Assembly (NCBI GenBank): GCA_002269645.1
Contig: NIVC01002110.1
Coordinates: 62,001-126,000, forward strand
Length of the DNA: 64,000 nt
From: Macrostomum lignano
Taxonomy: Eukaryota
Direction: 5' to 3'
Positions 1 to 64,000 of the stretch are shown here, piece after piece. Below the pieces are notes generated by a model. The model saw nothing but the letters and a program-made list of their open reading frames with translations. It had not been told where the DNA came from and ran no database searches. Both the position numbers and the translations under genes were made by a program. Positions within the stretch are counted from its first letter, which is position 1; the number at the start of each line of letters is the position of its first letter.

Positions 1-693
1 GGTGTTTTATTGTACGATAATACATGTGTAACGCGTAGGCTATGCCTGCTCTTTGTCCCTCGGCTCTGAGACCAAGGGGAGATCAAGAGATAAAACTTCA
101 ACCTGGATCATTTCTAACTTTTTTATTGCTCTAAAAAGACACCTTTTTATGATGTCGGGTCTAAATTTTAATCCCACAGAAATGTAGGACTTGAAGCAGA
201 TCAAGCACTCCATAGTCCTTGTTTCGCGATCTCCTTGATTCTGCACCCTTTTGCCCTGATCTGCTTGCGATATGCACGCGTATTGGGAAGATTATTGTCA
301 TGCTTTAGGCTCTCCTACCCCATATTTAGTTTACCACAATTCCTTTGCTCCGCGGTTGCTTTATAATATAAAGGCCGTGTGCCGTGTCGTGTCCCAGTTT
401 GCTGCTGTCTTGCTACCATCTGTCCTGCTCTGACACACGACCCCTGTGAGAGGGGTGAGCGCTTTGTTGGGTTATGCACATAAAGGACGCTACATTCGAG
501 TTTCTTAGCAATGAGCCCAGAATGCATAGCGCTGAATGGGGTTTGGCCATAGACAAATTCAGTCGAGTAGAAAACCGATTTGTCTAAGTGAAGCATAGCT
601 AAATGCCTCTCTAGGCATCCGGCTTATTTCTAATCAAATTGATTTTAGCGCGTGCTTCTGGTTCATTTGTCTATGGTATCACGTAGGTCAGAG

Positions 694-1150
694 CAGGGGT
701 TGGCGAACTCCGGCCCGCAAAGCCTCTATCCGGCCTCGGGTCCTTTGAAACTTCACAATAGCAATCATCTCTCTCATCTCCCCTCTCTCCTCTCTCCCCT
801 CCTCTCCCCTCTTTTCTCTTCTCTCTCATTCCCCTCTCTCCTCAATTCTTTCTCATCTTCCCTCTCTCCTCAATTCTTTCTCATCTTCCCTCTCTCCTCA
901 ATTCTTTCTCATCTCCCCTCTCTCCTCTCCTCTTCTCCCTCATCCCCTTCTCTCCTCAATTCCTTTCCATCTCCCCTCTCTCCTCTTCTCTCTCATCTCA
1001 CCTCTCTCCTCCTCTCTCTCATCTCACCTCTCTCCTCCTCTCTCTCATCTCACCTCTCTCCTCTTCTCTCTCGTCTCCCTTCTCTCCTCTTCTCTCTCAT
1101 CTCTCTGGCCCGCAATATCTGGCCCTTAAGCTAAAGTTCGCCAACCCCTG
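694..1150. mobile_element. hAT-like (Charlie-type) MITE with CT-rich interior
   Basis: Perfect 16-bp TIR CAGGGGTTGGCGAACT (694-709) / AGTTCGCCAACCCCTG (1135-1150); subterminal GGCCCGCA motifs; interior 774-1105 is CT-rich low complexity. The 8-bp flanks (GGTCAGAG vs ATGTAGAT) do not match, so there is no TSD. Confidence 0.7.
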
Positions 1151-1774
1151 ATGTAGATAGATAGAGAGTCTGGTTTCAGCTATTAGATTAGATCCCCACG
1201 AGCGGTTAATGTCAAGGTTCGCTCGGGTTCTGCTTGACCTCACGCCCCCGATGCCTGCATGCCTTGCTGTCCTCATATTGTCCCATAAAAGCTCAGCAGA
1301 TCAGGGCAGGACATTTTTTAACCCTGCAGATCATAAAGACTGTCTCTTTTGCTTTGCTTATAGAGATCAGATGCAACCAACCCTCGGTTGAGCTGACTCC
1401 CCATGGCATCGTATTGAGTATCGTCTTATCGCTGTGATCTACTTTGCATTGCCCCTACCTGCATGCCTACCTGCCCGCCTGTCTTCGAGCGTTTCCGCCC
1501 TTTGTGGCCAGGCCATGCAAACATAAAATTGCTTGACCTATGAGCCTGATCTAGGAAGCTGGAGTCTCTCAATATCAGGCTATTCTCATCTCTACATCTA
1601 ACTACTTTACCTGGATTCGTCTTGCAGATTCTAAGTATGCTAGAAGAAAAAATACTGATCGATTATGCATACATAATTTCATTCTCAGATGCCTGCTGTA
1701 TCTCATAATTTTAATGTACACATTTATTTTGACTAATATATTTTGCCGTCAACTATTTTGTAGGCTGTCTAATT

Positions 1775-2005
1775 TGACTACTCCGTTCTCTACTCTGTCT
1801 ACTTTGTCTACTTTGTCTACTCTGTCTACTTTGACTACTGAATTCTCTACTCTGTATTTTGACCATTCCGTTCTGTATTCTGTCTACCCTGTCTACTTTG
1901 TCTACTATGTCTACTTTGACTACTGCATTCTCTACTCTGTCTACTCTGTCTACTCTGTCTACTTTGACTACTCCCTTCTATCTACCATGTCTACTATGCC
2001 TACTT
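1775..2005. repeat. 9-bp tandem repeat (CTACTCTGT)n, degenerate
   Basis: Repeated ctactctgt/ctactttgt; explains the TLS-repeat ORFs. Confidence 0.9.
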
Positions 2006-2502
2006 CTATTGTACTTTCTTTTACTATTCTGTTTCCTCAATATACCCTAATGCGAATCACTTTCAAGACGATTTCGGCTAACCATTATTTTTTTCAGATC
2101 CTTTAGAAGTTTCCGAAAGCGCATATTTTTTACATAAAAGACCCCACCTTCGCTTTAATTTTCTAACATTGATACAATAGAGTAGCCCTCCCCCCCCCAC
2201 AGTCCCAACAAAATCAATCACCCATTAGCAGGTCGCGCATTAATCTGACAGGTCACGCAATATTATAACTCTGACTCTGAGTAAACAGCTCAACATGCTC
2301 GTAGGCGGATTTCTGTTAAAGACGAAACAGATCGCGATTTTGTGAACACTGGGTATGGCTCCTTAGCTTTAGTTATTCATTTAGTATATTTAGATGTGTG
2401 CCGTGTCAGTAAATCCTTTACTAAATTTCTAGAGGAATTGCTTCAAATTTGCAAATCGGGAGAAAGGCTCAATCGGTTAGTCTTGTAACTTTTCTGTCAC
2501 AT

Positions 2503-2929
2503 TCTCTCCTCTCCTCTCCTCTCCTCCCCTCTCCTCTCCTCTCCTCTCCTCTCCTCTCCTCTCCTCTCCTATCCTCTCCTCTTCTCTCCTCTCCTCTCCT
2601 CTCCTCTCCTCTCCTCTCCTCTCCTCTCCTCTCCTCTCCTCTCCTCTCCTCTCCTCTTCTCTCCTCCCCTCTCCTCCCCTCTCCTCTCCTCTCCTCTCCT
2701 CTCCTCTCCTCTCCTCTCCTCTCCTCTCCTCTCCTCTCCTCTCCTCTCCTCTCCTCTCCTCTCCTCTCCTCTCCTCTCCTCTCCTCTCCTCTCCTCTCCT
2801 CTCCTCCTCTCCTCTCCTCTCCTCTCCTCTCTCTCTCCTCTCCTCTCCTCCCCTCTCCTCTCCTCTCCTCTCCTCTCCTCTCCTCTCCTCTCCTCTCCTC
2901 TCCTCTCCTCTCCTCTCCTCTCCTCTCTC
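2503..2929. repeat. (CTCCT)n microsatellite
   Basis: Read directly; about 85 units. Confidence 0.98.
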
Positions 2930-3805
2930 CTACCTCATTCTTCAAGCCCTCAGTTCTTTATCTTCACTGCTCATATATAATTTGTGTTACTCATACTTCC
3001 ATCACCTATAGAACTAATTCACTTAACTGTATGCTTTATCATGCTCGTGAATATTGTGCCCCCAAGCTAAAGTTTCTAGTTTATAACTGTTCAGCAAACT
3101 TGTCCAGCAGGTGTTTTAAAAAACTTGCATTGTATTTGTCGCATAGTCTGAGCTTACAAGATAGTATAACTACAATATCTATTCATAGAAACTATAAACT
3201 GTAATATGGACAATGCTTCTGTTACAGGCTAGACATCTGACGAGTCTCTAAAGTCATTTAAGCCCATAATATAACCCTATATATCTACCCCCCCCCGCCA
3301 AGACAGAAGAAAGAAGACGGTTAACTACGAAAGAATGAAAAAGCAGAACAGGGGGAAATAAGGAGAAAGAACCTTGCAGGCAGGTCAACAGAGGTGACTG
3401 GGGGGTGAGTCAACAACTTCACAGGACAAAGACTGATTCATTTGATGAATTGTCATTAACTTTATGCCTTAAGAACCTTAACTAAAAATCAAAATCAAAA
3501 ATTTTCTATTTGCCTTGCGGTTCATATTGCGAAGCTAATGACGTCATTTGGGAGTTGGGAAGTGGGCCTGTTCTGTTACGTAATGCTCTTGTGAAGGAGG
3601 TCAACTGCCGTTGTGTTCGACGTGACATCTTGTAATTAAGATAGATATGAAGATTTTCTAAAAAAATGATAGGAGCTTTCCTCTGTTTTTTACAGCTTTT
3701 TTTACAGAATTCCTCTGTTTTCAATCTGACAAGAATATGTTAACCGCCTTAGCTTTGATGAGACATTTAAGAGACCTGTTTATTCTCTTAGTTTTAAGAG
3801 ATAAG

Positions 3806-4105
3806 ATATGACAGATAGATAGGGAGGGAAGAGAGTGAAGAGATAAGGGAAGGAAAGAGAGAGTAGAGATAAGGGAAGGAGGAAAGAGAGAGTAGAGATA
3901 AGGGAAGGAAAGAGAGAGTAGAGATAAGGGAAGGAGGAAAGAGAGAGTAGAGATAAGGGAAGGAAAGAGAGAGTAGAGATAAGGGAAGGAGGAAAGAGAG
4001 AGTAGAGATAAGGGAGGGAAGAGAGAATAGAGATAAGGGAAGGAAAGAGAGAGTAGAGATAGGGAGGGAAGAGAGTGAAGAGAGTGAAGAGGAGAGATAA
4101 GGGAG
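3806..4105. repeat. Purine-rich ~30-bp minisatellite
   Basis: Unit GAGAGTAGAGATAAGGGAAGGA(GGA)AAGA repeated. Confidence 0.9.
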
Positions 4106-4936
4106 ACAAGAGAATAGATTAGAAGGCCAAGCAGAGGGCAAATAAAATATAAAAGCTGTACCGGCACCGTAGTTTCAATAATATTATTAATATTCAGAGT
4201 GCCTTGTTTATACTAAACGCCCCCTCTCTCAATCCTGGAACGCATATAAAGAAATAAAAACTCAAGCTTTTTACACCCAACGTGACCCAGAAAAGACCTT
4301 GCTCTGTATTAATTAAATAATTAACTGTGCATGTGGGCAGGCAAAATGGCAATGGCATGGCAAGCTATAGAGGGTCGAATTAAAGCTAATTAAGTCCGTA
4401 TTATTATCAACAATATTATTTGTATCGAGTTGAGTGCCAATTATAGCATTCCATGTCACGAATAGCTGTCTTTAATCACAAGTAGAGCGATCTACGAGTA
4501 TGCCATTGGAATCCTATTATAAACCTGTTTAGTTAGAGCTGCTGTTGTTGTTGTTGTCGTGGGTGGCTGGGTTGCGTAATACTTCCTGGGTAAAACAGTC
4601 CTGTTTGGGAGGCAGGCGATTTTGTTTAGTGTTCCGAAGCCACACTGGCAGTTATAGATATGATTACACAGTTCTTCGTTAGTGAGAAGGTCTATGCTGG
4701 GGGATTTAGTGAGTTTAGTGAAGCGTCAAATGCAGCACGGAAGGTGAATATGATGGCCAATGGCTCACTTGGCCAATTTCTGACTCAAAATGGCATTACT
4801 ATACTGGGCTACAATCAACTATAGGAAAGAGTATAATGGGTGAAGGAGTTCACGAAGGATCCACAGTTATAGTTTGAAAGAATACAAAACAAGCCTTGAA
4901 TTTTTTATTCGACATTAAAATATTGTGCTTTTCAGA

Positions 4937-5525
4937 GCCGACACCCCTAGACACCATAAAAATGAGGTGGTTGTTAAAGAGCCAACATCCCTAGACACCA
5001 TAAAATGGGGCGGTTGTTAAAGTGTCAACACCCCTAGACACCATAAAATGGGGCGGTTGTTAAAGAGTCAACACCCCTAGACACCATAAAATGGGGCGGT
5101 TGTTAAAGTGTCAACACCCCTAGACACCATAAAATGGGGCGGTTGTTAAAGTGTCAACACCCCTAGACACCATAAAATAGGGGCGGTTGTTAAAGAGTCA
5201 ACACCCCTAGACACCATAAAATGGGGCGGTTGTTAAAGAGTCAACACTCCTAGACACCATAAAATGGGGCGGTTGTTAAAGAGTCAACACCCCTAGACAC
5301 CATAAAATGGGGCGGTTGTTAAAGAGTCAACACCCCTAGACACCATAAAATGGGGCGGTTGTTAAAGAGTCAACACCCCTAGACACCATAAAATGGGGCG
5401 GTTGTTAAAGAGTCAACACTCCTAGACACCATAAAATGGGGCGGTTGTTAAAGAGTCAACACTCCTAGACACCATAAAATTGGGGTGGTTGTTAAAGAGC
5501 CATCACCTCCCAAACACTATAAAAT
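4937..5525. repeat. 43-bp minisatellite, ~13 copies
   Basis: Unit ACACCCCTAGACACCATAAAATGGGGCGGTTGTTAAAGAGTCA, head-to-tail, no spacers. Confidence 0.97.
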
Positions 5526-5609
5526 GGGGTGGTTGTCGGTGCCCAACCCCCAGACAGAGTAAAATCGGTAGTTAATCACAGGCCAATCGACCACCAATAA
5601 CATTCACAG

Positions 5610-7966
5610 ACACGATCTGGTCGACTAGCTTCGACTTTCTTTTCGGTCGACGGTATCCCGCCATCCGATGCCGCCGGAGCGAGCCGGCGCCGAGCCCGTG
5701 GCCGCCGGTGGCACGGGAGTGACAGCCGAGGTGGCCAATTTTGTACTGGCCCTGTGCCTACTGCTCATCCGCTATCCGTCCACATTCTGGCTGTCTAGCC
5801 GACCATTTTCGCTGCTATTCTCCGGCGTCCTGTGCTCTTGCTGCGTTCACGTGATGCTGTCTAGGGAGGCTTCGGCCGTGCTGCTGCGTGTTGGCGTTGT
5901 CGGCGGTTCGACAGACGGCGGCGGCAGCGGCGGCAGCGGCGGCAGCTGCCTGCCAGCAGCTGCGGTGCCCGCTCTGCAGACCCTCAGCGATCTGATGCTG
6001 CTAACGGCTTGTGTGGCCTTCTTCGAGTTTGGCTATGGACGGGTGCGAATTAGGAGAACTGCGGGAGAGTGACTAATAGACTGACTGGGAGAGTGACTGG
6101 GAGAGTCAATGAAAGAGTGACAAGGGAGAGTGACGGATAGAGTGACCAGATGACTGACTGAAATACTGACAGAGAGGGACGGAGAAAGTGACCTGGAAAG
6201 TGACTGGAATAGTGACCAGGAGGGTGACCGGAGAGTGACCGGTAGACTAACTGGGAGAGTGACTGGTAGACTGATCGGTTGAGTGACTGGGAGAGTCACT
6301 GAAAGAGTGACAAGGTAGAGTGACGGAGAGAGTGACTGGGAGAGTGACTGGTACTGGTAGACTGACCGGGAGAGTCACTGAAAGAGTGACAAGGGAGAGT
6401 GACGGAGAGAGTGACCAGGAGGGTGACCGGGAGAATGACTGAGAGAGTGGCTGAAGGAGTGACCGGGAGAGTGACTGAGAGAGTGACCGGAAGAGTGATT
6501 GAGTTGAGCATCAACCCCGCTTCCAGATTCTGTCCAGCCTACGCCAGCTGCGGCCGTATCTGCTGGAGCAGCAGAAGCAGCAACAGCAGCAGCGTCTGCT
6601 GCAATCAAAGCAGCCCGACCACCTGGACTCGGTGTCGAACTGCATCGCCCCAAGCGGCAGCGACTTCTCCACTGGTGGCCCAGCGGCGTCAGAAGCAGCC
6701 GTGGAACCGACCGCCTGCTGTCAGCGAGGCGTCCTGGCCGCCCAGGTGCTCGGCTCGTTGCTCATGCTGGCCTCGGCGGTGATCAAAGCTCCGCTATTCT
6801 GGGACTGGCTGTCTCTGTACAGACAGCGCCAATTGCCCGTGCTTCTAGGAGCTGTGATTTCTGGCGGAGTCTACGCTCTGGTCTGGACCGCAGCCTGGCT
6901 GCTGCTCGGCCTGTGCCGCGGCTCCCCGCTGTGCCGGTTCGACATTCAAATCGAGCTGCAGCAAATGCTGGACGAAGTCGACGACGGACAGCTAGCTGGC
7001 CGGGACGTCGGCGAGGAGGAGCATCTGGGAGATGATGAGGCGGCTGGCGCTGGAGACGGCAATCCCGGCATCGACGGAGGCGCGGCGACGCGGGGCCAGA
7101 GTCATCTGCAGTCGACGTCTGGCTACGTGTACCACCACCTGCACGGCATGGTGCCGACCATCTCGGAGCGGCTGGACTCATCCGCCAGCGAGGACGGCGG
7201 CGCCAGCAGCGCCGATTCTGCCGACAGGATGCGAGCGAGCGGCCTGGTGAAGTACCAGGTTCGGCGAGACTCGGCCGGTGGCAGTTTGAAGCGGAGTCCC
7301 GGCAACGGCGGTCACAACCGGGTGGTCACTTTCAAGGAGGGCTCCGTCGGTGGCGGCTCAGGCGGCGCCGCTGGCGGCGGAGGGCCGACGCTGCCTCAGC
7401 TGTCGTTTCTGGCGTCGACAGCGTCGCCAGCGTCCAGTCAGGTCGGCGGAGCCTCGTCGTCAGATAGCGGCGTGGCGGACTATCAGTTTCATCAGCACCT
7501 GCTGCACCATCAGCAGCATCAGCAGGCGCCGCTATTCTCAGCATTCGGTGGAGGTCACGAGCCCGTGGCCACCTACGCAACTAGAAGTGAAGTCTTCGCT
7601 CCCGCCACGTCGTTTCCGTCGCTGCCGCCGCCTCCGCCGCTGCCTCCGCTATCGTCGCCGCACGCTTTGTCAGTAGCCTCGACGGCTTCAGTGTCAACTC
7701 GGGTGCCGGACATCCTCATGACCAGGTGCGGCCAGTTCCAGCATCAGCAGCTTCAGCAGGGTGCGCACAGCAGCAGTCTGGGCCGCGGCTCTCGGAAGCC
7801 GCCGCTGTCAATTTTCGGCAGGCAGATGAGCGGCTCCGAACTGCTCGAAATGCTGCCCCCGCCGCCTTCGCCTCCACCGCCGCCGCCGCCGCCGACCTCA
7901 ACGAATCAGCAGATGAGTTCCATGATGCTTGACGAGCACGTGGATGGGTTGTGCAGTCAGGTGTGA
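5610..7966 (+). CDS. tinc: Tincar-like multipass membrane protein, 3' part (exons 5610-6042 and 6527-7966; 5' exons not located)
   Basis: Translated motifs IWSTSFDFLF, LLIRYPSTFW, FEFGYGR and KAPLFWDW...VYALVWTAAWLLL resemble tincar-family segments as I recall them. Acceptor cacag|5610; phase-0 donor CGG|gtgcg at 6042/6043; acceptor ttccag|6527 in frame with ORF 6632-7966. A one-base frameshift lies between about 5650 and 5720. Confidence 0.7.
6060..6500. repeat. Degenerate ~10-bp repeat (GAGAGTGACT-like) filling the tincar-like intron
   Basis: gagagtgact/gagagtgacc units between the donor (6043) and acceptor (6526). Confidence 0.9.
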
Positions 7967-7999
7967 GACGTTGCGCAACTTTTGAGGTTGTCTCTGGAT

Positions 8000-8435
8000 G
8001 CAACAGGATTCTCCTTGGATGCAAAGGGCTTTCCCTTGGATTCAGATAGGAATGGATTCCCCTTGAGATTCCTGGGGTACGACAGGATTCCCCTTGTATA
8101 CGAATGGATTCCCTTAAATACGAAAGGATTCCCCTTGGATACTTAAGAATTCCCTTTGGATATGAAAGGATTCCCTTTGGGTACGAAAGGATTCCCTTTG
8201 GATACTTAAGGATTCCCTTTGGATACTTAAGAATTCCCTTTGGATACGAAAGGATTCTCCTTGGATACAAAAGGATTCCCTTTGGATACTTAAGGATTCC
8301 CTTTGGATACGAAAGAATTCCCATTGGATACGAAAGGATTCCCCTTGGATACGAAAGAATTCCCATTGGATACGAAAGGATTTCCCTTGGATACGAAAGA
8401 ATTCCCATTGGATACGAAAGGATTTCCCTTGGATA
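8000..8435. repeat. 21-bp minisatellite
   Basis: Unit GGATTCCCCTTGGATACGAAA, starting about 35 bp after the tincar-like stop codon. Confidence 0.95.
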
Positions 8436-8847
8436 AGACTTGGATACTACGGGATTTGCCCTGGATATTATTGGACTTCCCATTGAATACGACAGAGTTT
8501 TACATCGATAAAAATTAATTTCTCCTGGATACAAATAAAAATTTTGAGACTAATTGGCTTAAAATATTTGCGACACTTTAATTTGCGTAAAAATGTTTGT
8601 GCACATTATGATTGCAGTCATTAGTTAGTCCTATATAGTGTGATAATTGTACTCAATTATTGCGCACAGCTCATCATATGCGTAGGATAATTAAATTTTA
8701 ATTGCTTTAGTTTTTATTACCAACAGTCTTAACCAAAGTTATTAACAATACCTGCTCACGGCTTTAATCTTTTAAAAATAGCAGAACTTCTTTCATTGTT
8801 GCATAGTAAATATATTCACTTCATGGATCTGCGTGTTTCTCTTCGCA

Positions 8848-9508
8848 TGGCGCTAAACTGATAGTCAGGATGGCGCTAAACTGATAGTCAGGATGGCGCT
8901 AAACTGATAGTCAGGGTGGCGCTAAACTGATAGTCAGGGTGGCGCTAAACTGATAGTCAGGATGGCGCTAAACTGATAGTCAGGGTGGCGCTAAACTGAT
9001 AGTCAGGGTGGCGCTAAACTGATAGTCAGGATGGCGCTAAACTGATAGTCAGGGTGGCGCTAAACTGATAGTCAGGATGGCGCTAAACTGATAGTCAGGG
9101 TGGCGCTAAACTGATAGTCAGGGTGGCGCTAAACTGATAGTCAGGGTGGCGCTAAACTGATAGTCAGGGTGGCGCTAAACTGATAGTCAGGGTGGCGCTA
9201 AACTGATAGTCAGGGTGGCGCTAAACTGATAGTCAGGATGGCGCTTAACTGATAGTCAGGGTGGCGCTAAACTGATAGTCAGGATGGCGCTTAACTGATA
9301 GTCAGGGTGGCGCTAAACTGATAGTCAGGATGGCGCTAAACTGATAGTCAGGGTGGCGCTAAACTGATAGTCAGGGTGGCGCTAAACTGATAGTCAGGGT
9401 GGCGCTAAACTGATAGTCAGGGTGGCGCTAAACTGATAGTCAGGATGGCGCTAAACTGATAGTCAGGGTGGCGCTAAACTGATGATAGTCAGGATGGCGC
9501 TAAACTGA
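8848..9508. repeat. 23-bp minisatellite, ~28 copies
   Basis: Unit GGCGCTAAACTGATAGTCAGG(G/A)T. Confidence 0.98.
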
Positions 9509-10218
9509 TGCTCATAAAATGGTGAGGTGCCGCTAAAGAAAACTTTTCACAGAGGAACTTAGCGACTATGCACAGAAAAAGCAGCTTGTTTAAGCATTCT
9601 CGGATATTATGATTTCTTATTTTGTTAATCCGCGATGAAATAAACCGGCCTTTTCTTAGAAAACACATTTGCTTCAACTTTCAGCACGAATGGCAGTTGT
9701 TGAGCAAAAATATTTAAAGTACCGACACTTAACAAATGCAAACCGACTGCCAGTGGTTCAGACTCTAATTAATTTGCTGTCTTCCTGTAGATTTTCCTCC
9801 GCAGACTTTCTTGTCTGGTTGGAGCCACACTTCATTTTTAGCTTTTCTGTTGTTTTCTTTTGCACTTCTGCTGCCTATCCCTTGAGAGCTGAGACTCTGG
9901 GAGCCTCGGGAGTTCCTTGGCCTGACTTTCCAGCCTTCGAAATGATTTTTGTCAAAGTCCTTCGGACAAGTTTCTCTGTAATGCCAGATTCTGTTGGCGA
10001 TTTGGAGACCAGAATCTAAAAATTGGCTGGCAAAGAAACGGTGTTTCTTCGATTTGTCAGTCAACTGTCAAAACAAACCTCTTCCCAACCTTGTCGAATC
10101 CCAAGAGCAAAATAAATTAAATGTGTGTAAAACAAAATAAGCTCATGTGTTACAGTTTTTCCTAGCTTCCATCATCTCCTAAGAGCAGCTGTCGCCCCAA
10201 TATATAAACTCTGCTTCT

Positions 10219-10737
<519 letters not shown>

Positions 10738-11149
10738 GGTGTCACTTTACCTATCTGTCACTCATCGCTCTGTTTTAATTAACTTTTGCTCCAACCGCCT
10801 CAGCAAGTATTTTGTCAGTCAGCTCCATGAATTTAAAAAGGGATTCATTGCTGGCGTAACCGTCCATTTGCCCGGGACAATGAATTGGGTGAGTGAGTCA
10901 TAGCCTAAAAATAGCTTTGGCCAATAAAATGGGGGCGCATTGCGGTTATAGCGAAATCGATTCCAAACTCCGGTTTGCCTAGAAATTCTCTTCTCTCCTT
11001 TCCAAACAAAAACACACTTTTTCTCTTTCTTTAGTCAGCAGGTGACTGAGCGTCCTGAGTCATGGAGTCCTGGCCGGACCCAGGGACTGGATTGGAAACT
11101 TTTGGATCAAAATATAGACAGAGAATCTTCACATCTTCACATACAAATA

Positions 11150-12087
11150 ACAGAATCTTCCAAATCCCCAAATCTTCACAAGTCCCCAAATCCTCACAAA
11201 ATCCTCAAAAATCCCCAGATCCTCAAAAATCCATAAATTCTCACAAATCCCCAGATCTTCACAAATCCCTAAATCCTCACAAAATCCTCACAAATACCAA
11301 AATCCTCACAAATCCCCAAATCCTCACAATTCCCTAAATCCTCACAATTCCCTAATCCTCACAAATCCCGAAATCATCACAAATCCCCAAACCTCACAAA
11401 TCCCCAAATCTTCACAAATCCCCAAATCCTCACAAATCCCCAAATCTTCACAAGTCCCCAAATCCTCAAAAAATCCTCAAAAATCCCCAGATCCTCACAA
11501 ATCCATAAATTCTCACAAATCCCCAGATCTTCACAAATCCCTAAATCCTCACAAAATCCTCACAAATACCAAAATCCTCACAAATCCCCAAATCCTCACA
11601 ATTCCCTAAATCCTCACAATTCCCTAATCCTCACAAATCCCGAAATCATCACAAATCCCCAAACCTCACAAATCCCCAAATCTTCACAAATCCCCAAATC
11701 CTCACAAATCCCCAAATCTTCACAAGTCCCCAAATCCTCAAAAAATCCTCAAAAATCCCCAGATCCTCACAAATCCATAAATTCTCACAAATCCCCAGAT
11801 CTTCACAAATCCCTAAATCCTCACAAAATCCTCACAAATACCAAAATCCTCACAAATCCCGAAATCCTCACAAATCCCCAACCCTCACAAATCCCCAAAT
11901 CTTCACAAATCCCTAAATCTTCACAAAATCCCAAATCCTCGCAAAACCCCAAACCCTCACAAATCCCCAAATCTTCACAAATCCCCAAATCCTCACAAAT
12001 CCCCAAATCCTCACAAATCCCCAAATCCTCACAAATCCCCAAATCTTCACAAATCCCCAGATCCTCACAAATCTCCAAATCCTCACA
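11150..12087. repeat. ~18-bp minisatellite with a 272-bp higher-order repeat
   Basis: Unit AAATCCTCACAAATCCCC; the diagnostic variant CCATAAATTCTC recurs at 11231, 11503 and 11775. Confidence 0.92.
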
Positions 12088-12920
12088 AAGTAAAATAGCA
12101 GTTAAAAATGCAATTTACAAGTAAAATGCGCAGTTTAATGCGCAACTGAATGATAAATTTGCTGAGTCCCTAAAGTATAAAGCAATTTCCAGATGCAAAG
12201 TTTAGTAGTCCAGGCTTCTGCCCCGGGCCCTTGTCCCCCTTTTCGCCTCTTATTCATTCTTTATTCTTCCCCTGTTCCCAAATGAGTCTTTGTTGCACTA
12301 CCCAATTGTCTGTCACCCCCACCCACTCACTCAGCCCAAACCCCCATTGCTCATAGTCACAGACCTGAGTGAGTAACCCGTATGTTCATGTTTGACAAGG
12401 ACCTTTGTCCTTAGCTTGCTTGCACAGGGGACTACTGCAGTCTCTTGGGACTCGCGCATAAGAGTGCAATCAGTGCATGCTTGCTTAGCGCCAGCTATTA
12501 TCTTCACCCCCCTCCAAAAAACTGATAGGGTTGAGTTTAGATGCAGGAATTTTATTGGGTTATATAATCTTTAAAATATTTTTGTCAGTCTTCGTTACAG
12601 TCTGACAGCTTCACACAACTTCTCCCATGCATAATTGTCCCCTATAGTGATTTTATCTATGATTCTAGATCATTCTAAAGTTTGGAACAAAGACCAATTC
12701 CTCTTGCTGCAATGAATATAGTCATGCATAACATTGCCATATCTAATCAATAAAAACGTAAAAACAGCTGATTAAGCAAAATAGACTAGCATTGTTCGCC
12801 GTTATTGTTATGTGCTGCATCTGCAGTTCTTCATTAATTTTGCACAGCCAGCTAAGTCATAAAACTGTTTTTCTATGATTTTCATAGCGTGACGGACTGT
12901 GGACTGATACCCTCGTAGCT

Positions 12921-13908
<988 letters not shown>

Positions 13909-14307
13909 ATACTGTTTAGAATACAAATTTCGCTGGAATATTTTGGGTGGAGTCATGTCAACCAGGACGGTGAGATTAAGAATTAGAAAAAGTGATGAAC
14001 TCATGATGGCTTCTTAAATCCCTATATAGCATAGCGGTCCCAGGCAGTGATTGACTCCCAACTCAGGGCAGGCATGTGTGTGCAAGCGGGAACAGTTCAG
14101 TCCATTCAAACTGACTGATGATGACAATAGGGGATGCTGTGACATTCCCCGACCCTCACAGGTGTAAGCCTTCCCATTTTACTGTGTGTAAAAAATCTTC
14201 AATACATTAAGTTTTAGCCATGCTTCATTTCTGACACAGGAAACTTGACAGACAGCCATAGACATTTAAATTATTACAAATGCTTTGCATCTCAATTATT
14301 AGGTCAG

Positions 14308-15004
14308 CTGGAATCCTGACACAGCCAGGTGGTGGACTTCTAGTCCAATATAGACACTTGGACTGGAATCCTGACACAGCCAGGTGGTGGACTTCTAGTC
14401 CAATATAGACACTTGGACTGGAATCCTGACACAGCCAGGTGGTGGACTTCTAGTCCAATATAGACACTTGGACTGGAATCCTGACACAGCTAGATGGTGG
14501 ACTTCTAGTCCAATATAGACACTTGGACTGGAATCCTGACACAGCTAGATGGTGGACTTCTAGTCCAATATAAGCACTTGGACTGGAATCCTGACACAGC
14601 CAGGTGGTGGACTTCTAGTCCAATATAGACACTTGGACTGGAATCCTGACACAGCCAGGTGGTGGACTTCTAGTCCAATATAGACACTTGGACTGGAATC
14701 CTGACACAGCTAGATGGTGGACTTCTAGTCCAATATAAGCACTTGGACTGGAATCCTGACACAGCTAGATGGTGGACTTCTAGTCCAATATAAGCACTTG
14801 GACTGGAATCCTGACACAGCTAGATGGTGGACTTCTAGTCCAATATAGACACTTGAACTGGAAACCTGGCACAGCTACATCGTGGACTTCTAGTCATATA
14901 TAAACACTTGGACTGGAAACCTGGCACAGCTACATCGTGGACTTCTAGTCATATATAAACACTTGGACTGGAAACCTGACACAGCTACATAGTGGAGTTC
15001 TAGT
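14308..15004. repeat. 55-bp minisatellite, ~12 copies
   Basis: Unit CTGGAATCCTGACACAGCCAGGTGGTGGACTTCTAGTCCAATATAGACACTTGGA. Confidence 0.97.
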
Positions 15005-15609
15005 CCCTGAAACTAGATTAGAAATGCGAATAGATCAGAATCTGCGATGCCCTGACGTGCAAATCATATTCGTCAAAGAGTCATGGGCTCTCTATAAAAA
15101 ATTGAACGCTAGATTGAAGGCTATTTCAGTCAGTGCATGCATCTCCAGCTCCATTCTTATTCTCTTGACCAAAGAGGATTCCAACAGGAAATGCATAGTT
15201 GCACTATACATGTTGGTAACTCTTTTAACACCGTAAACTACCTGCTTAAACTTGGTATTGTAGTGAGCTGTGAGGCGCTGCAATCTTGCATGTATAACAC
15301 TACTGTGCTGCACAATAATCCTGTTCATGAGCGCCGCTAGGTCCAGCAGAAGTACTTTGTTGTGCTGTGCAGGCCGCGGGTGGAGTGCGCGGAATTGCGT
15401 GATCCAAAGAATCAGTTTTTTACGGTCAAAGCGTGTGCAGGCCGACCGTTTTAAGTGTGAAATAATACAGCTTTTTTAGGGGGGTTGGGCTGATTTCGAG
15501 TCAGCTTGTGCACGCAAAGTGAAGTCGTAAAGTTGTTGGAGAGCATTGTTGATTTGCTCTGGATGCGTAATTCTGGGCATTGGAGTCAATGATTCCTTCC
15601 TATTTTTAC

Positions 15610-15950
15610 TCTGTCACTCCAATTGTAACTCAAATTGTCACTCCGATTGGCACTCCAATTGTAACTCAAATTGTCACTCCGATTGGCACTCCAATTGTAA
15701 CTCAAATTGTCACTCCGATTGGCACTCCATTTGTAACTCAAATTGTCACTCCAGTTGACATTCCAATTGTCACTCCAAATGTCACTCCAACTGTCACTCT
15801 AGTTTTCACTCCAACTGTCACTCAAATTATTACTCCGATCGGCACGCCAATTGTCACTCCAAATTTCACTCTAATTGTCACTCCATCACTCCAAATGTCA
15901 CTCTAATTGTCACTCTAACTGTCACTCCAATTGTCACTCCGATTGTCACT
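15610..15950. repeat. 12-bp degenerate repeat (GTCACTCCAATT)
   Basis: Read directly; produces the VTPI-repeat ORF. Confidence 0.9.
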
Positions 15951-16409
15951 CAGTAACTATCACTTAAATCGTAACCCAATAATTGTCAGCCTAAAAAACT
16001 ATACTCTCACGCATTCTTCACAATCGTACTACATTCAGTAGTTAATTAAACGCATGGAAGCTCAAGCTCACATGTAAATAATTTCTTTATTCGTAATCAG
16101 AAGAATCAATTACCAACTTGGCACCGGGCCACTTAGCACAGTCTTAACGTTAACTGCCGTTTAACTTTGCCGCGAATTCATAAATTTGCGCAAATTGCCG
16201 GAGCTAGCACTTGCTGAGTTGCGGTGCACAAGTGGAAAACATTTCCAGACTTTTTTGTTAGCCTTTTCTTCCGTCCACCTACATGTACCACCCTACCATT
16301 TGCGTGCAAAAATATAAACTTGGAAATTGCACATTTAATTGAATTTTCATTGCTAATTCTGCGGATTGCAACCGAATAAGTAAAGAAAATGTCTGCTACA
16401 TGTACAAGC

Positions 16410-17011
16410 CATGGACAACTAGAGTAGAAGGACGCTACACTCGGCTTTCGTGGAAATCGGGCTGGAGGCCAATTTTCGCGTAAATACACTAGCGAGATAG
16501 AAGAATATAATATTTTTCTCATGCGAAATAGGCAGCCGAAGAAGAGTTGAAGAAGCAGTGAAGTTCTTATTTTGATATAAGTTGAAGGCGCTATTGCTTT
16601 GTTGAATTTTATAAGGCTTTCATCGCGAAGTTTAGCATTCTACTTTTTTATTTACATTATATTTATAATTATTTATTTATTAGCTGATTATACATCAGAT
16701 ATTTTACTGATGGCACAAGATAAAAGAATCTACTAGAAGGGAGCCGTGGCTTGTGGCCTAATGGGTCTGTTTTGACTTTCGACTGCGTTATTTTCTGACT
16801 GATTATAGTTTTCCATACATGTTCAGTGCCGATTAATAGCAAAGATGAGCATTAATCGTTTTTACTAGAGACAACAAATTTCTGAGCAACCCAGTGAAAG
16901 AATTTTTAGTTTTCATGCAGTCAATCAAGAGATATTGACTTTTGAATTTTGGCCTCCAGCCAATTTTACACGATTCGCGAGTGTAGCGTCCTTCTACTCT
17001 AGTTGTCCATG
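16410..17011. mobile_element. P-element-like (or hAT) MITE, 602 bp
   Basis: Perfect 34-bp TIR CATGGACAACTAGAGTAGAAGGACGCTACACTCG; perfect 8-bp TSD GTACAAGC (16402-16409 and 17012-17019). CATG termini with an 8-bp TSD are P-superfamily hallmarks. Confidence 0.9.
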
Positions 17012-17094
17012 GTACAAGCATCATGTACATAAGCCACAGGCCCAGTGCTTGTGCTGGCTCACAAATTACTTCAGGCTCCATATTTTCACCCAAT

Positions 17095-17668
17095 TGTCAC
17101 TCTCCTTATTGTCACTTATTTATTTCCACTCTATCAGTCTCAATATTGTCACTCTATCAGTCTTATTATTGTCACTCCATCAGTATTCATATTGTCACTC
17201 TATCAGTATTCCTATTGTCACTCTATCAGTATTCCTATTGTCACTCTATCAGTATTCCTATTGTCACTCCATCAGTATTCCTATTGTCACTCTATCAGTA
17301 TTCTTATTGTCACTCTATCAGTATTCTTATTGTCACTCTATCAGTATTCGTATTGTCACTCTATCAGTATTCTTATTGTCACTCTATCAGTATTCTTATT
17401 GTCACTCTATCAGTATTCATATTGTCACTCTATCAGTATTCGTATTGTCCCCCTATCATTATTCCTATTGTCACACTATCAGTATTCCTATTGTCACACT
17501 ATCAGTATTCGTATTGTCACTCTATCAGTATTCATATTGTCACTCTATCAGTATTCGTATTGTCACTCTATCAGTATTCATATTGTCACTCTATCACTAT
17601 TCCTATTGTCACTCTATCAGTATTCATATTGTCACACTATCAGTATTCCTATTGTCACTCTATCAGTA
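17095..17668. repeat. 23-bp minisatellite (TATTGTCACTCTATCAGTATTC[C/A/G/T])
   Basis: Read directly; second block at 24011-24445. Confidence 0.96.
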
Positions 17669-18184
17669 TAGGCCACGCTGGTTTCCTCGGCAACGAGTCC
17701 CAGTCCCCGTCGATCTGATCAACTCCCGCGGCAAGCGCCGGGCAAGACACTCGTAATTGCAGGCCATCCCGTGCTGCCGTCCCTCCCCCCTACTGCGTCC
17801 CTTTGAAAACCGACCTTTATCTATACATACTACTTTAAAATAAACATTTCAGTAGTATCATGAGCAAATGAAGCTTTGTTAAAACTTAAAATTCAAAAGA
17901 AATGATGATGATGACAAAAGCGTGGTAATGTATCTAAACTCTAATTTCAAGCCTGCAACAAAGACCTCAGTCCTGAGAGTTGGGTTTCGAAGCACTATTC
18001 AATTGTGCACTGTCGTATTATGGGAGTCGAAGTAAGACCAGACAGCATTGTGCGGTGATATGCGTGTTTGAAAATAATAATTTAGCAACCGTTGCAGCCG
18101 AAGAAATGCGTGTGTTTATAAAGTTGCTGCTCAGAAAGTTTCGTTGAGATTGCAACAGAAAGACCGCGGTGACCGTGGTAATGA

Positions 18185-20215
<2,031 letters not shown>

Positions 20216-22808
20216 GGGCGCCTCCAATCTCGGGGCACTGACACGGTAGAAAGTCAGAAAGGACTGAAAAAAGTCAATTTAAATTGAGTAGCCGATATTT
20301 CGAAATCAAATTTCTTCGTCAGGGCTGCAAGCGAGTGAAGTTTATTTGGCGCGAATTGCCGTCAATATATAAAGGCGATATCGCCAGGGAGAGACGATCG
20401 ATAAATTGATGTGCTCAAGCACTTAAAACAGTACGCATGGTCAGTACATTAAAACGAGTCCGAGACTATGAGAAAAGCGGGGGTGGCTAAAACTGTACAA
20501 TTGGGCCTAGACGACCTTTAAGTGTAGAATAAAAATTGCAAAAATAAATGGCGAAATAAATAGGTAAGGTAAATAAAAATAATTATTAAATGCTCAGAGC
20601 AAAAATGCAGGTGCACCGTACACAGTGTCAGAAAAATGAATAAAAAGCAGAAAATAAATAATCTGAATAAATCGAAATAAAGTCAATGAAAAATCACAGA
20701 GGGGAAAATAGCAGTAAAGGAGCCTTTGTAGCAGCTGATCTCAATTGGCAGAAGCTGGTTCGAGCTGGCTGTGGCAGAGTAGATCCCGAAGGCTCCTCCC
20801 TTTAGTGAAGGCCGGCAGTACAGGGGCATCGCAGTGCTGTGCCACGCCGTCCCTCACCTTGGCAACCAGGGTGTCTGACCCAGCGCAGTGCGGCACAATC
20901 AGTGGGATCGCCGGATTGTGCAGCACCCCGGCCAGCTCGTTGGCGCCATGTGGGACCAGAGTTTTCAGGACCGCGATGAGTTTGGCCTCCTGGCGTTGAC
21001 GTCGTTCATTGGCCTTGGTCCAGAGCCGTCCGCGTCCACACTCCGGTGAAGGCAAAGTCCCGAGACTATGGCCATCGTTGCTGAAGTGGCGGGCCACCGG
21101 AGTGTCGCGTGCGTGCCTGATGTCGCCGACGTGCGCTAGCATGCGGCCCGGATGCTGTTGACCGTCTCGCCGACGTAGACCGTGCAGCTGCAGCGGCGGC
21201 AGAACACGGTGTAGACAGCGTTGACCGAGTTGCAGTCGATCCTCTGGCTGATGGTGATCTTGACGGTCGTGGACGCGGATCCCGGGCAGACGGAGGTGAA
21301 TCTGGCGTGCGCCTGGCAGCACTTGCACAGCCGGCCGGGTTGCACGGCAGGAAGCCGAACTCCCACCGCCTTGTCGGGTAGAAACCCAGCTCCGCCAGCA
21401 CCTCGTATTTGATATTGCGTAGAAAACGCCTGTTGTAGCCCTGGTGCTGCACCAAGATTCGACAGCAGCTCGGTGCAGGCCGCGTCGAAGTCGACCATCG
21501 GGAGCACACCTGCGGGCGTATCTGATGAGCTGGGACTTGACCACACCCTTGAACGTCCGCCTCGGGTGGAATGAGTCGCGGTGGATAAGAGCTCGGCTGT
21601 CCGTGGGCTTGAAGAAGACTCTAGTCGCCAGACGCTTGGAGTCCCCCTCGCGGTCCAGAAGACGGTGGTGTCCAGGAAGTTGACCTCGGTGCTGCTGTAG
21701 CTCAGCTGCAACCTGATGTTCGGTCGAGGCCATCCAGGAGCTCGTGGAAGCGGACCAGCTCGTCTCTCGTTCCGTGCCAGACGCCGAAGATGTCGTCAAT
21801 GTAGCGCAGCACAGGGCGGGCTTCTGCGGCTGAGCTCCAGGCCCCGCTGCTCCCAGTAGCCCATGTAGATGTTGCTGTAGCTGGGTGCAAACGACTTCCC
21901 CATGGCCGTGCCTTTCACTTGCAGGAAAAATTTGCCGTCGAATTCGAAGTCGTTGCGCTCCAGGTTAAGCTTGAGCAGACTGAGGAGACCGCGTCTGGGC
22001 GCCTGGCATCCGGTGTGCTCCTGAAGGCCCTCTGTACGCACTCGAGTCCGGCCGCGGTCGGATGTTGGTGTAAAGGCTGGCGACGTCCATGGTGAACAGG
22101 AAGGACTCCTCGGACGCCGCACAGGCGATCCCGCGGATGGCGGCTTGGAAGTGGTCAGTGTCCCTGATGAAGCTGGGCAGCTGGATGACGATCGCTGCAG
22201 GAAGCTGTCGATGAAGCGGCCGCTGGCGTAAGACTCGCTGTCCACGTCAGACACGATGGGCCGGCCCGGAGGAATGTCGCCGAGCGGCCACGACTCGACG
22301 GGCTTGTGGATCTTCGCAGGATGTAGAAGCACCGCGTGCGGAACTCCTCCTTCGGGCAGAAGGCGTTGAACTGGCGCCGATCGATGATCCTCTCGGTCCA
22401 GCAGCGATCTGAAGACGCCGCGGATCATCTGGGCTGTGAAGCGGCTGATCGGTGCGGTGCGCTCAGAGGTCGGTAAAACAGCGGGTCTTCCAGCTGACGC
22501 AGGCATTCACGGACATAGTCCTGCCGGTCCAGGATGACCAGCTGGCTGCCCTTGTCGGCCGGCTTGATGACGATGGACTTGTCTGCCCGCAGATCTCGCA
22601 GTGCCTTTGCCTCCGCCTGGCTAATGTTTGGAGCTGAGTTTGGCCTCCTGGCGTTGACGTCGTTCATTGGCCTTGGGTCCAGAGCCGTCCCGCGTCCACA
22701 CTCCGGTGAAGGCAAAGTCCTCGAGACTATGGCCATCGTTGCTGAAGTGGCGGGCCACCGGAGTGTCGCGTGCGTGCCTGATGTCGCCGACGTGCGTGCG
22801 CACGTCTC
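20216..22808 (-). mobile_element. Penelope-like retroelement (RT + C-terminal GIY-YIG, Neptune/Nematis-like), 5'-rearranged and frameshifted
   Basis: Minus-strand motifs: NISQAEAKALRDLRADKSIVIKPADKG, KIHK...PGRPIVS, QVKGTAMGKSFAPSYSNIYM, LRYIDDIFGVW, VNFLDTTV, RVFFKPTD...SFHPRRTFKGVVKSQLIRY, a Cys-rich linker, then CNSVNAVYTVFCRRCSCTVYVGET...RMLAHVGDI...PVARHFSNDGH. Coding ends at about 20741; AT-rich 3' UTR runs to 20216. Confidence 0.95.
20290..20326 (-). ncRNA. Minimal type I hammerhead ribozyme in the PLE 3' UTR
   Basis: Minus strand reads AGCC-CUGACGA-A-GAAAU(UUG)AUUUC-GAAA-UA-UC^GGCU: conserved core, stem I AGCC/GGCU, 5-bp stem II, loopless palindromic stem III (AUAU). There is one extra A after the CUGACGA box. 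Confidence 0.75.
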
Positions 22809-22809
22809 T

Positions 22810-22842
<33 letters not shown>

Positions 22843-22943
22843 TAGAGAGAGAGTGAGAGAGAGAGAGAGAGAGTGAGAGAGGGAGAGTGAGAGAGAGATT
22901 GAGAGAGAGAAAGAGAGAAAGAGAGATAGAGAGAGACAGAGAC

Positions 22944-23104
<161 letters not shown>

Positions 23105-23170
23105 GAGAGTGAGAGAGAGAGAGAGAGAGTGAGAGAGGGAGAGTGAGAGAGAGATTGAGAGAGAGACAGA

Positions 23171-23202
<32 letters not shown>

Positions 23203-23204
23203 CA

Positions 23205-23324
<120 letters not shown>

Positions 23325-23452
23325 GAGAGTGAGAGAGAGAGAGAGAGTGAGAGAGGGAGAGTGAGAGAGAGATTGAGAGAGAGACAGAGAGATAGAGAGA
23401 TAGAGAGAGAAGAGAGAGAGACAGAGAGAGAGAAGAACAGAGAGAAGAGAGA

Positions 23453-23507
<55 letters not shown>

Positions 23508-25238
23508 ACTAAAAAGCATTGTCGCAAAAACTGTACACTACAAACAACGATAAAAAATAGGCACTTTAATGTCTAAAATACAATCGCAAAATAAAATTAA
23601 AAAATGCATGCAGATACAGTACATGTCAAAAAATAAGATATATATTGAAAGCAAATTGCATCAACGCGACTGTTTAGGAATATTCAAATTAACGTACGAT
23701 CTTAAAAAAAGAATGAATTTTTCCCACCGGAATGGGAATCCGTTCCAAATTCCAGGATTCCGTGGATGGAACAATAAAAATTACCTCGTTAATCCCTCGC
23801 CGTTATAGTTTTTACAGCAATAATTGTCTCCGTCAGGGTCACCGTAAAATGCCTATGACATACCCTGCAGTTTCACGAATAATATATAGTAATGATACAA
23901 TTATTTTAGAAACGAATAGTATGCTGTTATAGGCACTGAAATGAAAGTATAGGACACGCTTTTCATCCGACGGCAATGTTATTAACTCCCGGTAAATCAT
24001 CCACTTATCGTATTGTCCCCCTATCATTATTCCTATTGTCACACTATCAGTATTCCTATTGTCACACTATCAGTATTCGTATTGTCACTCTATCAGTATT
24101 CATATTGTCACTCTATCAGTATTCGTATTGTCACTCTATCAGTATTCATATTGTCACTCTATCAGTATTCGTATTGTCACTCTATCAGTATTCATATTGT
24201 CACTCTATCAGTATTCCTATTGTCACTCTATCAGTATTCATATTGTCACACTATCAGTATTCGTATTGTCACTCTATCAGTATTCATATTGTCACTCTAT
24301 CAGTATTCCTATTGTCACTCTATCAGTATTCATATTGTCACACTATCAGTATTCATATTGTCACACTATCAGTATTCATATTGTCACTCTATCAGTATTC
24401 ATATTGTCACACTATCAGTATTCCTATTGTCACTCTATCAGTATAGGCCACGCTGGTTTCCTCGGCAACGAGTCCCAGTCCCCGTCGATCTGATCAACTC
24501 CCGCGGCAAGCGCCGGCAAGACACTCGTAATTGCAGGCCATCCGTGCTGGCCGTCCCTCCCCCTACTGCGTCCTTTGAAAACCGACCTTTATCTATACAT
24601 ACTACTTTAAAATAAACATTTCAGTAGTATCATGAGCAAATGAAGCTTTGTTAAAACTTAAAATTCAAAAGAAATGATGATGATGACAAAAGCGTGGTAA
24701 TGTATCTAAACTCTAATTTCAAGCCTGCAACAAAGACCTCAGTCCTGAGAGTTGGGTTTCGAAGCACTATTCAATTGTGCACTGTCGTATTATGGGAGTC
24801 GAAGTAAGACCAGACAGCATTGTGCGGTGATATGCGTGTTTGAAAATAATAATTTAGCAACCGTTGCAGCCGAAGAAATGCGTGTGTTTATAAAGTTGCT
24901 GCTCAGAAAGTTTCGTTGAGATTGCAACAGAAAGACCGCGGTGACCGTGGTAATGATAGAGAAGGGGAGAAAGGAGGAGATGAGAGAGGGAGAGAGAGGA
25001 GTGGAAAAAAGAGAAGAGAGAGAGGACAAGGGAGAGAGGGGAGTGAAGAGAGAAAAGAAAGACGGGGAGAAAAAAGAGAGTGAAAAGAGAGGAGAAAGGA
25101 GAAAAGGAGAGAGGAGAGGAGAGAGAGAAGAAAGAGAAGAGGAAGGTGAGAGGAGAGAGGGGAGAGAGAATAGAGAAGAGAGAGAAGAAAAGAAAGAGAA
25201 AAGAGAAGAGTAGAGAGAGAGATACAGAGAGAGAGAGA

Positions 25239-25290
<52 letters not shown>

Positions 25291-25350
25291 GAGATAGATA
25301 GAGAGAGAGAGAGAGAGATAGAGAGAGAGTGAGAGAGAGAGAGAGAGAGT

Positions 25351-25382
<32 letters not shown>

Positions 25383-25383
25383 C

Positions 25384-25420
<37 letters not shown>

Positions 25421-25446
25421 TAGATAGAGAGAGAGAGAGATAGAGA

Positions 25447-25550
<104 letters not shown>

Positions 25551-25662
25551 TAGGTAGAGAGAGAGAGAGAGATAGAGAGAGAGAGTGAGAGAGAGAGAGA
25601 GAGAGTGAGAGAGGGAGAGTGAGAGAGAGATTGAGAGAGAGACAGAGAGATAGAGAGATAGA

Positions 25663-25712
<50 letters not shown>

Positions 25713-25750
25713 GAGAGATAGATAGAGAGAGAGGGAGAGAGAGATAGAGA

Positions 25751-25805
<55 letters not shown>

Positions 25806-26014
25806 GGAGAGAGGGAGAGTGAGAGAGAGACAGAGAGAGAGACAGAGAGATAGAGAGATAGAGAGAGAGAGAGACAGAGAGAGATAGAGAGAGAGTGAGA
25901 GAGAGAGAGAGGAGAGAAGAGAGAGGGAGAGTGAGAGAGAGAGAGAGGAGAGAGGGAGAGTGAGAGAGAGATTGAGAGAGAGACAGAGAGATAGAGAGAT
26001 AGAGAGAGAGAGAG

Positions 26015-26573
26015 NNNNNNNNNNNNNNNNNNNNNNNNNNNNNNNNNNNNNNNNNNNNNNNNNNNNNNNNNNNNNNNNNNNNNNNNNNNNNNNNNNNNNN
26101 NNNNNNNNNNNNNNNNNNNNNNNNNNNNNNNNNNNNNNNNNNNNNNNNNNNNNNNNNNNNNNNNNNNNNNNNNNNNNNNNNNNNNNNNNNNNNNNNNNNN
26201 NNNNNNNNNNNNNNNNNNNNNNNNNNNNNNNNNNNNNNNNNNNNNNNNNNNNNNNNNNNNNNNNNNNNNNNNNNNNNNNNNNNNNNNNNNNNNNNNNNNN
26301 NNNNNNNNNNNNNNNNNNNNNNNNNNNNNNNNNNNNNNNNNNNNNNNNNNNNNNNNNNNNNNNNNNNNNNNNNNNNNNNNNNNNNNNNNNNNNNNNNNNN
26401 NNNNNNNNNNNNNNNNNNNNNNNNNNNNNNNNNNNNNNNNNNNNNNNNNNNNNNNNNNNNNNNNNNNNNNNNNNNNNNNNNNNNNNNNNNNNNNNNNNNN
26501 NNNNNNNNNNNNNNNNNNNNNNNNNNNNNNNNNNNNNNNNNNNNNNNNNNNNNNNNNNNNNNNNNNNNNNNNN
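26015..26573. other. Assembly gap (N run)
   Basis: Run of N inside the (GA)n tract. Confidence 1.
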
Positions 26574-26574
26574 C

Positions 26575-26605
<31 letters not shown>

Positions 26606-26656
26606 AGAAGAGAGAGAGAGAGAGGTGAGTGAGAGAGAGATTGAGAGAGAGACAGA

Positions 26657-26744
<88 letters not shown>

Positions 26745-26771
26745 GAGAGAGAGACAGACAGAGAGAGAGAT

Positions 26772-26863
<92 letters not shown>

Positions 26864-26892
26864 TAGAGAGAGAGTGAGAGAGAGACACAGAC

Positions 26893-26973
<81 letters not shown>

Positions 26974-27074
26974 GAGAGGGAGAGTGAGAGAGAGATTGAG
27001 AGAGAGACAGAGAGAAAGAGAGATAGAGAGAGACAGAGACAGAGAGAGATAGAGAGAGAGAGAGAGAGACAGAC

Positions 27075-27167
<93 letters not shown>

Positions 27168-27214
27168 TAGAGAGAGACAGAGAGATAGAGAGAGAGTGAG
27201 AGAGAGAGGCAGAC

Positions 27215-27263
<49 letters not shown>

Positions 27264-27364
27264 TAGAGAGAGAGTGAGAGAGAGAGAGAGAGAGTGAGAG
27301 AGGGAGAGTGAGAGAGAGATTGAGAGAGAGACAGAGAGAAAGAGAGATAGAGAGAGACAGAGAC

Positions 27365-27435
<71 letters not shown>

Positions 27436-27499
27436 TAGAGAGAGAGAGAGAGAGAGAGTGAGAGAGGGAGAGTGAGAGAGAGATTGAGAGAGAGACAGA

Positions 27500-27531
<32 letters not shown>

Positions 27532-27533
27532 CA

Positions 27534-27614
<81 letters not shown>

Positions 27615-28278
27615 GAACTAAAAAGCATTGTCGCAAAAACTGTACACTACAAACAACGATAAAAAATAGGCACTTTAATGTCTAAAATACAATCGCAAAA
27701 TAAAATTAAAAAATGCATGCAGATACAGTACATGTCAAAAAATAAGATATATATTGAAAGCAAATTGCATCAACGCGACTGTTTAGGAATATTCAAATTA
27801 ACGTACGATCTTAAAAAAAGAATGAATTTTTCCCACCGGAATGGGAATCCGTTCCAAATTCCAGGGATTCCGTGGATGGAACAATAAAAATTACCTCGTT
27901 AATCCCTCGCCGTTATAGTTTTTACAGCAATAATTGTCTCCGTCAGGGTCACCGTAAAATGCCTATGACATACCCTGCAGTTTCACGAATAATATATAGT
28001 AATGATACAATTATTTTAGAAACGAATAGTATGCTGTTATAGGCACTGAAATGAAAGTATAGGACACGCTTTTCATCCGACGGCAATGTTATTAACTCCC
28101 GGTAAATCATCCACTTATCGATTTTTAAATCAAATTCAAATTCGCGCCAAAGATCGTGTTTAACGCCGTGTGTCTCACTTTTTGGCGCGCATTTGAATAT
28201 TCGATTTAATTTGCTGAACTCGATGTTTAACGATCGTTCAATTCAATTCTTTTATTTTAATATTCAGCAAAGGATGCT

Positions 28279-30696
28279 TCAACGAGATCCTCCCAAGAGA
28301 TGTTCCACATCCTGCCTCAGTTCGTGGTGACTTCCTCCGGCCCCAGCGACTCCGCAAGGTCCGCAGCAGCAGCAGCAGCGGCGGCACCGGCAGCAGCATC
28401 TGGTCGGGCCATCGCAGCAGCCGTTCCTGACAACGCACGAAGATGATGACGTCATCGCCATCGGTGCTGGCAAAGCGACGGTGGCTGATTGCGAAACTGC
28501 CTGCGTCGTATTATTATTGGCATAATAATTGCTGGCTGCCTGCGGCTGGGCGCAGCGGTAGCGTCGGAATCCGCGGTGCGGGCGGCCGCGCCGATGGTGC
28601 GAACTCGATGACGGGCCTGTGCCAGAAATAAAAACGAATAGCAGTGGTGCTTTGGCGTGGAGTTGATAAATTCTTTAGCTGCCTGTGGTCCTCTGGTATT
28701 CAGGCTACCTAATTGGTCCTCTGATATTCAGGCTACCTAATTGGTCCTCTGATATTCAGGCTACCTAATTGGTCCTCTGATATTTAGGCTACCTAATTGG
28801 TCCTCTGATATTCAGGCTACCTAATTGGTCCTCTGGTATTTAGACTACCTAATTGGTCCTCTGGTATTCAGGCTACCTAATTGGTACTCTGATATTTAGA
28901 CTACCTAATTGGTCCTCTGATATTTAGGCTACCTAATTGGTCCTCTGATATTCAGGCTACCTAATTGGTCCTCTGGTATTCAGGCTACCTAATTGGTCCT
29001 CTGGTATTCAGGCTACCTAATTGGTCCTCTGATATTTAGACTACCTAATTGGTCCTCTGATATTTAGGCTTCCTAATTGGTCCTCTGATATTTAGGCTAC
29101 CTAATGGGTCTTCTGATATTCAGGCTACCTAATTGGTCCTCTGGTATTCAGGCTACCTAATTGGTCCTCTGATATTCAGGCTACCTAATTGGTACTCTCG
29201 TATTCAGGCTACCTAATTGGTCCTCTGATATTCAGGCTACCTAATTGGTACTCTGATATTTAGACTACCTAATTGGTCCTCTGATATTTAGGCTACCTAA
29301 TTGGTCCTCTGATATTCAGGCTACCTAATTGGTCCTCTGGTATTCAGGCTACCTAATTGGTCCTCTGGTATTCAGGCTACCTAATTGGTCCTCTGGTATT
29401 CAGGCTACCTAATTGGTCCTCTGATATTCAGGCTACCTAATTGGTCCTCTGGTATTCAGGCTACCTAATTGGTCCTCTGGTATTCAGGCTACCTAATTGG
29501 TCCTCTGGTATTTAGGCTTCCTAATTGGTCCTCTGATATTTAGGCTACCTAATGGGTCTTCTGATATTTAGACTGCCTAATTGGTCCTCCAGTAACAAAA
29601 AGCCCTGCGCGCACTAACCCAATTCCGTTTTGTTTTTATCAACGTCTCGATGCGTCTTGGTCGATCCTTGGACGGCTCGATTTGAGTTCTGCATCTTCGT
29701 ACTGGTAGCATTGGTACATGTAGCATTAGTAGTACAAATATGATTAGTAGACTCAATCCCCTGCTTAAGGATAAAGTCTTTAGCTGTCCTATTATTACCA
29801 ATAGACACCTGCTGGACCGTAGTCACGGGAACAATTGGCCTAGCAACCACCGTGGCCGAGCATTGCGGATCTTCATCAACAACGTCAGCTGACCAGGAGC
29901 AGCAGGTCTGCTGCTGGAAATCGCTTTGCTTAATAATCCGGTTGTTGGTTGGTGCGACAGCGTTCAAGTCCGTGCATTCGTAGACGGCATTACGAGGCAG
30001 CGATGATGGCGGCAGATCGATCTGCAGTCGCCTTGGAGGCGGCAGCGGCGGAGGCCTTTCGTCGATGCCAAATTGTGATTCGTGTGGTAAAGAGCTCTGC
30101 GGCAATTCGCAGCATCCACCGTCGCCTCCGCTGGCGCAGCAGCCGCTACAGTCCCTGCTGCTGCTACTGGTGTTGTTGCTGCCAACTCCGCTGCTCGATG
30201 ATCCGCTGTAATCGTCTATGACGTCATTAAGTCGGCGAAGCAGCTTCCTGATGTCTGCAGCCGCCTCGGCTGTCCGACGGCTGCCTCTGTCGCTTCTTCC
30301 CGAGGCTGGCGACAACTGTCCGGAGTCTTCCAGCAGTGCCACGATCAGACGTTTGCGCAGATTTCGACTGACAGACCGACCGGCTGCGGCTGGCGGGCCA
30401 GTTGTAGCTTCCGCAGGTGCATCGGCCAGTCTCCTACCAGTCCTAGTCGAGCTGACAATCTTTAAGTTTTCGCTGCCTTTGTCGTTTAGCAAACTGTTGA
30501 GCGCTTTTCGTAAGAAACCGTCTTTAGTTCGCGATCGGTCCCCGTCAATTATTGGCCTGTCGTCGTGGGTTCTGTTGTTGCGCAAGAAGCATCCTTCCTC
30601 ATTGAACTGAGTCAAGTCTTCGTCGTCCATGGAGAGGGTCTCGGTGCATGCCAACAATTTCAACATGCCGCCGCTTTTTCGCCTATGCTGGGGCAT
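28279..30696 (-). CDS. Orphan 411-aa protein with a C-terminal cysteine string (exons 30696-29799 and 28616-28279)
   Basis: ATG at 30696 within the 403-aa ORF. Phase-1 donor ATT G|gtaata (29799) joins acceptor cacag|GC (28616) and stays open to TGA at 28279 (1236 nt). C-terminus CCDGPTRCCCRCRRCCCCCGPCG...HHELRQDVEHLLGGSR. An upstream exon is possible. Confidence 0.65.
28686..29588. repeat. 28-bp minisatellite, ~32 copies, intronic
   Basis: Unit CTACCTAATTGGTCCTCTG(A/G)TATT(C/T)AGG. Confidence 0.98.
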
Positions 30697-31154
30697 AACT
30701 GCTGCAAGCTGTGCAGTGTCCTGCTGGTAGCTAATTTTTGTACGAGCTACTACGATAGATTGCGCAGTTTTTAGATTGCTGCAGCTAAATATTGCATATG
30801 AAATAGATGTAGAATATAATATCAACTGCTAGATTAACATGCGAATAATTTGTAAAGCTTTCAACTTTTACACTTACATGTAATTTTGTATATCTATGGC
30901 ATCATCTCCAGCTCTCACAAGTAATGTACTCGTATTTATATATATATATGTTTGTTGCAGAAATTAGCCCATGCATGCGCCTACACATGTAGCTATTTTT
31001 GTGCGTATTACATGTATCAGACAAAAGCAATTTTTTATTATTTTATAACCATGCACTTTTAAATGCATCTCTGTTTTTGATTGCGATATTTTCATGAAAT
31101 TTGCAAACCCAGATTTTTTACATTTGAATTCGTCGGGAGAGAGAGACTCCTTAT

Positions 31155-31446
31155 CTTGTCTCGTCTTGTCTTGTCTTGTCTTGTCTTGTCTTGTCTAGTC
31201 TTATCTTGTCTTGTCTTGTCTTGTCTAGTCTTGTCTCGTCTAGTCTTGTCTTGTCTTGTCTTGTCTTGTCTTGTCTTGTCTTGTCTTGTCTTGTCTAGTC
31301 TTGTCTTATCTTGTCTTGTCTTGTCTTGTCTTGTCTTGTCTTGTCTTGTCTTGTCTAGTCTTGTCTTGTCTTGTCTTGTCTTGTCTTGTCTTGTCTAGTC
31401 TTGTCTTGTCTTGTCTAGTCTTGTCTTGTCTAGTCTTGTCTTGTCT
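31155..31446. repeat. (GTCTT)n microsatellite
   Basis: Read directly. Confidence 0.98.
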
Positions 31447-31449
31447 TTA

Positions 31450-32200
31450 ATTTGTCGCCAACGTTACGGCTTGGAAGGCCAGTCGCGTTCGTCTTGATCC
31501 CGTCACGTTCGTTCGTTCCCGCTTGGTTGGCAATGCTTTCTTCTGCACTCCTTAAGTTGCTCTTTGGCGTGTTGGCGTCCCGCATGTCATCTCTGCTTCT
31601 GTAATTGTAATCAAGTCTTCCATGGCGCTCCAGTTTACATTTTCTGGTCCTATCTTTTTCTTGTCTTCTTCTGTTTGAGTCCTGAAACTCTTCTTGATTT
31701 ATTGGGTTGCGGAGGCGTTCCCATGCGATTTTTTTTTTTTCCTTGGGTATCGCCCTGTGGCGCTCACAGAAATGCCAAAACTTTCGGTAGGTGGTCGGAT
31801 AGGTTTTGTATGCTAATTTTGCTGACGATCTTGTGCCTGCACTGTGGTCTTTCTTCGTTATGACCGAGCCGTCGATCTCATGCCAGTTCTTTGTCGCTGG
31901 GTTTTTCCAAGTTCCGGGCTTTTTTGCCGATAGATGGAACTTATCCATACCAGGCCATTGCTTTTAAGCCATAGTAGGAGTCCCTCCCCATGCTGGTTCG
32001 TTCTTGTTGCTGTTGCGCCGTTCGCTGGTCGCGGGAGATTCTCATGTGCTGGTGGCTCAATGCTTGCATGTGCAAACTTAACCATTTCTCCAAACCGTCC
32101 AGCTTCGATGTTCGCTCTTTGGGCATTCCAAGTTTGCCCGAGGAGCTTGTCACTTAAGCCAAGTCCCCAGGCCTCCCCCTGATTCTCTATTTGTCGGCTG
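31450..32200 (-). pseudogene. Degenerate APE-endonuclease C-terminal segment of an RTE-type LINE
   Basis: Minus-strand frames TNQHGEGLLLWLKSNGLVWISSIY and, after a frameshift, GTWKNPATKNWHEID resemble the RTE endonuclease pattern N-x-NG-x-x-LL...TW-x-HP-x-x-K-x-WH-x-ID. No RT follows. Confidence 0.6.
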
Positions 32201-32621
32201 TTGTACCCGTCCGCTTGGCACCGCGTGGAGGTGGAGAATCTTCGACAGGCAATTAGAGAGACTCCAGGCCGATCGGAGGCGCTATATCGTCAGGGGAACC
32301 AAACATGGTTTTGGTTACAGTAGTTTTGCGATACTGGCGCGTGCTTTACATGTACATCCACTTTTTCATTTTTGGGAGCATTTACATTATGCACGTACGA
32401 GCGTACATGTATGCACATGTAGCTTGAGGGCACTATAGCTTCTAACAAGCCCCGCGGTGCTTCAAAAGCAACCGTGGCAAAAAGTGAAAGCTTCGGTATA
32501 AAAATTTACTTGCAGTACATGTAGTATGGGTACATTTAGCTAGTTCATGTACATGTAATATGGATGTATATGTATAGAAGAAGTTTACCATCATTTAAGA
32601 TACATACAGTATGCACTGCTA

Positions 32622-33167
32622 CAGGGGCGTAGCCAGGAATTTTGATTGGGGGGGGGCGTGAGTTAGGGGGCGCCAGCTTCTTATAGGGGGGCGCCAGTTT
32701 CTTATAGGGGGGGGGGGCGCCAGTTTCTTTTAGGGGGGGCGCCAGTTTCTTTTAGGGGGGGGCGCCAGTTTCTTATAGGGGGGCGCCAGTTTCTTTTAGG
32801 GGGGGGGGCGCCAGTTTCTTTTAGGAGGGGCCGGGGGCACCAGTTTCTTTTAGGGGGGGGGGGGCGCCAGTTTCTTATAGGGGGGGGGCGCCAGTTTCTT
32901 TTAGGGGGGGCGCCAGTTTCTTTTAGGGGGGGGGCGCCAGTTTCTTTTAGGGGGGAGGCGCCAGTTTCTTTTAGGGGGGGGTGCCAGTTTCTTTTAGGGG
33001 GGGGCGCCAGTTTCTTTTAGGGGGGGGCGCCAGTTTCTTATAGGGGGGGCGCCAGTTTCTTATAGGGGGGGGGGCGCCAGTTTCTTATAGGGGGGGGGGC
33101 GCCAAGGCCAGAGTTGGTGATTGGGGGGGGCCACGGCCCCCCTTGCCCCCCTCTGGCTACGCCCCTG
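32622..33167. mobile_element. hAT-like MITE with an internal G-rich ~22-bp tandem array
   Basis: Perfect 15-bp TIR CAGGGGCGTAGCCAG / CTGGCTACGCCCCTG; perfect 8-bp TSD CACTGCTA (32614-32621 and 33168-33175); interior repeats GnCGCCAGTTTCTT(T/A)TAG. Confidence 0.93.
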
Positions 33168-34532
33168 CACTGCTATATGTAATACAATTTGCATATGCAT
33201 ATGAGCAATAATACCCGCCGGAAAACATGCATACGAGTAACATGAAAAAAATTTCCTTTATTTTATTCTTAAAATATGTATTTTAAAATTAATTCAATGT
33301 GACTGCATTGAAATTTGTTTAGTTTGTTGATGCAGCAGCCTTGTTACATGCGCAATTTTACTTGTAGAAATCGTACTACTCAGTTTTTAAAACGAATCTA
33401 TAAACATGCATAAAAATATATGTGATTTTTAAACACATAGATCGTTGAACATGCACGTACATTTAAAATGCGTATAAAATAAAACTTTTTATTCTACCGA
33501 TAATTCGTGAATTCTGCTTTTTTGTAGCATTGGCTGCGCAAACGTGAAGCAAACGGTATCTGCAAAAATGAACTTGGATTTTGGATTCATTAGACAAAGA
33601 AAAATTAAATTTTAATACAGCAGAATTTCAGAAATGAATATTTTTTGTTTCATACTGAATACTGTAATAGTATCCTAAGGTAATTGTTTTGTTTTACGCT
33701 GCAAAAGACGTTCTTATAAAATTCTAACTCATTTTAAAAAAACTGATTTCAGAAAAATGTGAAGGTTGTTTGCTTATAATAAAGATTTCTTTTGAAAGTT
33801 CTGCCTGAAACTTAGTGCTAGTAGTACTACTACGCTCTACTTTAAAACAAGTATTGTTTAAATTAACGAATGTAAAATTTGATAACTAGGGGTCTGCCTA
33901 CCTAAGTCAGGGCTCAGGGGTAAGGGCCAACGCCAACGGCTACGGCAACGGGTAGCCTAATTTAAATAGTTGACGGGGAATTGTCTGCTACGTTTTGCCT
34001 GCCATCTTTTTGTCAGCCACATGTAAAATTCGTTGGTGCAATCTTTATTTAAGCTATAACGATCGTTTTTACACTACACCATAAACTAGGCCTATATTTC
34101 TTTAATTATAAATGCCTTTTACTAAGCCCACTATTAGGCCCACTATTATTAGGCCCACTTTCATTGCATGATCATGATTACATAATAAAGATTATTTAAT
34201 GAATATAAATATATTTATTTGCCTGTCTACATTGTTTTAATAAAGCCAGGCCAGTTAGTTAATAAATACAAGGATTAATTTTGTCAAGTAGGCCTATAAG
34301 GATTTTAGTGTCTTAATGCAATTTTTAGAGAATAGGCCTAGGCCTAGCTATTAAGTCAAGAGACAGTTTTGGGAAAAATAAATCATTTGAAAGAGAACCT
34401 AACTTATTTTTTATAAAATAATAAAATATAAATAGCAATTTTTGTAAGCATAGCATAGGCCTATCAAATGCCTAAATCTTTAATTGAACTTCAGTTAAAG
34501 TAGGCCTAGGTTATAAAATTCTAGGTTTATAT

Positions 34533-35995
34533 TAAGGATGTCAATTCCCTGGGGAATTTTCTTATTGGGGACCCCAGGAAATTTACTGTCATTCCCCAGA
34601 GACCCCGGGGAAAAAAGTAAACAACAGTGGATAACTTGAAATCAAGTGGCATTTTTTAACTTTGATTTAAATTTTAGACTATATATTTAGGGTGCAAGAG
34701 TAAAAATTTTAAACAATGCTTATTTAAAATTGTATTTAACAACGTGGCATCACCAAATTGTGTATACACCTTTGTCAAAAAGAGTCCAAACTCTGGTCTA
34801 GAGCAAAAAATTCATGTTCAGTAGCTATGCTCGTGGGAGGAACCAATAATAAGGCCTAGGGCATTGTATATCAACTGGATAGCAGCAGCAAGTAGCAATA
34901 AAAAGCAAGCAATCAGCAAAAAATGTCTGCTACAACAGATTTGTGATGTGTGTTACAGTCTAATATACTGTCTACCACATAGCCTAATGCTATCTAGGGT
35001 TTTCTTTTTTGCTAGAGACAAGGTACAAAATCGCACCATATGCTCACTTTCATGGTGCGATTTTAAGGCTCAAAGTGCACTTTCTCTTTTTTCCTATTTT
35101 AAGGCAGTGCGAATGAGGTTTTAATAAAAAAAAGATTATAAGACTATACCTAAACTGCACCTACGTTTCAATTTTAAGATGCAATTCTTAAATTTAAGGT
35201 GCATATGCACACTTTACACACAAAAAATAAACCCAGATGCTATCTGTTGCTGTCAGCTACTACCTGCTTCCTGGTGCTATCTATTGATTCTTACTTCAAT
35301 GTAGTTGATAGTTGTGTGCTATTTTTTTCTCTGTCCGCTGCCTGCTACCTTCTGCTTTTTGCTGCAGTCTGCTGCCATATAATACTGTCTATTGATATCT
35401 GTTGCTATCTACTACTAGATAGCTATTGTTACTGTATTTGCTATGCAGCTACTATGCCACTATTGCAGCTTCTACCAATTTTTGAAAAATTGTCGCAGTT
35501 TAGACAATGTGGCATCATCTAATTGTGGCCTCACCTTTGTCAGAAAGAGTCTAGAGGCAGAAAATGTGCGCTGAGTAGCTATGCTTGTGAGAGTAACTAA
35601 GAGTAGCTAAGGGCATTGTATAGCAACTGGATTACTGGATAGCAGCAATTATGCAGTAAAAGAGCATAGACAGAGTTTCAAATTGACTATGACTATGACT
35701 ATTGACTATGACTGTCTTATCAAGCCTAAATGCCTCGGCATCTAATTAGTACTACGCCCGTATTCTATGGGGTGGCATTTTTGCGACTTACCCCTGGTCC
35801 ACCACCAATGCTGCGCCGCGCAGGCTGATCCGCGCCGGACGCTGTCTACCAAAATGCCCATATGCTGCAATCAGGGTTTCAATCAGCTTTCTATGAATCA
35901 TTCTTATTTAAATGGCAAAAATTAAGTTACAAATGCATTTTTTATTTTTTTATCTCTGGGGCCCCGGGGAACACTCCCCAGTTTTGACATCCCTA
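34533..35995. mobile_element. hAT (Ac-like termini) non-autonomous element, 1463 bp
   Basis: TIR TA(A/G)GGATGTCAA / TTGACATCCCTA; perfect 8-bp TSD GTTTATAT (34525-34532 and 35996-36003); diverged internal direct repeat at about 34750-34900 and 35520-35650. Confidence 0.88.
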
Positions 35996-37109
35996 GTTTA
36001 TATATTCCATTGCTCCATTGATTAAATGTAAAATCAAAACCAAGCTTTTTAGTTTTTAGTTTTTACTTTTTAATTACATTTTGGAAGAATTTCTCTCTAT
36101 TAATTTCATTTGTTTTCTTTCATTAGGCCTTAGCTATTAATTTTTGTTCAAATTTTCATAGATAATTGTTTAGTTGCTCTTTCAAATATTATTTTAATAT
36201 TTTTTATACAAAACTTGTCCTTATAATAATAGCCTCCTCTTGAATTATTATTAAATTACATCAAACTATATTAGCTAAACAGGCTTTTTGCCTGAGCCAA
36301 ACTTACTACTATTACTACTACTACAACTACTACTACTACTAACCATATAAATAGTAAAATGGTTATTTTTATAGGCCTTGTAATTTGTAAAGCAAATATT
36401 ATCTAAATTAGGTAATAAACCTTATTAGTCTTAGTATAAAAAAAAAGACATTATTTAAATATATATATATTTAATTTTAATAATAATGGTAAAATATTTG
36501 ATATAAAAATTTTCCTACAGCTACATAGCTTATAGCTACTATTATATTAATTTATAGTTTCTTCATTTATTATAATAGACATTATCATTGCTATACAATT
36601 TTATAGCATTGTCTAAATCATAGAATAATCTAAATATGTAAGACTGATTATATGCAACACAACCTTATTTCATTAAATGCCAATAGCCTAAACTGTTTAT
36701 CTTTGAGTTGTAAAAATATAGTTGCTATGGTTAGAAAGAGAATAACAAGTTTAATGTCTCCAAGCTCTTTCTCTAAGAAATCAAGTTTTTCCATTTTTAA
36801 AGCAGTTAATGCTAGTCAATCTATGGTATCTACCAATAAATATTTTAGAATCAAATGCTTATAGACCAATGGGGTTCTTAGATTATATGGATTAGCTCAA
36901 AATCATCCTTTAAACCTCTATTGGTTGCTGCACTATTGTTTTCTCCCATTACTATTATATCATTCTCTTTAGATATGTTAAATATAAACATAAGTTCTTA
37001 AAACTATCTTCATGTGTAGTGTATTTTTTTGAGAATAAACCTGGCATATTTATAACTTGAACTTGAATAACTTTCTATAAACATATTTGGAACTTCCATA
37101 TAGCCATCT

Positions 37110-37730
37110 TTAGCTCCCCATAGATATCTTTAGTTTCCCATAGACATCTGTAGCTTTTCATAGATATCTATAGCTTCCCATAGACATCTATAGCTTTCCA
37201 TAGACATCTGTAGCTCCCCATGGGTATCTATAGCTTCCCATAGATATCTATAGCTCCCCATAGATATCTTTAGCTCCCTATAAACATCTATAGCTTCCCA
37301 TAGACAGCTGTAGCTCCCCATAGACATCTATAGCTTTCCATAGATATCTGTAGCTCCCTATAGACATCTATAGCTTTCCATAGACATCTATAGCTTCCCA
37401 TAGATATCTGTAGCTCCCTATAGACATCTATAGCTTTCCATAGACATCTATAGCTTCCCATAGATATCTTTAGCTCCCTATAGACATCTATAGCTTCCCA
37501 TAGATATCTGTAGCTCCCTATAGACATCTATAGCTTTCCATAGACATCTATAGCTCCCCATAGATATATTTAGCTCACTATAGACATCTATAGCTTCCCG
37601 TAGATATCTTTAGCTCCCTATAGACATTTATAGCTTTCCATAGACATCTATAGATCCCCATGGATATATTTAGCTCCCCATAGACATCTGTGGCTTACCA
37701 TAGACATCTGTAGCTTCCCATAGACATACT
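37110..37730. repeat. 20-bp minisatellite (CATAGACATCTATAGCTTCC), ~30 copies with a 60-bp sub-period
   Basis: Read directly; ends about 175 bp upstream of the SNX ATG. Confidence 0.96.
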
Positions 37731-37904
37731 TGTGGCTACAGAACAACTTCATTAAAGTACTCTTTACTGTTGAAAGCAAGTTTAAATCATCGCGCTTTTT
37801 TGGGTTTTGAACCTACGAGTAATAAAAAGTGACATGTTTCAACTTTACTGCATGGTAGAAGGCAGAATTAATCTATTTTGCTATTATATATATTAAGCAT
37901 AGCA

Positions 37905-40900
37905 ATGGAAAAATCTAGCGACAACTCCGAGGACGACATCTTTGCCGAGACCAATGAAACTGTTGATGTTGAAGATGTCGATTTGAACAGCAGTGGAGCT
38001 GGCGTCTCAACCCCAGCTGCCACCGCCGCCCCAGCTCCGGCCGCTGAAAAGTTGGAGCCTTCGGCACCTCCCGCCGTCGCCTCGGCACCTCCCGCCGCCG
38101 CCTCGGCACCTCCCGCCGCTGCCTCGGCACCTGCCGCTCCACCAGCTTCAAATTCCAGCTCCGGTGGCCCTAGCAAACTCGAATTGCCGGCCTCGCTAGC
38201 TTTCGAATATCTGCTCACTGTTCGAGTCACTAATCCGGAGAAAATTGGCGATGGAATGGGAGCCTACGTGGCCTACAAGGTGTCGTTCTCCACCACTATA
38301 CCGGCTTTCGGCCGGCCCGAGGGCAGCGTACGGCGAAGGTTCTCCGACTTTCTCGGTTTGTATGAAAAACTGCACGAGAAGTATTTGAGGTAAATTCCTC
38401 TTTTGTCCTGGGCCAGCCTCCCGGATGATCCCAGATCCTCAATTGCTGGACCAGCCTCCCAGATCCTCAATTGCTGGGCCAGCCTCTCAGATCCTCAGTT
38501 GCTGGGCCAGCCTCCCAAATCCTCAGTTGCTGGGCCAGCCTCCCAGATCCTCAGTTTCTGGGCCAGCCTCCCAGATCCTCAGCTGTTGGGCCAGCCTCCC
38601 AGATCCTCAGTTGCTGGGCCAGCCTCCCAGATCCTCAGTTGCTGGGCCAGCCTCTCAGATCCTCAGTTGCTGGGCCAGCCTCCCCGATTCTCAGTTGCTG
38701 GGCCAGCCTCCCAGATCCTCAGTTGCTCGGCTAGCCTCCCAGATCCTCAGCTGTTGGGCCAGCCTCCCAGATCCTCAGTTGCTGGGCCAGCCTCCCAGAT
38801 CCTCAGTTGCTGGGCCAGCCTCTCAGATCCTCAGTTGCTGGGCCAGCCTCCCCGATTCTCAGTTGCTGGGCCAGCCTCCCAGATGATCCCAGATTCTCAG
38901 TTGCTGTGCCAGCCTCCCAGATGATCCCAGATCCTCAGCTGTTGGGCCAGCCTCCCAGATCCTCAGCTGTTGGGCCAGCCTCCCAGATCCTCAGTTGCTG
39001 GGCCAGCCTTAACCAGAGCCGTCTCCCTCAATCATGGCCGATCCCAGGGACGGTTTTGTAATTCCGCCCAAGCCGGAGAAGTCCGTAGTCGGCGCCACGA
39101 AGATCAAGATGTCCAAGGACAGCGTAGACGAGGACCATTTTGTTGAGCGCCGCCGGGCCCAGCTGGAGCGCTTCCTGGTCCGCTGCTCCGACCACCCGGT
39201 GTTGCGGATGGACCCGGATTTCCGCGAATTTCTCGAGCACGACGGCGACCTGCCCAAGTCCAGCGGCACCCGGGCGCTGAGCGGAGCCGGCGTCATGCGT
39301 GTGTTCTCGTCCATTGGCAGCTCGGTGCAACGGATGACCTACAAGATGGACGAGACTGATCAGGTGCGCCTCGATGGGGTTGTTAATTAGTTTCGAGATA
39401 AACCAATAGTATTTGGTCTATGAACTGCTCATTTTCTTCTTTCTGAGCTTCTGAGGATTGAATTAATCTTATATGTCGGCGTGAAATAAAAGATCACAAA
39501 AATCGATTTATTTTTAACCGCCCCCCTCTCTTTCCTCCCTCCACACTTTATTCTTAATATGAATTTTGTCTATGGTTAGAAGCCCCCACACCCCCAGCAG
39601 GGGCTCTGCCCCCGCACCCCCGCTAGCAGCCGCTGTCGAATAGATGGAATACTCTTCAAAAATAATCAGTGAAGGGGGAGAATGGCTCTAATAAGAATGA
39701 AATTCATGAACGCTTACTCGTGCGTCTATGGCAGTCGTGCAGGAATGAAATAATCTATGGCCAAATCTCCACTGTTTTACACATGGACTTCGTGCAGGAA
39801 TGAAATAATCTATGGCCAAATCTCCACTGTTTTACACATGGACTTCGTGCAGGAATGAAATAATCTATGGCCAAATCTCCACTGTTTTACACATGGACTT
39901 CGTGCAGGAATGAAATAATCTATGGCCAAATCTCCACTGTTTTACACATGGACTTCGTGCAGGAATGACACTCTCCGTTCCTGCACGCAAACAATTTATT
40001 TATATGTATTTGATTATTTAGTTGTATTTATTCAATAACCTTAACAAAACTTAACATGAAAAAGACTAATTAGGATTGCAAATATATAAACTGCACCAAA
40101 TAAGACAGCAAGCAAAAATGTAGGGGGGGGGGGGGCTCAACAGCAAAAATGTTGTGTTCGGCAACAAATTAAGGAGTCACACAACCTTACTCAAAAAAGA
40201 ATTCCACTACGTTGCTGGAACCGTTGGCTACTATCCTCATCTTCTTAGCCGGACCGGCAATTCGCAAATCGCAGGCGCCACTCGAAAATTGTTTGGCCGG
40301 TGCCTCAGTTGCGGTTGGATGTTTGTCGCTACAGCCTCCCAGTGCTGGTGGCGCACGACCGGCGAGAGACTCAGTCAGCTGGCTGCTCATCTTGGCAAGA
40401 ATGCTGTCTCTCTTTTTTCCCTGTCTGATGTACCGCTCCACTGAGGCGCTCGCCTGTTTCAAATATTTAAGAAGGATGCAAGAGAGAGTATATAGAAAAA
40501 ATCTTTTAAAGCATTTAATTGTGCGGCTTAAGATAGACAAGAAAATACAGAAATAGCACGTAGAAATTACCTTGTGTCCAGTCACCTTGGCGATAGTCTC
40601 TGTCGAATATCCAGCTTCGTGGAGCTCAGTGACTACAGTGAGTCGAACACAGTGCGCCGTATAGCTTCTCGACAGCCCGGCACTGGAAGATATCCGCTTA
40701 AGCATTGGTCCAAGCGTATTGATTCCGATTGCCTGTTTCGTATACCACAGGCCATTCGAGCCAACCAGCTGCTTCGGTCGCAGAAAAAAGTCCGAACTGT
40801 TCCATCCAGGCACTGCTTCGATCTTCCGCAAATACATGCGAAAGGCTTCAACGGGACACGATTTCTGATCGGACCCGGCCACCATGATTTCTTGCTTTGG

Positions 40901-43900
40901 GTCGTCGCTCTGCCTCAAATCCGTTGATCCATGGACAGTTTTACTGGTTCCAACTTGAAGCACGATGGCCACTCGTCTCTCAGCCAGACGCTTCTCAGAA
41001 AACGACTTTGCAGTCAGTCCTCTGAGCCATTCGCGGCCCCGGTTACCAAAATAATATAGAATACTGAAATACACTTCATCCTGAAGTTTGGTTGGACTGC
41101 TCCGATCGAAGTAGGTGTGCAGTTTAGACAGGTCGTCTGTTTCAATGGCGGAGAAATGATTGATTCTTCCTCCAATACGCAGGAATTCGTTACAGGCATG
41201 TTTCAATGTCAGATTGGCCGAATGGAATTGCGGCAGAGAGATAATGTCCAAAGAGCGAAGCCTTATAAAGTGCCGATAAAGTCCGGCACGCATTCCCAAC
41301 ATTGTGTTGGGTGAATAGGATGAGCCGTCAGGCTTCTTCAGAGCGGCGTAAAAATACGCTCGTAACGAAGAAATTTCGCAAGCTGCTCAGGAGTCACGGT
41401 CTCAAAGTCAAGGTGAATGTTGTTCTCCCGCAAAAAATCTTGAAACCGAAGACACGAAGCTTTCTCCTTGGCAACGCTTGACTCGCACTGATTTTCTCGT
41501 TCCAGCTTAGCGGCCAAGCTTTCAAGTTCATCGATGTTGCACAAAGAATTCGGATCCACAGACATCAGTTCGTCCAAAACTTTGCTTGTAACTCCTTCTT
41601 GCGAACAAGTGAGCTTGGCGATCTCCCGTTCGAATTTGCTGCTTACCGACTCGATAAACGTCTCCTCGGCGGACAATCCACAAACAGTCGCATACTGCAT
41701 GTCGATTAGTGGAGCCGCCAAGTTTGAATTTATTACACTCGCCATTTTTAAAAGCACGAACTTAAAAAGCATTTCTAGAGCTTAACTTCTTCTTCCCAGT
41801 CTAATTTCTTGCGTGCAGGAATGTGTGTTCTTTCTAAGAGTCATTATTGATGGTTCACTTTCCAAGAATCCTTATTAATGGTTCACTTTCCAAGAATCCT
41901 TATTGATGGTCTACTTTCTAAGAATCAGTATTGAGGGCTTACTTTCTAAGAATCATTATTGATGGTTTACTTTCTAAGAATCATTATTGATGGTCTACTT
42001 TCTAAGAAAGAATCATCCGCAATCTTTTCGAAGAAATCGTCAAAAAATCACCCACATTCTCTTTCCAAAGAATTGAATGTCCTTTCAATTTCAAAGAATC
42101 AGTACTGCTTTCTAATTAGACTTGTAAAATTCCCTAGCTAACCCACTCCAACCGGCCCTCCCCCCAACCAGTGGTTCGAAGACAAGAACCAGGAGGTGCA
42201 CCAGCTAGAAGAGCATCTGCGCCGGTTGCACAGCAGCATTGAGGCCCTAGTCAACCACCGGCGGGAGTACGGCTGCATGGCGGAGCAGTTCGCCGGCTCT
42301 GCTAATATGATTTCTAGCGTTGAAGAGAACACTAATCTGTCGTTTGCGTTCACTAAACTGGCGGAGACTGAGGAGCGAGTCGGCAGGCTGCAGATCGAAC
42401 AGGCTGATTCGGACTATTACGGATTAGCCGAATTGCTGCATGACCATTTGGCCATGCTTGAGTCTGTTCGAGCCAGCCTGTACGAACGAGTTCGAGCCTA
42501 TAAAACTTGGAAAGACGCCGAAATGGCGTTGACTAAGAAACGCGAAGAGAAAGTGCGGAATGAACTTGGCGGCAAGGCTGACAAAGCGGCCGCTTGCGAG
42601 GCTGCTACTAGAGAATTGGAAGGCCAGGTGTGTTTTTGGGAGCTAGTAACAAATTTTAGAGCAGTGGTAAGGACTGGTTTTAGTTGTAGATTTTGAAGAG
42701 AGAAGGTAGGATGTTGAGAGAGTAGGTAGATAGATTGTGACGGAAGTAGGTAGTGTTGAGGATAAGGTAGAGTGAAAAGAGCAGGTAGAGTGTGAAGAGA
42801 GTAGGTAGTGTAAAGCGAGTAGGTAGAGAGTGAAGAGAGCAGGTAGAGAGTAAAAAGAGTAGGTATAGAGTGAAGAGAGTAGGTAGTGTGAAGAGAGCAG
42901 GTAGAGAGTGAAGAGAGCAGGTAGAGAGTGAAGAGGGTAGGTAGTGTGAAGAGAGCAGGTAGAGAGTGAAGAGGGTAGGTAGTGTGAAGAGAGCAGGTAG
43001 AGAGTGAAGAGGGTAGGTAGTGTGAAGAGAGCAGGTAGAGAGTGAAGAGGGTAGGTAGTGTGAAGAGAGTAGGTAGTGTGAAGAGAGCAGGTAGAGAGTG
43101 AAGAGGGTAGGTAGTGTGAAGAGAGCAGGTAGAGAGTGAAGAGGGTAGGTAGTGTGAAGAGAGCAGGTAGAGAGTGAAGAGGGTAGGTAGAGAGTGAAGA
43201 GAGCAGGTAGAGAGTGAAGAGGGTAGGTAGAGAGTGAAGAGAGCAGGTAGAGAGTGAAGAGAGCAGGTAGAGAGTGAAGAGAGCAGGTAGAGAGTGAAGA
43301 GAGCAGGTAGAGAGTGAAGAGAGCAGGTAGAGAGTGAAGAGAGCAGGTAGAGAGTGAAGAGAGCAGGTAGAGAGTGAAGAGAGCAGGTAGAGACTGAAGA
43401 GAGCAGGTAGAGAGTGAAGAGAGCAGGTAGAGAGTGAAGAGAGCAGGTAGAGAGTGAAGAGAGCAGGTAGAGAGTGAAGAGAGCAGGTATAGAGTGAAGA
43501 GAGCAGGTAGAGAGTGAAGAGAGCAGGTAGAGACTGAAGAGAGCAGGTAGAGAGTGAAGAGAGCAGGTAGAGACTGAAGAGAGCAGGTAGAGACTGAAGA
43601 GAGCAGGTAGAGACTGAAGAGAGCAGGTAGAGACTGAAGAGAGCAGGTAGAGGTGAATGGGATTAGAATAGGGAACGACAAATGTACTTACGTTCACCAA
43701 CCCAGCCATCAATGCCCCTCTAAATATGGTTAAGGTGGAACGCGGCCAAGAGGCATTTGACAAGATCTCTGCCACGGTGCGTAGCGAACTTGAGCGCTAC
43801 GATCTCCGGCGTGGCTACGAGCTGAAGACGGCAATCGTGGCGAGTCTGGAGCACCAGCTGCGGCAGCAGCAGTGCGTACTGGAGGCCTGGGAGGCCTACC

Positions 43901-43932
43901 TACCCGAGGCTAAACGGATTCTAGCCGCTTAA
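37905..43932 (+). CDS. SNX1/2: Sorting nexin 1/2 (PX-BAR, Vps5 family), 484 aa; exons 37905-38389, 39048-39363, 42172-42627, 43735-43932
   Basis: PX motifs [61 protein letters not shown]; BAR segment WFEDK...LVNHRREY...KLAETEE...WEAYLPEAK. All introns are GT-AG with consistent phases; total 1455 nt. Confidence 0.96.
38406..39009. repeat. 28-bp minisatellite filling SNX intron 1
   Basis: Unit CTGGGCCAGCCTCCCAGATCCTCAGTTG, ~21 copies. Confidence 0.97.
39736..39967. repeat. 55-bp tandem repeat (4 full copies plus a partial) carrying the CGTGCAGGAATG arm
   Basis: Copies start at 39736, 39791, 39846, 39901 and 39956. Confidence 0.97.
39976..41823 (-). mobile_element. Crypton-like tyrosine-recombinase DNA transposon inside SNX intron 2
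   Basis: YR gene on the minus strand between inverted 15-bp arms CGTTCCTGCACGCAA (39976-39990) and TTGCGTGCAGGAATG (41809-41823), one mismatch. The ends are inferred from these arms. Confidence 0.8.
40187..41745 (-). CDS. Tyrosine recombinase, CryptonA/DUF3504(KCTD1/ZMYM)-like, ~478 aa; one intron (40454-40570) and one frameshift near 41360
   Basis: ATG at 41745. LAKFLR/[frameshift]/[30 protein letters not shown]; catalytic set GNRGRE (R), SKT (K), HCVR (HxxR), TGHK (H), ERY (Y); [10 protein letters not shown] and [15 protein letters not shown] motifs; intron GHK|gtaatt...aacag|ASASVERY. Confidence 0.9.
41840..42005. repeat. 28-bp minisatellite abutting the right end of the Crypton-like element
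   Basis: Unit TCATTATTGATGGTTCACTTTCCAAGAA with variants, ~6 copies. Confidence 0.9.
42700..43651. repeat. 20-bp purine-rich minisatellite filling SNX intron 3
   Basis: Unit GAGCAGGTAGAGAGTGAAGA; 38-bp (20+18) higher-order block in the 5' half. Confidence 0.97.
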
Positions 43933-43947
43933 GTATGTATGTAAGAA

Positions 43948-43953
43948 AATAAA
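43948..43953 (+). terminator. Candidate polyadenylation signal for SNX1/2
   Basis: AATAAA about 15 nt after the stop codon, followed by T-rich sequence. Confidence 0.4.
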
Positions 43954-44078
43954 CTTTTTATTGACTATTCTACTCTATATTTAATTGAAATAAATTAACG
44001 ATTTACATGAATATTAATGATGTACTCATTCTAAGGAGTCCTATTCCTGTTGATGATGATTATTAAATCATTGTATAT

Positions 44079-44445
44079 ATTTTCCAAGCCAATTGAGCCC
44101 TAGGAAGCAAGCAATTTAATCCCTAGTTGGGAGAATCAGGCTATTGTAGGCTGGCTTTTCATTGTCTATGGCCCAACTGGGGGTCTGTGGCGCAAATAAT
44201 TCCTTAGTTTGGTCCTTAGAATCAGGCTATTGTAGATTGGCTTTTTATTGTCTATGGTCCAACCTGGTCCTTAGAATGAAGCTATTGTAGACTGGCATTT
44301 CATTGTCTATGGTCCAAGCTGGTCCTTAGAATGAAGCTATTGTAGACTGGCTTTTCATTGTCTATGGTCCCACCTGGTCTTTAGAATGAAGCTATAGAGA
44401 TTTAAATTCAATCTGTCCCCTAGGGGTCAAATTGGCTTGGAAAAT
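44079..44445. mobile_element. MITE-like element with an internal 55-bp tandem repeat
   Basis: Inverted ends ATTTTCCAAGCCAATT / AATTGGCTTGGAAAAT, extending imperfectly to CCCTAGG; interior 55-bp repeat ~4 copies; no TSD seen. Confidence 0.6.
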
Positions 44446-45283
44446 GCCTATAGTACCTATAGTGATGCATTGAGTTTATTCCAGATAATTTCATACAGTT
44501 TAAAAGTCTATCAATGTTATCAATAATGTCTCGATCTATCAACCAATTTCTTTGCGTTTTTGTCGTCGATTCAAATTTAAATTAAAAAAAGAACGATATA
44601 ATAAGTAATTATTACTTACTACTTGATTGTGAGTAGGCAGATAAGAATTTTTCGTCGATCTGTGATTAATGTTGATTCAAATGCGCCCACTATGGTGTCC
44701 CTGTTTATTTTGTGTGCATGTCTTTTGCAATAAATTTCCCAAGCTTTAAAATGGCGTTGATAATAGGCCTAATTAAAATTGATTGTCTTCTAAATGACGT
44801 AATTGATTACTACTTAACAGTAGCAGCAAAAACTTATCTCTTGTTCTTGAGCTTCGTGTGCCTGCGTTGCTCTGTTTCCAGGGGAATTAATTCCCTTAAG
44901 TTACGATTATGAGTCATTTAAACAAATATAATTAATAGAGAAGTTGTTGCTTCGTTGCTGAAATTGTAACGCTTTTGATTTTTTCTATATAATATTATAT
45001 AGTCGAAAACAATCTATATGCAGTGTGTATTTATATATTAATAAAATAATAAACATGAACCCGCATCATGCAAGTTCGTTTCTGCCTAATAAATTCCTAC
45101 CATCCATATAAGTTTCGTTTCGTATCTATTGAACGTTTATAAATATCTATATATTTGTCAAATTGTGACTTGTATTCGGTTTATAATTTAATTGAGATCA
45201 AAGTACGGTACTGTGTGTACTTAATTAGTTATTTTGTTTCTCTAGCAGTAGCAGTATTGGCTCTGCTGTACATCTGGCACATT

Positions 45284-45558
45284 CTAGTCACTCTGGCTAC
45301 TGATTCTGGTCACTCTAGCCACTGATTCTGGTCACTCTGGCCACTGATTCTAGTCACTCTGGTCACTGATTTTAGTCACTCTGGCCACTGATTCTAGTCA
45401 CTCTGGCCACTGATTCTAGTCACTCTGGTCACTGATTTTAGTCACTCTGGCCACTGATTCTAGTCACTCTGGCCACTGATTCTAGTCACTCTGGTCACTG
45501 ATTCTAGTCACTGTGATCACTGATTATAGTCACTCTGGCCACTAATTCTAGTCACTCT
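45284..45558. repeat. 22-bp minisatellite (TCTAGTCACTCTGGCCACTGAT)
   Basis: Read directly, ~12 copies. Confidence 0.95.
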
Positions 45559-45948
45559 GACACCAACATACGTGAAAAGAATAACAGGTAATTTGAAAGA
45601 GTTTCAAGTCATAAAATATAGAATAATCTAGCTAAATGTATTTATCTGTTAGTACAAAATTCTAGAAACGAGTGCAAAACGATTGACACTATCAATCCTA
45701 AATTATGAACTAATTTGCATATTTACTATTATTCGATAATACACGTACGCTCGTATACAACGCATTTCTATAGGCTTAAAAACAATTCTAAAAGTTTTAG
45801 TTTTTGCTATAATACTACTTATATTAAGTGCTATAATGTATGGATACTTGCAGTAGCTAGAACTACATGGAAGATTCGTGTGTCCCTATGTCCGTGTCCA
45901 GCGGGTAATTATTAAAGTTCACACAGTCGATTCTGTCATATTAATAAA

Positions 45949-46314
45949 TCATAAGCAGCGCCGTCGGGCCTTGAAGTACCAATCGGGGCATTTGTTATAC
46001 TTCCACAGGCCGTAGTTGTATCCGCGCAGGTATTCCGAATAATACCTTGGATAAAGTTCGTAGGGATAATAGTAGTATCTAGGCCAGTAGTAGGGAGGCG
46101 GATAGCGACTGTAGCAGCCGATAAAGTCCCGGTGATCAGCGACCCGGTGCTCCAGGTAGTAGGGCCAATACCGGTAGGAGTAGTAATGCTCAGTGCAACA
46201 GTGCGGGTAGCCGCGCATGCTGCATTTGCACCGCTCCTTGGCCACCGAGTGACGGAAGTCAGTCTCAGTCAACAGGCGATCTAGCGAGGCCGAACGATAC
46301 AGATTACTTGTCAT
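45949..46314 (-). CDS. Small Tyr/Arg/Pro-rich protein, 121 aa, function unknown
   Basis: True ATG directly after tttaag (possible acceptor); GC-rich island in AT-rich flanks; non-repetitive and strongly Tyr-biased (YYSYRYWPYY, YPPPYYWPRYYYYPY). Confidence 0.6.
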   Translation of the reverse strand: MTSNLYRSASLDRLLTETDFRHSVAKERCKCSMRGYPHCCTEHYYSYRYWPYYLEHRVADHRDFIGCYSRYPPPYYWPRYYYYPYELYPRYYSEYLRGYNYGLWKYNKCPDWYFKARRRCL

Positions 46315-48098
46315 CTTAAATTCTCTTTGATAGAAGACTGCTGCTGCAGTGTTGGAGCTTTAGTAAAAGCAGAAGGATCTATTAAAGTATTGTGAGGGGC
46401 GACTGCCTTATTAATACTCTGCTGGCGTGCAGTGCAAGACACCCTTAGCTGCCTTTCCTGCCCTCTCCTCTGTGGTCTTGAGGAGATTCTGCAAACGGGG
46501 GGTATGAAAGTTTGAAGCTCTCTGAGAGTTGATAAAACTATGCGCATAATTCTTTTCTATATGCTGTAAGCTGTTCATTGCGCCTGCTATATAGATTGCG
46601 TAGAGTAGGTAGCCCCGCCTGTCAGTAGGGCATCAAATAAGACTGCAGGGTAAAATGATGGAGTATATCAGATTTATTTATTAATTGTACAGTGTTTTTG
46701 CACTAGCTGTACAGCTTACTGTAGGCGTTGAAGGGCACGCCCCCACTGCACTGAGGATGTCTATGGCCCAAAAGCTGACTCTTGATCGTCCGTGCGAAAT
46801 CTGCGCTTCACTGGGCTGTGGCGCCCCTTGGTGCTAGCGCCCCGGCCTTGGTGCTACAAGGCGCCCCTTGGTGCTGCAGGGCGCCCCTTGGTGCTGCATG
46901 GCGCCCTTTGGTGTTGCTAGGGCGCCCCTTGCAGATGCTAGGCGCTCGATCCTTCAACGCTCTGGCTACAGTCCACATTTTAGCTTGTTCTAGCCATACC
47001 ATTTACCAGAGTTACATGTACTAATACATGTACATGTAGGCCCAGATAAGTATATGCATTTTAAGTCTATTTAATTAAATTAAAAGATTATATTTTAGCA
47101 TCGCGTTTATAAACCAACCAAGTAAGTACAAAACACTATCGTAGACCTTTCTGTTCTGTCTTCTCTGTACTCCAAAGGACTCGCTTTTTAAGCTCCATTG
47201 TTTCTAGGAAATATCAGGTTACACACGCACAGCTGCAGAGAGGGCAGCTAGCAGTAGCCTAGTTGAGTTAAGGCAAACACAAACTCACTGGATGAAAAAC
47301 CAGTTAGATCTTTCATTGCTTGCAGAAACTATAGGAGAGAGAAGTGGTCCTCCTCTTTGTATGCTGTTGCTGTCTCTTTTGCAGTTGTGTGTGCGCAAGA
47401 GACCCAATCTTGCACGGCGAAAGGACGAGAAATGATGCGACTGTCGTAGAGAAGTTCGCGGCGAGACTGTGCTCAATTATGCTGTTCTTACAACTTAAAG
47501 CACGTGACCATGGTTGGCTAGCAAACAATTAACAATCCAAGGGCAGAATTTTTAAGCAACCTATGCTTGTGAATTAAATAAATTCTATATTTTTCCTATA
47601 TTAGATTAAAGCATACTAATACGAGTACAGTGGAATTATTATATCATTAAATTTACTACTATTATTATGACAAAAACCTCAAATAAATTACGTTGATAAA
47701 AATCTATCGATGCTACCTACTATTAGTAAGTCAGTGTTGTAAAAATGACGTGTTGGTATGGCATGGGTAATCGTAAAAAAACAAAACGAAAAATGAAGGA
47801 GATTTTAGAAGCTTCAATTTGACGAATGTTCCGACGGCAAAATAGGAATAGCGAAGAAATGTGCAGAAGTTTTCAACAAGCAAAGTACTTTTATAACAAG
47901 AAAACTTATCGTTTAACAAAGTTGATCCTAGCGCTCCATAAAAAACAACAAAACTGACAAGATTAATAAACTAAACAATAAAAACTATCTGCGTTTAAAC
48001 ACTGAGATCTGATTGAGAACATAGTAACTTTGGATTATTTAACCGACAAGGCGCTGGTCATCTAAAATAGAAAAACCTATCTAAGCAATCAGAGTTAT

Positions 48099-48421
48099 CT
48101 CCCCAACCAATCAGAGCGTCACCCCCAAACCAATCAGAGAGTCACCTCCACAGCGAATCAGAGAGTCATCTCCCCAACCAATCAGAGAGTCATCTCCCCA
48201 ACCAATCAGAGAGTCATCTCCCCAACCAATCAGAGAGTAATCTCCCCAACCAATCAGAGAGTCATCTCCCCAACCAATCAGAGAGTCATCTCCCCAACCA
48301 ATCAGAGAGTCATCTCCCCAACCAATCAGATAGTCACCTCCACAGCCAATCAGAGAGTCATCTCCCCAACCAATCAGAGAGTCATCTCCCCAACCAATCA
48401 GAGAGTCATCTCCCCAACCAA
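48099..48421. repeat. 24-bp minisatellite (AATCAGAGAGTCATCTCCCCAACC)
   Basis: Read directly, ~13 copies. Confidence 0.96.
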
Positions 48422-48426
48422 TCCGA

Positions 48427-48808
48427 GACTGGGCAGCCGCTAGTATCCAGCTGAGCACAGGTTGGCCTTCTTGACCTTCTTGGTCCTGTGCTCATAGAAC
48501 AGTCCGATGCGAAGCCTTTGTGCGAGACTCAGCGGCTCCTTGCTGCGGGTGCTCAGGCTATACAATTATCGCTATACAATGATATTTATTATTGACTCTA
48601 GTGCTTACTACTGCGAGTAAGATTAGCGCATGAGAGTAGCAATGTGACATTTTATGGCAGATCTTGCCTGGTGTAGCAGATGCTCACAAAATTAGTCATG
48701 CTTCTGCCGCAGAATCCCGGCTCCATCAGGCAAACTTGTAGACCAAGGATATTTGCAGAGCTTCTCCGATTCAACCGGAATGAGACCGTCAGGTAGCTTC
48801 TACAGTTC
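48427..48808 (-). pseudogene. Deleted partial duplicate of the 51131-53008 membrane-protein gene
   Basis: 48427-48466 matches about 51375-51415; 48473-48558 matches about 51750-51835; 48668-48808 matches about 52337-52477 including the splice acceptor; scattered substitutions. Confidence 0.85.
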
Positions 48809-48820
48809 GTGTAGAGAGCT

Positions 48821-49655
48821 GGCGCCCCTTGGTGCTGGCGCCCCTTGGTGCTGGCGCCCCTTGGTGCTGGCGCCCCTTGGTGCTGGCGCCCCTTGGTGCT
48901 GGCGCCCCTTGGTGCTGGCGCCCCTTGGTGCTGGCGCCCTTGGTGCTGGCGCCCCTTGGTGCTGGCGCCCCTTGGTGCTGGCGCCCCTTGGTGCTGGCGC
49001 CCCTTGGTGCTGGCGCCCCTTGGTGCTGGCGCCCCTTGGTGCTGGCGCCCCTTGGTGCTGGCGCCCCTTGGTGCTGGCGCCCCTTGGTGCTAAAGCCCCT
49101 TGGTGCTAAAGCCCCTTGGTGCTAAAGCCCCTTGGTGCTAAAGCCCCTTGGTGCTAAAGCCCCTTGGTGCTAAAGCCCCTTGGTGCTAAAGCCCCTTGGT
49201 GCTAAAGCCCCTTGGTGCTAAAGCCCCTTGGTGCTAAAGCCCCTTGGTGCTAAAGCCCCTTGGTGCTAAAGCCCCTTGGTGCTAAAGCCCCTTGGTGCTA
49301 AAGCCCCTTGGTGCTAAAGCCCCTTGGTGCTAAAGCCCCTTGGTGCTAAAGCCCCTTGGTGCTAAAGCCCCTTGGTGCTAAAGCCCCTTGGTGCTAAAGC
49401 CCCTTGGTGCTAAAGCCCCTTGGTGCTAAAGCCCCTTGGTGCTAAAGCCCCTTGGTGCTAAAGCCCCTTGGTGCTAAAGCCCCTTGGTGCTAAAGCCCCT
49501 TGGTGCTAAAGCCCCTTGGTGCTAAAGCCCCTTGGTGCTAAAGCCCCTTGGTGCTAAAGCCCCTTGGTGCTAAAGCCCCTTGGTGCTAAAGCCCCTTGGT
49601 GCTAAAGCCCCTTGGTGCTAAAGCCCCTTGGTGCTAAAGCCCCTTGGTGCTAAAG
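48821..49655. repeat. 16-bp minisatellite in two homogeneous blocks
   Basis: GGCGCCCCTTGGTGCT ~17 copies (48821-49091), then AAAGCCCCTTGGTGCT ~35 copies (49092-49655). Confidence 0.98.
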
Positions 49656-51130
49656 ACACTTGTACAAAGAAATGAAGCCCGAACATGAACTAAAACTAGA
49701 TTTAATACTTATTCTAAAGGTTAAAAAGGTTAAATTTGCATCATTCTAATAATCCCGTACAGAAATCCGACACATAGGACGCCGCAGACAAATGCAGGTA
49801 CTTTTACAATGCAGCGACGTTCAGCCAACGTCGTTATTCGTCGGTGCAATGCACCCATTTGTCTGATTCTATGGGAGCCGCTCGTTGCGGGACGATGTCG
49901 ACGAAAGCGTTTCTCCTGGGTCCACAGCTTTCCTGAAATCGCCATTATAAGCTACCCTTAGAAGAATGCAATTAACAATAAACAATAGGACAATTACGAT
50001 ATTGTAAATGCACTCGGTTATGATATTCCGAATTAGGTAAACGCATTCGGACATTACAATCAATTCTTCTTCCTCCTAATTTTCTTTCTTCTTATTTAAC
50101 TCAGGGATTAATACTTAGCTCGTACAGGCAGTTTTTCGATTGCCTATACTCATTAAGATTATTCTTGAAAGCAGCTTTCCGACTACCACAATCACCAATA
50201 ACTGAGATATCAGATTGCCCAAGTCTTGAATTACTGCATTTCTGCTGGATTCTTCAAGCGACAGGTTAATCAATTTTGTTAATCAATTTTTCACGCTCGT
50301 AAATTTACACCTAAGGACTGTAGTACAGTGGTCCTTAGTTACACTTTCATTACAAACATAAAATTTTGCAAAATGTTGAGGATACATGGCTACCGAGTAG
50401 ATTGGCGGGAAACACTCACTCTCAATCAGCTCGTTTTTTAGCCACTTTTTAACTCAGGTAAAAGGCATTATAAACAGTCTACCATGATTTTACACTCAGT
50501 TCACGGTAGTGAATAGATAAACAGGGGTGGATGGATAATAAACGCGACGAAGCATAGGTAAAATGTGCTTTAGGGAGCAACTTTGGGAAGCAAAATGAAT
50601 GCCAAATAATGAAATTTACAGAAAGTTTACAGTATAAAATGAACATTACAATTCCCGATATTCGCAGCGAGTTCCTTATTTCTAAAGCAATGTGATTTTT
50701 CTGCAACAGAATGGTATATTTACACTGTAGTAGACTGGTATATAGGAGCATGTTTCTCGATCAGTGGGCTGCATTAAATCTCTTCATTGGCAATTTCTTT
50801 TTGCCGCTCAGGAGGCAATTAAAAGATTTTACTTTTAGTTCGCAAGTTAACAGCAGCAGCAACAACCCAAAATATGGTTTTTGTTGGATCTTCCGACGCG
50901 GAAGTGAAACTTGATTTCGAGCTATCAGACTCAATTGTTATGGATAATTCTGTCTCTGTTGTTAGCTCTGCTATTGGCTGATCAAGCAAACATAATTAGC
51001 GGGGCAAAGTTAGAGCTGAAAGTCTTTCAAGCTGTTTTTATGTGTGTGTTGTACCCTTGGTCAGGTTGCCAGGGAACGGTGCTGGGTGTTGCGTCACTCT
51101 GTTCACATGACGTCTAAGACGCATCACCCG

Positions 51131-53008
51131 TTACACCGGAGATATTTTAGAGTCGGATTGGCAGACCTTCTCAAACCCTCCTTTTTCAACCGGGCTTGGG
51201 ACCGTCTTTGGCGGAGTTCCTGCTTTATATTGAAGGTATTGCCGTCGTCTCATAAAAAGTAGCGTCATAATAAAGATAAGTACTAACAGAGTCGTAGTAA
51301 AAGCTCCAAGGAGAAGCATGCTCAGCACATTCATCTTTTTAGGACTGGCACTTGTTTGCTCTTCTTCCGCAGCCGACTGGGCAGCCGCAAGCATCCAGTT
51401 GAGCACAGGTTGGCTCGAGTCTCCGCATCTGTTTCTGGCCGCATCCGGGAAGCTGATCAGAGCCGGAAGCTGCTCACTGCAGTCCGTAAAGCTCACCAGT
51501 CCGATTACCTCACCATTAATGGTAAGATTGACAGCTCTGAGCGAACCACAGGAGACTGAGGAGTTCATAGTCTCGACTACATGGTACCTGGAATTCAAGT
51601 GTCAGGAGTTGTGAAATTTGATTTAATTAGCGAGCCCATTGTTCTGACAGCAGATAAACGGCTATGCTCTCTAGTTAAGAAACTCACAGCTTATCAGCAT
51701 CCTGGAACTCAGCCATTTTGCACTCTTCTGCCCCGCAGTTCAGGTAGAAGACCTTCTTGGTCCTGTGCTCATAGAACAGTCCGATGCGAAGCCTCTGTGC
51801 GAGACTCAGCGGCTCCTTTATGCGGGTGCTCAGGCCGGAGCCGACGCGAGTTCGCTGGCCTGAAGCCGGTGTTCAAGTGGAGTGAAATTGTGCAAAAGTT
51901 AAGCTGTGCTGCCTACAATCCAAAGTAAACAGCGATGTTCAGTAGAGGACAAGAACTATTAATAGAACAAGAACTAAATTTATAAGCATTCTTGACGCGA
52001 AATTTTACTGTACTCGAAAAGATAGTTATAGACTTTAAGTTTAGTCAATGCATAAGTTCTAACATTTAACAGTAGAAATACCTCAGGGGATTTCTCAGGG
52101 AAACGCTCATACACACTGCCATCAAAGGAGCCATCAAATGTAATAGCTAATCAATTTACTACAATTTAATAGTAATAAGTAAACTATTTTTAAAAGCCAC
52201 CTCTTCACTCCAACTTACTCTCTGTGACAAAGTTCTGCAGAGCCTCCAAGCTGCTGAAGCTGGCGAGCCTCATGACTCCGCTGTCAGCGCTCATCGCAGT
52301 CAGCTCAGCAGTCAGGTTCCGACGAACCGATCCAGTGGTGTAGCAGTTGCTCTCAAAATTAGTCATGCTTCTGCCGCAGAATCCCGGCTCCATCAGGCGA
52401 ATTTGTAGACCCGGGATATTTGCTGAGCTTCTCCGATTCAGCCGGAATGAGACAGTCAGGTAGCTCCTACAGTTTGATGTACAGAGATTGGTTTCAATTA
52501 AGGTATGGATTTAAAAAATGGTGTCCAGCATCGGGCCAGCTCTATCGTACCCTTTCGTCAGTTGCAGCACGCGCAGCATCTCCAGCTCCACGGGCTTTGG
52601 CTCGCCTGTTGAAGGCGACGAGCAGGTCGCTGGAAATGCATTGGGATTCGTATTGACACATTAAGAATGAAAGCATTTGACCGGTTTTATAGAGTACCTG
52701 CTAGCAGTCAGCAGCATGGGTCAACAGCCACTGACTGCTTGTTCACAGTAATGGTTAGAACTGGAGGTCGAAACCAATATTACATGTATAATAAGTTTAA
52801 TTGTGCTCAGAGCGCTGCTTACAGTCCGAAGCCTTCGAGTGCAGTTCGTATCGCATCAGTTGATCCTGTGCAGCTGAATCCACAGATCGTGTCCACCTCT
52901 GCTGGCTTAGGTGCGCCTCCGTGTCAAAGCCAGTCAGAACCACAACGGCATTGTCAAGATGGTCATTCAGAATCTTCCATTTCATTCATTCAGGCACAGG
53001 ATCTCCAT
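51131..53008 (-). CDS. Single-pass membrane protein, possibly Ig/FN3-like ectodomain; exons 53008-52823, 52629-52551, 52466-52219, 51859-51688, 51587-51131; 5' end not found; in-frame TGA at 52988-52986
   Basis: All four introns are GT-AG with matching phases (exon lengths 186, 79, 248, 172). TM segment VLSMLLLGAFTTTLLVLIFIMTLLFM followed by RRRQY. GDPVPE*MKW resembles an Ig G-x-P-x-P-x-x-W strand (inference). Confidence 0.75.
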
Positions 53009-53467
53009 CTGTTTTAGGAATGATTCGATCTTCAATGAACTCAAGTTTTAGACTGAGCTAGAACTCATTGGTGTTGCTGCGCGGATAGCAGTACCGGTTG
53101 CCTGCCAGAGCTCTGTGGATAAGAATGGGCGGGAAAGTAGATTTGCTGTGGTAAATTTAGAGTTGAAAGTTATTGCAGACGCACCCTATTTATGATCTTA
53201 GGTTAGATAGGCAAAAATGTTAAATACTTAGTTTTGTGGCACTGCGGTGAGTAGTTAAGATATTTTAGAAATGAAAGAAATGACATCGAAATTTTGGGGA
53301 AATTGTTCTTTGGCTTATTTCAAGGATCAAATTAGATTCTAAGTCCATAAATGCATTCAATCATTCAAATACATGTTTAACTTTACAGTGTCAACCTCGC
53401 AATCCTCGAAGCCCTCACTCTAGAAGAACAGCTCGGAGAGGACAACCCGACAAAGGACGGCGACCCA

Positions 53468-53742
53468 ATAAGTGACACCCCCAATCAGTATGATGACCCA
53501 ATCAGTATGACACCCCAATCAGTATGATGACCCAATCAGTATGACACCCCCAATCAGTATGATGACCCAATCAGTATGACACCCCAATCAGTGACACCCC
53601 AATCAGTATGATGACCCAATCAGTATGACACCCTAATCAGTATGACACCCCAATCAGTATGACACCCCAATCAGTATGACACCCTAATCAGTATGACACC
53701 CCAATCAGTATGACACCCCAATCAGTATGACACCCAATCAGT
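53468..53742. repeat. 17-bp minisatellite (ACACCCCAATCAGTATG)
   Basis: Read directly. Confidence 0.93.
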
Positions 53743-54309
53743 ATTTCAGGCAAATCGATAGGTAGTACAACGGTGCTATCTAGCTACTTCCGGAGCAGCG
53801 AGTTCTATTTCTAGGAACATCTTCAAGAACTCGGGAAGCAGCGTAACATAGGAGTGGGAGTCTATGCGTGCGCACTTCGTTGTCGCCCAGTAACGGCAGT
53901 AAGATACCTACTGTAGTAGCATGTCAGTCAGGGAAGAGAAGCAGAGGATGCACGCTGTGCTGTACAAAAAAGAGAACTTCAGTTTTTTTCCAAGAATTGA
54001 ATTTTTTATAGTTATTTCGACAAGTTGTGAAATAGCTCGTAATTAATAGACTACATTTAGTTCACCTCAAAGCACTTATCTACAAGCATGGAACATTGGG
54101 TCTAGCTGAATGTCTAAGGCAAGGAATTAAAAGTTAATATATCAACCACTATCTTAGTTTAGTTCAACAACTGCAAGCTAAGTGTAATGTTAGTGCACAA
54201 ACAGCATAAATTCCATCGCACTCATTTTGTCGCTCTGACTGGCAGACATCTTTCGCTAGAATTTTAGGTTATGTTTCAAATTTCACAGATTTTACATTAT
54301 TTCTCAGGT

Positions 54310-54485
54310 CTCACATTCCTGAGATTTCACATTTCCCAGATTTCACGTTCCCCAGATTTCACGTTCCCCAGATTTTACATTTTCCAGATTTTAAATTTCC
54401 CAGATTTCACGTTCCCCAGATTTCACATTCCCCAGATTTTACATTTTCCAGATTTCACAATTCCAAATTCTACATTTCCCAAATT
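54310..54485. repeat. Degenerate ~17-bp repeat (TTCCCAGATTT(T/C)AC..)
   Basis: Read directly. Confidence 0.8.
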
Positions 54486-55822
54486 TCCTCGGCATCGCAA
54501 GGAAACAACAACAAGATACGCTGACAGAGTCCTTTGACGGTAGCGGCACAAGTCGCAAAGGAAGGCCACGCCGCCGACCGAATCCGGGTTGCCAGCGTCA
54601 GCCAGCAGGCTGGAGACAAGGCGCAAACCCACAATATATGGGACTGCCTGATTGTGCCAGCCGCTCTCACCCCATGTACGCAAGGCGAACCCCAGAGCCA
54701 TTTTTTAGCAACACGTCTGTAGAGTGCCATCTGCATGTGCAAGTACTAGGGTTTGATTTTCCTGTTATCTTCTGCTTGCAAAGACTTTCAAAGAAAGACT
54801 TTCAAACACACTGGCTTCTAAAGGCCCTATTATGAGTGCGAAGCTCGCATCTTAGAATTCGCAGTACCGAATATTATTCAAAGCAGGGTATTTGATCTAG
54901 TCAACGAGAATGTATAGACGCAATGCAAAAAAATGAATAGTAGCTCAGGCAGTTTCTCTCTGTGCTGTTGTTAAGGCAACCATCTACCCACCGCCCCTTA
55001 AAGCATTTTGCCGCGAGTCTTCTGTCACGCGTTCGCAGGCTGCTGGCTTGGCCCGGAAACCTCTTTTAAGCGCTTTTCCAGTGCTTACAGTTATGAAAAT
55101 AATATTCAAAGCTGAAAATGATATCGCAAACAAGTTTTGAAACGGGGTATACTTAGTTAATGTTTTTCTTACTAATCTGAGGATTAAATGATCAGGGCGT
55201 GGCCAGGGAGGGGGGCAAAGGGACCCGGCTCTCCAAAAAGGCTGTCAAAAATAATGGCTGATTTCCCGCTGACTTGGCGGCCCTTCAAAGCAGGTTTGGC
55301 GCCTCTGATCTCAATTCTAGCAGTTCTCCAACAGCCACCTACTTTGGCCCCATCAACAGCCTCTTTGGTCGCATATGAAACTTATGCACGAATATGAATT
55401 ATTCAAAAGTTCGAATTCCTTTCGAAATCCTTTGAAAAGACACTAGGGCAAATAAAGTTTTCTTACACACGTCTTTGCAATATAAAACTTTTCTAATCAA
55501 TTAAGAATAAGATTTTTTATTTATCGCTTTCTTTGAAAACATAACTCATAAGAATAAAATATTAAGCATAAGAGTCATGCCTTGCAGTCTTTTGCTGAGC
55601 CAAACTGTCACTCTATAATGATGGAACTAAATATTTGAATATGCGTAGATGAACTTTGCTTTTGTATTTAGTTACTCTTGAGACTACAAAAACAATTTTA
55701 CTTCGTACTTGGGGACTATAAAGTATAACTTGTTTTAACTAATTGTTTTACTTAAATGAATAAAAATTTATCAAGTAGCTCATAACAACAACACAACAAT
55801 ATACGCGGCCCCGCAATCAAAG

Positions 55823-56515
55823 TCAGGGAGCAGGGTGCGTCAGATGGCGGCGCAGGATGGTGGACGGGCGCTGCAGCTTGGCCCGATTGTACAGGGCCTC
55901 GGTCCCGACGCTCTTGTCAGCTCGAAATGCCGCACGGAGCAGCCCTGAATGCGCCAAGTCCAGCTGCCGCTCCAGCGTAGCCGTCAAGTGTCCACGTCTC
56001 GGCGTTGTAGAGCAGGACGGTTTCGACCACCGCCTGCCACAGCCGAGCCCTCGAACGGAAGGCCGCCCGGGCAAGTCCTCGGCGCCGCCGGAGGTCTTCG
56101 TTCACGTGAGGCACCAAACCGCCGAGGTAGGTGAACCGCCTGGCAGCGTGCGAGCGTGGTCGTCTGCCCGTCTGCGAAGCGGCCTGTCAGGTCCGCTGGG
56201 ATGTCGGCTGGCACAGTCAGCACCTCGGTCTTCAGCGTGTTGACAACCAGTCCGACGCTCGATGCCACCTCGACCAACCTGTCGATCTGGCGCTGGGCGC
56301 CTTCAACGGACGAGGACAGGAGGGCGAGGTCGTCGGCGTAGCCAAGCACGCTATAAGGCGCTTTTCGCCGTGGCGGCGACCGATGCGTCTGCGCAGCAGG
56401 AAGCCGTCATTTGCCGAGGGGAGTGCGGTCCGAAAGCACCCAGTCCAACAGCGGCACGAAGAGAAACGGCGCCAAAGTCTCGCCCTGCAGAACTCCTGAT
56501 GAAGTGTCGAACGGA
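55823..56515 (-). mobile_element. Truncated non-LTR retrotransposon RT fragment (RTE/RTEX-like)
   Basis: SSGVLQGETLAPFLFV, LGYADDLALLSSS, GLVVNTLKTEVL, FTYLGG, AVVETVLLYNAETWT across several frameshifts. Confidence 0.9.
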
Positions 56516-57500
56516 TGATGATGTAATCGCCCTAGTGAGCTGTCTTCTCATGGGGGAAGGATCAGATGGTATGACTATAGGGATGGGCTGCCAGCAGTCT
56601 ATGATCAGGCTATGACCGACAGATCGCCTTCAAGTTGTCCCGCCCATTATTGATAGCTTTTGGTAGTGCTATATTAGAGACCAGGGGTAAGGACTCATAT
56701 GTGCCCCATCGATAGCTAAGGTGCAAATATTGATCATCGGGTTATTGCATGACCCACTGGCTGCCACCACTCTGTGACCTGGCGAACCTGGATCTACGGT
56801 ATGACCAGACCTGGCGAGGCCAGAGCCCCGCCTAGGATGGGTATCAAGGGTTTGAGCTAGCGGGAAGCAGCATGCAGCCAAATAATGGGACTCTGTTTGG
56901 GCACAAATCGGGAACTCCGGGATCATACTGAAGGATTTTTAGCAGAGGGGTCCTACAGTAGGAATACCAAGCCATTTTTCCGCCCCTCGAACTACCAAGG
57001 AGGGGGGAAATTTCCCCCCCCCCTGACAATTTTTTTTGCTGCGCCGGAACGGAGCAACGCAGGCACACGAAATTCAAGAACACGGGCTAACTTTTTGTTG
57101 CGCACCTTCTCAAACAAGAATCAAGTCGCCAGCCCTCCGGACCGTCGAGATATTCGACGATTCTGCCAGAAGGTCGGATTTTTCCCATAAGCGCTAGTGT
57201 ATTCAGTACACCCCTGTGCGCCAATCAGCACTGCGCCTCAGTGCAGCCTTGCCAAGTCTCCAAATTTCATCAGCACGTCGACCACATGTGTCTGCATCAG
57301 TTCTGACTTCGTTGGTCACTAGCCTTCACCCAGGTGGAGCTTCTGGACCCTCAACAGCTGTGGCACCGGGTGACTATGGACACCCTGATGCGGATTTCTC
57401 TAGTTTCGTCGATCAAGCCTCGACAGTGGGCAAGAATCAACCGTCAGACATTCTCAGCTAGTCTTTCAAGCATTCCGTCATCATCCCGACGCCGTCGAAT

Positions 57501-57804
57501 CGGACATTGCTATATTTAAGCTTTAACTCATGTTGCTGTATATTTTTATTATTAATATTACACATACTTTTATACATACAAGCTACATACATATTTTATT
57601 TGACAAGCTGTTTAGTTTATTCAACTATAATATTGAACCCAATTTTTATGCAGAAAGGGTTACGCTTTTAAAAAATGAAAAAACCAAAATTTTTTTTGCG
57701 TGCCAGTAAATTCAATCGGTTTTTTTCGGTGTGTATAAAAGTATGTGTAATAATAATATAAATATACAGCAACATGAGTTCAAGCCTAAATATAGCAATG
57801 TCCG
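57501..57804. mobile_element. Nested small MITE-like palindrome
   Basis: ~75-bp inverted arms CGGACATTGCTATATTTA...CACATACTTTTATA and their reverse complement at about 57733-57804. Confidence 0.7.
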
Positions 57805-57869
57805 TGCTGAAAAAATTTTGAGAGCTTCAGAAATGTCAAGCGCATGATGAAAAATCACGCTCAGGTGTC

Positions 57870-58506
57870 CTTACTCACCTGGTGCCACCTGTTGAAGATG
57901 CCGACGGCGTCGGGGTGATGACTGAAGGCTCGAGAGACTAGCTGAGAATGTCCGGCAGTTGAGGTTTGCCCATTATTGAAGCTTGATAAGAAAAACCTGA
58001 CATATTTGCAACAGGATGTCCGTAGTCACCTGGTGCCACCTGTTGAAGGTGCCGACGGCGTCGGTGTGATGGCTGAATGCTTGACTGACTAGCTGAGGAT
58101 GTCCAGCAGTTGAGGTTTGCCCATTACTGAAGCTTGATAAGAAAAACCTGACATATTTGCAACAGGATGTCCGTAGTCACCTGGTGCCACCTGTTGAAGG
58201 TGCCGACGGCGTCGGGGTGATGACTGAAGGCTCGAGAGACTAGCTGAGAATGTCCGGCAGTTGAGGTTTGCCCATTACTGAAGCTTGATAAGAAAAATCT
58301 GACATATTTGCAACAGGATGTCCGTAGTCACCTGGTGCCACCTGTTGAAGGTGCCGACGGCGTCGGTGTGATGGCTGAATGCTTGAAAGACTAGCTGAGG
58401 ATGTCCAGCAGTTGAGGTTTGCCCATTATTGAAGCTTGATAAGAAAAACCTGACATATTTGCAACAGGATGTCCGTAGTCACCTGGTGCCACCTGTTGAA
58501 GGTGCC
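57870..58506. repeat. 151-bp tandem repeat, ~4 copies, continuous with the right foldback arm
   Basis: CACCTGGTGCCACCTGTTGAAG recurs about every 151 bp (about 57876, 58027, 58178, 58329, 58480). Confidence 0.93.
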
Positions 58507-59129
58507 GACGGCGTCGGGATGATGACGGAATGCTTGAAAGACTAGCTGAGAATGTCTGACGGTTGATTCTTGCCCACTGTCGAGGCTTGATCGACGAAAC
58601 TAGAGAAATCCGCATCAGGGTGTCCATAGTCACCCGGTGCCACAGCTGTTGAGGGTCCAGAAGCTCCACCTGGGTGAAGGCTAGTGACCAACGAAGTCAG
58701 AACTGATGCAGACACATGTGGTCGACGTGCTGATGAAATTTGGAGACTTGGCAAGGCTGCACTGAGGCGCAGTGCTGATTGGCGCACAGGGGTGTACTGA
58801 ATACACTAGCGCTTATGGGAAAAATCCGACCTTCTGGCAGAATCGTCGAATATCTCGACGGTCCGGAGGGCTGGCGACTTGATTCTTGTTTGAGAAGGTG
58901 CGCAACAAAAAGTTAGCCCGTGTTCTTGAATTTCGTGTGCCTGCGTTGCTCCGTTCCGGCGCAGCAAAAAAAATTGTCAGGGGGGAGAAATTTCCCCCCC
59001 CCTTGGTAGTTCTACTGTTAAGGCTGTGATGACATGGTTCAGATTGCAAAGAGCAGTGTATATAGAGAACACGTAGAACAGCTATACATGTACATCTAGT
59101 TTGGATTGATCAATGGGTTCGGGCCTGGC

Positions 59130-59345
59130 CCCTCATATGAAAGGTTTTCCTCTCCACATGGAGCACCAGATATAATGAACCACTGCTGGCAGCGTGCGTC
59201 TGCGCCGTGGCATGTCAGGTCTGCTGTGACGTCAGCAGACACAGTCAGCATCTCGGTCTTCAATATGCTGACAACGCTTGAACCCACCTCTTTCTGTGCT
59301 TTCCACAGACGAGGAAAATTAGAGGTCGCAGGTCGCCAGCGTTGC
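59130..59345 (-). pseudogene. Second, more decayed fragment of the same RTE-type RT
   Basis: VSILKTEMLTVSADVTADLT is similar to VVNTLKTEVLTVPADIPADLT at about 56200-56250. Confidence 0.65.
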
Positions 59346-59779
59346 CAAACAAGCTCAGGTGTTTTTAGCTAATAAAATGCACGAAGAAATCACTCTCCAT
59401 ATCAGCATTCGGGGTGTGCCATGAAGCTCACAGATGTTCAAATGAAAAGATATTTTTGGTGTAAAGTCTACTAAGATGTTATATTGCAAAAATTACTTTT
59501 AGTTTAATTTTTAAAAGATTTTCCTTGCTGTAGTATGCATTTGATTTAGGTTCGTGGAACTGAACGGGGAACCGAAAATCCCGTCATTAATGTGCATCTA
59601 TTATGGTTCCCGGTTTGTCTTCATAGTTACTATTTTTACCCTATTTCACACCCCTTATTGCATTCTCTCGAACTCTCGAACAGTCATACTGTTGCAACAC
59701 CGGTATATCAGGTCCATCAGCGCACGTTTGCTGACTCTCTTCGTTTTCACATAATTTCACATGTTCTTTATTATCAAAT

Positions 59780-60291
59780 ACAAGCTGTTGAAGCTAGTTT
59801 GTCTATGGCTCAAACTTCCACTTTCGGTTTCAGCCTCCAACTAACTGTGGGCCTATGGAGTCTATAGTCTATTTTTAAACCCATTTACCCTCTCTGGGCC
59901 GAGACCGGGAAAGAGGCAGGCGGAGGTTGAGGTGGCTGCATGTCTCGCTGACAAAAAACAGCCTAACTTTAAAAGTGCACAGCGCCGTGTCAGGATTAAC
60001 TTTGAGACTCAAAATTTTACACGGTTGTGTCAAAATAGTTGAAAATTGATTGTGACAAATTTAAAGAGGATTGACAAAACTGGAGCGGCGCTATGGAGGA
60101 TTTAGTGAAGAGTTGTTTTTTGCACTTTTAGGTAGGAAGACTAAAATTTAGGAAATTTTAAGGTAGCCTATGACATTCTCCGTAGTGAGTTTAGGGTGGG
60201 TGCAAAATTTGGTGTCATTTGGTTGAGCGGTTTGGGAGTCCATAGCAAAGTAATTTGTACACAGACACAGAGTTTTGATTTTTATGTGTAT
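59780..60291 (+). mobile_element. HINE/DINE-1-like interspersed repeat, copy 1
   Basis: Starts ACAAGCTGTTGAA and ends ACAGAC(A)-GAGTTTTGATTTTTAT; closely similar to 63585-63982. A terminal ACAG microsatellite is typical of DINE-like elements (family call is inference). Confidence 0.55.
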
Positions 60292-60489
60292 ACAAGCTGT
60301 TGAAACCCGCGGATTTTAACCCGGGGAATTTCAATCCCTGGAACTATTTTTGCATGTACTCGTATGTCGTATTCTAAAATCTGAGGTCAAACTCAAACAA
60401 AAACTTGTTAATAGTTAGGTTAGAATTAAACATAAAATAGAGTACATTCGTGAAAAATTAGGATTTGAGGAAAACATTTATATTGTTGG

Positions 60490-61656
60490 CTGGGGTGCTG
60501 CGAACAGGCAAACTCTGGCCTCTGCCTCTCCTTATGTCCCTTGGATCCTTAGAAACTTCGATTTTCTCTTCTGTTTCCTCTCCTCTCTCGTCTCTGTCTC
60601 TATCTCTCTCCTCTATCCCCTATTCTCTCGTCTATTCCCTCTCCCCTCTATTCTTTTATCCCTCCTCTCCTCCTCTCTACTCTGTACTCTCTCCTCTCTC
60701 TCCTTCTCCTCTCATCTCTTCTCTTCTTTCCTCTCTCCTCTCTCCTCTCTTCTATCGTCTCTTCCCTCACCTCTCTTCTCTCTCGTCTTTGCTCTCTTAT
60801 CTATCTCTTCTTTCTCTTCTTTTATCTTTTCTCTCTTCTCTCTTCTCATTCTTTCTGCATGTTCTCTCCTCTCTCTTTCCCTCTCTCGCTCCTCTCTCTC
60901 TCCCTCTCTCTCCTCTCATCTCTCTGCTCTCTCCTGTCCCATCTCTCTTTCTCCTCTAATCTCTCCCCTGTTTCCTCTCCTCTCTCGTCCTTTCTCCTCT
61001 TTCCCCTGTCCTCTCGGTTCTCTCCCCTCCCCTCCTCTCTCCTCACTCACTTCTCTCTCCCTTGTCTCCCCTCTCATCTCTTATTTCTATCCTTTTTTCT
61101 CTCCACTCTCCCATCTCTCGTCTGTTCACTCCCGTCTCTGGTCTCTCATCTCCCCTCTCTCATCTGCCATCTTTACTCTCTTATACTCGTATGTTTTCTC
61201 ACCTCTCTCATCTGTACTCTTCTCTTTCCCCTCTTTTGACTCCTCTCTTTCCTTTCTCCTTTTTCCCTTCTCTTCTCTTCCCTCTTCTATTCTCTCCCTC
61301 TCTTGTCTTCTCTCTTCTCTCTTCACTCTCCTCTCTCCTCTCATATATCGCGTTCACTCTCATCTTTGCTCTCTACCCCTCTCTCTTCTGTCATCTTTAC
61401 TCTCCACTCTCCTGTGTACTCTTCTCTTTCCCCTCTACTGAATCCTCTCTTCTTACTCCTCTTCTCTTCCCTCTTCTATACTCTCTCCCCTCTATTCTCT
61501 TCTCTTGTCTCTGCACTCTGCTCTCTCTTCCTTCATCTCTCATCTCTACTCTCTCATCTTTCCTTTCATCTCTCTCATCTCCACAATCTCATCTATTTCC
61601 TCTCTCCTCTTCTTCCCTTTACTCTATCATCTCTCCTTTCTCCTCTCTTCTTTCTC

Positions 61657-61726
<70 letters not shown>

Positions 61727-62113
61727 TCTTATCTCCTCTCTTCTCACTCCTCTCTACCTTTCTCTCCCCTCCTATCTACTCTCTGTTCTCTATTCTCTTC
61801 TGACTCTTCTCTACTCTCCTCTCTCATCGATCCTCTGTCTCATCTCTCCCCTCTTCTCTCTTCCTCTTCTCTCCTCTACTCTTTCCTCTCCCTCCTGTCT
61901 CCCCTCCTCTCGCTTCCTCCTCCCATATTCTCTGCTCTCTCCTCGTCCTCACCCCACTCGTCTCCCCTGTTATCTTATATATTTTCTCTTACCCCCCTCT
62001 CGCCCTTCCTCTCTTTCTAATAGTCTATTCCTTTTCTTTTTCACTCTCATCTGGCCCGCAGCCATGAGTTGGATTCTTTATCTGGCCTTTGAGTTAAAAA
62101 TCTACCGATCCCT
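60490..62113. repeat. Long CT-rich low-complexity tract, probably inside a decayed hAT-like MITE
   Basis: Right end CTGGCCCGCA...TATCTGGCC...CCCTG (62050-62113) parallels the right end of 694-1150; the left end is degenerate. Confidence 0.6.
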
Positions 62114-63584
62114 GCTTCGAAAGCCAGTTTGTGGGACGGTACTATCATGGTTATCATTTCTCATGCTTTAATCACGTCACCTTTCTGGCCAATTAGCAGC
62201 CCTGAGAGGAATTTGTGTATCTCCAGCTCCACCACCCAGTCTGCACTCTGCAGCAGTCTAACAACCAAGGAAATACGCATTTCTTAGGAGTCATTTAAAT
62301 TTTAAAGTTACCCTTTGCGAAACTTAATGTTAAAAGCTTCATGGTGTAACTAATTGAGTAGTATTGCATTGTAATAAGTTATTCATTAATTTTTCGCTAT
62401 TTTTACAAACCATCCCGCATCGCCTTGATTTGCCTGTTTGCCATCTACTATTAAACTGCTGCAGACTTGTGTCTATACAGAGGACAGTGGTTTGAATCTC
62501 TCACTGAAACTGTCTCTCCTCTCCACGCCTCTCCACTCGCGCGGGGGTGCAGAGAAGGCTATTAAAAAGTTATTCCAAAACACTGTACATTCGCTATGTA
62601 CATTGAGCCCTATCGCCTGACCATAGATAAAGTATACCTTATCTATGCGCCTGACCCTTCGTCTGGCTCTGGGGGAATGAGTGAGTGAGTGGCACAAACA
62701 ACAGAAAAAGCAGACAAACTTCACATGCTTACAGTTTCTTTTTCGGTTGAGTTACAGAGTTGAAACTTTACATTTAGATAGAGAATGAGTCAATGAAGAA
62801 TTGTGTCAAGTTTGAAGTCAATCGCTTTACGTGGAGCAAACTTATGGCAGCTGAAAGTTAGTCAATTTTGAAACCCTTTTACACATCTGGGCCCAGATCG
62901 GTATCGGGAAAGAGAGGCGGGCGGGCGGAGGTTGGGGTGGTTTCGTTTCTTAGAATAGTTTTTTTGAAGGCCGGTCGTTAGCGCAAAAAATACACTACAT
63001 AGATGAAAGTCTTACTTGAGCAGTTACATCGCGGGAAAATATTCCAAATCTCCACAACCGTCTTCGGCACCATCAAAGTGCGCATCCTCGTCGAAGTCTT
63101 CGCATCCGTCTTCGTCGGTGAGCTCCTCCTCAACCGCGGCACTGTTGGCATCGAGCCAGCGCCGATCGCTACTACCAATATCGTAACAATCTGATTCGGC
63201 ATCATCCAAATCTTCAGCTGCCGCGTCGTCTGATTCAAAATCAAAGGCTGGGCCGGCATCGTCCAGACCGGTCCCTGCTGAGGAGGGGCCTGGGCAGAGC
63301 TACCTGTGTTGTCTGCTTCCTCTGTGCTATGTGATGTTCCTGCTTCAGCCGCATTGCTTTGCCTTGTAGATCTCCATCGTCTAGCTGCAGCAGTGAAACG
63401 ACCCAATGCGCTTTTCTTTGGGGGCATTTGAATTTTAAAGTGCCTTTAAATAGGACTTAGTGTTACAAATTCTATTTTGTGTGACTAATTCAGGAATCAG
63501 GATTGCATCGTATCGCTTTTTGTACCACAGACAACTATGCTAGTCTTATCGATTGCCATCTTCCTCATCCAAGAAAGAAAGAAA

Positions 63585-63982
63585 GGCAGGCGGGCGGAGG
63601 TTGGGGTGGCTGTCTCGCTGAAAAAAACAGCCAAACTTTAAAAGTGCACAGCGCCGTTCAGGATTAACTTTGAGACTCGAAATTTTACACGATTGTGTCA
63701 AAATAGTTGAAAATTGATTGTGTCAAATTTGAAGAGGATCGGTAGAAGTGGAGCGGCGCTATGGAGGATTAAGTGAAAAAATCGCGCATTTTGAGCAGTT
63801 TTTTGTACTTTTAGGTAGGAAGACTCAAATTTAGGAAATTTAAAGGTAGCCTAAGACATTCTCCGTAGTAAGTTTAGGGTGGGTGTAAAGTTTGGTGTAA
63901 TTTGGTTGAGCGGTTTGGGAGTCCATAGCGAAGTAATTTGTCCACAGACAGACAGACAGAGTTTTGATTTTTATAGGTAGAG
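63585..63982 (+). mobile_element. HINE/DINE-1-like interspersed repeat, copy 2
   Basis: Similar to 59915-60291; (ACAG)4 near the 3' end; a short third fragment lies at about 62880-62941. Confidence 0.55.
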
Positions 63983-64000
63983 ACAAGCTGTTGAAACCCG

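What the first reader, a model, noticed from the sequence alone, without database searches (positions are those of the whole stretch)
39956..39987. loxP/FRT-like 12-8-12 site at the end of the YR element
Seen: CGTGCAGGAATG-ACACTCTC-CGTTCCTGCACG, i.e. two inverted 12-bp arms (one mismatch) around an asymmetric 8-bp spacer. The same arm closes the other end of the element (41812-41823), followed by a different 8-mer (TGTGTTCT) and no partner arm. Established: Cre, Flp and Xer sites are inverted binding arms around a 6-8-bp crossover spacer. Inference: this is the recombination site of the encoded YR, resembling a circle-junction or att site. If real, it would define a eukaryotic site-specific recombinase/target pair.
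Basis: partly seen in the sequence, partly recalled or inferred. Interest (0 to 1): 0.82.

Follow-up and report, generated by a model that had tools for sequence, protein, structure and literature searches.

The report
Recombinase-binding repeats inside a Crypton transposon
The 12-8-12 palindrome is real, but it is an internal pair of a 12-bp motif that recurs through a Crypton-type (tyrosine-recombinase) transposon lodged in an intron. Related flatworm elements keep the same motif yet join host DNA beside other copies of it, so the motif is probably the recombinase's binding site, while this palindrome is neither the element's end nor its crossover site.

Summary
The sequence is as described: CGTGCAGGAATG-ACACTCTC-CGTTCCTGCACG at 39956-39987, and the same 12-mer at 41812-41823. 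The left arm also begins every unit of a perfect 55-bp tandem array (39735-39968). The element also runs about 400 bp further left, to about 39559.

The gene between the arms is a DUF3504-type tyrosine recombinase, so this is an animal-type (CryptonA-like) Crypton. It carries a frameshift and lies in an intron of a sorting-nexin gene.

Macrostomum lignano homologues (53-56% protein identity) carry the same 12-mer in the same layout, including a perfect 12-4-12 pair just after the poly(A) signal. More distant relatives carry their own CATT... variants.

Eight independent M. lignano insertions define the real ends. The element ends in AATG, the 5' flank ends in A-N-T-G, there is no target duplication, and the junction lies next to a different arm copy, never at the palindrome. 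The window copy follows the same rule at 41820-41823.

A second, recently active M. lignano family has no inverted partner arm. The spacer is 8 bp here and 4 bp in the first family.

Verdict: the arms are very probably the recombinase's binding sites. The palindrome is an internal arm pair, not the att site or circle junction. It is a new member of a known kind, and its cis-architecture had not been described.

The parts
39559..39575 (-). Inferred left end of the element. It is the left half of a split composite site: CCATAGACAAAATTCAT on the gene strand. The + strand reads ATG|AATTTTGTCTATGG, and the ATG at 39559-39561 repeats the ATG at 41821-41823.
   Evidence: The intact homologous site reads CCATAGACAAAATCATTCCTGCACG in L003, CCATAGACAAAATCAATCTTGCACG in L002/L011 and CCATAGACAAAGTCATTCCTGCACG in L001. 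The window matches through CCATAGACAAAAT and then diverges.
39576..39640 (-). G-rich conserved non-coding segment of the element (...GCTGCTAGCGGGGGTGCGGGGGCAGAGCCCC...).
   Evidence: About 93% identical to a segment at the same relative position in M. lignano L011 and L016, and absent from L002. Unique in the window.
39690..39731 (-). Remnant of the conserved palindromic 'block'. It holds CCATAGACGCACGAGT (39716-39731) and a degenerate inverted arm (39702-39713, GCGTTCATGAAT on the gene strand).
   Evidence: A 16/16 match to L001 and L002. In those elements this block lies upstream of the gene, so the window copy is circularly permuted relative to them.
39735..39968 (-). 55-bp tandem array (4.3 identical units). 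On the gene strand each unit is arm CATTCCTGCACG + 30 nt + CCATAGA + 6 nt, so the array is an amplified D2-D3 module of the element.
   Evidence: The D2-to-D3 spacing is 54 bp in L001, 55 bp in L002 and 55 bp here.
39956..39987 (.). The reported 12-8-12 site. It is an internal inverted pair of arms: D2' at 39956-39967, spacer at 39968-39975, and D1' at 39976-39987 with one mismatch. It lies 7 nt after the poly(A) signal.
   Evidence: The homologous pair in M. lignano family 1 is a perfect 12-4-12 in all 6 sequenced loci (5 independent insertions).
39995..40000 (-). AATAAA poly(A) signal of the recombinase gene.
   Evidence: AATAAATTGTT is conserved between the window and L001. AATAAA also directly precedes arm D2 in L002, L011 and L016.
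40187..41754 (-). Tyrosine recombinase gene (DUF3504 + Phage_integrase). It has a 117-nt intron at 40454-40570 after the GHK motif and a frameshift within 41362-41377.
41812..41823 (+). Terminal arm CGTGCAGGAATG, the right half of the split composite site. Its last four bases, AATG (41820-41823), are the junction tetranucleotide. Host DNA starts at 41824 (TGTGTTCT...).
   Evidence: All 8 M. lignano insertions also end in AATG.
39364..42165 (+). Host intron of a sorting-nexin-1/2-like gene that contains the whole element. The flanking exons end at 39363 and start at 42166.
   Evidence: Residues 205/206 of the 88%-identical protein P0025 are contiguous across this gap.

Best explanation
The site is an internal pair of recombinase-binding arms in a roughly 2.27-kb CryptonA-type DNA transposon. 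The element spans window 39559-41823, with its gene on the minus strand, and lies in an intron of a sorting-nexin gene.

**The cis region.** The element's non-coding DNA carries many copies of a 12-bp arm, CATTCCTGCACG. On the gene strand they are arranged as follows:
- One arm lies about 60-70 nt upstream of the ATG (U3).
- An inverted pair lies right after the poly(A) signal (D1/D2). This is the reported site.
- Further direct copies follow, each preceded by a CCATAGA(C) box. In this copy the 55-bp D2-D3 module has been amplified into a tandem array.

**Inferred mechanism.**
- The encoded tyrosine recombinase binds these arms.
- The element moves through a circular form, following the Goodwin model for Cryptons.
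- Strand exchange with the target happens at a short AATG / N-N-T-G match next to one particular arm. No target-site duplication is made.
- In the two M. lignano families that arm is U1, at the 5' end.
- In the window copy it is U3. That is why U3 is split between the two ends, and why the window copy is circularly permuted relative to the M. lignano copies.

**Role of the palindrome.** The D1/D2 pair is most likely a dimer-binding or accessory site within this multi-arm region. It is not the crossover site. In this frameshifted copy it also has a non-canonical geometry.

**Shown:** sequence anatomy, conservation, and junction positions. **Inferred:** protein binding, the circular intermediate, and the cleavage position.
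For: 1. **The gene is a Crypton-type recombinase.** Pfam reports DUF3504 at 38.2 bits (cut-off 29.7) and Phage_integrase at 28.5 bits (cut-off 27.1). The R..K..HxxR..H..Y positions are conserved in alignment A1. There is no room for a reverse transcriptase, because host exons flank the element.

2. **The arm is conserved beside homologous genes.**
- The closest homologues are M. lignano P0001 (56% identity) and P0002 (53%).
- The identical 12-mer lies beside these genes and beside the metagenomic homologue L003 (50% identity), in the same positions.
- The D2-to-D3 spacing is 54-55 bp in all three families.

3. **More distant homologues carry related arms.**
- L005: CATT[A/G]CGGCACG.
- L012: CATTAC[T/G]GGACG.
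- L013: CATTACGGCCCG, as a 12-6-12 pair.
- L014: CATT[G/A]CGGACCG.

This fits a binding site that evolves together with its protein.

4. **No unlinked copies were found.** None occurs in the rest of the window or in the M. lignano flanks.

5. **The ends are defined by multi-copy comparison.**
- Family 1 (5 independent insertions, >99% identical): flank-A[A/T/C]TG|TAATATTCCTGCACG ... CATTCCTGCACGCTGTGGTCAAACGACAATG|flank.
- Family 2 (3 insertions): flank-A[A/T]TG|TTAGGATTCTTGAACG ... AAGAATG|flank.
- L008 sits in a tandem repeat whose neighbouring unit shows the empty target, ggggATTGtacactcg.

6. **The window follows the same rule on its + strand:** TTAAT-ATG|AATTTTGTCTATGG ... CGTGCAGGAATG|TGTGTTC.

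7. **The window copy is permuted.** The region left of the array is homologous to the region upstream of the gene in family 2 (alignment A2; blastn E = 9e-22).
Against: - No biochemical evidence exists. Binding of the arms by the recombinase is inferred from linkage and conservation only.
- The window holds a single, frameshifted copy. No second copy from the same genome and no empty-site allele could be obtained.
- The left boundary (39559-39561) therefore rests on homology to elements of another species.
- The window junction lies on the opposite strand, and on the other side of the composite site, compared with the M. lignano junctions. The unifying AATG rule is therefore an interpretation.
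- The function of the D1/D2 pair remains a guess. If cleavage is AA^TG, the family-1 pair has a canonical 10-8-10 geometry, so a real core-site role for it cannot be excluded.
- The source species was not identified.
Confidence: 0.7

Rival explanations
1. One reading: the 12-8-12 palindrome is itself the lox/FRT-like crossover site (att site or circle junction) of the recombinase, and it marks the element's end.
For: - The geometry resembles loxP and FRT: 12-bp inverted arms around an asymmetric 8-bp spacer.
- An inverted pair at the same position is perfectly conserved in all 6 sequenced family-1 loci (5 independent insertions).
- If cleavage is AA^TG, as the junctions suggest, the family-1 pair is a canonical 10-8-10 site.
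- Inverted arm pairs also occur in the distant relatives L012 and L013.
Against: - None of 9 insertion junctions maps to this pair.
- The element continues about 400 bp beyond it.
- The spacer is 8 bp here and 4 bp in family 1.
- The partner arm is absent from family 2, which has three 99%-identical copies with intact ORFs at different loci.
- In the long family-1 variant, inverted arm pairs have spacers of 1, 4 and 9 bp.
- With AA^TG cleavage the window version would have a 12-bp overlap, and its TG is mutated to CG.
Confidence: 0.12
2. The arms are transcriptional or 3'-end-formation signals of the element (a promoter-proximal site plus a hairpin at the poly(A) site), bound by host factors or acting as RNA/DNA structure. 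They are not recombination sites.
For: - The pair lies 7-9 nt after AATAAA in the window and in family 1, and arm D2 directly follows AATAAA in family 2.
- U3 lies about 60-85 nt upstream of the ATG in the window, L001 and L003.
- The pair can form a stable hairpin: -11.5 kcal/mol (z = -4.5) in the window and -16 kcal/mol (z = -8.1) in L001.
Against: - Element/host junctions abut arm copies in three families.
- Most arms (D3, D4, U1, and the extra ones in L006/L007) lie outside the transcription unit.
- The arm sequence changes together with the recombinase lineage.
- No Rfam family matches the region.
Confidence: 0.1
3. The palindrome is a chance inverted repeat, or a by-product of minisatellite turnover in a genome rich in tandem repeats.
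For: - Inverted repeats of this quality are not rare: 1.9 expected and 6 loci observed in the window.
- The window has 58 tandem-repeat rows.
- The left arm belongs to a perfect 55-bp array.
Against: - The same arm, and an inverted pair at the same position, occur in M. lignano elements whose proteins are only 56% identical.
- The 55-bp period equals the conserved D2-D3 spacing of those elements.
Confidence: 0.03

Closest known systems
Animal Cryptons (CryptonA group; Kojima & Jurka 2011, PMC3212892) and their fungal relatives, the Glomhoppers (PMC13465315)
   Same: - A single ORF encodes a DUF3504-type tyrosine recombinase, with no reverse transcriptase or DDE transposase.
- The element is small (about 2 kb).
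- It has no long terminal repeats and makes no target-site duplication.
   Different: [quoted passage not shown] - Here a conserved, iterated 12-bp arm, a CCATAGAC box and a palindromic block are seen across several lineages.
- Placement within CryptonA by phylogeny was not tested.
CryptonF elements and the Goodwin model of Crypton transposition (CryptonF-1_cRei in Chlamydomonas, PMC9977147)
   Same: - Insertion goes through a short sequence shared by one element terminus and the target: CACCG/CAYCG there, AATG/A-N-T-G here.
- The short direct repeats reflect microhomology, not duplication.
   Different: - It is a different Crypton group, with a GCR1_C-type C-terminal domain in fungal CryptonF.
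- The match is only 2-4 bp here, against 5-6 bp there.
- No iterated arm motifs have been reported for CryptonF.
Cre/loxP and Flp/FRT
   Same: - Inverted 12-13-bp arms surround a short asymmetric spacer.
- FRT also has a third, direct arm copy, as D1-D2-D3 does here (own knowledge).
   Different: - The crossover does not map to this pair.
- The spacer length is not conserved (8, 4, or no partner arm).
- Many more arm copies are spread over 0.3-0.6 kb.
attP-type complex sites of phage and ICE integrases (lambda Int; Tn916 and CTnDOT integrases, which tolerate heterology in the overlap) - own knowledge
   Same: - Multiple recombinase sites lie on both sides of the crossover point in the circular form.
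- Integration occurs into targets that share only about 2 bp next to the cleavage site.
   Different: - This is a eukaryotic element.
- The arm next to the crossover has the same sequence as the distal arms, so no separate core-type and arm-type classes have been shown.
- No accessory proteins are known.

Membership tests
Crypton (CryptonA-type) DNA transposon | Encodes a tyrosine recombinase and no reverse transcriptase or DDE transposase | tested here: met
   The only long ORFs between the host exons are the two halves of the recombinase. Host exons at 39363 and 42166 bound the locus.
Crypton (CryptonA-type) DNA transposon | Recombinase domain of the DUF3504 type with the catalytic R-K-H-R-H-Y positions | tested here: met
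   PF12012 scores 38.2 bits against a cut-off of 29.7, and PF00589 scores 28.5 against 27.1. The positions are conserved in alignment A1. This copy has a frameshift at 41362-41377.
Crypton (CryptonA-type) DNA transposon | No long TIR or LTR; the ends share only a few bp with the target; no target-site duplication | tested here: met
   Eight M. lignano insertions have A-N-T-G at the 5' flank and AATG at the 3' end, and L008 shows an empty site. In the window the ATG/AATG repeat is inferred by homology.
Crypton (CryptonA-type) DNA transposon | Multiple dispersed copies (mobility) | tested here: inconclusive
   Met for the M. lignano relatives: 14 and 4 cluster members on different contigs. There is only one copy in the window, and the source genome was not available.
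Crypton (CryptonA-type) DNA transposon | Phylogenetic placement inside the CryptonA clade | not tested
   No reference CryptonA protein sequences were on hand. The only support is the DUF3504 hit and a weak QRICH1 match.
lox/FRT-type minimal core site | Two inverted 11-13-bp arms | tested here: met
   12-bp arms with one mismatch.
lox/FRT-type minimal core site | A 6-8-bp spacer of fixed length for a given recombinase lineage | tested here: not met
   8 bp in the window, 4 bp in family 1, and no partner arm in family 2.
lox/FRT-type minimal core site | Strand exchange inside the spacer, so that junctions map there | tested here: not met
   All 9 junctions map elsewhere.
lox/FRT-type minimal core site | Bound and recombined by the cognate recombinase | not testable with these tools
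   Needs EMSA and recombination assays.
attP-type complex recombination region | Several recombinase sites on both sides of the crossover point | tested here: met
   In the inferred family-1 circle, D1-D4 lie on one side and U1-U3 on the other. There are 7 to 14 arms per copy.
attP-type complex recombination region | Distinct core-type and arm-type sequences read by different protein domains | tested here: inconclusive
   One arm sequence is used throughout. The CCATAGA(C) box 5-6 nt from several arms could be a second motif.
DIRS/Ngaro YR retrotransposons | RT/RNase H ORF and split or inverted long terminal repeats | tested here: not met
   No such ORF is present, and the locus is bounded by host exons.

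The most novel reading that the evidence does not exclude
The perfect inverted arm pair of the intact M. lignano family would be a 10-8-10 site with overlap TGAAGTCA, if cleavage is AA^TG. On this reading it is a true minimal lox-like site that the Crypton recombinase recombines on its own, which would give an animal-native Cre/lox-like recombinase-target pair. The same arm-to-arm recombination would then also generate tandem arrays such as the 55-bp array in this window.
Probability: 0.15. Interest if true: 0.75.

Novelty: new member of a known kind. Interest (0 to 1): 0.5.

Why it matters
Cryptons are the least understood class of eukaryotic DNA transposons. For the animal group no terminal repeats, binding site or crossover site has been defined (PMC3212892). 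That group also gave rise to the DUF3504 domains of ZMYM2-4, QRICH1 and KCTD1.

This analysis supplies four things:
- A concrete candidate binding motif, CATTCCTGCACG, with lineage-specific variants.
- A conserved multi-arm architecture.
- Base-precise junctions (AATG / A-N-T-G, with no target duplication).
- Apparently intact source copies in M. lignano.

Together they make binding, cleavage-site mapping and excision/integration assays directly designable. The specific claim that the 12-8-12 palindrome is the att site does not hold.

Tried and rejected
1. **Treating the 19-nt inverted repeat (39978-39996 and 41803-41821) as the element's TIRs.** Rejected, because homology to related elements runs 400 bp beyond the left one.

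2. **MITE or unlinked-motif hypothesis.** Rejected. There are no other copies in the window or in the M. lignano flanks.

3. **DIRS/Ngaro.** Rejected. No reverse transcriptase is present, and host exons bound the locus.

4. **Empty-site test through paralogues or orthologues of the sorting-nexin gene.** The best database hit is an unnamed 88%-identical protein on a 1.8-kb Logan contig, with no genomic paralogue. The test was therefore not possible, and the source species stays unidentified.

5. **Profile-based protein search.** It returned the same 7 proteins as the single-sequence search.

6. **Viral-contig scan for the composite motif.** 0 hits.

7. **Rfam scan of the region.** 0 hits.

8. 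**First chance simulation.** Invalid, because a run of N (26015-26573) matched itself. It was replaced.

9. **A 6-8-bp heteroduplex overlap model.** It would predict that both edge types appear among junctions of one family. All 8 M. lignano junctions lie at the same edge, so the overlap is either very short, or only one strand pair is exchanged. This remains unresolved.
Full report
**Observation**

The sequence at 39956-39987 reads CGTGCAGGAATG ACACTCTC CGTTCCTGCACG. The same 12-mer occurs at 41812-41823, followed by TGTGTTCT. With at most one mismatch the 12-mer occurs seven times between 39736 and 41823, and nowhere else in the 64 kb.

Five of those copies, including the left arm of the palindrome, are the first 12 nt of successive units of a 100%-identical 55-bp tandem array at 39735-39968.

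A palindrome of this quality is not unusual in itself. With local-composition shuffles, 0.145 such repeats are expected at a spacer of exactly 8, and 1.9 at any spacer from 0 to 12. Six loci of that quality exist in the window. An earlier simulation was spoiled by a run of N and is discarded. The significance therefore has to come from recurrence and from comparison with relatives.

**What the element is**

- The minus strand between the arms encodes a protein with Pfam DUF3504 (38.2 bits, cut-off 29.7) and Phage_integrase (28.5 bits, cut-off 27.1). There is a weak match to the QRICH1 DUF3504 structure.
- The reading frame has a frameshift within 41362-41377. It also has a 117-nt intron at 40454-40570, directly after the GHK motif and before SASVERY. 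The intron position is shared with M. lignano family 1.
- The R, K, HxxR, H and Y positions are conserved in the alignment with homologues.
- The locus sits in a 2.8-kb intron (39364-42165) of a sorting-nexin-1/2-like gene on the + strand. Residues 205/206 of an 88%-identical protein are contiguous across the gap. There is therefore no room for a reverse transcriptase.
- This is the anatomy of an animal-type Crypton (PMC3212892).

**Relatives**

The closest proteins are from Macrostomum lignano: P0001 at 56% identity and P0002 at 53%. Three metagenome or Logan proteins follow at 35-50%. A profile search added nothing.

I fetched six loci of the P0001 family (family 1) and three of the P0002 family (family 2), using cluster members on different contigs. 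I also fetched four more distant loci from metagenomes.

**The arm is conserved and linked to the recombinase**

Family 1 carries the identical 12-mer CATTCCTGCACG. On the gene strand its layout is:
- U1 (TATTCCTGCACG) at the 5' end.
- A palindromic block.
- U2, a degenerate inverted arm.
- CCATAGAC-N5-U3, about 75 nt before the ATG.
- The gene and AATAAA.
- D1/D2, which reads CGTGCAGGAATG-AAGT-CATTCCTGCACG.
- 29 nt, then CCATAGAC-N5-D3.
- 18 nt, then D4.

Other lineages compare as follows:
- The metagenomic homologue L003 (50% identity) has CCATAGACAAAATCATTCCTGCACG upstream of its ATG.
- Family 2 has the variants CAATCCTGCACG, CAATTCTGCACG and CAATCTTGCACG at the equivalent positions.
- More distant homologues carry related but distinct arms: L005 has CATT[A/G]CGGCACG, L012 has CATTAC[T/G]GGACG, L013 has CATTACGGCCCG as a 12-6-12 pair, and L014 has CATT[G/A]CGGACCG.

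No exact arm lies in the roughly 48 kb of M. lignano flanking DNA held, or in the rest of the window.

- The reverse complement of each 55-bp unit contains CCATAGA-N6-CATTCCTGCACG. This is the composite site seen at D3 and U3 of the relatives.
- The 55-bp period equals the D2-to-D3 spacing of family 1 (54 bp) and family 2 (55 bp). The array is therefore an amplified internal module, not flanking DNA.
- Left of the array, window 39545-39750 (reverse complement) aligns with the region that lies upstream of the gene in family 2. The aligned parts are CCATAGACGCACGAGT (16/16), a degenerate inverted arm, CATTCTTATT, a 56-nt G-rich segment about 93% identical to L011, and finally TAACCATAGACAAAAT (alignment A2; blastn E = 9e-22).
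- At that point the relatives continue with the U3 arm, whereas the window continues with unrelated DNA (...TTCAT|ATTAAGAAT).
- The missing half of U3, (CAT)TCCTGCACG, is the arm at 41812-41823, at the other end.

The window copy is thus one unit length of the element, opened at U3. It spans 39559-41823, about 2.27 kb. The palindrome lies about 400 bp inside it.

**Where recombination really happens**

Five independent family-1 insertions (>99% identical) have these ends:
- 5' end: flank-AATG, ATTG, ATTG, ACTG or AATG, then |TAATATTCCTGCACG...
- 3' end: ...CATTCCTGCACGCTGTGGTCAAACGACAATG|flank.

Three family-2 insertions have these ends:
- 5' end: flank-ATTG, AATG or AATG, then |TTAGGATTCTTGAACG...
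- 3' end: ...CAAATAAGAATG|flank.

L008 lies in a host tandem repeat. The neighbouring unit shows the uninterrupted target, ggggATTGtacactcg, so no target duplication is made.

This is the Crypton pattern of a short sequence shared by one terminus and the target (PMC3212892; PMC9977147, which reports CACCG/CAYCG for CryptonF-1_cRei).

On its + strand the window obeys the same rule: TTCTTAAT-ATG|AATTTTGTCTATGG ... CGTGCAGGAATG|TGTGTTC. Here the terminal AATG is the last four bases of the arm at 41812-41823. In none of these nine cases does a junction fall in the D1/D2 pair.

**The palindrome itself**

- Its position is conserved between the window and family 1: 7-9 nt after AATAAA. In family 1 it is a perfect 12-4-12 in all six sequenced loci.
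- The spacer differs, at 8 bp against 4 bp.
- Family 2 has no inverted partner at all, yet it has three 99%-identical copies with intact ORFs at different loci.
- The long variant of family 1 (L006/L007) has extra inverted arm pairs with spacers of 1 and 9 bp.

The junction data fit cleavage at AA^TG: TG is invariant, while the two bases before it come from the target at the 5' junction and from the element at the 3' junction. On that inference the geometries are:

| Site | Arms and overlap | Overlap length |
|---|---|---|
| Family-1 D1/D2 pair | CGTGCAGGAA / TGAAGTCA / TTCCTGCACG | 8 bp |
| Family-1 circle junction | CAAACGACAA / TGTAATA / TTCCTGCACG | 7 bp |
| Family-2 circle junction | AAGAA / TGTTAGGA / TTCTTGAACG | 8 bp |
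| Window D1'/D2' pair | 10-nt arms, with one TG changed to CG | 12 bp |

So the window version is the least canonical of the set. A core-site role for the family-1 pair still cannot be excluded.

The pair can fold as a hairpin, at -11.5 kcal/mol in the window and -16 kcal/mol in L001. No Rfam family matches the region.

**Mechanism proposed**

Shown:
- The anatomy, the conservation and the junction positions.

Inferred:
- The recombinase binds the 12-bp arms.
- The roughly 0.3-0.6-kb multi-arm non-coding region of a circular intermediate assembles the recombination complex.
- Exchange occurs at AATG next to one arm, with only about 2-4 bp matched in the target.
- Recombination or unequal exchange between direct arms explains three things: the variable arm number among near-identical copies, the 55-bp array, and the permuted window copy.
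- D1/D2 is most likely a dimer-binding or accessory site.

**Comparison with the literature**

Kojima & Jurka state that no terminal repeats were found in animal Cryptons. [quoted passage not shown] Searches of the held library found no description of Cryptons in Macrostomum, or of CryptonA binding sites.

The element is a new member of a known kind. The conserved arm architecture and the precise junctions appear to be undescribed, and they are testable.

**Verdict**

- It is half wrong: the palindrome is not the element's end, att site or circle junction.
- Interest is moderate, at 0.5.

Noticed in passing
L001 3786-3892; also L012 12-130 and L013 about 300-400: The 5'-terminal roughly 100 nt of M. 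lignano family 1 (U1-block-U2) is a near-perfect long palindrome: DNA hairpin -41 kcal/mol, z = -10.8. Its centre, GCGCG-AA-GCGC, recurs as GCGCGTTAGCGC inside long palindromes upstream of the 32-38%-identical relatives L012 and L013. The window keeps only its distal half (39690-39731).
   Followed up: partly
window 39576-39640; L011 2900-2960; L016 about 1330-1390: A G-rich 56-nt non-coding segment is about 93% identical between the window element and M. lignano family 2, although the proteins are only 53% identical. It is present in L011 and L016 and absent from L002. It showed no significant fold as single-stranded DNA (z = 0.15).
   Followed up: partly
window 37100-37727, 44210-44395 and elsewhere; L001 and L002 flanks: The heptamer CCATAGA occurs 40 times in the window and 9 times in each of L001 and L002, against about 1 per 8 kb expected. 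It occurs inside unrelated minisatellites, one of which (44210-44395) also has a 55-bp period. In L002 a CCATAGA abuts the 5' junction. A link between this box, Crypton targeting and minisatellites is possible.
   Followed up: no
L006/L007 2491-2890: A long variant of family 1 has about 390 extra nt upstream, with at least 8 further arms in both orientations. These include a 12-1-12 pair and a 12-9-12 pair. Other copies that are >99% identical elsewhere have short blocks, which suggests arm-mediated or repeat-mediated deletions.
   Followed up: partly
window 38169-43929 (+): The host gene is a sorting nexin 1/2 homologue, with exons at about 38169-38504, 38953-39363, 42166-42630 and 43732-43929. 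The best database match is an unnamed 88%-identical Logan protein (P0025). No M. lignano orthologue was returned, so the source species is probably a relative of Macrostomum but remains unidentified.
   Followed up: partly
whole window: The window is extremely rich in mini- and microsatellites: 58 TRF rows with score of at least 100, including kb-long (GA)n, (AGAT)n and (ACTA)n tracts. It also has a run of 559 N at 26015-26573, which is an assembly gap.
   Followed up: no
window 41830-42008: A 28-bp tandem array (6.4 copies) starts 7 nt outside the right end of the element. The last roughly 20 nt of the left flank (39540-39558) show a faint resemblance to its unit, so the element may have inserted into or beside this array.
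   Followed up: no
L001, L006 target flanks: The 5' target flanks of several family-1 insertions resemble the element's own 3'-terminal AAACGACAATG at 6-8 of 11 positions (for example TAAAAACAATG and AACGGACATTG). This hints at target choice by similarity to the left half-site.
   Followed up: no

Follow-up and report, generated by a model that had tools for sequence, protein, structure and literature searches.

A defective Crypton-class transposon copy of apparently permuted order in a sorting-nexin intron of a macrostomid flatworm

Results

The locus and its recombinase gene

The window (i.e., the whole 64-kb stretch of DNA analysed here) carries a homologue of SNX1/2 on its plus strand, one intron of which (39364–42171, GT..AG ends) contains a recombinase gene on the minus strand (ATG at 41745, stop codon at 40187–40189; Table 1). 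A transcript-derived protein with 92% identity reads straight across the host splice junction (DE(S/T)DQ followed by WFEDKNQ), which bears out the antisense location inside a sorting-nexin intron proposed in an initial annotation of this DNA. Apart from the SNX exons, no other open reading frame with homology was found in 39000–43000.

Table 1. Features of the SNX1/2 intron and of the element within it (window coordinates).
Feature	Position	Strand	Basis
SNX1/2 exon upstream of host intron (ends ...DETDQ; donor GT at 39364)	39053..39363	+	
Homologue of canonical 5' non-coding region (GCCATAGACGCACGAGT..GCGTTCATGAAT..CATTCTTATT...CCATAGACAAAATTCAT), here downstream of the gene	39559..39733	-	
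55-bp tandem array, 4.3 copies, 100% identical; unit = A' + CCATAGAT	39735..39968	-	
Inverted motif A (TGCGTGCAGGAA), left arm of the initial annotation, apparently internal	39978..39989	-	
AATAAA poly(A) signal, immediately ahead of the 3' motif	39995..40000	-	sequence reading
Last coding exon (ASASVERY...NVVEFFFE + stop), holds catalytic Tyr	40187..40453	-	translation, alignments
Recombinase intron, 117 nt, GT..AG, phase 0 after GHK codons	40454..40570	-	intron position as in M. lignano homologue
Recombinase CDS after frameshift (FYAALKK...VTGHK): Arg-I (NRGRE), Lys (SKT), HxxR (HCVR), GH histidine	40571..41353	-	translation, alignments, Pfam
8-nt insertion GAGCGTAT, frame-shifting	41354..41361	-	nucleotide comparison with L001, L002, L003
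Recombinase CDS codons 1–128 (MASVINS...AKFLRY), before frameshift	41362..41745	-	ORF translation; full-length alignment to M. lignano P0001/P0002
Gene-proximal motif CATTCCTGCACG (A'), right arm of the initial annotation, 77 nt before ATG (L001: 86 nt)	41812..41823	-	
28-bp tandem array abutting the probable 5' junction	41830..42008	.	repeat listing, flank comparison
SNX1/2 exon downstream of host intron (starts WFEDKNQ; acceptor AG at 42170–42171)	42172..42630	+	

The 478-aa protein reported for this gene is conceptual, because an 8-nt insertion, placed between the codons for RY and those for FYAAL, throws translation out of frame after codon 128, and the full-length product is obtained only by silently bridging it. 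The placement of the insertion is ambiguous by 3 nt (GAGCGTAT at 41361–41354 is equivalent to TACGAGCG at 41364–41357), and the related loci L001, L002 and L003 read CG(N) TAC TT(Y) TAT/TTC GC directly at this site, without the extra 8 nt. Past the insertion the original frame meets a stop at 41338–41340, so that the recombinase is cut off at about 136 aa, ahead of the catalytic domain. Of the “intact” gene claimed initially, the catalytic set and the single intron are real (at the same codon position, an annotated homologue in M. lignano is interrupted by a 76-nt intron; L001 6171–6246), but the reading frame is not intact, and this truncation also contradicts the description of the element as near-autonomous.

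The conceptual protein contains the complete R-K-HxxR-H-Y set, as originally noted, in the order R233 (RGRE), K266 (SKT), H362-x-x-R365, H388 and Y397. All of these residues are invariant in a five-sequence alignment, and the H..R..H..Y residues align to XerA (5hxy). It scores above the curated cut-offs of both Pfam DUF3504 (PF12012; 37.6 bits vs. 29.7) and Phage_integrase (PF00589; 33.4 bits vs. 27.1), the HMM check named in the initial annotation, and M. lignano P0001 bears both domains; no further Pfam domain was found in the window recombinase. A family profile searched against the PDB matched XerA, Tn1549 Int and QRICH1 (9hjt), with HxxR..GH..Y aligned, while the top Foldseek matches (Cre, QRICH1, XerA, XerH and Tn1549 Int, over ~320–350 columns) came at E = 6e-8 and weaker from a poor model (pLDDT 55, TM 0.2–0.4). 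A profile search retrieved 11121 clusters at E <= 1e-3, the nearest being M. lignano, element-sized Logan contigs and Branchiostoma. Neither the window locus nor the complete 1.9–2.1 kb M. lignano units contained a reverse transcriptase (RT), RNase H or methyltransferase ORF, and the recombinase is the only enzymatic ORF. The protein thus reads as a Cre-like tyrosine recombinase of the DUF3504/CryptonA type, in agreement with the Crypton identity first suggested, with membership in CryptonA assigned by Pfam and PDB profile matches rather than by a phylogeny against reference Cryptons.

Inverted arms, motif copies and arrays

The 15-bp inverted arms taken initially as the element's ends are real and non-random, but they are not a unique terminal pair. 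They extend over 39978–39996 and 41803–41821, lying 190 nt past the stop codon (left) and 58 nt ahead of the ATG (right), and match at 17/19 positions around a perfect 12-mer core, TGCGTGCAGGAA. With one mismatch allowed, the arm motif has six matches against 0.15 expected in 64 kb, all six in this locus, so that chance does not account for the arms. Immediately beyond the left coordinate of the initial annotation the motif recurs five more times, as an adjacent copy and within the 55-bp array (39735–39968). The inverted motif A and the next A' (39955–39968) form a hairpin-capable palindrome (DNA fold −11.5 kcal/mol, z = −4.8) with a counterpart at L001 6726–6757, and the arrangement AATAAATTGTT..CGTGCAGGAA at the poly(A) signal and 3' motif is likewise kept in L001. 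The 55-bp array itself corresponds, in amplified form, to the stretch from A' to A' just inside the 3' end of the M. lignano element, where the spacing is 54 nt. When compared with the other flank and with the 5' regions of relatives, the 28-bp array gave no significant match, and it is most likely host intron sequence.

Relatives with mapped ends in M. lignano

The closest relatives of the window protein are two M. lignano families with 53–60% identity over the full length, and no protein closer than these (P0001 and P0002) was found in the databases searched. The 14 members of the P0001 cluster lie on different contigs. Copies at L001, L007/8, L009 and L010 share 99.4–99.6% identity over 1970–2018 nt within unrelated flanks, and those at L002, L011 and L012 share 99.2–99.6% over about 1.75–1.99 kb; with L007 and L008 duplicating each other, these represent four and three independent insertions, respectively. 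The M. lignano units are dispersed, 1.9–2.1 kb long, single-gene and sharp-ended, with a 4–6 bp (C/G)AATG terminal direct repeat at their junctions, a signature of the classical Crypton kind. Specifically, the left flanks read CAATG, GAATG, CACTG, GATTG, CAATG and GAATG, and the element 3' ends read ...CAATG or ...GAATG, i.e., the left-flank 5-mer is identical to the terminal (C/G)AATG, or differs from it at one position, in 6/6 long-form junctions.

All three families contain the 12-bp motif CATTCCTGCACG: a single copy precedes the ATG by ~80 nt, an inverted one directly follows the poly(A) signal, and two to five direct copies come next. All three also share a CCATAGAC box, the motif's companion, and a hairpin region on the 5' side. 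The hairpin (roughly 100 nt) is accompanied in this lineage by a co-varying 17–19 bp inverted repeat (X/X'). In the M. lignano relatives the motif is set in from the 5' end by 25–130 nt and from the 3' end by 118 nt. The sharp boundaries of the >99% identical copies in both closest families therefore do not coincide with the homologous arms—the very observation named at the outset as one that would overturn the proposed ends—and the arms are better read as conserved internal, recombinase-site-like motifs than as element termini. The suggestion that this could be an undescribed family fares well, as we found no prior description of this flatworm Crypton lineage in the searchable literature.

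Extent and module order of the window copy

No second copy of the window element was found within the 64 kb and, since the analysis covered a single copy from the source genome, its ends were inferred from short non-coding matches and from relatives with 53–60% identity. The gene-proximal A' is where similarity to canonical copies sets in, and is therefore the probable 5' junction of the window copy. The homologue of the canonical 5' region lies instead downstream of the gene: it matches L002 at 85% over 54 nt (4858–4911; E = 3e-12) and at 85% over 26 nt (4964–4989), the latter anchor containing CCATAGACAAA, which is present four times in the window. The stretch 39733–39680 aligns colinearly to L002 4858–4911 and L001 4855–4901, both upstream of the gene in those loci, and the homology of the 5' region stops exactly where the gene-proximal A' would start.

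As the motif recurs in the 55-bp array, with the element's 5' region downstream of that array, the window copy most likely spans about 39559–41823 (2.27 kb) rather than the compact 1.85 kb first proposed, element-derived sequence continuing for at least 420 nt past the left arm. With a single 55-mer the unit would measure about 2.09 kb, and the L001 long form measures 2073 bp. The module order fits a single rotation with two complementary breakpoints, and appears to be that of the canonical unit circularly permuted once, with the opening lying between CCATAGACAAAATTCA and TTCCTGCACG. The sequence common to the two proposed junctions is CAT only (3 nt), vs. 4–6 nt in M. lignano.

Discussion

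A defective copy and its possible origin from a circle

We consider it very probable that the element belongs to the Crypton-class DNA transposons of macrostomid flatworms and is a single, defective copy, with the tyrosine recombinase as its sole gene, set antisense in the SNX1/2 intron and most likely occupying the permuted span delineated above. The window copy makes no enzyme of its own and could therefore move only in trans; it is a dead intronic passenger without obvious effect on the SNX gene.

How such an order could arise is suggested by the circle model of Crypton transposition, which was reportedly put forward by Goodwin et al. in 2003. The recombinase would bind the 12-bp motifs and synapse the ends, and strand exchange at a short core would release a circle able to re-integrate at short matching genomic sites. 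The window copy would then most likely derive from a circle that integrated via the gene-proximal site rather than via the usual AATG core. Our tentative proposal, to which we give appreciably less than even chances, is that the copy preserves, as a fossil, a circular Crypton intermediate that re-integrated at a secondary site as exactly one permuted unit, that the CATTCCTGCACG iterons, the CCATAGAC box and X/X' are putative recombinase binding and crossover sites, and that no animal Crypton lineage before this one had mapped ends together with candidate att-like sites.

The 5'-region homologue downstream of the gene equally resembles the start of a second unit, and a possible though somewhat doubtful alternative is that a canonical copy was followed by the 5' fragment of another (a head-to-tail dimer, or an insertion beside a recombination site in a resident copy), after which the 5' region of the first copy and the body of the second were lost. 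M. lignano elements do abut remnants of relatives: the 5' flank of L007/8 is full of the motif, and the left flank of L002 reads GGCCATAGATTG, resembling the window 55-mer. However, two copies would require that one motif was truncated twice, independently and at the very same nucleotide, whereas a single circle integration accounts for both breaks; moreover, the X'/AATG terminus is absent between the array and the 5' region, and dimers occur in 0/8 sampled M. lignano loci (seven independent insertions).

The remaining explanations fare worse. A 1.85-kb near-autonomous element ending at the arms (39976–41823) draws on arms whose position relative to the gene is conserved, the right one within 2 nt of the start of homology to relatives. 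It is nonetheless very unlikely given the internal arms of two families with mapped ends, the element-derived sequence beyond the left arm and the frameshifted ORF. In tyrosine recombinases generally, full sites in inverted orientation lead to inversion rather than excision, and inverted full sites at the arms would invert the segment. That the gene has instead been domesticated inside the SNX intron and serves the host, as KCTD1, ZMYM and QRICH1 do, agrees with the DUF3504 domain match and has a precedent in intronic Crypton-derived ORFs under selection, e.g., avian ATF7IP (PMC3212892), yet we find this highly improbable in a frame broken by the 8-nt insertion, with catalytic residues and recombination-site-like repeats kept, no host domains added, and relatives that occur in multiple scattered copies of near-identical sequence. 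A fragment of a DIRS/Ngaro-type retrotransposon, which would likewise encode a tyrosine recombinase and carry unusual repeats, has a negligible probability in view of the missing RT, RNase H and methyltransferase ORFs and of the spliceosomal intron, normally missing from a retrotransposed copy.

Significance

Among eukaryotic DNA transposons, Cryptons form the class that is understood least, and their ends are usually undefinable; we know of no experimental demonstration of Crypton transposition, and no recombinase binding site was found in the Crypton literature compared. The flatworm lineage is set apart by sharp ends with a short AATG repeat (in M. lignano) and by an iterated 12-bp candidate recombinase site, which together provide concrete substrates with which excision could be assayed, biochemically and in vivo, in an animal that is tractable. 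The worth of the window copy lies in its being a possible natural record of a circular intermediate. If that reading is true, a 20-year-old model becomes directly testable, with near-identical intact copies at hand in the transgenesis-capable M. lignano.

Comparison with known systems

The flatworm element resembles CryptonA and other animal Cryptons (Kojima and Jurka, 2011; PMC3212892) in its single DUF3504-related tyrosine recombinase ORF without RT or a C-terminal GCR1_C domain, its ~2 kb size, the intron in its transposase gene and its dispersed copies. In that account Platyhelminthes are not among the phyla listed and terminal repeats were not found (PMC3212892), whereas the M. lignano relatives bear the (C/G)AATG terminal direct repeat, and the flatworm lineage has the 12-bp motif in inverted and iterated direct copies, the 5' hairpin and X/X'. 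CryptonF and CryptonS of fungi, oomycetes and diatoms do have 4–6 bp terminal direct repeats, taken as the crossover substrate (e.g., TATGG in CryptonS), comparable to those in M. lignano; they differ in host group and core sequence, and the flatworm protein lacks GCR1_C and the conserved CryptonS C-terminus.

With Cre/loxP, XerA/XerH and Tn1549 Int the element shares the R-K-H-R-H-Y set and an inverted pair of 11–13 bp binding elements (cf. the A-spacer-A' palindrome after the poly(A) signal); its fold may likewise be of the two-domain kind, and by analogy a circular intermediate would be expected. Sequence identity is only 14–18%, the spacer of the window palindrome is 12 nt where classical sites have 6–8 nt, and in the M. 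lignano relatives the motif copies on either side of the AATG crossover core are direct rather than inverted. The domesticated DUF3504 genes (KCTD1, KIAA1958, ZMYM2-4, QRICH1, WOC) share the ancestral domain, with QRICH1 (9hjt) among the top sequence and fold matches, but are single-copy and syntenic, having lost catalytic residues and gained host domains, whereas the flatworm element has the catalytic set, repeats and multicopy relatives.

Nearest of all are M. lignano BOX15_Mlig005367g* and BOX15_Mlig018289g* (the P0001 and P0002 clusters), which have the same N- and C-termini, non-coding modules and motif and, in the Mlig005367 family, the same intron position. The window copy nevertheless belongs to a separate family, divergence outside the short non-coding blocks being too high for alignment, and while the M. 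lignano copies are intact and AATG-bounded, it is frameshifted, carries the 4.3-unit 55-bp array and appears circularly permuted.

Recombinase Identity and Coding Capacity

The minus-strand gene encodes a conceptual protein of 477 aa once the extra 8 nt and the intron (Table) are taken out. Profile comparison, a check proposed in the initial annotation, placed both DUF3504 (37.6 bits) and Phage_integrase (33.4 bits) above their curated Pfam cut-offs (29.7 and 27.1 bits, respectively). Against solved structures, the family profile matched XerA, Tn1549 Int, IntI4 and human QRICH1, among others, and aligned the segment tAHCVR...GHk..SVerY to the XerA box II H-x-x-R...H...Y. R233 (in NRGRE), K266, H362, R365, H388 and Y397 are invariant in the family alignment, such that the R-K-HxxR-H-Y set reported initially was correctly read. 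An AlphaFold model from a five-sequence alignment was poor (pLDDT 55), with Cre, QRICH1, XerA, XerH and Tn1549 Int as best structural matches. We consider it very likely that the element is a Crypton-class transposon.

The gene is not, as had been thought, intact. Its reading is split over two frames—135 codons from the ATG to a stop at 41338-41340, with the remainder in a second frame—and alignment with full-length homologues places the switch between ...AKFLRY and FYAALKK.... Where three homologues have CG(N)-TAC-TT(Y)-TAT/TTC-GC at this switch, the window carries eight extra bases. A homopolymer error was considered (T5 to T6 at 41350-41354 reopens the frame, but adds an extra YER) and ruled out by the clean 8-nt insertion in the nucleotide comparison with the three homologues, by which the insertion is a genuine frameshift and not a miscall. 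As it lies upstream of every catalytic residue, the window copy cannot make the enzyme. The intron is confirmed by homology: in the annotated M. lignano gene on L001, a homologous locus, a 76-nt intron falls at the very codon boundary where the window gene has its 117-nt intron. Searching protein records for exact matches to the 371-aa ORF of the window, for further copies, returned none.

On either side of the element, the ORFs are plus-strand exons of an SNX1/2 homologue. A Logan transcript-contig protein (SRR30276804) is 92% identical to the window SNX protein and contiguous over the host junction (...DE(S/T)DQ followed directly by WFEDKNQ...), bearing out the placement of the element antisense inside a sorting-nexin intron. 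Neighbouring SNX introns (38500-39009 and 42769-43657) are mostly tandem arrays (28-bp x 18.5, 20-bp x 45) that give rise to long spurious ORFs on both strands.

Table. Positions of the recombinase gene, associated repeats and host-gene features in the window.
Feature	Position	Strand	Details
Recombinase gene	ATG 41745; stop codon 40187-40189	minus	
8-nt insertion	GAGCGTAT at 41361-41354, or equivalently TACGAGCG at 41364-41357	minus	Nucleotide comparison with three loci
Intron	40570-40454	minus	117 nt, GT..AG, directly after GHK codons
Inverted arms	39978-39996 and 41803-41821		17/19 positions match, perfect 12-mer TGCGTGCAGGAA; repeat search
55-bp tandem array	39735-39968		4.3 copies, 100% identity; holds 4/6 motif matches
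(G)CCATAGAC box sites	546, 14255, 37137-37725, 39568-39926, 44164-44368, 46759, 59801		Also throughout L001 and L002
SNX1/2 aligned segments	38169-38390, 39053-39363, 42172-42630, 43735-43929	plus	Alignment with Logan transcript-contig protein
SNX host intron	39364-42171	plus	GT donor, AG acceptor

Relatives and Element Ends in M. lignano

The M. lignano proteins P0001 (506 aa) and P0002 (501 aa) are 53-60% identical to the window recombinase over full length; their clusters hold 14 members, on different contigs, and 4 members, respectively. Among 5.8 billion proteins, close ones came only from Macrostomum lignano, with a few element-sized environmental contigs matching too, and no relative above 60% identity emerged from two word-indexed protein searches. 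More widely, the family is very large: a profile search using no word index gave 11121 clusters at E <= 1e-3, the nearest coming from M. lignano, Branchiostoma and Logan contigs 1.8-2.7 kb long. Two M. lignano gene models, P0146 (2114 aa, CCHC-type) and P0145 (759 aa, ankyrin/caspase domains), fuse the recombinase to unrelated domains and are probably mis-joined across insertions.

Comparison of eight M. lignano loci defined two families. Family 1 (L001, L007/L008, L009, L010) shares 99.4-99.6% identity over 1970-2018 nt, has a sharp 3' end at ...CTGTGGTCAAACGACAATG in all copies, followed by unrelated flanks, and starts at TAATATTCCTGCACG... in three independent insertions, preceded by CAATG, GAATG or CACTG. 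Family 2 (L002, L011, L012; 99.2-99.6% identity) starts at TTAGGATTCTTGAACGC and ends at ...AGAATCAAATAAGAATG, with left flanks that finish GATTG, CAATG and GAATG. The junctions of both families carry a 4-6 bp (C/G)AATG direct repeat, and from their copies and flanks both are young dispersed transposons of 1.9-2.1 kb. One member of each (PAA56097, PAA56100) is recorded on a single 117-kb contig, NIVC01002664.1.

Two loci bear traces of exchange. At L007/L008 (2750-2890) the usual 5' hairpin region is absent, and the conserved body, preceded by a diverged, motif-rich 5' region, starts after CAATG at TCTTTTGACC, inside the X repeat (below). Such a structure resembles the product of recombination between subfamilies, joined at X, and hints at X being a crossover site in its own right. 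The left flank of the Family 2 copy L002 (4776-4786) ends in GGCCATAGATTG, near-identical to the end of the window 55-mer (GGCCATAGATTA followed by TTTCATTCC), which suggests that the insertion target of L002 was the terminal site of some relative similar to the window family.

Conserved Non-coding Architecture

L001 and L002 share one order of a few motifs: A' ((C)ATTCCTGCACG), its reverse complement A, the box CCATAGAC, and a 17-19 bp inverted pair, X/X'. The 5' part runs start, A', hairpin, CCATAGAC, degenerate A, X, CCATAGAC, A', about 80 nt, gene; the 3' part runs gene, AATAAA, (A), A', CCATAGAC, A', A', X', AATG end. The 5' region of L001, roughly 100 nt, folds into one long hairpin (-41 kcal/mol, z = -10.5). 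The X/X' sequence differs between families and is complementary within each (CATTGTCTTTTGACCATAG against CATTCTTATTTGATTCT), a covariation that suggests functional constraint.

This architecture changes the meaning of the 15-bp arms that the initial annotation took as element ends. They are a real inverted pair; however, in the closest families the same motif is internal and copy boundaries do not coincide with it, the outcome that the initial annotation had named as refuting its proposal. Specifically, the motif flanks the L001 gene in inverted orientation (TCATTCCTGCACGGTTT at 4914-4930, AAATCGTGCAGGAATGA at 6724-6740), its 5' copy set in by 25 nt from the X repeat (4889) and by about 130 nt from where the long form starts, and its 3' copy by 118 nt from the 3' end (6858). 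In the window, the 12-mer with <=1 mismatch has 6 matches in 64 kb vs 0.15 expected, all at the element locus. Because it recurs in the adjacent 55-bp array, a left boundary at 39976 severs the array of the arm-defining motif. The 55-mer is the counterpart of the 54-nt A'-to-A' segment in L001 (6745-6799), and the 3' A/A' pair forms a stem of 10 bp in the window copy, as against a perfect one of 14 bp in L001. When two full tyrosine-recombinase sites stand in inverted orientation, the segment between them is inverted, not excised, which makes the arms poor candidates for excision ends; by analogy, direct A' copies and AATG cores would fit that role better.

The 8-9-mer (G)CCATAGAC is strongly over-represented, with exact GCCATAGAC found 6 times in the window, where chance would give a random 9-mer about 0.5 times over the two strands of 64 kb. 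It often has ttgGG directly before it and occurs inside several unrelated-looking satellites and repeats of the window and the M. lignano loci; it may be a shared recombinase/target box or a lineage-specific promoter element. A second 55-bp satellite (44081-44395, 3.4 copies) closely follows the SNX stop codon. Each of its units contains CCATAGACAATG, the CCATAGAC box fused to the CAATG core of M. lignano Crypton ends. The satellite is 83-90% identical to an inverted repeat pair in L001 (947-1025, 1491-1608) and may represent a non-autonomous relative or else a preferred target. Repeats in common between the window and M. lignano are 82-90% identical, and two further ones, at window 521-567 and 53471-53738, recur in L002 at 2554-2600 (containing CCATAGACAAATTC) and 8546-8833 with 69-85% identity. 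These levels would fit a macrostomid-like source that is related to, but distinct from, the sampled M. lignano sequences. A metagenome scan for CCATAGAY-N4-8-ATTCCTGCACG gave 61 loci, none with a recombinase homologue, and these were set aside as chance or unrelated microbial matches. Literature searches for Macrostomum Cryptons and the CCATAGAC motif found nothing relevant.

Module Order of the Window Copy

In gene orientation, the window copy runs 28-bp array, A' (41821), gene, AATAAA, A (39987), A' (39965), four repeats of CCATAGAT plus A', CCATAGAC (39731), A-like (39712), X-like CATTCTTATT, and CCATAGAC (39575) continuing into AAAATTCAT, where homology ends. This is the canonical cycle with exactly one rotation: the 5' region is absent before the gene-proximal A' and present after the 3' array. 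Window 39733-39680 is 85% identical to L002 4858-4911 (54 nt, E = 3e-12) and 77% identical to L001 4855-4901, two stretches that precede the gene in the M. lignano loci, and window 39581-39556 matches L002 4964-4989, to be read with the caveat that CCATAGACAAA alone occurs four times in the window. This 5' region ends at CCATAGACAAAATTCA(T) and the sequence ahead of the gene restarts at (CA)TTCCTGCACG; joined, the two breakpoints give CCATAGACAAAATTCATTCCTGCACG, where L003, another homologous locus, has CCATAGACAAAATCATTCCTGCACG and L001 CCATAGACAAAGTCATTCCTGCACG. The unit 39559-41823 spans 2265 bp, or about 2085 bp with one 55-mer, and the L001 long form 2073 bp. Based on one copy and short non-coding matches, we judge the chance that the window copy is permuted to be about even.

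The most economical reading, since one event explains both breakpoints, has the element integrating here as a circle via the gene-proximal CCATAGAC...A' site instead of the AATG core, with ...GGCCATAGATTA joined to TTTCATTCCTGCACG... and ...CCATAGACAAAATTCATTCCTGCACGC... as candidate circle junctions. The main alternative, an incomplete head-to-tail dimer or an element inserted next to a resident copy, is in keeping with M. lignano elements that abut motif-rich remnants of relatives (the L007/L008 and L002 flanks), but it requires two truncations at one same nucleotide. Under permutation and under the dimer or resident-copy reading alike, the left arm is internal and the element is, from these alignments, larger than the 1.85 kb first proposed.

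For circle integration, the steps would resemble those of prokaryotic tyrosine recombinases and of the Crypton model of Goodwin/Kojima. The recombinase—Cre-like, and the sole gene in the unit—would bind the motifs (candidate sites CATTCCTGCACG, X/X' and the AATG junction) and synapse the ends, strand exchange in a short core would release a circle, and the circle would re-integrate at short matching sites. The 12-bp motifs are held at fixed positions across families.

Further matches around the breakpoints were discarded. The 28-bp array and the stretch past the 3' junction did not behave as halves of one split host repeat (1193/2000 shuffles scored at least as high as the real alignment), a likeness of the 28-bp unit to the X' repeat (about 10/12 positions, by eye) was judged too weak to use, and distal-copy homology past CCATAGACAAAAT into the 5'UTR was not significant (77/500 shuffles).

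Comparison with Known Cryptons

No terminal repeats are reported for animal Cryptons, and flatworms are absent from the published listing (PMC3212892). Short terminal direct repeats have been described for fungal and oomycete Cryptons (PMC3212892), and the (C/G)AATG repeats of the M. lignano families are of the same kind. The window element is a flatworm addition to the known Crypton class, with unusually legible site-like repeats.
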